A stretch of 30,751 nt of DNA from a bacterium (GTDB lineage Bacteria > Hydrothermota > 32-111): positions 1-30,751 of the forward strand of contig JBFXGO010000031.1 in assembly GCA_050239825.1 (NCBI GenBank). Reading direction: 5' to 3'. The notes below the pieces were generated by a model. It searched no databases, was not told the origin of the DNA, and saw nothing but the letters and a program-made list of their open reading frames with translations. Both the position numbers and the translations under genes were made by a program. Below are positions 1 through 30,751 of this stretch, piece by piece (within the stretch, counting starts at the first letter, position 1; every line of letters starts with the position of its first letter).

Positions 1-114
1 CATCGCCAACACCTTTGTTATCGCCGCTGTTAATGTCGTCTTGCCGTGATCCACATGCCCTATCGTCCCGATGTTCATGTGTACCTTTTTCCTCTCAAAC
101 TTTTCTTTTGCCAT
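1..114 (-). CDS. tuf: Elongation factor Tu, N-terminal 38 codons (runs off the window)
   Basis: Manual translation [38 protein letters not shown] with the G1 motif [17 protein letters not shown] upstream. Follows the tufB-type tRNA cluster. Confidence 0.98.
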
Positions 115-132
115 TTATTCCTCCTTGTTATC

Positions 133-205
133 AGCCCACGGCCGGAATTGAACCGGCGACCTCATCCTTACCAAGGATGTGCTCTACCGACTGAGCTACA
201 TGGGC
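133..205 (-). tRNA. tRNA-Thr(GGT)
   Basis: Reverse complement GCCCATGTAGCTCAGTCGGTAGAGCACATCCTTGGTAAGGATG...GGTTCAATTCCGGCCGTGGGCT. Anticodon arm CATCC-TTGGTAA-GGATG. CCA not encoded. Confidence 0.97.
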
Positions 206-240
206 ATATTGTTTTTATTTTACTTATTAAAAGAGCATAT

Positions 241-283
241 AAAAAAAAATCTTTCCCTAAGGAGATTCCTCTCCTTTAGAGAA
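241..283 (-). terminator. Terminator-like hairpin (GGAA loop) with U-run between tRNA-Gly and tRNA-Thr
   Basis: Minus strand TTCTCTAAAGGAGA-GGAA-TCTCCTTAGGGAA, then AGA and T9. Confidence 0.4.
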
Positions 284-288
284 TCAAA

Positions 289-361
289 AGCGGGAGACGG
301 GGCTCGAACCCGCAACATTCTGCTTGGAAGGCAGAAGCTCTACCAATTGAGCTACTCCCGC
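289..361 (-). tRNA. tRNA-Gly(TCC)
   Basis: GCGGGAGTAGCTCAATTGGTAGAGC...TCTGC-CTTCCAA-GCAGA...GGTTCGAGCCCCGTCTCCCGCT. Confidence 0.97.
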
Positions 362-374
362 GATTTTTTTACAG

Positions 375-457
375 TGGAGAGAGAAGGATTTGAACCTTCG
401 AAGACATCAGCCAACAGATTTACAGTCTGTCCCCTTTGACCGCTCGGGAATCTCTCC
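375..457 (-). tRNA. tRNA-Tyr(GTA)
   Basis: GGAGAGATTCCCGAGCGGTCAAAGGGG-ACAGA-CTGTAAA-TCTGT, long variable arm, GGTTCAAATCC T-arm. Confidence 0.97.
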
Positions 458-463
458 ACGATC

Positions 464-535
464 AGCTGGTGGAGGGAATTGAACCCCCGACCAGTGGTTT
501 ACAAAACCACTGCTCTACCCCTGAGCTACACCAGC
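464..535 (-). tRNA. tRNA-Thr(TGT)
   Basis: GCTGGTGTAGCTCAGGGGTAGAGCA-GTGGT-TTTGTAA-ACCAC...GGTTCAATTCCCTCCACCAGCT. Confidence 0.97.
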
Positions 536-553
536 AAAAAACATAGATTTGGT

Positions 554-582
554 AGTATATATACTTTTTTTTGATTTGTCAA
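554..582 (-). promoter_or_regulatory. Sigma70 promoter of the tRNA-tuf operon
   Basis: TTGACA (582-577), 17-nt spacer, TATACT (559-554), about 18 nt upstream of the first tRNA. Confidence 0.85.
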
Positions 583-637
583 GGGGTAATTAGTATAAAA
601 TTAGTGTGAATTGTTTAATAAAGGACAATATTTTTGC

Positions 638-669
638 TTCATTAAGAAAAGCTCGCTTTTCTTAATGAA
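638..669. repeat. Perfect 15-bp inverted repeat
   Basis: TTCATTAAGAAAAGC-TC-GCTTTTCTTAATGAA. Confidence 0.8.
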
Positions 670-930
670 CATTATACTACTTCTCTCAGCTCATGTTAAG
701 TGGACTCAGTATAATAGTTCACGCTCTTCTCATTCGCCTCTTCCTACATTAATGGTTATTGGCAAAATAAAAGTCAACCGCTAATTTGATAGTTTTTCTT
801 TGAATGAGAGTTGATTTTAAACCTCACTTCTTTAATTGTTTGTGAGGCTTTATCAATCTCATATCTCACATATAATTTTTCTTTGACAATGTCCCATTCT
901 GCCAGAACAAAGTAGTTTATATATGATGAC

Positions 931-1282
931 GGGAGTATAATAAAAGTTGTGTAAAATCAATAGGAGTGGAATATAATAAGATTAACGAGAAGGAGAATAA
1001 AAAAGGTTTGGAGAGAGTCTGCAGACTCTCTCCAAAAAGCGAACAAAAACTTTTACATGGAGGAACCCAATGAACCCTAAAGAGTCCCTACCGAAAGATA
1101 TTATAGCTGACATTAATGAATTAAGCAACAGTTCTTTGCGGTTGTTATTGGAGGAGATATTGAACCGAATAATGAAGAGTGAGCGAGAGATATATCTGTC
1201 AAGTAATGATGATTATGCTAATGGGTATATTGAACGGGGACTTGGAACACCTCGGGGAAAAAAGAGAGAGGGCGGCTTTTAA
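931..1282 (+). mobile_element. Truncated IS256-family element (left end and transposase N-terminus)
   Basis: End-like GGGAGTATAATAAAAGTTGTGTAAA at 931. ORF 1070-1282 (SD GGAGG) has the IS256/Mutator N-terminal pattern LLEEILNRIMKSER..YL...NGY..R.LGTPRG, then breaks off at about 1255. Confidence 0.75.
1007..1036. repeat. Perfect 30-bp palindrome upstream of the transposase stub
   Basis: TTTGGAGAGAGTCTG|CAGACTCTCTCCAAA. Confidence 0.9.
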
Positions 1283-1298
1283 ACTTAAACCGCCCTCT
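1257..1298 (-). terminator. Intrinsic terminator of the LVIVD gene
   Basis: Stem AGAGGGCGG/CCGCCCTCT (1267-1275, 1290-1298) followed by a T-run on the minus strand, about 40 nt after the stop at 1335. Confidence 0.7.
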
Positions 1299-1334
1299 GC
1301 GGGAAAACTGTTTTCTCTTTTACCTTATTGTGTT

Positions 1335-3134
1335 CTACCTTATTATCACCATCTTTCTGTTTATCTGTCTCTCTCCATCTCTGAATCTTATGAAGTATAT
1401 GCCTGATGAAAGGTGTTCTGTTGAGTAGCTGTGCTGACCTATCCTTCTCTCTTTCGCTCTATATACTTCCTTGCCATTTATATCATATACAGAAAATTTG
1501 TTATCCCCTGTTGAATTTGTATACCTTATTTCATTCTGTAGTATATCCATCTTATGATTCTCTTTATCTTGCTTCTCTTCAACAAACTTTTCTGTTACTC
1601 CCATAAAAGGATCAAACTCTAAAATACATAATGCGCTATAATCAGCAACATAGGCATAATCTCCTGAGATATAGACACCCAATGCATAACTCGGTGTATC
1701 ATAGATACCTTTAAGGGTTGGGCTTTTCGGATTTGAGATATCTATTATCTGTAAACCATCATAATAATCAGCAACATAGGCATAATCTCCTGAAACATAG
1801 ACACCATAAGCATAACCCGGTGTATCATAGCTCCCTGCAAGGGTTGGGCTTGAAGGATTTGAGATATCTATTATCTGTAAACCAGAATTACCATCAGTAA
1901 CATAGGCATAACTGCCTGAGACATAGACATCATCAGCATAATCCGGTGTATCATAGCTCCCTGCAAGGGTTGGGCTTGAAGGATTTGAGATATCTATTAT
2001 CTGTAAACCAGAATCAGCATCAGCAACATAGGCATAATCTCCTGAAACATAAACACCCCTTGCATAACCCGGTGTATCATAGCTACCTTTAAGGGTTGGG
2101 CTTGAAGGATTTGAGATATCTATTATCTGTAAACCAGAATCCTCATCAGCAACATAGGCATAACTGCCTGAAACATAGACACCCAATGCATAACCCGGTG
2201 TATCATAGCTACCTTTAAGTGTTGGGCTTGTGGGGTCAGAGATATCTACTATCTGTAAACCAGAACTTTCATCAGCAACATAGGCATAACTGCCTGAAAC
2301 ATAGACACCCTCAGCATAATCCGGTGTATCATAGCTACCTTTAAGAGTTGGGCTTGAAGGATTTGAGATATCTATTATCTGTAAACCAGAACTACCATCA
2401 GCAACATAGGCATAACTGCCTGAGACAAAGACATCCAATGCATAACCAGGTGTATCATAGCTACCTTTAAGGGTTGGGCTTGAAGGATTTGAGATATCTA
2501 TTATCTGTAAACCATCATAATAATCAGCAACATAGGCATAATCTCCTGAAACATAGACACCCCTTGCACGACCCGGTGTATCATAGCTCCCTGCAAGGGT
2601 TGGGCTTGAAGGATTTGAGATATCTATTATCTGTAAACCATCAAAATAATCAGCAACATAGGCATAATCTCCTGAAACATAGACACCCTCAGCACTCCCC
2701 GGTGTATCATAGCTCCCTTTAAGGGTTGGGCTTGAAGGATTTGAGATATCTATTATCTGTAAACCATAATCATAATCAGCAACATACGCATAACTGCCTG
2801 AAACATAGACACCCCATGCATAATCCGGTAAACTGAAATAACTTACCAAAAAAGGATTTGCTTTGTCCTTAACATTTAACACTACTAAATAATTACTCAT
2901 ACAAGAATATGCTAATGTATCTACGATGAAAACATTATATGCACTTCCAAAGAAAGGATAAATTCCTACTCCCCTTACATTCAAACTATCTGTCGCCCAG
3001 TTGGGTTGATTGTAATCTTCAGGTTGTTCAAAGTTAGCAAGAAGCATATCCTCTTCTCTGAATGGTCTCTCATTTGAAGCAAAAACAAACAATGCTGAAA
3101 CAATAATAATGATAATGAAAATAACTTTTTTCAC
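1335..3134 (-). CDS. Secreted LVIVD-repeat beta-propeller protein with T9SS-type C-terminal sorting domain
   Basis: Signal peptide MKKVIFIIIIIVSALFVFA. Ten 42-aa units (VYVSG[SD]YAYVAD...GLQIIDISNPSSPTL[KA]GSYDTP) plus one degenerate unit. C-terminus FSVYDINGKEV...LSSGIYFIRF...KMVIIR. GTG start with SD GGAGG. Confidence 0.88.
   Translation of the reverse strand: MKKVIFIIIIIVSALFVFASNERPFREEDMLLANFEQPEDYNQPNWATDSLNVRGVGIYPFFGSAYNVFIVDTLAYSCMSNYLVVLNVKDKANPFLVSYFSLPDYAWGVYVSGSYAYVADYDYGLQIIDISNPSSPTLKGSYDTPGSAEGVYVSGDYAYVADYFDGLQIIDISNPSSPTLAGSYDTPGRARGVYVSGDYAYVADYYDGLQIIDISNPSSPTLKGSYDTPGYALDVFVSGSYAYVADGSSGLQIIDISNPSSPTLKGSYDTPDYAEGVYVSGSYAYVADESSGLQIVDISDPTSPTLKGSYDTPGYALGVYVSGSYAYVADEDSGLQIIDISNPSSPTLKGSYDTPGYARGVYVSGDYAYVADADSGLQIIDISNPSSPTLAGSYDTPDYADDVYVSGSYAYVTDGNSGLQIIDISNPSSPTLAGSYDTPGYAYGVYVSGDYAYVADYYDGLQIIDISNPKSPTLKGIYDTPSYALGVYISGDYAYVADYSALCILEFDPFMGVTEKFVEEKQDKENHKMDILQNEIRYTNSTGDNKFSVYDINGKEVYRAKERRIGQHSYSTEHLSSGIYFIRFRDGERQINRKMVIIR
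1640..2828 (-). repeat. 126-bp coding tandem repeat, about 9.5 near-identical units
   Basis: GGTGTATCATAG recurs exactly at 1693, 1819, 1945, 2071, 2197, 2323, 2449, 2575 and 2701. Confidence 0.97.
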
Positions 3135-3212
3135 AATTCCTCCTGTATGAATTGTATAAATACTCCTTCTAATTTCTTTTTCAAAACCATCTCCTTTTTA
3201 TTAATCATTTCA

Positions 3213-3241
3213 ATCTTATTGTATTGCGCCCACTTTGTCAA
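3213..3241 (-). promoter_or_regulatory. Sigma70 promoter for the LVIVD gene
   Basis: TTGACA (3241-3236), 17 nt, TAAGAT (3218-3213). Confidence 0.6.
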
Positions 3242-3365
3242 GAAGTTTGCATAATAGTATTGTAATGGTCAGGTGTATATTTAACACCGTACTTTGCGAT
3301 AGCAAAAGGGCGGATTCTTCCAATCCGAAGATATCCTCTTCATAAACATTTATATCCGTTACCTA

Positions 3366-3638
3366 GATAATGGCTCTCTTGTCAAGACACAAGATTTTGA
3401 TAAATTGTGTTTATTGTTAAGCTGTTTGAGCATTCGTAATATCTCCATAAACTTCAGATGGAGTTTTGTATTTTAATGATTGAGACCCTCTTTTATATTT
3501 TTTAATATCAACCTCACTTATTGCCTACAGCGCCGCTCTCGCCTTGAATCCTGATTCGTGTCTCTTGTAGTCCATTTCTGCCTCCTTTTTTAACACATTC
3601 TATCATTAAATCGTGTCCTATTTCAAGAGACCATTATA
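3366..3638 (-). mobile_element. Internally deleted IS3-family element (MITE-like remnant)
   Basis: Imperfect terminal IRs GATAATGGCTCTCTTGTCAAGACAC and TATAATGGTCTCTTGAAATAGGACAC. OrfA start at 3575 with SD GGAGG, MDYKRHESGFKARAAL*AISE. OrfB tail RGSQSLKYKTPSEVY ending at 3417. Confidence 0.8.
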
Positions 3639-3691
3639 AAAGCACTGTTATAATCACAATAAAAACTCGTTTAAACACAGTTTCTCATATT

Positions 3692-4063
3692 TCAATATAT
3701 AAGATATATCAATAGAAATGCAAACATTGCTACACTTAAGGGTGTCAATACTATTACTTGCCACTTCATTTTTGTAGATTCCCATGAGAGTGATTTGTAT
3801 TTTTTGTTGAATCCTTCTTTGAAGCTTAATGAGCTATCTGGGAATAACTCCTTTGCATTCATTTCCTTGACCGTAGTTGTGAGAATACAAGATTTTAACG
3901 GAAATTGATATTTGTCATAAAACATTTTATATGCCGCTATTTCCCCTTTCGACATCTCTATTAAGTTTACTTCGTCAATATTTTCATTTTCATCATTTCC
4001 GAAAACAAGTAAGCTTGACATTATGAGCATTAAGATTAATGTAAATTTAAATATTTGTTTCAT
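3692..4063 (-). CDS. Hypothetical exported/membrane protein (N-terminal signal, C-terminal TM)
   Basis: Likely start MKQIFKFTLILMLIMSSLLVFG at 4063, 1 nt after the upstream stop (track start 4105 overlaps the upstream gene). Hydrophobic C-terminus. Confidence 0.6.
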   Translation of the reverse strand: MKQIFKFTLILMLIMSSLLVFGNDENENIDEVNLIEMSKGEIAAYKMFYDKYQFPLKSCILTTTVKEMNAKELFPDSSLSFKEGFNKKYKSLSWESTKMKWQVIVLTPLSVAMFAFLLIYLIY

Positions 4064-4064
4064 A

Positions 4065-4619
4065 TTACCCATTAGAAAGTGTGAATAACACAATAACCGA
4101 TACAATCACAAAAGATAACGCACTGCCGGCGCATGATACATTTTTCATCATATTTTTATATGACTTTAATTTATTATATTTGATAATATCAAATTCGCTG
4201 TCAGTTGGAATTTCACTTATATCATAACTTGAATACAATTCGGAAATACTCTCGGAATTTGTTCCAGTTATGAAAGCTACTGCAATTAGGTGCAAAATAA
4301 TTGCTAAAGAGATTACTGAATACATACCCATAATCAAAATACAACTGTCTGAAGTAGAATAAAATGCCAGCATAGCAATCACAAATGATATATACGTAAA
4401 TACCGCTGTTACAGGAATTAATCCCAGATTAACTAAAATACCATGTAAAAATGAATAGGAAAATACGTTCATAATGTCATCGGTTTTACTTACACTTTGT
4501 ACATCTTGAGTTTTGTTTTCAATTTCACTCTTTTTTGAATTTTTCTCAGATATTTCACCAGCAAACATATTCAATACAACAATTAGGATAATTATGACGC
4601 AGAGAATCTTTTTTAACAT
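4065..4619 (-). CDS. Hypothetical membrane protein (signal peptide plus about 3 TM segments)
   Basis: MLKKILCVIIILIVVLNMFA followed by several hydrophobic stretches. No family recognised. Confidence 0.6.
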   Translation of the reverse strand: MLKKILCVIIILIVVLNMFAGEISEKNSKKSEIENKTQDVQSVSKTDDIMNVFSYSFLHGILVNLGLIPVTAVFTYISFVIAMLAFYSTSDSCILIMGMYSVISLAIILHLIAVAFITGTNSESISELYSSYDISEIPTDSEFDIIKYNKLKSYKNMMKNVSCAGSALSFVIVSVIVLFTLSNG

Positions 4620-4811
4620 CCTTATCTCAGCTTTTCTATTGATTTATGGCTTGATTCACTTTTTCCCATTCATCCCAACTTTTATTTAAATATTTATTAT
4701 ATTTCAATAATTTAAATCAAAATTAATCTTACTAAATCTATTCTTTTTTGTCAATACTTAATTGGTTGTTGGTATTGTTTTAATCATTTTACAATCAAAT
4801 AATGGTCTTTT

Positions 4812-4918
4812 TTTCTTCAACTATCAACTTTCTTTTACCAGCTCACCAGCGTACCAGTCTACTAGCCTACTCTTTTTCTTTCTTCAACTATCAACTTTCT
4901 TTTACCAGCTTACCAGCG
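4812..4918. repeat. 40-bp direct repeat (period 67) built from 7-8-nt subrepeats
   Basis: TTTCTTCAACTATCAACTTTCTTTTACCAGCT[C/T]ACCAGCG at 4812-4851 and 4879-4918. Subunits CAACT.. and ACCAG[CT]. Confidence 0.85.
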
Positions 4919-4932
4919 CACTAATTCCCTGT

Positions 4933-7245
4933 TTACAATTTTACTACAGTCACTCCGTCTCCTCCGGACATCTCCCTTCCGGAATCAAAGGATTTGATAT
5001 CCTTCTGTTTTTTCAGGTAATTTCTCACCTCACGCTTCAAGACTCCTGTGCCATGACCATGTATTATCACCACCTCATGAAGGTTTGCATTCTGCGCCCT
5101 CATAAGGAACTTTTCAACTGCTTCCAGAGCATCATCCGCATACATTCCCCTGATATCAAGCTCATTTGATTTGATTTCATCGGAATACGAGATTCTCAGT
5201 TCGCTCTTTCCGTCCTTTACAGCATGTCCCACAATGTTTGCCGCCTTTGTGTTGACAATCACCCCATTCACGCTCAAGGAGAGATTCTCTTCGTCTATCT
5301 TCTCAATATACCCTTCAATATTGCTTGACAAAACGACATAGTCGCCCGCCTTATAATCTCCCTGTTTCTTTTCCGGGCTCTTGCTCTTCTCTTTTTTCAA
5401 CATAACCGGAAGGCTCTTCTTCTGCTCTATGAACTCCTTCGTTCTCTTTATCGCATCTTTTGAAGCGGAGCTCTCCCTTATTTCCTTGACTATCAGCTCG
5501 AATTCCCTTCTCATAGAAGCTATCTCCTCGCCTCTCTTCTCCTTGAAAGTCTCATCAAGATTTTCCAGTTTCTCCTTTGCCTGCTCCTTCTCTTTTGCGA
5601 CTATCGTTTCTATCCTGCTTATCGCCTTCTCCCTCATTTCAAGCTTTTTGGTTCTTTCCTCATAATCCGCTATATGCTTTTTATACTTATCAATAAGCTC
5701 GGAATAATTCACATAATCCGCACCGATGAGTGATTTGGCTGAATCTATAAGTTCGTCGGGAAAATCATACTTCTTCAGAATTCCGAATACCCCCGAGTCG
5801 CCTACCGAATCCATGACTGTCTGGAAATACGGCGTATTGTTTGAATAATCATACTTCATTGCTACGCATTTTATATCACTGCGAGAGAGCGCGAATTCTT
5901 TGATTGAATCAAAATGGCTGGTAAAGATGCATTTGACATTCTTGTTTAACAACCTGCTTATAAGAGTTATTGCAAATGCTGAGCCCTCTTTAATAGATGT
6001 TCCTGTGCCTATTTCATCAAGCAAAACCAGAGAACCTTCGGATGCTTCGTCGAAAAACTTCCTGTAATTTATTACATGGGATGCAAATGTGGAAACACCC
6101 TCCTCAATTGATTGGTCATCCCCGATATCCGCAAGCACCTTGTCAAAAAGTATCAGTGTGGTGCCTTCGTCAGCTATCACGGGAAGCCCGAGTTTGGCAG
6201 TCAGAGAGAGCACTCCCAAAGTTTTTAACAAAGCGGTCTTTCCTCCCATGTTGGGTCCGGTAATCATCATTGAACTTTTTTTATCAAGAACAAGGTCAAC
6301 TGGAACCGCCTTGTCAAGTTTCATCTTCTTTATAATCGGATGAAATGCCCTTTTAAGGATTATACTTTCTCCTATCAAAGCGTATTTTGCGTTTTTTGCG
6401 TCCATATAAGCGCAGATTGAATTTATAAAATCTATCTCTTCTATTAGTTTTGTCAGCGAGATTTTTACGGATTCGCTCTCCAAGAGTCTCTGCCTGAATG
6501 ATTCAAGTATTCTCTGAATCTCAATCTGTTCGTCCTGTTCAAGCTCTGTTATCTGATTGTTGAAAATAACCAGCTCTTCAGGTTCAATAAATGCCGTTTT
6601 CTTTGAATTGGAGTATGCATGCAGAACTCCCTTGACCATATTCTTCTGATGCATATCGACTTGCAGGACAATTCTGTTGTCAAGGAGTGTCACCTTGTCC
6701 TCCATCAGCATCTTCTCGTAAGTTTTTATTGTCTGGTTTATTATCTTCTGCTGTCTGTTGAGCAGGGAATCCTTCTCTTTCCTGATTCTCGCGAGCTCCG
6801 GAGATGCTTTTGAAGCAATCTCCCCCTCCTCGTCAATTAGTTCCGACAGTTCTTTTGCAATTTTTTCCATTGATGCGGAGTCAATCTCTTCACCGAGAAT
6901 CTCTTTTATAAAATCTTTGTCGCTTCGGTTCAGTCTGCATATATAAATCAGGGAATCTGAGATGCACCTGATGCTCTTCTTCTCCAGCTCGCCATTTATT
7001 CTAAAAACGGATTCCGCCGCTCTGTCGACTCCTGCTATTTTGAAAGCTGAGAGCTGAAGATTCGGTGAGACTTTAGATACGAATCTTTCGCAAGATTCAC
7101 GCCGTCTATCATACTCTGCCTTGTTTTTAACAAAAGCAAGAGAATGGAATCTTTCCTTGGTAGTTTCAAGATATGCATATTTTGAAAAATCCTCAAGAAT
7201 AAAGTTAAGCTCTAATTTGCTTAACCCTTTTATTTCATTTTCCAT
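4933..7245 (-). CDS. mutS2: MutS2 (ATPase with C-terminal Smr domain)
   Basis: Walker A TGPNMGGKT, DIGDDQSI..STFASH, Walker B LLDEIGTGT, coiled coil, Smr LDIRG...IIHGHGTGVLK...GGDGVTVV. Confidence 0.95.
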   Translation of the reverse strand: MENEIKGLSKLELNFILEDFSKYAYLETTKERFHSLAFVKNKAEYDRRRESCERFVSKVSPNLQLSAFKIAGVDRAAESVFRINGELEKKSIRCISDSLIYICRLNRSDKDFIKEILGEEIDSASMEKIAKELSELIDEEGEIASKASPELARIRKEKDSLLNRQQKIINQTIKTYEKMLMEDKVTLLDNRIVLQVDMHQKNMVKGVLHAYSNSKKTAFIEPEELVIFNNQITELEQDEQIEIQRILESFRQRLLESESVKISLTKLIEEIDFINSICAYMDAKNAKYALIGESIILKRAFHPIIKKMKLDKAVPVDLVLDKKSSMMITGPNMGGKTALLKTLGVLSLTAKLGLPVIADEGTTLILFDKVLADIGDDQSIEEGVSTFASHVINYRKFFDEASEGSLVLLDEIGTGTSIKEGSAFAITLISRLLNKNVKCIFTSHFDSIKEFALSRSDIKCVAMKYDYSNNTPYFQTVMDSVGDSGVFGILKKYDFPDELIDSAKSLIGADYVNYSELIDKYKKHIADYEERTKKLEMREKAISRIETIVAKEKEQAKEKLENLDETFKEKRGEEIASMRREFELIVKEIRESSASKDAIKRTKEFIEQKKSLPVMLKKEKSKSPEKKQGDYKAGDYVVLSSNIEGYIEKIDEENLSLSVNGVIVNTKAANIVGHAVKDGKSELRISYSDEIKSNELDIRGMYADDALEAVEKFLMRAQNANLHEVVIIHGHGTGVLKREVRNYLKKQKDIKSFDSGREMSGGDGVTVVKL

Positions 7246-7708
7246 GCCTAATTATGTCGGAAGTCGCCGCAAAATTGAATACTCTGTATGTATATGTTGA
7301 TTTGATTTTCTTTACGACATCCTCTTTGAACGGCAATTTGGCAGAAAGATAAATAATCCCGCCATATATCAGAAGCACAAGTCCGATTGAGAAGAGCACG
7401 CCGAGAAGTTTGTCGATAATAACTATCGGTGTGTTTGAAGCAACCTTTCCTATTATAATGACTATTAAGAACATTAATAAAAATAAGAGTGCGAAGAGGA
7501 TAATAAATGAGATGACTCTCAGAAGAGAGTCATCCATTTGTATATATTTAGCGAGAAAAAGAGTCAAGTTTAAGTAAAACCTGTTTGCAAGTATGAAGGC
7601 AATTACCAGTGAGGATATCGCTCCAACCTGCCGAATCAAACCTTTAACCAAACCAAAAATGATGCTTATTAACCCGATTGCTCCAGCTATCAGATCAATT
7701 ATTATCAT
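7235..7708 (-). CDS. cvpA: CvpA (colicin V production) family membrane protein
   Basis: IDLI...SIIFGLVKGLIRQ...DKLLGVLFS pattern with four TM segments, directly upstream of mutS2. Start revised to ATG 7708. Confidence 0.85.
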   Translation of the reverse strand: MIIIDLIAGAIGLISIIFGLVKGLIRQVGAISSLVIAFILANRFYLNLTLFLAKYIQMDDSLLRVISFIILFALLFLLMFLIVIIIGKVASNTPIVIIDKLLGVLFSIGLVLLIYGGIIYLSAKLPFKEDVVKKIKSTYTYRVFNFAATSDIIRHGK

Positions 7709-7892
7709 TGTAATTGTACCGAGACGACTTCCTTCTTGCCTGAATGTTCTTTCTTTTCTTGATTTCGCATGGCTTCTCATAGAACTGATGGTTCTTTATT
7801 TCGGAGAGAATGCCGGACTTTTCACAGAGTCTTTTGAATCTTTTCAGAGCAGAATCAAATGATTCACCGTCTTTAACTCTTACGCCTGCCAT
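7695..7892 (-). CDS. rpsU: 30S ribosomal protein S21
   Basis: MAGVRVKDGESFDSALKRFKR..EKSGILSE...FYEKP. SD AAGGGGTG before ATG 7892. Confidence 0.96.
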   Translation of the reverse strand: MAGVRVKDGESFDSALKRFKRLCEKSGILSEIKNHQFYEKPCEIKKRKNIQARRKSSRYNYNDNN

Positions 7893-7930
7893 TAAAATCA
7901 CCCCTTGCGTTTAATTGTTTAGAGGGCTTT

Positions 7931-7958
7931 ATTATATAATAATTCCTCTATTTGTCAA
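7931..7958 (-). promoter_or_regulatory. Sigma70 promoter of rpsU-cvpA-mutS2
   Basis: TTGACA (7958-7953), 16 nt, TATAAT (7936-7931). Confidence 0.8.
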
Positions 7959-8125
7959 TAGGAAAAATTCTTATTTTTACATTTTTTAGAGCCGGAGCTT
8001 TAAAAAATACTTCCTAAACCGTTAAATTACTATATGTTGTGCCTATTTGTCTTTCGCACCACAATAGGTTCAATAATATTATGTAAAGTATAAGCCATCC
8101 CCACCTCTTGGGAAAATGGAAACCG

Positions 8126-11008
8126 TCAGTCTATCGGATTTTTATTAAAAACTTCTGAAATTAAATCAGCCATTCTAGTGTTACTAAACTGTGTTCTAAA
8201 TTCAATTTTTACTCTACCTTTAAAGAATTCCTCTGCATGTCTGATTTTCGATATTTCCTCTGTTCTCAAACCAATCTCATTATCTACATTCTTGGTTTCA
8301 ATAATGAAATGCAATTTCTTCTCTCCATCCTTATATTTTAATACATATGCAAAATCAGGAGAATAGCTTTTACCTCCTGCCACAGGAATCTTTATTGAGT
8401 TTTTCGGAATTTTTGTGAAGACAATTACTTCGTCAATTTCAGTCATAATATTCTTCTTTTCCAACTCCGAATCAAAATACAATTCTTCATACAAATATTT
8501 TTGATTTACAGCTTCATTTGAAAAGAAAACGCCTACATCAGATGAAGATATCTCCTGTAAGACATTTCCTTCTGCATCAGTCAGTTTAGTAGGATGGATA
8601 TTATTTGAGACCCTTTTATATTCTATACTGAACTTATCAATAGCATTTTTCATTAAATAGTCGTCAAAATTTTGCTTTAATATTCTTACAGTTGTCGAAT
8701 TTAGATATTCATTTATACCAATTTTAGAATCTATGATTGCCTGATGAATCGTCTTTAAATTTATATTTAACAGCTTTGATAGTTCTTTTAGTAAGTCGCT
8801 GTATTTCATTGTTGATATTTTTTTAGTACTTTTGCTATAAACGGATTCGGAATCTTGTACAAAAGCATTGTTTTCTTGCACAACAATCTGCTCAACTCTT
8901 TCCCGTATTCCATCATTTGTTAATAAACTCTTCTGCCCTTCTAAAAACTCTGTTAGAAGATTTTTAAAAGCATTTTCATTTTCAAATTTATATTCCAATA
9001 TTGCTTTTTCACTTAATGTCTCCCATAGTTCTTTCAATTCCAAATATTTCTCGCTTCTTACTTTAACTTTTTTTCTGTTATCAGTCGCCTTGCGAATCTT
9101 GTTTGCATTTACTCCATCAAACACTCTTGGGTAATTATTCTTGATATATGCGAAACCGCCATCTATAAAACGGTGAGTCGGTTTTATTATATTTTTTCTT
9201 ATAAGGTCATCTATTAAATCATCCTCTTTGATTTCGTAAATTTCACAAATTTTCTCAATCATTTCCTCGGAAATTTTTTCCGGTTCTTGCTCCGCAGCCA
9301 CAATGCCGGATTTTTGATTTATTTCCTCGACCAATTTCTCTATAAAATCACTTTCGGTGAAATCAACATAGTAGTTTAAATAAAACTGCTCATCCTTTAC
9401 TCGATTTCCATATTCATTTACCGGAAGTCTTAACCCTCTGCCGACTTCCTGTAATTTAGATATTTCACTACCGCTGCTTCTCAATTTACAAATCTGAAAA
9501 ACATTCGGATTATCCCATCCTTCTCTCAAAGTCCATTTGGAAAAAATGAAACGCCTTGGGTTTTCCAAATCAAGAATAGCCTGTTTGTCATGCAATATTT
9601 CATTAAGTTCTTTTTCGATAGTTTCATCTTTTTCTTCATTGTCCTGCGAAAAATATCCCGCATGAGTTCCTGATATATTTTTATATGTCTTCTCTAACAA
9701 AGATTTATAGTTCGGGTCAGTCTCTGTTTTTAATAATTCACTGACTTCCGCACCCACATATTTCTCCAAAGTTTTTCTAATGTAACCATCCATATTTCTA
9801 TATTCTTCTATGTTGTCAATAAAAAATAGTGTGAGTGGTTTTATTTTTACTTCTCTTTTTAAGAGTTTCCTTTCTATTTCAAAATGATTCTTTATCGTCT
9901 TTTGAATCATTATTTCTTGTAGAGTTTCTGCGTAAGAGTATGGATTGATTTTCTCTCCTTTTCTCATTTCCAATCCATTTGAAAGAACAGCTATGCTCTT
10001 ATTCAGTTTTTCGAGAGTTAAATCTGTCATCACTGAATGAACTTTATTAAAACTTTCATTTTTTACAAGTGTTACCCTCTTTCTTTCATTATTCTCTATG
10101 AGCTCAAAAAAAGCCTCAGTCCCATCTGAATCAACAAATCTCACTAAGGCATTCTTGCCTGCATCAAATTCAGTAATATGCCCTATCACTCCTTTAACCA
10201 AATTTCTGTTGAATGAATCAACAGCAGATAAGGAGTAAACTATGTTTTCATATTCCTGAAAAGTAGCGCCATACCTCAAAATGAATTGTGAATTCATTTT
10301 TTTTATATTCTCCCAAGTTTTTTTATCCTTAGCATACTTATGAGGTTCATCAATAATCGTAAATGGTTTAACAGCGGCAATTGCATCAAAAGGTATTGAG
10401 TATTTGTCAAAGAGGCTTTTATCAAAACTCTTCTGCATAGTATCGGAATTTATCATCCCGGCATTGATAATCATCACTTGAATAGTCTTCTTATCGTGAT
10501 TCTCCGCAGTTACGAAACTTGAAATGGATGTAGGAATATAACTCTTTTTACTCTTATTGTTCTTTTGACTCTCTACAATATGAAGCTTAATCGTCTTATT
10601 ATATTGCTCCTTGAAATGCTCCCGGCAACTGTCAGATTTGAGAAAATCTATTGTCCCTGCTTTTATGGAGAGCGTTGGAACAACAACAATAAATTTGAAA
10701 ATTCCATACAACTTATTTATTTCATAGATAGTTTTAGTATATGTGTATGTTTTTCCTGTTCCTGTTTCCATCATGATATCAATTATGTGGCTGTTTCTTT
10801 TGATTGGCTCTTTTAATCCGTTTTCCTTCTGAATTTTTGATAAATTTTGTGCATATTGCCTGTCATTTAAATAATCGAATACCGGGTTTATATACTTCTT
10901 ATCTGTTTCCGGAGGATAAATCATTTCAATATTTTCAAAAACTGCAGTTGCGCTTTCCACTGCTTGTTTCTGATGCAACAGGTCCTTTTCAAAATTAAAT
11001 GCTTTCAT
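8126..11008 (-). CDS. res: Type III restriction endonuclease Res subunit (EcoP15I/EcoPI-like)
   Basis: METGTGKT (Walker A), IIDEPH, LREGWDNPNVFQIC, QEVGRGLRL, C-terminal nuclease YSPDFAY...IIETK. Confidence 0.95.
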   Translation of the reverse strand: MKAFNFEKDLLHQKQAVESATAVFENIEMIYPPETDKKYINPVFDYLNDRQYAQNLSKIQKENGLKEPIKRNSHIIDIMMETGTGKTYTYTKTIYEINKLYGIFKFIVVVPTLSIKAGTIDFLKSDSCREHFKEQYNKTIKLHIVESQKNNKSKKSYIPTSISSFVTAENHDKKTIQVMIINAGMINSDTMQKSFDKSLFDKYSIPFDAIAAVKPFTIIDEPHKYAKDKKTWENIKKMNSQFILRYGATFQEYENIVYSLSAVDSFNRNLVKGVIGHITEFDAGKNALVRFVDSDGTEAFFELIENNERKRVTLVKNESFNKVHSVMTDLTLEKLNKSIAVLSNGLEMRKGEKINPYSYAETLQEIMIQKTIKNHFEIERKLLKREVKIKPLTLFFIDNIEEYRNMDGYIRKTLEKYVGAEVSELLKTETDPNYKSLLEKTYKNISGTHAGYFSQDNEEKDETIEKELNEILHDKQAILDLENPRRFIFSKWTLREGWDNPNVFQICKLRSSGSEISKLQEVGRGLRLPVNEYGNRVKDEQFYLNYYVDFTESDFIEKLVEEINQKSGIVAAEQEPEKISEEMIEKICEIYEIKEDDLIDDLIRKNIIKPTHRFIDGGFAYIKNNYPRVFDGVNANKIRKATDNRKKVKVRSEKYLELKELWETLSEKAILEYKFENENAFKNLLTEFLEGQKSLLTNDGIRERVEQIVVQENNAFVQDSESVYSKSTKKISTMKYSDLLKELSKLLNINLKTIHQAIIDSKIGINEYLNSTTVRILKQNFDDYLMKNAIDKFSIEYKRVSNNIHPTKLTDAEGNVLQEISSSDVGVFFSNEAVNQKYLYEELYFDSELEKKNIMTEIDEVIVFTKIPKNSIKIPVAGGKSYSPDFAYVLKYKDGEKKLHFIIETKNVDNEIGLRTEEISKIRHAEEFFKGRVKIEFRTQFSNTRMADLISEVFNKNPID

Positions 11009-11009
11009 G

Positions 11010-12341
11010 TTATTTAATCGTTTTTAATATTTTTTTACCATCAGAGGTCAATCTGTATTTTTGCTTACTACTCTTTGGTTTATCAGGAATTGTTAATTCA
11101 ATTATTCCTTCTTTTAATGCAGGATAAAGATAATTCTCATTAAAATTCTTTTTATCTTTCAAACCTAATTTCTTCTGTATTTCTATTCTTGAAAGTTCCC
11201 CTTCTAAAATCATCACAAGCATTTCGACTTGGGGGGTAACTTGGGGGGTAACTTGGGGGGTAACTTGGGGGGTAACTTGTAAAGAATTGAAAATAACGCG
11301 AGTAAAATTTTCGCTGAAAGTAAAGCATTCTCTTCCATAGGATTCTAATATTCTAGGTATGCCTGAACCCAATTGCTCAACAAGCTCTAAATCTTTAAAT
11401 ATCCTCATAAGCTCTTTATTTCTCGGCACTGAAAATCCTTCAAAAAACTCATCTCTACTTAATCCCTCAGGTAAAGAACCTGCTGAAGTGATTTCTATTC
11501 GGTTTGGGAAAATCTCTATTTTAGGCATACTCTCCCTTGAATAGTCATTGTGCACAATCGCATTCAGAATTGCCTCTCTTAATGCAATGGCATTCCATCG
11601 TCGTTTCTCGGCTCTTTCTTTTGAAGTAATCTTAACAGATGTGTTATTTTCAATTTCAATTTTCTCAAGAATCTGCTTTGTTGCTTTGACTAAAGAGCAA
11701 TAACCATACTCATTGTTTTCTATTAGATCGGTTCGTGTTTCCGATGCATATTTTGCAAATTTTATTGATACATTGTTTTCATCAGCCAACAGATAAGCAA
11801 CATAGTTAAATTCATTGTTCTGCGTCAATAATTCTAAGTTAGTTCTAAAGCTCTTATTTAGTGTCTTCTTCCTTTCATTATAATAGATATGCAATTGTTC
11901 AAAAGTCAAATTTTGACGAGGTGATTTGATTTTTCCTATCGAATTTCGCGTTCGCGATGAAAATAGTTCATCTATCATTTTTTGAGACATCGGTTCAGCA
12001 GCATTTCCTATCCTTATAAAACATCCTTTTTCAGTCATTCCATATTTCCTCTTAAAATATGGCTTCTCGCTTCCCCCGGCGATTATAATTTCAATGACAT
12101 TCTCCTCATCCGAAATAACATCAAAGAGCCCTAAAGAAGAGGGCATAATATTGTTTTTAATTCGGTCCTTGATTTTTAAAATATCGCTATCAATTTCTTT
12201 TACTCCCACTTTTTTCCCTTCATTGTCTATACCTATGAAAATCCTACCACCTTCCGGAGTATTCAGAAAGGATATCACTTCTTTCTCCAAATCCATTTTT
12301 TCATTTAATTCTCTTTTATATTCTATTCTATTTGATTCCAT
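11010..12341 (-). CDS. Schlafen/AlbA_2 domain, HATPase_c_4 (RecG-C-like) domain and C-terminal HTH protein
   Basis: ESNRIEYKRE and FLNTPEGGRIFIGID (AlbA_2). REAILNAIVHNDY...RNKEL..VEQLGSGI (HATPase_c_4). (QVTP)n linker. LTIPDKPKSSKQKYRLT HTH tail. Confidence 0.85.
   Translation of the reverse strand: MESNRIEYKRELNEKMDLEKEVISFLNTPEGGRIFIGIDNEGKKVGVKEIDSDILKIKDRIKNNIMPSSLGLFDVISDEENVIEIIIAGGSEKPYFKRKYGMTEKGCFIRIGNAAEPMSQKMIDELFSSRTRNSIGKIKSPRQNLTFEQLHIYYNERKKTLNKSFRTNLELLTQNNEFNYVAYLLADENNVSIKFAKYASETRTDLIENNEYGYCSLVKATKQILEKIEIENNTSVKITSKERAEKRRWNAIALREAILNAIVHNDYSRESMPKIEIFPNRIEITSAGSLPEGLSRDEFFEGFSVPRNKELMRIFKDLELVEQLGSGIPRILESYGRECFTFSENFTRVIFNSLQVTPQVTPQVTPQVTPQVEMLVMILEGELSRIEIQKKLGLKDKKNFNENYLYPALKEGIIELTIPDKPKSSKQKYRLTSDGKKILKTIK
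11227..11279 (-). repeat. 12-bp coding tandem repeat, about 4.4 copies (QVTP)
   Basis: ACTTGGGGGGTA at 11227, 11239, 11251 and 11263, plus ACTTG. Confidence 0.95.
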
Positions 12342-12345
12342 CTGG

Positions 12346-14364
12346 CTAATACCTTATTACAAATTCAATGTCAATATGCTTTTTATTCGCATAGGATTTT
12401 ATGTTCTCCGAAAGTTCTCTTAGATTTTTACTATCAAAATGATATCCGAAAGCGATAATCGATTTTGGATTAAAGGTCTTATCAGAATCAATTTTTAACA
12501 ATAGTTGCTTAAGATTTTCTGTAGTAAAACCTTTATGCATGAGGTATAATTTCTCATTTCCATAATTGGCAGTATATCCATCCAGATTAATACTTTTTAA
12601 ATATACTGTCAACGGTATATTGTCATAAGTTTTCCAGGTAGTAAGAAGAGCATTGATGTCATCCTCGGTTAATTTGCTTTCATCAAATAAGTTTTTATCG
12701 TCTAATTCATCCGCTTCAAAGGTATAATTCTCCCAAATTGGTATGGTTTCATATATCTTGAATCCAAGATCTTGCTCTTTGAGTGCATTAATCTCGCCTT
12801 TAAGTTGTTGGATTTTCTGTTCTTTATCTTCTAAATCCAATTTACTTTCAATGTCTTTAATTTCTCTTTGTTTTTCGTTTATCTTCTTATCAATTATTTC
12901 TCCCTTTATTTTTTTAGCAGATCTAATAAGACGCTCTTTTGTGATTTCAAATATTGTTGGTTCTGTTTTTAGTTCGTCTTTTACAAAATCATAGGCTGTT
13001 TTACTCTTTTTAGGGTCAATTAGCTCTGGAAGTTGAACTAAAATATATTGCCTTTGTCCACCATCCTCTGCATTTAATTGCATAACGGCGTCTCCTGTAG
13101 TCCCTGAACCCGAAAAATAATCGAGGATAAAACCATTAGACTCAACTGAAAAGCTCATAAGCTTCTTTAAAAGTTTTACTGGTTTCGGTGTATCAAACAC
13201 CTTATTACCATCAAACAATGATAGTATCTCTTTTACTGCATCAGTTGTTGTTCCGTATTCAGTAAATATAGTTCTGATTTTTATAATCTTTCTTTCTTCT
13301 TCAATTTCGTCGAAATAGATAACTTCATAAGGAGTTAATCTATTTTTCCTGTCTTTTTGCCAATATAAATGCTCTTTATCTAGACATTCTGGTTTTTTTC
13401 TCCAGCATCCTTCTTTTCCATTGGGAGCAACAGGATAAAACTCTTTTCCTTTGGGATCAAGTATAGCGTAGTATAAAGTAGGTCTGTCGGTTCTCAATGA
13501 ATGATTTCCCCATTTTTCCAATTTAACTAATTTTGCTGCTCTTGAATTTATATTTTTACTAAATTCTTCTTCCTCAAAATCTTTAGTCTCATCAATTATT
13601 TTCCAATTATTTTTTGTATAAATCAAAATATATTCATGTTCTTTAGCCAAATCTTGAGAATCTTGACTTCCCCCCTTCTTTTTTTGCCATATAATTTGCT
13701 GCAGAAAATTCTCTTCCCCAAATATATCATCCATCAACAATCTCAGTTGAGCAACCTCATTGTCATCAATGGAAATAAAAATTGCTCCATCATCTTTTAG
13801 CAATTGTTTGGCAATATAAAGTCGTGGATACATAAATGTTAGCCAAGCTGAGTGACTATTGCTTTTGCTACGAGTAAAATCCAAAATGCGTTTCGCTTTT
13901 TCTTCATTAAGACCTGATAGTTGTTGAAATTCCTCTACTGTGAATTTTCTATCATCCTGATAAACAAACCCATCAGTCCCTGTGTTGTAGGGCGGGTCTA
14001 TGTATATCATTTTAATCTTCTCATAGTAAGCATTAACTAAATGCTTAAGCACTTCTAAATTGTCGCCTTTTATCAATAGATTTTGAGACTCTTTATTAAC
14101 TTCTTTCTTATTATGTTTTTCATCCTCTTTTAATAGTGTTGTAGCTGAGTCACTAGCCAATAAACGCGCGTAAGATTTACCAAGCCATTCAAGACCGTAA
14201 CTTTCCGTAGAAAAATTGAATTCTTTTGTTTGAAGGTGTTTTTGAAATTTATCTATTAAAAATTTGCCGTTTTTATCAAAGCATTGTGGAAACATCTTCT
14301 GAAGCATCATAAAATCATTATTTATTACTTTAATGTTGTTTGTTATCTTCTGTTCTTTATCCAT
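12346..14364 (-). CDS. mod: Type III R-M Mod subunit (N6-adenine methyltransferase, beta class)
   Basis: GDNLEVLK, IYIDPPYNTG, HSAWLTFMYPRL, FDTPKP, DYFSGSGTT. Start revised to ATG 14364 behind SD GGAGG. Confidence 0.95.
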   Translation of the reverse strand: MDKEQKITNNIKVINNDFMMLQKMFPQCFDKNGKFLIDKFQKHLQTKEFNFSTESYGLEWLGKSYARLLASDSATTLLKEDEKHNKKEVNKESQNLLIKGDNLEVLKHLVNAYYEKIKMIYIDPPYNTGTDGFVYQDDRKFTVEEFQQLSGLNEEKAKRILDFTRSKSNSHSAWLTFMYPRLYIAKQLLKDDGAIFISIDDNEVAQLRLLMDDIFGEENFLQQIIWQKKKGGSQDSQDLAKEHEYILIYTKNNWKIIDETKDFEEEEFSKNINSRAAKLVKLEKWGNHSLRTDRPTLYYAILDPKGKEFYPVAPNGKEGCWRKKPECLDKEHLYWQKDRKNRLTPYEVIYFDEIEEERKIIKIRTIFTEYGTTTDAVKEILSLFDGNKVFDTPKPVKLLKKLMSFSVESNGFILDYFSGSGTTGDAVMQLNAEDGGQRQYILVQLPELIDPKKSKTAYDFVKDELKTEPTIFEITKERLIRSAKKIKGEIIDKKINEKQREIKDIESKLDLEDKEQKIQQLKGEINALKEQDLGFKIYETIPIWENYTFEADELDDKNLFDESKLTEDDINALLTTWKTYDNIPLTVYLKSINLDGYTANYGNEKLYLMHKGFTTENLKQLLLKIDSDKTFNPKSIIAFGYHFDSKNLRELSENIKSYANKKHIDIEFVIRY

Positions 14365-14448
14365 TAATCCTCCTGTCAAGAAATCACATTATTTAGAATT
14401 ATTAAAGACTTCATTTTTTTTATTTGCATACTTCATAGTTTAAATTTA

Positions 14449-14476
14449 ATTTTACACATTCTTTTTATAATGTCAA
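14449..14476 (-). promoter_or_regulatory. Sigma70 promoter of the Type III operon
   Basis: TTGACA (14476-14471), 16 nt, TAAAAT (14454-14449). Confidence 0.6.
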
Positions 14477-14495
14477 TTATTCGTAAACAAATTTT

Positions 14496-14770
14496 CTATT
14501 TCTTTTCGAGCATGGCGAAGGTGACGCCTGAGGGTTCATTAAAAAGGCATATCCATGTGCCCTTGGCAATCTCATTGGGTTCAAGAGTGACAAGACAACC
14601 GTTTTCAACAACCTTTTTTGCCATTCCTTCTATGTCCTTCACTCTTGAGTTTCAAGAGTTCCGAATTTCTCATCCTCGTCAAAATCCCATTCAAAGACAT
14701 CCTTGAAAAATTTCACTGATTTATCCCTGTCATGCGAAGCCAATTCCCAGTAAACAACAGGATTATTCAT
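14496..14770 (-). pseudogene. VOC/glyoxalase-family pseudogene (internal deletion with frameshift)
   Basis: Frame 1 MNNPVVYWELASHDRDKSVKFFKDVFEWDF...TQE*. Second frame RVKDIEGMAKKVVENG...PNEIAKGTWICLFNEPSGVTFAMLEKK*. Span of 275 nt is not a multiple of 3. Confidence 0.8.
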
Positions 14771-14797
14771 CTCTCTCTCCTTTATGCATTTATTGAT

Positions 14798-15391
14798 TTA
14801 TTCAGACCACTTCTGCCGCTTGTCTATGGAGCGTTGAAGGGTGTACTCGTCTATGAATTCGAAATCGCTTCCGAAAGGAACTCCGCGCGCTATTGTAGAG
14901 ACTGTCTCAACTAAGTTTTCAAGGGTCCTTGACAGGTATATGGCGGTTGTCTCTCCCTCTGTCGTCGGAGGCAGAGAGAGTATAACCTCGCCTATGCTTT
15001 CCTTCTTTATTCTCTCAATTAATTTTTCAACCCCTATCTTTTCAGGAGTGACCCCGTCAATCGGAGAGATGAGGCCTCCGAGCACATGGTATCTGCCTCT
15101 AAATCTTTTAGATTTTTCAAATATGAAAATATCGCGGGGACGCTCGAGAACCATCAGTATTCCCCTATCCCTCTTTGCATCCGAACATATTTCACAGGGG
15201 TCTGTCTCTCCGTATCCTCCGCAATTGGAGCAGATTCTAATCAGTTCATTTACTGTTTTTATCTCTTCCGAAAGATTTGCGGAATATGCTTTTCCCTTTG
15301 AAATCATTGAGAAGATGAGCCGTTCGGCAGTCTTCTCTCCTATGCCCGGAAGCTGCTTTAAAAGCAGTTTCAGCTTTTCAAACTGCTCCAT
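14798..15391 (-). CDS. recR: Recombination mediator RecR
   Basis: HhH LPGIGEKTAERL, C4 zinc finger CSNC..CEIC, YHVLGG.ISP.DG, TTEGETTA, IARGVPFG. Confidence 0.97.
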   Translation of the reverse strand: MEQFEKLKLLLKQLPGIGEKTAERLIFSMISKGKAYSANLSEEIKTVNELIRICSNCGGYGETDPCEICSDAKRDRGILMVLERPRDIFIFEKSKRFRGRYHVLGGLISPIDGVTPEKIGVEKLIERIKKESIGEVILSLPPTTEGETTAIYLSRTLENLVETVSTIARGVPFGSDFEFIDEYTLQRSIDKRQKWSE

Positions 15392-15697
15392 TTAGAATCC
15401 GGGGATATTCATCCCGCCGGTCACTTTCGACATCTCTGCCTGAGCAGATTCATCCGCCTTTCTTTTTGCTTCGTTGAAAGCGCTCATAAGAAGGTCCCTA
15501 AGAATCTCCTTCTCCTCCGCCTTCACGACCTCATCATTTATCTCAATATCCGTCACTTCCATTTTGCAGTTCATTCTGACTGTCACCATGCCGCCTCCGA
15601 CAGAAGCCTCCACCATGATGTCTTTGAGTTTCTCCTGTGCCTCTTCCATCCTTTTCTGCATCTCAGTCGCCTGTTTCATCAATTTCCTCATGTCCAC
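15392..15697 (-). CDS. ybaB: YbaB/EbfC nucleoid-associated protein
   Basis: MKQA.EMQ..M...Q...GGGMVTV...L.DL..SAFNEA...PGF. Lies between dnaX and recR. Confidence 0.95.
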   Translation of the reverse strand: MDMRKLMKQATEMQKRMEEAQEKLKDIMVEASVGGGMVTVRMNCKMEVTDIEINDEVVKAEEKEILRDLLMSAFNEAKRKADESAQAEMSKVTGGMNIPGF

Positions 15698-15706
15698 CGA
15701 AACCTC

Positions 15707-17233
15707 CTATTTAATTATCTCTCCGCCAAAATCTTTCATGAGTTTTTCTACATTCGGGTCATCCTCAAGCCTGTTCTTTAGAAGCCTGCTGTATTTTTCG
15801 CTGTTGTCAAACTCAAGTTCAATCTTAAGCGCGGGATTGAATTCTTCAATGAGACGGTTCACCTTTTCGGAGTCAATAGTCTTTTTGTATGAAGCCGGCA
15901 CTTTAAGAAGGTATTTGTTTTCGCTCACATTTTTTTTCTCCGCGCTCTTCAATGCTTCACAGAGGAACCCTTCATCCTTTATGTATAAAAGAAAATCCTC
16001 CAGCAGGTTGATCTTCTGTTGATTTGCCGATTCCTCTTTAGCATTTTCAGTTTCCGGCCTTTTATTTTCAGCTCTTCTCTCCTGCTGTGGAGATTGTCTC
16101 GGAGAACCGGATTTAAGGAATCTTATTATATCATCAATGTCTTTTGTATCAGCCATCAATGGAATCCTCGATATCTGATTCTCGACAAGAACCCTCTTCT
16201 GCGACGCGGTCTTCAGTTTGAAGTTTGTCTCTATCAATTCGCGGGTTATCTGATTAAGAGCTGTGTTTGAGAATTGAGAGGACTGCTTTTTTGCCTTTGC
16301 GTAAATACTCTTTTGCAGTATCTGAATATCCTCAGTATTTATTTCATTTTTAATCAGCATAAGCCTGTGAATATAAAATGCAAGCTCAGACACAAATGTT
16401 TCAAGGTCATACCCGTTCCTGAGTATGTCATTCAGCCCCGATATCAGTCCGTTTATATTTTTCTCAATGATAAGGTCTGTGTACCCTGCGAAGAAAAAGA
16501 CATCAAGCCTACCGAACATCAGGTTGACGCTGTCATACGCTATCTTCTGCTGAAGCAGAGCTATCTGGTCAAGTATTGAGAGAGCGTCCCTCATTCCTCC
16601 GTCAGCCATCTGTGCTATTAGACTCAAACCGTCAGGTTCAAATTCTATCGACTCCTCCCTGCATATTATCTCGAGCTGACGCACTATTTCCGTTATCGGT
16701 ATCCTTTTAAAATCAAATCTCTGGCACCGTGAAAGTATTGTCGGTATCACATTGTATGGTTCGGTTGTGGCGAATATGAATTTGACATGCTCCGGCGGCT
16801 CCTCAAGAATTTTCAGCAGGGCATTGAATGCCTCTTTTGTCAGCATGTGCACTTCATCGATTATGAATATTTTATAATTGCCCGAGACGGTGACATACTT
16901 TGCCTTCTCTCTGAGGTCCCTCACCTCATCTATTCCCCTGTTTGAAGCGCCGTCTATCTCTATGACATCAATATCCCGGCCATCTATGATGTCTCTGCAT
17001 GAACTGCATTTAAGACACGGCTCTCCCTCTTCGGGATTCTGGCAGTTCATTGCCATAGCCAGAATTCTCGCCGCTGTAGTCTTTCCCACGCCTCTCGGCC
17101 CGGAGAAGAGCATCGCATGAGGTATCCTTTTGTTTTTGACTCCTCCGCGGAGAATCTTCACAATCTGATCCTGTCCTATAATGTCCTCAAACCTCTGGGG
17201 TCTGTATTTTCTTGCAAATACTACATAAGCCAT
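15707..17233 (-). CDS. dnaX: DNA polymerase III subunit gamma/tau
   Basis: ARKYRPQ, GPRGVGKTT, EIDGASN, IDEVHML, LLKILEEPP, TILSRCQ. Confidence 0.97.
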   Translation of the reverse strand: MAYVVFARKYRPQRFEDIIGQDQIVKILRGGVKNKRIPHAMLFSGPRGVGKTTAARILAMAMNCQNPEEGEPCLKCSSCRDIIDGRDIDVIEIDGASNRGIDEVRDLREKAKYVTVSGNYKIFIIDEVHMLTKEAFNALLKILEEPPEHVKFIFATTEPYNVIPTILSRCQRFDFKRIPITEIVRQLEIICREESIEFEPDGLSLIAQMADGGMRDALSILDQIALLQQKIAYDSVNLMFGRLDVFFFAGYTDLIIEKNINGLISGLNDILRNGYDLETFVSELAFYIHRLMLIKNEINTEDIQILQKSIYAKAKKQSSQFSNTALNQITRELIETNFKLKTASQKRVLVENQISRIPLMADTKDIDDIIRFLKSGSPRQSPQQERRAENKRPETENAKEESANQQKINLLEDFLLYIKDEGFLCEALKSAEKKNVSENKYLLKVPASYKKTIDSEKVNRLIEEFNPALKIELEFDNSEKYSRLLKNRLEDDPNVEKLMKDFGGEIIK

Positions 17234-17256
17234 TTTGTTCCTTTTTTAAAATATAA

Positions 17257-17327
17257 GCGGCGGAGACAGAGGCTTCTTACTGCTGCTTCCTTTCGGACCT
17301 GACAGGGTTGGAAACATATCTCCCCGC
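17257..17327 (-). ncRNA. ffs: Small SRP RNA (4.5S)
   Basis: Core CAGGTCCGAAAGGAAGCAGC. Terminal pairing GCGG-GGAGATA with TGTCTCC-G-CCGC. Conserved position upstream of dnaX. TTGATT-16-TAATAT promoter just upstream. Confidence 0.9.
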
Positions 17328-17375
17328 AGAGAAATATTAACACAAGAAAGATTAAAATCAATACAGTCATTATGA

Positions 17376-17945
17376 TTAAAATGACGCAGAGGTGTCTGTT
17401 TCCGGAACAGCCGGTTTCAATTCCATGCTCATTACATCTATCGAGCCGAAGACTGCATTGGCTTCAATGATAACTGTCTTTGAAAGCGAGTCGGGTGCAG
17501 TGGCATAATCTTTACTGCCGAATGAAACCCGCTTGCTGTCCGACAGCTGTGCGGATGCGAATACGGCGGAAGACTTTATCTCGACAGGAATGGAAGGGTT
17601 GATGATTATTTCGGCGCTTGAAAATATTACATTCACTTTGTAGGTGCGCACAGTGTCGCACGGAGTCAATGATGTAAAATCAACTGTGCCTGTGCCGAAT
17701 ATCACATTGTAATCATCCTGCTCTCCGCTAACAGTCATTGTTCCAGAGGAGAATATTATTTCCTTTTCTTCACTATGGCTGAACCCTCCGGCGAGCATTG
17801 AAATACCGAGGTAAACGAAGAATATTCCAAGAAGAAGCTTGAAAATCGGTATGTTCAGATGAAGCAGATTTTTGATGACCATTAAAACGCCGGCTGAGAT
17901 TAGTATTACACCCCAGAAGAAACCGGAAAAAACTCCAAAGTTCAT
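17376..17945 (-). CDS. LiaF/DUF2154-like membrane protein
   Basis: N-terminal TM region FWGVILI..G...LLGIFFVYLGISML. Repeated beta motifs VIFG, VIFSS, AVFA, AVFGSIDV. Confidence 0.7.
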   Translation of the reverse strand: MNFGVFSGFFWGVILISAGVLMVIKNLLHLNIPIFKLLLGIFFVYLGISMLAGGFSHSEEKEIIFSSGTMTVSGEQDDYNVIFGTGTVDFTSLTPCDTVRTYKVNVIFSSAEIIINPSIPVEIKSSAVFASAQLSDSKRVSFGSKDYATAPDSLSKTVIIEANAVFGSIDVMSMELKPAVPETDTSASF

Positions 17946-17964
17946 TATTGGCTCCTTTTAAGTT

Positions 17965-19779
17965 TTATTGAAAGAGGTCAACCGAATATTCATCGTATGC
18001 AAACAAATCCCTTGAATCGACAAGTTTTCCTTTGCTGTCAAAATACTCTGCTTTTATCTTATCATCATAGTTTGCGTCAGTGTAATATTCCAATTTCACC
18101 TTGGCGTAAAGGTTATTCTTGTTTTTAAGCTTCATGTTTTTACCGTACCTCTCTTCTAGGATCTTTCTTGATGAAGAATCGTATTCATATTTGTACATGT
18201 GTATTCCCGTTAAATCCTCAGAGGGTTTTCCCTTTTCATCATAGAAGCTTTTTTCAACTTCATATCCATTCTCATCATACTTGTATTTTACAGTTGAAAT
18301 TCCGTCGGAATTTTTAATTGGTTTTTCATCTGTGCCGAAATAGCTCACCTGAGAGGGCATATAAATATCCTCATAAGTCGTCCTCTCAATTGCATATCCC
18401 TGAGCATTATTCACAAGTTTTTTTTCTTTGTCGAAATATTGTTTTTCAATAGGCTGGCCGGATTGGTCATTGAGAACAGTGAAATAGGCGAATCCTCCGG
18501 AATTGATTATCAGTTCTTCATCTGCATCATAATACTTTTCGCAAGTAATATAACCAAGGTCATCGTATGTGACGGCATAAACGGCATAGCCGTAATCAGT
18601 CATTTTAAGATTGCCGTCTAATCCGTAATTTCTGTATTCGACAGCCCTGCCCGTGGAGTCAAATTTTGCGCAGTATCTGTGCACTCCATAAGAGTCTTCG
18701 ACAGGCTTCTCATCTATGCCGAAATATGATGTCTCAAGGACATTTCCGTTTTCATCGTTTATATACCTGTAGAATGCATATCCGTTTGAATTAAGCTTGA
18801 GTTTTCCGTCCTTTCCGTAGCTCTTCTCCTCAGTGACAAATCCATTCTTGTCATATTTGTACTCGCTCATAAAGTATCCCGACCAGTCTTCAGCGGGTTT
18901 CAGATCAACGCCGTAACTCTTTCTCGAAATCATGTTGAAGTCTTTGTCGTAGAGATACTCTATTTTGTGTATCCCGTCGTTTAGGGCAAGCGGATTCATT
19001 TTATCGTCATAGTAAGCCTCGGATGTCACATTTCCCTCTTTATCGTAAGAGAGCTTATATGCCGATACTCCGGCCGGGTTGAAAATCCTTTTTCCCTCCG
19101 CATCAAACACTTCCTGCCCAATAAGGTCGCCTGCCTTGTTGTATATAAAAAGATAAGATGATATTCCTTCATAATCATTCATTCTCTTTCCGTCTTCTCC
19201 GTAAAAGGACATCTCTGTAATTTGCATTGCTTTATCATATTTGTAGCGGGTTTCAAATCTTCCGCGCGAATCGTATATTTTCTCTCCGTCAATATCCTTG
19301 GCATAGGATTTCAAAAGTCCGCCCTTGTTGTCATAGACAAACTCATAAGAGTATGCGCCTGCATTGTCCGCCATCTGTTCATTGGTGTCAAAAAAGTGCT
19401 TTTCATTAATCCTCAAGCCGTCTTTTATATCATAAACATCCATGTGGATTCCCATATAATTCGGAGTGAGAATGCCATCCATATCAGTGTACTTTCTTGT
19501 TTCTGTTGAATCCGTATATTCTATTATGATTACAGCTGTATTGAATCTCCAGTCAAAGGCAGACTTGCCGTTGTATAGATACTCCACCTGTGAGAGCTTT
19601 TTTCCGTCATAGGTTAGTTTATAGGCGCCGCCCTTCATTGCGGATTTTTCGTTTACCTGATGCTTTCCTGAAAAATCCCTCTTTGCATCCAAAGTTAAGT
19701 ATCTGTAGTAGAAAGAATTTTCCGAAAAAACCAAAATCATTGAAATTAGAATAAAAACCGAAAGAAGAGCTTTTTTCAT
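17965..19779 (-). CDS. Secreted YD/RHS-like repeat protein
   Basis: Signal peptide and roughly 15 degenerate units of about 31 aa, of the type Y.YD..G...E..YY..DGK....GY. No Rhs core end motif or toxin tail. Confidence 0.75.
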   Translation of the reverse strand: MKKALLSVFILISMILVFSENSFYYRYLTLDAKRDFSGKHQVNEKSAMKGGAYKLTYDGKKLSQVEYLYNGKSAFDWRFNTAVIIIEYTDSTETRKYTDMDGILTPNYMGIHMDVYDIKDGLRINEKHFFDTNEQMADNAGAYSYEFVYDNKGGLLKSYAKDIDGEKIYDSRGRFETRYKYDKAMQITEMSFYGEDGKRMNDYEGISSYLFIYNKAGDLIGQEVFDAEGKRIFNPAGVSAYKLSYDKEGNVTSEAYYDDKMNPLALNDGIHKIEYLYDKDFNMISRKSYGVDLKPAEDWSGYFMSEYKYDKNGFVTEEKSYGKDGKLKLNSNGYAFYRYINDENGNVLETSYFGIDEKPVEDSYGVHRYCAKFDSTGRAVEYRNYGLDGNLKMTDYGYAVYAVTYDDLGYITCEKYYDADEELIINSGGFAYFTVLNDQSGQPIEKQYFDKEKKLVNNAQGYAIERTTYEDIYMPSQVSYFGTDEKPIKNSDGISTVKYKYDENGYEVEKSFYDEKGKPSEDLTGIHMYKYEYDSSSRKILEERYGKNMKLKNKNNLYAKVKLEYYTDANYDDKIKAEYFDSKGKLVDSRDLFAYDEYSVDLFQ

Positions 19780-20465
19780 TTATTTTCCTCCTTATTTTCA
19801 GGATGTATTTCAGTTTCTTTCATGCGCCTCTTAGAGACCTCTATCATGAACCAAAGATAGACAACAAGTGCCAGCAGAGAGTAGTAGCCGATGAAAGCGC
19901 TTGATTTAATGACAAAATTATATGAAAAATGAAGAAGCGCCGGAAAAATAAATGCAGAAATCATGTATGTTTTCCTCAGTTTCTCACCCTCATATTTGGA
20001 TTTAAAGAAAAAGTATCCCATGGAGATTCCAAACATTGCATGCCCGGGAACGGCAGTCACAGCCCTCATAAACGCCACATTGATAGGATTGGTGAAAATA
20101 TAAAGGAGATTTTCAGAGAGAGCGAAGCCCAGAGAAATAAGAGTTGCATAGAGTATTCCGTCATACGGTTCGTCGAACTCCCTGTTATTCAGTATTAGAA
20201 TGACAAATAAAATATATTTTGCGCCCTCTTCAATTATTCCCGGAACAATGCCGGTTATAAAAGCGTCATGTACGGACATACTTTGAAGAAGCTTTTCAAA
20301 CGGTATTTCAAGAAGAACAATCGGAATAATCGACGCAAAGCCGTACAGAAATGCCTTCATCATAAGCCTGAAAGGTTCTTTCTCGCGCCTGTCGCGCAAG
20401 TAAATGAACCTGATTATTATGAGAAACGGAATCAGGCAGACAAGCAGTTTAAAGTAGAATATCAT
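19776..20465 (-). CDS. prsW: PrsW-family glutamic intramembrane protease
   Basis: D..EKEP, EEGAK, FDEPYDGILY, GFALSEN, PGHA, LHFSYN motifs. Confidence 0.9.
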   Translation of the reverse strand: MIFYFKLLVCLIPFLIIIRFIYLRDRREKEPFRLMMKAFLYGFASIIPIVLLEIPFEKLLQSMSVHDAFITGIVPGIIEEGAKYILFVILILNNREFDEPYDGILYATLISLGFALSENLLYIFTNPINVAFMRAVTAVPGHAMFGISMGYFFFKSKYEGEKLRKTYMISAFIFPALLHFSYNFVIKSSAFIGYYSLLALVVYLWFMIEVSKRRMKETEIHPENKEENK

Positions 20466-21904
20466 TTGGGCACTTCATAATTTGGAGATTCTTTTGATAT
20501 TATAACATTGTGCGGGTGGCTCTCCCTGACTCCCGAGTGTGTTATCTTTATGAATTCCTTGTTTCTCTGCAAATCATTTATTGTCCTTGCCCCGCAGTAT
20601 CCCATTCCTGATTTCACTCCTCCCAAAAGCTGAAATATAACCTCTGAAGCAAGGCCTTTATAGGCGACGCGAGCCACTATCCCTTCTGGAACAAGTTTCT
20701 CCGCATCCTCCTGAAAATATCTGTCCTTTGAGCCGGCCATCATAGCATCGATTGAACCCATGCCTCTGTATACTTTAAATTTTCTTCCATCCATAATGAG
20801 AGTCTCTCCGGGGGCCTCATCAGTGCCTGCGAGAAGTCCGCCTATCATAACCGAAGATGCTCCTGCGGCGAGTGCTTTGACAATGTCGCCCGAATATACT
20901 ATGCCACCGTCTGCTATGAACGGCACCTGATTCTTCTTTGCCACCGTCGCGACATCCATTATGGCTGTCAACTGGGGAACACCGATTCCCGCTATTATTC
21001 TTGTAGTGCAGATAGAACCGGGTCCAATTCCCACCTTGACTCCGTCAGCGCCTGCCTTTATAAGAGCTTCGGCGGCTTTTGCCGTAGCTATGTTTCCGCC
21101 GACAATATCAATGTTGAATTTCTTTTTGAGCTCCCTGACGGCATTTATGACATTTCTGGAATCTCCATGCGCCGTATCAACCATAAGCACATCCACTCCT
21201 GCATTAAAGAGTGCGGCGCTTCTGTCGGCAAAATCTTTGCCCACTCCCACTGCCGCTCCAACGCGGAGACGCCCAAGCTTGTCTTTGCATGCATTCGGAT
21301 GCTCTTCAATATTTAGAATGTCCTTTATCGTGATAAGCCCCGCAAGACGATAATTTTCATCCACTATGGGCAGTTTTTCAACCCTCTCCTCTCTGAATAT
21401 TTCGCGCGCTTTTTTAAGAGTTATTCCTTTTTTTGCAGTGATGAGTTTTTTTGATGTCATCCTCTCCTTCACTTTTATTTTATAATCATTCTCAAAAAGT
21501 ATATCCCGTTTTGTTATTATTCCCACAAGTTTATTGTCTTTATCAACAACAGGCAGTCCGGACACATGAAATTCATCCATAAGCTGTTTTGCATGCTTGA
21601 GAGTCTCCTCAGGGTGAAGCCGCAGGGGCGATTGTATCATTCCGCTCTCGTACCTTTTTACTTTTTTAACCTCTTCAGATTGTTCTTCAACAGTCATGTT
21701 TTTGTGAATTATCCCCATTCCGCCCTCTTTTGCCATGGCTATCGCCATTCTGTGGTCAGTGACAGTATCCATAGCCGAAGAGACAATAGGAATGTTGAGA
21801 GAGATATTTTTGGTAAGCATTGTCTTCAATTCAACATCCTTTGCCACCACTTCCGAATGCTGTGGTATTAGAAGAACATCATCAAAAGTCAAACCTTCTT
21901 TCAT
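20462..21904 (-). CDS. guaB: IMP dehydrogenase with CBS subdomain
   Basis: [46 protein letters not shown]. Confidence 0.98.
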
Positions 21905-21920
21905 CTGAACCTCCGTATCT

Positions 21921-24068
21921 TTAATGATATTTTTTCAAAAATTTGATTATCTTCAAATCAAGCATCTTCCTGTCGGCATCAATGTTGACAATCTTCACTA
22001 CGACTTTGTCTCCCATGGTGATTATGTTTTTTGTGTGGACTCCGGTTATTGAAACCTCATCGTCGCACACTCTGTAGAAATCATCGTCCATATCCCTGTA
22101 TTTTACAAGACCTTCCACAAATATATCTTTCAATTCTATAAACAGCCCGAATTGCGTCACTGAAGAGACAACTCCTTCATAATCTTTCTGCGGATGTTTT
22201 ATAAGATAATACATCTTCGCCATTTCGACAGAATCCCTTTCTGCCTTCTCCGCCGCCCATTCCCTCTCTGTAGAATGCTTTGCGATTAGGTCGAGAGAGT
22301 CTGTGGGAAAGTATATACCTGCTATTACATTTCGAAGCTGTCTATGGACTATCAGGTCAGGATACCTCCTTATGGGAGATGTGAAATGAGTATAATAGTC
22401 AAGCCCGAGTCCGTAATGACCGTCATTGGATGTAGAGTACTTCGCCTTCATCATCGAATGAAGTATCATCTCCCTCACAACGAATCCATTGTCAGTGCGC
22501 TCGGTTTTGTCTATTAAACTCTGTATTGATTTCGGAGAAGAATCCTTCAGTTTATATCCGTATGACTTGAGAGATGTTCTGAGATTTGCAAGTTTATCCA
22601 TATCTGGTTCGGGATGTGTTCTGTAAATTGTTTTTTTTGTTTTTTTATAAAGGTGTGAAGAGACAATATTATTTGCGGCGACCATGAATAGCTCTATCAG
22701 CTTATGCGTCTTCAGCTTTTTCTTTTCTCTGATGAGAACCGGTTCATTTGTATCCGAGAGAATGACTTCAACCTCAGGAATGTCAAAATCTATCCTATTG
22801 CTTTCAACAGATGCTTTTTGAAGAATTGACGCCGCTTCATGCATCAGAGCAAGCCTCTCTGAGAGGATACTCCTGTCGGGATTATCTATAAGTTTTTCCG
22901 CCTCTTCATATGTGAATCTCTTGGCGCTCTTTATGACTGAAGGATAGAGCTCATATTCCGTTATCTTTCCACTCTCGTCAATGTTAAAGGAACATGTGAA
23001 TGTAAATCTGTCCTCATTTTCTTTGAGACTGCACACTCCATTTGAAAGTATTTCCGGAAGCATGGGAACTGTTTTGTCTATCAGATATACGCTGGTTCCC
23101 CTTCTGTATGCCTCTTTGTCGACATTGGAATTCTCTCTGACAAAGTAAGACACATCAGCTATGTGCACTCCTATTTTGAATCCGGATTTTATTTTTTCAA
23201 CTGAAACCGCGTCATCAAAATCCTTTGCATCAGCAGGGTCTATTGTGAATATTGTATCTCCCCTCAAATCCTTTCTTCCCGAAATATCCGAAAAATCAAC
23301 ATTCATCTCCTCTGCCTCTTTTTGCACGATAGACGGGAATGTTTCGTCAAATCCGTTTTCAATCAGAAGCGTCTTTCCCATCAAGTCAACCTTGTTCTTC
23401 GAATCAACAAATTCGACAATCTCTCCTGTGGGGTTCATCTTTGGAGATTCCCAGTCATTCAGGGCGACAATCACCTTCTTTTCAGAGTCCTTCTCCGTCA
23501 AGCCCTGCGTGTCTATAAAAATATTTTTCAGTATGCGGCTGTCATCAGGAATGACATAAAAGAATTTTGCTTTATTTTTGAGTGTGCCGATAATTTTCTG
23601 AGTGCGCCTCTCAAGTACTGAGACGACCTTTCCCTCTTCTTTAGAGCCGCGAGACGATTTCATTATCTTGACAAGAACCCTGTCTTTGTCCAAGGCTGTT
23701 GACATGAGATGCATGGGTATGAATACATCGCTCTTTGAATCATCCCTGATAAGAAACCCGAAGCCCTTTGGATTTACTTCAATTATTCCTGAGACCATCT
23801 CCATTGAGGAGGCGTATCCATATTTGCCGTTTTTGAATTGAATCAGTTTTCCTGTAAGAAGAAGATTGGAAAGAATCTTTTCAAATTTTGAATCTGTCGG
23901 TTTAAGATGGAGTATTCTGGCTATCTCATCGGCGGATAGAGGTTTTCTGAGCTTATTCTTAAGCAGTTTTTCAACATTGGACAAATCGCTTTCCGAATCT
24001 TTGTTTTGTTTGGTTTTTGGAGGAAAATACCCTCTCTGCTTTTCAGATTTCTTTTTGATGCTTGACAT
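21921..24068 (-). CDS. rnr: Ribonuclease R
   Basis: N-terminal HTH and CSD (KGFGF), TIDPADAKDFDDAVS, RGTSVYL, YTHFTSPIRRYPDL, C-terminal S1 domain. Confidence 0.95.
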   Translation of the reverse strand: MSSIKKKSEKQRGYFPPKTKQNKDSESDLSNVEKLLKNKLRKPLSADEIARILHLKPTDSKFEKILSNLLLTGKLIQFKNGKYGYASSMEMVSGIIEVNPKGFGFLIRDDSKSDVFIPMHLMSTALDKDRVLVKIMKSSRGSKEEGKVVSVLERRTQKIIGTLKNKAKFFYVIPDDSRILKNIFIDTQGLTEKDSEKKVIVALNDWESPKMNPTGEIVEFVDSKNKVDLMGKTLLIENGFDETFPSIVQKEAEEMNVDFSDISGRKDLRGDTIFTIDPADAKDFDDAVSVEKIKSGFKIGVHIADVSYFVRENSNVDKEAYRRGTSVYLIDKTVPMLPEILSNGVCSLKENEDRFTFTCSFNIDESGKITEYELYPSVIKSAKRFTYEEAEKLIDNPDRSILSERLALMHEAASILQKASVESNRIDFDIPEVEVILSDTNEPVLIREKKKLKTHKLIELFMVAANNIVSSHLYKKTKKTIYRTHPEPDMDKLANLRTSLKSYGYKLKDSSPKSIQSLIDKTERTDNGFVVREMILHSMMKAKYSTSNDGHYGLGLDYYTHFTSPIRRYPDLIVHRQLRNVIAGIYFPTDSLDLIAKHSTEREWAAEKAERDSVEMAKMYYLIKHPQKDYEGVVSSVTQFGLFIELKDIFVEGLVKYRDMDDDFYRVCDDEVSITGVHTKNIITMGDKVVVKIVNIDADRKMLDLKIIKFLKKYH

Positions 24069-24074
24069 TTACAT

Positions 24075-24102
24075 ATTTTATAGATTTCAAAAATAAAGTC
24101 AA
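24075..24102 (-). promoter_or_regulatory. Sigma70 promoter of the rnr operon, likely leaderless
   Basis: TTGACT (24102-24097), 16 nt, TAAAAT (24080-24075), 6 nt, ATG. No SD. Confidence 0.65.
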
Positions 24103-24159
24103 GTGGTGGATAATCATTGTTATCTTTTCCCGGCAGTTTAATTTCTTTCAAGGCTCCAC

Positions 24160-24188
24160 TTGATTTTTAATCAGATAAACAATATAAT
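24160..24188 (+). promoter_or_regulatory. Sigma70 promoter of the methyltransferase gene, likely leaderless
   Basis: TTGATT (24160), 17 nt, TATAAT (24183-24188), 7 nt, ATG 24196. No SD. Confidence 0.7.
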
Positions 24189-24195
24189 CGCTGAA

Positions 24196-25014
24196 ATGAA
24201 AAAATTAACCGAACAAAAGTATTGGGAATCCAAATACAGAGTCAACAATCCGGACCTGACATTCAGCGCATACAAGTCAAGGCTTCCTTCATTTATCGAG
24301 AAACTTCTTGTTCCATACATGCATGACTGCCAGATAAAATTCATAAAAGATAATATTATTCTACCCAAGAATTCAAGGGGTGTTGAAGTGGGCTCTGCGC
24401 CGGGATATTTTATCACAGAACTTGCAGAAAAGATGAATTTTGAACCCTACGGAATCGAATACTCGCAGAGCGGAGCGGATTCTAACAAAGAGATTTTCAA
24501 AATGCATGGTTATGAAGATAAGAATGTGATAATGTCTGATTTTTTCTCTGAGGATTTCTTAAAGAATCATGAAGATTTCTTTGATATGGTAATCTCCAGA
24601 GGTTTCATAGAGCATTTTGATTCCCCCGAGCATGTTATTAAAAATCATTTAAAGATACTTAAGAAGGGCGGCTATCTGGTGCTTATAGTACCCAACAAAA
24701 CCGGTATTAACAGACGACTCTCACTGTTTTTTAACAGAGATTCTCTTGATATGCACAATCTGAGAATAATGCGCCTGAAAAATTTTGAAAATGCGGTCCC
24801 GGCGGATTCAGTGGAAAAGATTTTATCAAGATACTTCGGAATTTTCGACCTCTATCAGTTCAATCCTTCAAAATCAAAAAAAAGAATTCACTTGGCGGCT
24901 ATGAAACTGCAGAAGCTTCTCTACCTGCTCTACAGAATAAAGCCTGAGAGCATAAATCTTGATTCGCGCATGTTCAGTCCGATGCTTATCTTTATAGGAA
25001 GGAGAATTAAATGA
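24196..25014 (+). CDS. Class I SAM-dependent methyltransferase
   Basis: Motif I VEVGSAPG, GIEYS, FDMVISRGFIEH, LKKGGYL...PN. Start revised from the TTG at 24160, which is the -35 box. Confidence 0.85.
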   Translation: MKKLTEQKYWESKYRVNNPDLTFSAYKSRLPSFIEKLLVPYMHDCQIKFIKDNIILPKNSRGVEVGSAPGYFITELAEKMNFEPYGIEYSQSGADSNKEIFKMHGYEDKNVIMSDFFSEDFLKNHEDFFDMVISRGFIEHFDSPEHVIKNHLKILKKGGYLVLIVPNKTGINRRLSLFFNRDSLDMHNLRIMRLKNFENAVPADSVEKILSRYFGIFDLYQFNPSKSKKRIHLAAMKLQKLLYLLYRIKPESINLDSRMFSPMLIFIGRRIK

Positions 25015-25664
25015 TTTCGAGCATAAGAGATGCAAACAAGAGAAAGATGACCCTCATTGAAGAGATTTTCAATGCGATAACCCATGGATTAGGAGCTCTT
25101 CTGAGCATAGCCGGTCTTGTAATTGCCCTTGTACTCGCCGTGAAGGTCAAAGATATCTATGCCATTGTTTCAAGCGCAATTTACGGCTCCACACTGATTC
25201 TTTTATACATGAGCTCTACTCTCTACCATTCTTTTAGGGAAGGAAGAGTGAAGAATCTTTTTAAAATCTTCGACCATGCATCAATCTACATACTAATCGC
25301 CGGCACTTATACTCCATATACACTCATATCTCTTCGTGGCGGATGGGGCTGGACAATATTCGGAATAATCTGGGGACTTGCAGTTCTCGGAATACTTTTT
25401 AAGGTCTTCTTTGTCCACAGATTCAACTTTGTTTCGACTATAATCTATCTGCTTATGGGCTGGTTTATTATAATAGCCGCTAAGCCTTTATTCACAGCCA
25501 TTCCGTTTTCTGCGGCTGTTTTTCTTGTAGCGGGAGGATTATGCTACACACTCGGAACTGTATTTTACATATTCGACAGAAAGTTTTTTTTCCACATTAT
25601 TTGGCATCTCTTTGTTCTTGCAGGTTCAATTCTGCATTTTTTCTCAATAATGCTCATCTTTTAA
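25011..25664 (+). CDS. Hemolysin III / PAQR (TrhA) family membrane protein
   Basis: EEIFNAITHG, SSTLYHS, DHASIYILIAGTYTP, HIIWHLFVL...HF. ATGA overlap with the upstream gene. Confidence 0.93.
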   Translation: MISSIRDANKRKMTLIEEIFNAITHGLGALLSIAGLVIALVLAVKVKDIYAIVSSAIYGSTLILLYMSSTLYHSFREGRVKNLFKIFDHASIYILIAGTYTPYTLISLRGGWGWTIFGIIWGLAVLGILFKVFFVHRFNFVSTIIYLLMGWFIIIAAKPLFTAIPFSAAVFLVAGGLCYTLGTVFYIFDRKFFFHIIWHLFVLAGSILHFFSIMLIF

Positions 25665-25670
25665 ATGATA

Positions 25671-25698
25671 TTGAAAAACAATTTTTTTTGAGTATTAT
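25671..25698 (+). promoter_or_regulatory. Sigma70 promoter of the SufS-like gene, likely leaderless
   Basis: TTGAAA (25671), 16 nt, TATTAT (25693-25698), 6 nt, ATG 25705. No SD. Confidence 0.5.
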
Positions 25699-25704
25699 TG
25701 TGCA

Positions 25705-26961
25705 ATGAACTATAAAAAACTCTTTCCATTTTATGACAACAATCCCGGCTCTGTTTATCTTGACACTGCATGCATGGGATTGAAACCGAGAAGAGTTATC
25801 GATTCGATAAACAGATATTACACCCATTATTCCACATGCGCCGGAAGGGCTCCATATTCGCTTTCCCGGGATTTATCAACAAAGATTGAGGAATCAAGGG
25901 AGTCTGTCGCGGCTCTCATAAATTCAAGGAGCAGAAGAGAAGTAATTTTTACCCGCAACACATCCGAATCGATAAATCTTTTGGCAAATATCTTTCCATT
26001 CAAGGAGAACGACAGAGTTATAATCACTGAAAAGGAGCACAATTCCAACCATTGCGTTTGGAAAGAACTCGAAAAGAAGGGAAAGATAAAACTTACTATT
26101 CTCGATGTAAATGACGACAACACATTCAATCTCAATCTTTTTGAAGACGAGATGAAAAAGAATGATGTGGCTCTTGTCTCTCTTGTGCACATTTCAAATC
26201 TTGACGGAATAGAAAACCCGATAAAGAAGATAGCGGAGATAACCCACAGATACAATTCGTTGCTTCTTGTTGACGGAGCTCAGTCAGTGCCGCATTCAAG
26301 AGTGGATGTTCAGGAGCTCGGAATTGATTTTCTCGCATTTTCAATGCACAAGGTTTATGGTCCTACGGGAATAGGCATACTCTTTGTTAAAAACGAGCAT
26401 TTCGGTGAGCTCTCCCTATACAATGTTGGGGGTGACACGATAAGAAACACATACATTGATAAAGAGACAGAATATCGCTCATATCCTTACAGGTATGAGG
26501 CAGGACTTCAGGATTTTGCCAACATATTTGCCTGCAAGGCAGCATGCGATTTTGTGAATGAAATAGGGTATGAGAATATGGATGAGAGAATTGAACCTTT
26601 GAACTGCGATTTCAGGGATTTTTTAAAAAGTTATCGGGAAATTGAAATAATAGGAGACTGTGATATTTCATGCGTCAAAGGAATAACAACATTTGTAATA
26701 AAGAAATTTACAAGATTTTCGGAAAAAGATATGAGTGTCGGAGAGATTCTCGACAAAAAGCATAAAATAATGCTCCGCACAGGATTTTTCTGCGTCAATC
26801 CGTATTTTGACAACAGAGAGAAAAAAAAACTCTTGAATCCGATTCATTATCCGCCTATAAGAGTCTCTTTTGGATTTTACAATGACAAGGATGACCTTGA
26901 CACTCTCAAAATCGGAATAAGCGAAATTCTTGAATCAGTGAAGGACTGGCCTGTAATATGA
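25705..26961 (+). CDS. Class V PLP enzyme, SufS-like cysteine desulfurase
   Basis: YLDTAC, FTRNTSESIN, EHNSN, VDGAQ, PLP lysine FSMHKVYGPTGIG, catalytic-loop RTGFFC, RVSFGFYN. Confidence 0.85.
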   Translation: MNYKKLFPFYDNNPGSVYLDTACMGLKPRRVIDSINRYYTHYSTCAGRAPYSLSRDLSTKIEESRESVAALINSRSRREVIFTRNTSESINLLANIFPFKENDRVIITEKEHNSNHCVWKELEKKGKIKLTILDVNDDNTFNLNLFEDEMKKNDVALVSLVHISNLDGIENPIKKIAEITHRYNSLLLVDGAQSVPHSRVDVQELGIDFLAFSMHKVYGPTGIGILFVKNEHFGELSLYNVGGDTIRNTYIDKETEYRSYPYRYEAGLQDFANIFACKAACDFVNEIGYENMDERIEPLNCDFRDFLKSYREIEIIGDCDISCVKGITTFVIKKFTRFSEKDMSVGEILDKKHKIMLRTGFFCVNPYFDNREKKKLLNPIHYPPIRVSFGFYNDKDDLDTLKIGISEILESVKDWPVI

Positions 26962-27383
26962 GTGATAAAATAAAATCCTGTCTCGCCAAAATAGACTCAT
27001 CACTCTTCGGAGAACCTGTAAAATATACAAAATCCGCTCTTGGTTCCGTGTGCGATACATCATCCGATTGGAAGGATGTCTTGTCAGTCTATCTTTCAAT
27101 AGAAAATGATATTATAGTTTCAATGGGAGCAAAGTGCGGTCCCTGCGATCCGCATGCATATATAACGCTTTATGCCCTTATGAAGACACTGCCGGGAATC
27201 AGCATCAAGAATTTGGATGCATCTAAAGAGGAGTTGAAGAGAAAGTTTGTAAAAGAATGCGAAATCGAACTCGAGGGAGAGATTCTTGCCCATTATGACA
27301 AAATATTCAGAGTCGTGAGCGAGCTTGTGAATGACTATAGAAATTCAAAACCTGTCTGCCAATGCAAAATCAATTTAAAGTAG
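26958..27383 (+). CDS. Divergent IscU/SufU-like protein
   Basis: ATGA-coupled to the desulfurase. D.L.VYL.IEND.I......CGPC...L...LPG pattern resembles the NifU_N fold. Size 141 aa. Confidence 0.55.
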   Translation: MSDKIKSCLAKIDSSLFGEPVKYTKSALGSVCDTSSDWKDVLSVYLSIENDIIVSMGAKCGPCDPHAYITLYALMKTLPGISIKNLDASKEELKRKFVKECEIELEGEILAHYDKIFRVVSELVNDYRNSKPVCQCKINLK

Positions 27384-27439
27384 AAAAGTAATAAAAATCA
27401 GAGAAAATACATACTATATAAATGGTGCTGGGTATGAGG

Positions 27440-27612
27440 TAAAGAAAGTTGAAAAGTGAAAAAGAAGAGTAAATCATATAAATATTTGTTATGATTTCTT
27501 ATATTTATTACTTCTCTTCTGTTTTACCCCTCAACCTTTTAACTATTTAACCTTTATCCTGTTTTAACCTTTTTACTTTTATACCTTTTCACTCTTTTAC
27601 TTTTCAACTCTC
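27440..27612. repeat. Low-complexity tract of 8-9-nt degenerate repeats with an imperfect inverted arrangement
   Basis: AACCTTTT, AACTATTT, AACCTTTA, TTACTTTT, TACCTTTT units. AGTTGAAAAGT near 27448 pairs with ACTTTTCAACT near 27599. Confidence 0.6.
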
Positions 27613-27617
27613 TATTG

Positions 27618-27798
27618 TGCGAGCCGACGTTAGGCTCGCAATTACTGAACGAAGTGCGAACCTTTTTTGAGCAAGATTTTCTGCCCTAACGGGCAGAAAC
27701 CCGCCGCTTTCTACCCCTGCCGCGCCTTTGGCGCGGAAAACAGACGGGTAAAAATTCCTTGCTTCAGCCCTCCCGTGCGCGGGCGACATCAAGAAATT
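27618..27798. other. GC-rich multi-hairpin element at the left edge of the R-M island (candidate ncRNA or att/end structure)
   Basis: Stems TGCGAGCC/GGCTCGCA, TTTCTGCCC/GGGCAGAAA, TACCC-CTG-CCGCGCC/GGCGCGG-CAG-GGGTA and CCCG/CGGG within very AT-rich flanks. Confidence 0.55.
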
Positions 27799-27905
27799 CC
27801 ATTGACTATTTTTGTTGACTTTTTTCGTTATTTTGTTTATCATTATAAAAGAAAATGAATAAAGTTTAAATTATATTCTATATCTTATAATGTTAAACAA
27901 AAATT

Positions 27906-28112
27906 ATGGGAATGTCAAATAAAATCTCTGATAATCTGGAAAAGCTAAGGGAAAAGAAAGGCTACTCTTTGGAAAAGGTGGCTCGGTTTGCGGATTTGTC
28001 GCTTAATACCGTTGTTACGGTAGAATCCGACGCAAACCCGAACCCTACTATTGAAACACTAACAAGAATCGCCAAAGCATTAGAGGTAGGCGTTGATGAG
28101 TTAATAGAATAA
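27906..28112 (+). CDS. XRE/Cro-C1 HTH regulator (possible R-M controller)
   Basis: NLEKLREKKGYSLEKVA..A.LS..TV..VES...NPTIETL.RIAKALEV.VDEL. Confidence 0.9.
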   Translation: MGMSNKISDNLEKLREKKGYSLEKVARFADLSLNTVVTVESDANPNPTIETLTRIAKALEVGVDELIE

Positions 28113-28114
28113 TT

Positions 28115-30001
28115 ATGCGATTTATTGGCTGTAAAGAAAATTTACTTGGTTTTATAGAAACCTTTGTCAAACAAAAAGACATAAGGGGCAATACATTTTG
28201 CGATCTTTTTGCTGGGACAGGAAGCGTTGCTAAACATTTCAAAAAACTTGGTTATAAAATTATTTCGTCCGACCTTTTATATTTTTCTTATGTCTTGCAA
28301 AAAGTTTATATTGAACAAAATCAATATCCAAAATTTGCGAAATTGTTAAAACATTTAAAAATAAACCCCGTAGAGGAAACACTTTTTACTAGCGATAGCC
28401 AAAGTGCAAAAGAAATAATCAAATATCTTAACAATTTAGAAGGGGTTGAGGGTTTTATTTATAAAAACTACTCACCGGAAGGCACGCAAGGCCAAACAAA
28501 TCCGCGTAAATACTTTACTGGTGATAACGCTAAACGGATTGACGCAATAAGAGAAAAGATTGAAGAATGGAAAAAATCAAACTTACTTAATGAGCAAGAG
28601 TATTTTTTCTTGCTTGGCGCGCTTATTGAAGCAGTGCCATTTGTCGCAAATATCAGCGGGACTTATTCTGCTTTTCTTAAAGAATGGGACAAGCGAGCGT
28701 TTAAGAAACTAACACTTGAAGTGCCAGAAATTATCAAGAGCGATGAAACGCACAAGGTGTTTAATATCAACGGACTAAATGTTTTTGACCAAATAAAAGG
28801 GATTGATATTTTATATCTTGATCCGCCTTACAATGAGCGACAATATGCGCCGAACTATCATATTTTAGAAACTATCGCAAAATGGGACAAGCCAAAGATT
28901 AAAGGCATTACTGGAATGAGGACTTATGAAGATCAAAAATCCGAATTTTGTAATTCAAAATCTGGCATAAAAGCTCTTGGTGAAATTATTAAAAAAAGCG
29001 ATTTCAAACATTTGATTTTAAGTTATAACGACGATGGCATCATACCGGAAAATGAAATATTAAAACTATTTAATAATGCCGGAAAAACCGAAGTGGCAGA
29101 ACAAGATTACCAAAGATACAAAAGTAATAGTAACGGCGATCAGAAAAATGGAGTAAGAGAAAAACTTTATTATCTCAAAAGAATAAACCAGAATAACAAA
29201 CTTAATGATTTAAGCGGTTCGGAGTGGATTTATTTTTTAAATTCGGTTGATGTAACTCATTACTCAACAAAAGGCACGGACGGCTTTGCTCATCATTTGC
29301 GAGGAAAACATCCTTCACCGAAACCGCCTCAATTGATGAAAAAGTTTGTTGATTTTTTCACGAAAGAAAATCAGGTTGTTCTTGATCCGTTTATGGGCGT
29401 TGGCGGAACATTGATCGCTTGCTCATTGTCTAACCGAAAAGGAATCGGTATAGATTTATCAAAAGAATATGTTGATTTATACAAAAAAGTTTGCAAAGAA
29501 CTTAATGTCACCGAACAAACAACGATTGTCGGCAATTCCACAGGAATAGATAAGCTATTAAAGAGGGGCACGACTGTTGATTTTATTCTAACCGATCCGC
29601 CATACGGCGAAATGTTAAGTAATAAACGAACGGGACAAAGAAAAAAGAAAACCGGCGTAGCCGTAGCCACGCCATTTACTAACCATGAAACCGATTTGGG
29701 AAATATGGAGCGGGAAAATTTTCTTGAATCATTAAAAGAAATAATCGCAAAATCGGCAGAATATCTAAAACCGAAAGGATATATCGCTGTTTTTGTAAAA
29801 GATTTACAACCAAAAAATGGCGAGCATAATATGCTCCATGCTTTTATAGCAAATAAATTATTGGAAATTCCAGACATATCTTTTCGGGGTTATAAAATTT
29901 GGTATGACGCAACGCAAAAATTATATCCTTTCGGCTATCCGCACGCTTTCGTTGCTAACCAATTTCATCAATTCGTTATGATATTTCGTAAAGAAAAATA
30001 A
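28115..30001 (+). CDS. Fused double DNA methyltransferase (FokI/NlaIII-like N6-adenine domain plus N4/N6 domain)
   Basis: Domain 1: MRFIGCK, DLFAGTGSV, YLDPPY. Domain 2: HPSPKP, LDPFMGVGGT, LTDPPY. Confidence 0.88.
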   Translation: MRFIGCKENLLGFIETFVKQKDIRGNTFCDLFAGTGSVAKHFKKLGYKIISSDLLYFSYVLQKVYIEQNQYPKFAKLLKHLKINPVEETLFTSDSQSAKEIIKYLNNLEGVEGFIYKNYSPEGTQGQTNPRKYFTGDNAKRIDAIREKIEEWKKSNLLNEQEYFFLLGALIEAVPFVANISGTYSAFLKEWDKRAFKKLTLEVPEIIKSDETHKVFNINGLNVFDQIKGIDILYLDPPYNERQYAPNYHILETIAKWDKPKIKGITGMRTYEDQKSEFCNSKSGIKALGEIIKKSDFKHLILSYNDDGIIPENEILKLFNNAGKTEVAEQDYQRYKSNSNGDQKNGVREKLYYLKRINQNNKLNDLSGSEWIYFLNSVDVTHYSTKGTDGFAHHLRGKHPSPKPPQLMKKFVDFFTKENQVVLDPFMGVGGTLIACSLSNRKGIGIDLSKEYVDLYKKVCKELNVTEQTTIVGNSTGIDKLLKRGTTVDFILTDPPYGEMLSNKRTGQRKKKTGVAVATPFTNHETDLGNMERENFLESLKEIIAKSAEYLKPKGYIAVFVKDLQPKNGEHNMLHAFIANKLLEIPDISFRGYKIWYDATQKLYPFGYPHAFVANQFHQFVMIFRKEK

Positions 30002-30002
30002 C

Positions 30003-30515
30003 ATGAAAAATAATCATTTGTGGATTTTAACCGAAGAAAGACCAAAGCGAGAAGTTGTTGCTAATATTTTGATGATGATTGCGAAAGATCATAAGTTTGC
30101 TTGTTTTATTGATACCATTAGAATTTTACCAATTTTAGAAAACGGCAAATTTTCTTTTCTTTACGAAGTGGTTGGTTTTCACTCAAATAAAATTGGTAAG
30201 GTTTTTATAAAATCCGTCAGTGGTTTTTCCAGCTTCGTTGATTTTTTGATTTTCTTTCAAGAAAAACAACCAACACCAACAGATATACCAATATACGCGA
30301 TTGAAGAAACAAAAACCGATGACAAAGAAAGTAGGAATACTGGCGTTTATCAACGCTCGTCAAAATTTGTTTTCTTTGATTTCTACTATCCGAATGTAAA
30401 AAAATTGATGCTTTATAACTTACAAATAGAGCAAAAAGAAGTGCCAACGGCTACATATATTTTTGGCACGCGATTATTATTGACTCTTGGCGTTGAAATA
30501 CTTGGTAAAAAACTA
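30003..30515 (+). pseudogene. Putative PD-(D/E)xK restriction endonuclease, interrupted by IS630
   Basis: VDFL...AIEETK catalytic-type motif directly after the MTase. The reading frame enters IS sequence at CTAG (30513-30516) and stops at 30530. Confidence 0.7.
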
Positions 30516-30751
30516 GTGTGGTGTCTCTAACAGTTCTTGACATTTGAGATTTTTTTAAGGATAGACTCGACAGAGGCTGTCCAGATAAAGACTTTTGGGT
30601 TTTGATTATGGTTATCGATATACCTGTTAATTGTATTTATAAGCTCTTTGAGGTTTTTGAATGAGCCTCGGCGTATCCTTTTACAGGTGATTTCAGAGAA
30701 CCATCTCTCAACGAGATTGAGCCATGAGCTTGATGTCGGAGTGAAATGAAG
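30516..30751 (-). mobile_element. IS630-family element, right end and transposase C-terminus (runs off the window)
   Basis: Minus-strand 30751-30527 translates LHFTPTSSSWLNLVERWFSEITCKRIRRGSF...HNQNPKVFIWTAS, with the SWLN.VE signature. Ends at a TA within CTAG. Confidence 0.92.

Follow-up and report, generated by a model that had tools for sequence, protein, structure and literature searches.

A minus-strand gene in the window (the whole stretch of DNA analyzed, 30,751 nt) encodes a predicted secreted beta-propeller of the LVIVD family, in which the blades are specified by a homogenized 126-bp unit and five codons per unit are hypervariable. It is one of seven paralogs in a WOR-3-related genome (2.1 Mb, a draft of 67 contigs). 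We favor, at a probability of about 60%, the reading that concerted evolution of the units is combined with diversifying selection on the binding face of these secreted propellers, which would make them bacterial counterparts of the fungal HET-D/E WD40 arrays. The features of the locus are collected in Table 1.

Table 1. Features of the LVIVD gene and its flanks (positions in the window)
Feature	Position	Strand	Basis and remarks
LVIVD beta-propeller T9SS cargo gene, 599 aa	1335..3134	-	ORF list and translation; GTG start; stop 1335-1337
Signal-peptide-like hydrophobic N-terminus, codons 1-20, MKKVIFIIIIIVSALFVFAS	3075..3134	-	Translation; model helix at residues 2-19
Closing N-terminal strand (residues 53-59) and divergent blade 1 (residues 65-101)	2826..2987	-	DSSP of model
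Homogenized blade array, 126 bp (42 codons) per unit	1638..2829	-	TRF, HMM-delimited units, per-codon statistics
Cluster A, unit positions 22-26, D-A loop and start of strand A	1677..2825	-	Ten copies, 2811-2825 minus 126k, k = 0..9
Cluster B, unit positions 39-41, B-C loop after conserved Asp38	1632..2774	-	Ten copies, 2766-2774 minus 126k, k = 0..9
T9SS type A C-terminal sorting domain, residues 529-599	1338..1550	-	PF18962 and TIGR04183 on residues 537-597; model
Low-confidence linker before the sorting domain	1551-1613	-	pLDDT <50 at residues 515-525
Promoter-like TTGACA-17-TAAGAT, then leader and AGGAGG ribosome-binding site	3213..3241	-	Scan; 10/12 consensus matches
235-bp upstream block common to paralogs	3135..3369	-	BLAST against the genome and alignment
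Terminator-like hairpin, 12-bp stem and T run	1267..1298	-	37 nt past the stop; within the paralog-common 3' block 1152-1334
Dispersed intergenic repeat modules downstream of the gene	747..1261 (747-930, 931-996, 1103-1261)		BLAST; copies on many contigs
Dispersed intergenic repeat modules upstream of the gene	3297..3639 (3297-3369, 3366-3639)		BLAST against the genome

The gene, its predicted export signals and its surroundings

The gene product matched PF08309 (LVIVD) in 10 stretches (E 2.2e-165; 536.2 bits, cut-off 20.2), the PF18962 sorting domain (36.1 bits, cut-off 27), TIGR04183 (37.3, cut-off 23) and TIGR04312 (114.2, cut-off 100), and the only domains detected were LVIVD, Beta_propel and the sorting domain. 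The initial annotation had called a secreted beta-propeller, and this was borne out by the LVIVD match and by a T9SS sorting domain that exceeded both of its curated cut-offs. According to the cited sections of Adindla et al. (2004, PMC2447325), the LVIVD repeat is 42 residues long and occurs in bacterial and archaeal proteins predicted to lie at the cell surface, and the present gene, whose 42-residue tandem repeats score above the family gathering score, is a member. No function or solved structure was found for the LVIVD family, a sequence search for solved relatives of the protein gave 0 PDB matches, and among the literature matches listed none dealt, by title, with blade-level homogenization combined with hypervariable tips. 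The search for T9SS machinery took in SprA-, PorV- and PorU-type genes; a SprA-type translocon gene was present in the genome (407.6 bits summed, cut-off 200), and the PorV-like and PorU-like genes scored below their curated cut-offs (126.7 against 250, and 257.7 against 420, respectively). The protein is probably exported by the T9SS, and it would then be displayed at the cell surface.

In a BLAST search of the locus against the genome, the homology with the paralogs on C53, C33, C9, C17 and C50 began at the upstream block. The promoter-like site, a candidate by its consensus match, was kept in an alignment of four paralog upstream regions, and no invertible promoter was found in the promoter region, which carried only weak AT-rich inverted repeats of at most 16 nt. 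Two of the dispersed modules (3297-3369 and 931-996) were also observed elsewhere, about 95 bp apart and with no gene between them (contigs C24, C23, C18, C30 and C44). Within the gene, the region of the closing strand and first blade was 96.3% identical across five paralogs, and the sorting domain was modelled as a beta-sandwich (E529-597).

Homogenized units and their hypervariable codons

Tandem Repeats Finder reported a single array that keeps the reading frame of the minus-strand ORF and has 9.5 copies of a 126-bp period, with a score of 1709 at 88% matches and 0% indels. This agrees with the array read earlier from the letters. Ten LVIVD units make up the array, nine of them with the full 42 residues (phase LQIIDIS...). 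The variable strings given by the initial annotation were exact in the translation, i.e., DYAWG, GSAEG, GRARG, GYALD, DYAEG, GYALG, GYARG, DYADD, GYAYG and SYALG at cluster A (10/10), and YDY, YFD, YYD, GSS, ESS, EDS, ADS, GNS and YYD at cluster B, where the tenth copy reads YSA. The sharings that had been taken as mosaic were also correct (YYD in units 3 and 9, ARG in 3 and 7, AEG in 2 and 5, ALG in 6 and 10), and the GSY/GDY and LKG/LAG markers were indeed unlinked, with all four K/A by D/S combinations among the nine full units. Two variable clusters had been proposed, and the per-codon entropy of the nine full units was highest at positions 25, 40, 39, 41 and 22. In the 66 full units of the genome, the two variable positions of cluster A, 23 and 25, reached 2.29 and 2.57 bits, respectively, with Ala24 invariant between them, and cluster B had 2.65, 2.45 and 2.24 bits at positions 39-41. 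Positions 23, 25, 39, 40 and 41 are the five hypervariable codons of the unit. One claim had to be given up, namely that the scaffold is nearly identical also at synonymous sites, as scaffold pS was 0.159 and four-fold-site diversity was 0.226 in this gene. The scaffold synonymous sites are nevertheless much less variable than the hypervariable codons of the same gene (pN 0.449; first- and second-position diversity 0.578).

The product was modelled with AlphaFold2 at a pLDDT of 91.4, and DSSP assigned 1 + 10x4 + 3 = 44 strands to the model, that is, 11 four-strand blades, the last of which has three strands of its own and can be completed by the N-terminal strand. In this model cluster A occupies the loop that leads into strand A (from strand E137-142 to E148-154), and cluster B the loop that follows strand B (from strand E157-162 to E166-171). 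Along the antiparallel meander these variable loops alternate with the conserved loops NPSSP and SG(S/D). Since the D-A and B-C loops are at the same side of an antiparallel four-strand blade, the model's strand order places the hypervariable residues on one face of the predicted propeller, which is where the initial annotation had expected them. The structure-match list for the model was filled with propellers, but it held no closed 7-blade match for the 11-blade model. A paralog with 14 blades (13 conserved and one divergent) corresponded to two 7-bladed WD40-like propellers (Z 38, rmsd 1.4 Å, and Z 34.9, rmsd 1.9 Å), and PDB 2ymu was among its structural matches. The variable face is most likely a ligand-binding surface, putatively adhesin- or lectin-like.

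Replacement and synonymous diversity were then compared codon by codon, a check that had been suggested at the outset, and the hypervariable replacement sites were the more diverse. The pN/pS values were 0.425/0.262 at the hypervariable codons and 0.066/0.220 in the scaffold, as pairwise measures among units that exchange sequence, which are not equivalent to a proper site-model test. The first- and second-position diversity of the hypervariable codons (0.542; scaffold, 0.074) was 2.2 times the 0.242 observed at 15 four-fold sites (Mann-Whitney p 5.8e-4), where codon bias may depress the diversity. In the 14 pairs of units whose scaffolds were at least 99% identical, the hypervariable sites still differed by 0.329, whereas the four-fold sites differed by 0.030. 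The excess over four-fold sites had the same direction in 7/7 lineages, with p < 0.05 in four of them. Diversifying selection for binding would account for this excess.

An alternative, which we regard as unlikely, is that the blades were recently amplified from one blade in each lineage and the genes duplicated afterwards, so that the loops vary because they are unconstrained, with no selection and no binding repertoire. The cited part of PMC9218822 describes highly repetitive propellers in which every blade carries nucleotides peculiar to the lineage and the number of blades varies between paralogs, and it explains them by repeated independent amplifications. In addition, the family consensus shows that the variable loop positions are the least conserved across LVIVD as a whole, and part of the pattern therefore reflects where the fold tolerates change. 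The excess was not significant in three of the seven lineages, and it was absent from the one colinear pair of paralogs (C17/C9), in which 11 replacement changes in 60 hypervariable codons stand against 42 synonymous changes in 420 scaffold codons, a replacement rate per site that is not above the synonymous one and hence gives no sign of fast ongoing change. However, neutral loops should not exceed synonymous sites, and both the 2.2-fold excess and its persistence between nearly identical scaffolds count against relaxed loops.

The composition of the hypervariable codons is also at odds with this alternative, as it was strongly skewed towards Tyr, Asp, Ser, Arg and Trp. These residues made up 34%, 15%, 13%, 7.6% and 4.8%, respectively, of the 330 hypervariable residues, compared with 4.5, 5.7, 7.8, 4.3 and 0.7% in the genome background. 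Tyr, Asp and Ser were among the four commonest hypervariable residues in 6/6 relatives; Tyr was the commonest in five of them and fourth in G003, where Gly and Asp led, and Phe ranked third to fourth only in G002 and G005 (8-9%). Lys, Ile or Asn led in none of the seven lineages. Such tyrosine-rich variable blade tips are suggestive of a varied binding surface.

The restriction of the variation to few codons, many of them of the NNT type, could also be expected if a DGR or another mutator rewrote these codons, and one reverse transcriptase gene is present in the genome. This possibility appears very remote. The reverse transcriptase resembles defence Drt4/Drt3b (far below the cut-offs) and sits among restriction-modification genes, with no template/variable repeat pair within 14 kb of it, so that a DGR or retroelement was rejected as a candidate. 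Moreover, the codons used at position 25 (TAT, AGG, TGG, TTG and GAG) do not follow an adenine-only pattern, and recently shared units keep their variable codons, as in the 3' halves of C17 and C9, which are 95-100% identical.

Exchange of units among seven paralogs

The initial annotation had dealt with a single gene, and this framing proved too narrow, as the feature is a seven-gene family in this genome and is also present in arrays of relatives within the bacterial family. There were 114 LVIVD matches in the genome, and the high-scoring ones were located in seven genes (C55, C33, C17, C9, C53, C50 and C29), which hold 75 HMM units. Of these, 66 have the full 42 residues, and all 66 are distinct at the nucleotide level, with 58 combinations of clusters A and B. 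The search for other genes with the 126-bp unit, which the initial annotation had suggested, was thus successful, but the silent cassettes named alongside were not found in the whole genome, where units of at least about 52 bits were almost confined to the seven genes. The sole unit outside them (55.6 bits) belongs to a separate diverged LVIVD gene of 338 aa on C17, and no strong unit lacked a gene context except on C29, where the contig end cuts a paralog. The paralogs have 7 (C50), 11 or 14 (e.g., C53) blades, with 14 as the modal count.

The scaffold nucleotide identity was 0.896 within genes and 0.897 between genes of this genome, whereas it fell to 0.754 against G001, a genome of the same genus, and to 0.55-0.74 against five further arrays of the bacterial family; in these sequences, the repeats resembled each other more closely inside the genome than across related species. 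Each lineage had its own scaffold consensus, with the same hypervariable positions. All five (23, 25, 39, 40 and 41) were among the seven most variable positions in G000, G001, G002, G006 and G013, and four of the five in G003 (without 41) and G005 (without 23). The design was thus seen in 6/6 related arrays examined, from 6 of the 13 related genomes searched in the bacterial family.

Recombination among the units, which had been put forward as a test of shuffling, was significant (PHI; 0/2000 permutations reached the observed value). Unit order was not conserved between paralogs: in a given pair of genes only 0-4 units had their best match at the corresponding index, except in C17/C9, where this held for 8-9 of 12 units. 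The gene ends were 96-99% identical between paralogs and had a four-fold diversity of 0.006-0.065, compared with 0.24 in the arrays. Gene ends far younger than the arrays and a scrambled unit order are not predicted by amplification followed by gene duplication. According to the reading that we favor, unequal crossing-over and gene conversion would keep the blades alike across all paralogs, while five codons of each blade, located in the top-face loops (D-A and B-C) and rich in Tyr, Asp, Ser, Arg and Trp, would be kept different. Each protein would then display 7-14 different blade tips on one face, and this variety would be encoded in the germ line, by many paralogs and unit shuffling and by no mutator.

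A single assembly in 67 contigs underlies the order of the units and their assignment to paralogs, and assembly chimeras would mimic the lost positional orthology as well as some of the signal of recombination. In this alternative the units would be real, and their order, their number (11 blades) and their spread over seven genes would be partly chimeric; we consider it improbable. The draft state of the genome and the paralog cut at the end of C29 are compatible with it, as is the report, in the cited sections of PMC12222747, that Illumina assemblies of fungal 126-bp WD40 arrays are unreliable. The count of 11 blades, too, is odd next to the modal 14, and it is the model with this count that had no closed 7-blade match. 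On the other hand, 66 of 66 units are distinct and there are 58 A+B combinations, and the hypervariable clusters are only 39-66 nt apart, so that single reads would link neighbouring clusters. In a relative, an array of 13 units lies inside a contig of 1.39 Mb, and another assembly has the identical sequence there over 4,419 bases. In any case, the results at the level of units (positions, diversity and composition) are independent of order. On the reading that we favor, the order in the assembly and the count of 11 blades would be the true ones.

Independent copies of the arrays were sought in several collections. An exact look-up of three paralog proteins in a sequence collection gave no match, a search with the N-terminal 103 residues gave 52 candidates, none of them at E <= 1e-10, and a scan of JGI metagenomes with the N-terminus gave 561 pattern matches and 0 relatives. 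The exact 45-nt scaffold string had 0 matches in metagenome contigs. Among the contigs listed for five read runs, one of which contains 0.70 of the sampled words, none spanned the array, and the pieces found there measured 64-454 nt. In run X3, joints that are not multiples of 126 were observed, which we read as paralogs or relatives.

Known repeat proteins and a possible recognition repertoire

The analogy with HET-D/E drawn by the initial annotation was apt, and even the unit length of 126 bp and the double propeller of 14 blades correspond. In the cited sections of PMC12222747, the blade unit of HET-D/HET-E (HNWD) from Podospora anserina spans 126 bp (42 residues), and its internal identity of >80% is attributed to concerted evolution; the double 7-blade propeller consists of 11 conserved and 3 cryptic repeats, a handful of hypervariable codons lies on one propeller face, and repeats are exchanged between paralogs (see also PMC1805685 and PMC4986451). 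The likeness thus comprises the size and high internal identity of the unit, the hypervariable codons on one face (here by model), the exchange of repeats between paralogs, the double 7-blade architecture and the problem of short-read assembly. However, HET-D/HET-E are intracellular fungal NLR (STAND) receptors with WD40 repeats and a known ligand, HET-C, whereas the present protein is bacterial, of the LVIVD family, a predicted secreted T9SS cargo, and without a NACHT or effector domain. The evidence also differs in kind, as it comes from paralogs here and from alleles in HET-D/HET-E. The intracellular NLR/STAND architecture (NACHT/NB-ARC plus effector) was not found among the domains of the protein, which has a signal-peptide-like N-terminus. 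The trait shared with the HET-D/E type, few hypervariable codons with replacement above synonymous diversity, was found here by pairwise measures, significant in 4/7 lineages. By analogy, the protein would work like the high-internal-conservation repeat sensors of the HET-D/E type, of which it is not a member.

Two other systems were compared. WRAP of Nostoc punctiforme is a recently amplified beta-propeller, for which the absence of synonymous differences indicates very recent amplification (PMC9218822 and PMC6805158, in the sections cited). The near-identical prokaryotic blades, the nucleotides specific to all blades of a lineage and the paralogs that differ in blade number are likenesses to this type, as far as these sections go; the differences are a four-fold diversity of 0.24, seven genes on one scaffold and five codons above synonymous diversity. 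Section 12 of PMC9218822 reports no hypervariable-codon pattern for WRAP, and the word LVIVD is absent from that paper. DGR-diversified proteins, e.g., TvpA, are bacterial too, and their variation is focused on a ligand-binding surface, which is putative here. As described in parts of PMC7159879 (see also PMC10907252), they have a C-type-lectin or FGS fold and are diversified by adenine mutagenesis with the help of a template repeat and a reverse transcriptase. No DGR reverse transcriptase was found in a search of the genome and no template repeat in the 14 kb around its reverse transcriptase, and the codon pattern was not adenine-specific.

A more far-reaching reading, offered tentatively and as a single joint claim that is possible rather than probable, is that the family forms an extracellular germ-line recognition repertoire. 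Seven secreted double propellers would present more than 60 different tips coded by Tyr, Asp and Ser. Recombination in invariant scaffold stretches of 36-45 nt would keep redistributing these tips among the paralogs, while the gene ends stay identical. It would be an extracellular prokaryotic counterpart of the HET WD40 arrays, with changing targets (for instance particles, phages, or the cells of partners or prey), and the same design would be present in the examined relatives of the bacterial family and in cyanobacterial LVIVD proteins.

The arrays are also a warning case, as short-read metagenome assemblies may get them wrong. The scaffold is natural and very regular and bears an antibody-like Tyr/Ser/Asp code, which may be of use in binder engineering. 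So far, the combination of homogenized propeller repeats and a few hypervariable residues under selection on one face has been a hallmark of intracellular receptors for immunity and allorecognition in fungi. Here, homogenized repeats with a few hypervariable positions are encoded by seven genes in a genome of 2.1 Mb from an uncultured phylum, and the pattern recurs in relatives. If our reading is true, this route to binding diversity would be general and would work outside the cell too, and the unstudied LVIVD family would gain a testable functional surface.

The array, its gene and the predicted propeller

A single tandem array was detected in the window with Tandem Repeats Finder (1638-2829; period 126, 9.5 copies, 88% matches, no indels), and it lies in frame inside an open reading frame of 599 aa, so that the 126-bp repeats that the initial annotation had placed in a propeller gene were recovered. 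In Pfam the protein matches PF08309 (LVIVD repeats, ten copies, E 2.2e-165) and PF18962 (T9SS sorting domain, 36.1 bits, cut-off 27), and in NCBIfam it matches TIGR04183 (37.3, cut-off 23) and the choice-of-anchor B model TIGR04312 (114.2, cut-off 100). Its N-terminus is signal-peptide-like, as judged by eye from the translation. Every string reported for the two variable clusters (A, unit positions 22-26; B, 39-41), with its sharing between units, is present in the translation.

Features of the window and of the repeat unit
Feature	Position	Strand	Remark
ORF, 599 aa	1335..3134	minus	array in frame inside
Promoter-like TTGACA-17-TAAGAT	3241-3213	minus
Hairpin + T run	1298-1267	minus
Two small putative membrane-protein ORFs	3692-4105, 4065-4619		hydrophobic N-termini, no Pfam match
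res, type III restriction-modification	8126-11008
Schlafen-AlbA_2/Fic-like_C ORF, 443 aa	11010-12341		between res and mod
mod, type III restriction-modification	12346-14379
Strand C (GLQIID), then loop NPSSP	within unit		C55 model
Strand D (TLKGSY), then loop TPG-x = cluster A	within unit		C55 model
Strand A (A-x-GVYVS), then loop G-S/D	within unit		C55 model
Strand B (YAYVAD), then loop x-x-x = cluster B	within unit		C55 model

In the AlphaFold2 model of this protein (C55; 60 aligned homologues, pLDDT 91.4, pTM 0.79), DSSP assigned 44 strands, i.e., one N-terminal strand, then ten blades of four strands each and a last one of three, which the N-terminal strand can complete as blade 11. Since an antiparallel blade turns its consecutive loops alternately to one face and the other, the modelled strand order places clusters A and B together on one predicted face, as had been proposed, and the conserved loops on the other. 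In WD40 propellers, the face that carries the D-A and B-C loops is by convention called the top, and it is the one that usually binds. Both halves of the modelled 14-blade paralog C53 (pLDDT 90.2, pTM 0.60) matched 7-bladed WD40-type propellers (residues 342-636, Z 38, rmsd 1.4 A; residues 41-343, Z 34.9, rmsd 1.9 A). No 7-bladed match of this kind was found for the 11-blade C55 model (best Z 23.5, rmsd 6.8 A), which fitted designed 9- and 10-blade rings at rmsd 4.8-5.1 A and is read as one large ring. The modal blade number in this bacterial family is 14, and the 11 blades may be a genuine count or reflect assembly loss.

Seven paralogs with one scaffold and variable loops

The genome (G000; 2.1 Mb, 67 contigs; closest named relative by RNase R a WOR-3 MAG, at 73% identity) contains 114 LVIVD matches. 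The search for other genes with the 126-bp unit, suggested by the initial annotation, revealed a family of seven with strong matches (C55, C33, C17, C9, C53, C50 and C29, the last truncated at a contig end), which have start, tail and repeat scaffold in common. An HMM built from the units of the C55 gene retrieved 75 units, and the 66 full 42-residue units were analysed, leaving out five divergent and two partial first units and two with indels. All 66 are distinct at the nucleotide level, and they display 58 different A+B combinations. Scaffold nucleotide identity is the same within genes (0.896) as between genes (0.897), and falls to 0.754 against the same-genus genome G001 and to 0.55-0.74 against arrays in five other genomes of the family, a pattern ascribed to concerted evolution. 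The scaffold consensus differs by lineage (LQII...PSSPTL.GSY in G000, LRII...PASPTE.GYY in G001), and the highest-entropy positions are nearly the same in all lineages.

With LQIIDIS starting at position 1, positions 23, 25, 39, 40 and 41 were the only ones with an entropy above 2.2 bits across the 66 units; entropy was moderate at 22 and 26, and two or three states occurred at 15 (A/T/K), 32 (S/D), 10 and 5/8. Pairwise pN/pS was 0.425/0.262 over the seven codons of the clusters, compared with 0.066/0.220 in the scaffold, so that replacement diversity exceeds synonymous diversity in the clusters. Within the C55 gene alone the values were 0.449/0.172 and 0.058/0.159, and the last of them means that the claim of identical synonymous sites between units was overstated; the observation itself is real, and stronger than first claimed. 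First- and second-position diversity of the five codons (0.542) was above that of 15 scaffold four-fold sites (0.242; Mann-Whitney p 5.8e-4), the scaffold value at first and second positions being 0.074. The residues at these codons are skewed to Tyr (34%), Asp (15%), Ser (13%), Arg (7.6%) and Trp (4.8%), for which the backgrounds are 4.5, 5.7, 7.8, 4.3 and 0.7%. The direction of the excess over four-fold diversity was the same in seven of seven lineages, and it was significant in G000, G001, G013 and G006, and not in G003, G002 and G005.

Recombination among units and competing explanations

Recombination between units was significant in the PHI test (56 informative sites; none of 2000 permutations gave a value as low as the one observed), and 374 of 666 scaffold-only site pairs were incompatible. 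Homology between the paralogs extends 235 bp upstream of the gene and about 180 bp beyond its end. Identity is 96.3% over the first 100 codons (four-fold diversity 0.032), 97.8% over the last 90 codons of the short-linker group (0.065) and 99.3% over the last 280 codons of the long-linker group of C33, C50 and C29 (0.006); inside the arrays, four-fold diversity is 0.24. The best-matching unit stood at the same index in another paralog for only 0-4 units per gene pair, with the exception of C17/C9 (8-9 of 12). There are two readings: units move between genes, or homogenisation acts on the ends and leaves the diversity of the arrays in place. Among the 14 pairs of units whose scaffolds agree at 99% or more, hypervariable first and second positions differed at 0.329, and the four-fold value was 0.030, low partly by construction. 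The colinear C17 and C9, with 3′ halves 95-100% identical, count against fast change, since the five codons showed 11 replacements in 60 codons and the scaffold 42 synonymous changes in 420.

In the C33, C50 and C29 genes, about 250 additional residues with a Big_13 Ig-like match separate the propeller from the sorting tail, and this long-linker tail is a second end cassette, very recently shared. In the C50 paralog (G000:C50:65958-67817), the N-terminal closing strand is joined straight to a repeat unit (VRGVGKYDTPG...), leaving exactly seven blades, as expected of an in-register unequal crossover.

Plain recent amplification with unconstrained loops, as outlined in PMC9218822, would account for the lineage-specific scaffolds and blade-number variants, but we consider it unlikely, since it leaves unexplained the replacement diversity above synonymous, the skewed residue composition and the young gene ends flanking scrambled arrays. 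Unit order may owe something to assembly error, given that Illumina assemblies of fungal arrays with the same unit length were unreliable (PMC12222747); however, the unit-level results are independent of order, and a relative's 13-unit array is part of a 1.39-Mb contig and recurs unchanged in a second, possibly non-independent assembly. That a mutator generates the variable codons is very improbable: the sole reverse transcriptase of the genome is Drt-like and sits amid restriction genes, no template/variable repeat pair was found near it, and the codon pattern is not adenine-specific.

This reverse transcriptase (497 aa, weak Drt4/Drt3b likeness; locus L065, G000:C17:26000-40000, 7698-9191, minus strand) neighbours an MjaI-type restriction enzyme, a methylase-nuclease fusion and a diverged 329-aa LVIVD protein, and the region is therefore probably a defence island. 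In the window, the Schlafen-AlbA_2/Fic-like_C ORF contains a perfect in-frame 12-bp tandem repeat (ACTTGGGGGGTA x 4.4; 11227-11279), the copy number of which could change.

Genomic setting and wider occurrence

In the same-genus genome G002 (L066, G002:C144) the tRNA cluster directly adjoins mutS2, whereas here 4.4 kb (536-4932) separates them, which is taken up by the LVIVD gene, the two small ORFs and modules of dispersed repeats; the C55 copy is thus an insertion, the paralog having arrived, by this comparison of gene order, at a tRNA-flanked site. Dispersed modules of the mosaic intergenic repeat family of this genome lie on both sides of the gene (747-1261 and 3297-3639). On C24, C23, C18, C30 and C44, a gene-free gap of ~95 bp separates modules 3297-3369 and 931-996, so that the C55 gene and its promoter sit between two modules that are neighbours elsewhere, and these may offer the gene a way of being copied into other places in the genome.

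The closest known system is the HET-D/E WD40 array of Podospora, a comparison that the initial annotation had also drawn; the C55 gene would work like that array, although it is not an NLR. LVIVD proteins were present in 40 of the 41 phylum genomes searched. Loci L013 (G011:C10) and L014 (G013:C1) show no difference across the 4,419 bases that surround and include an open frame of 1258 aa with 13 homogenised units, and the two assemblies, alike at that array, are listed as different species representatives. At least five full units occurred in 91 of the best 120 database matches, a sample skewed to consensus-like arrays, and nine of the 91 (query included), cyanobacterial DUF4347 proteins among them, had a scaffold aa identity of at least 0.8 while their variable positions showed low identity. 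In P0100, P0040 (cyanobacterial DUF4347), P0018 and P0002 scaffold aa identity within the array was 0.86-0.95, and identity at the same loop positions was low. Because such arrays occur in other phyla, the pattern of homogenised scaffold and variable loops may, as far as sequences indicate, be widespread across the LVIVD family.
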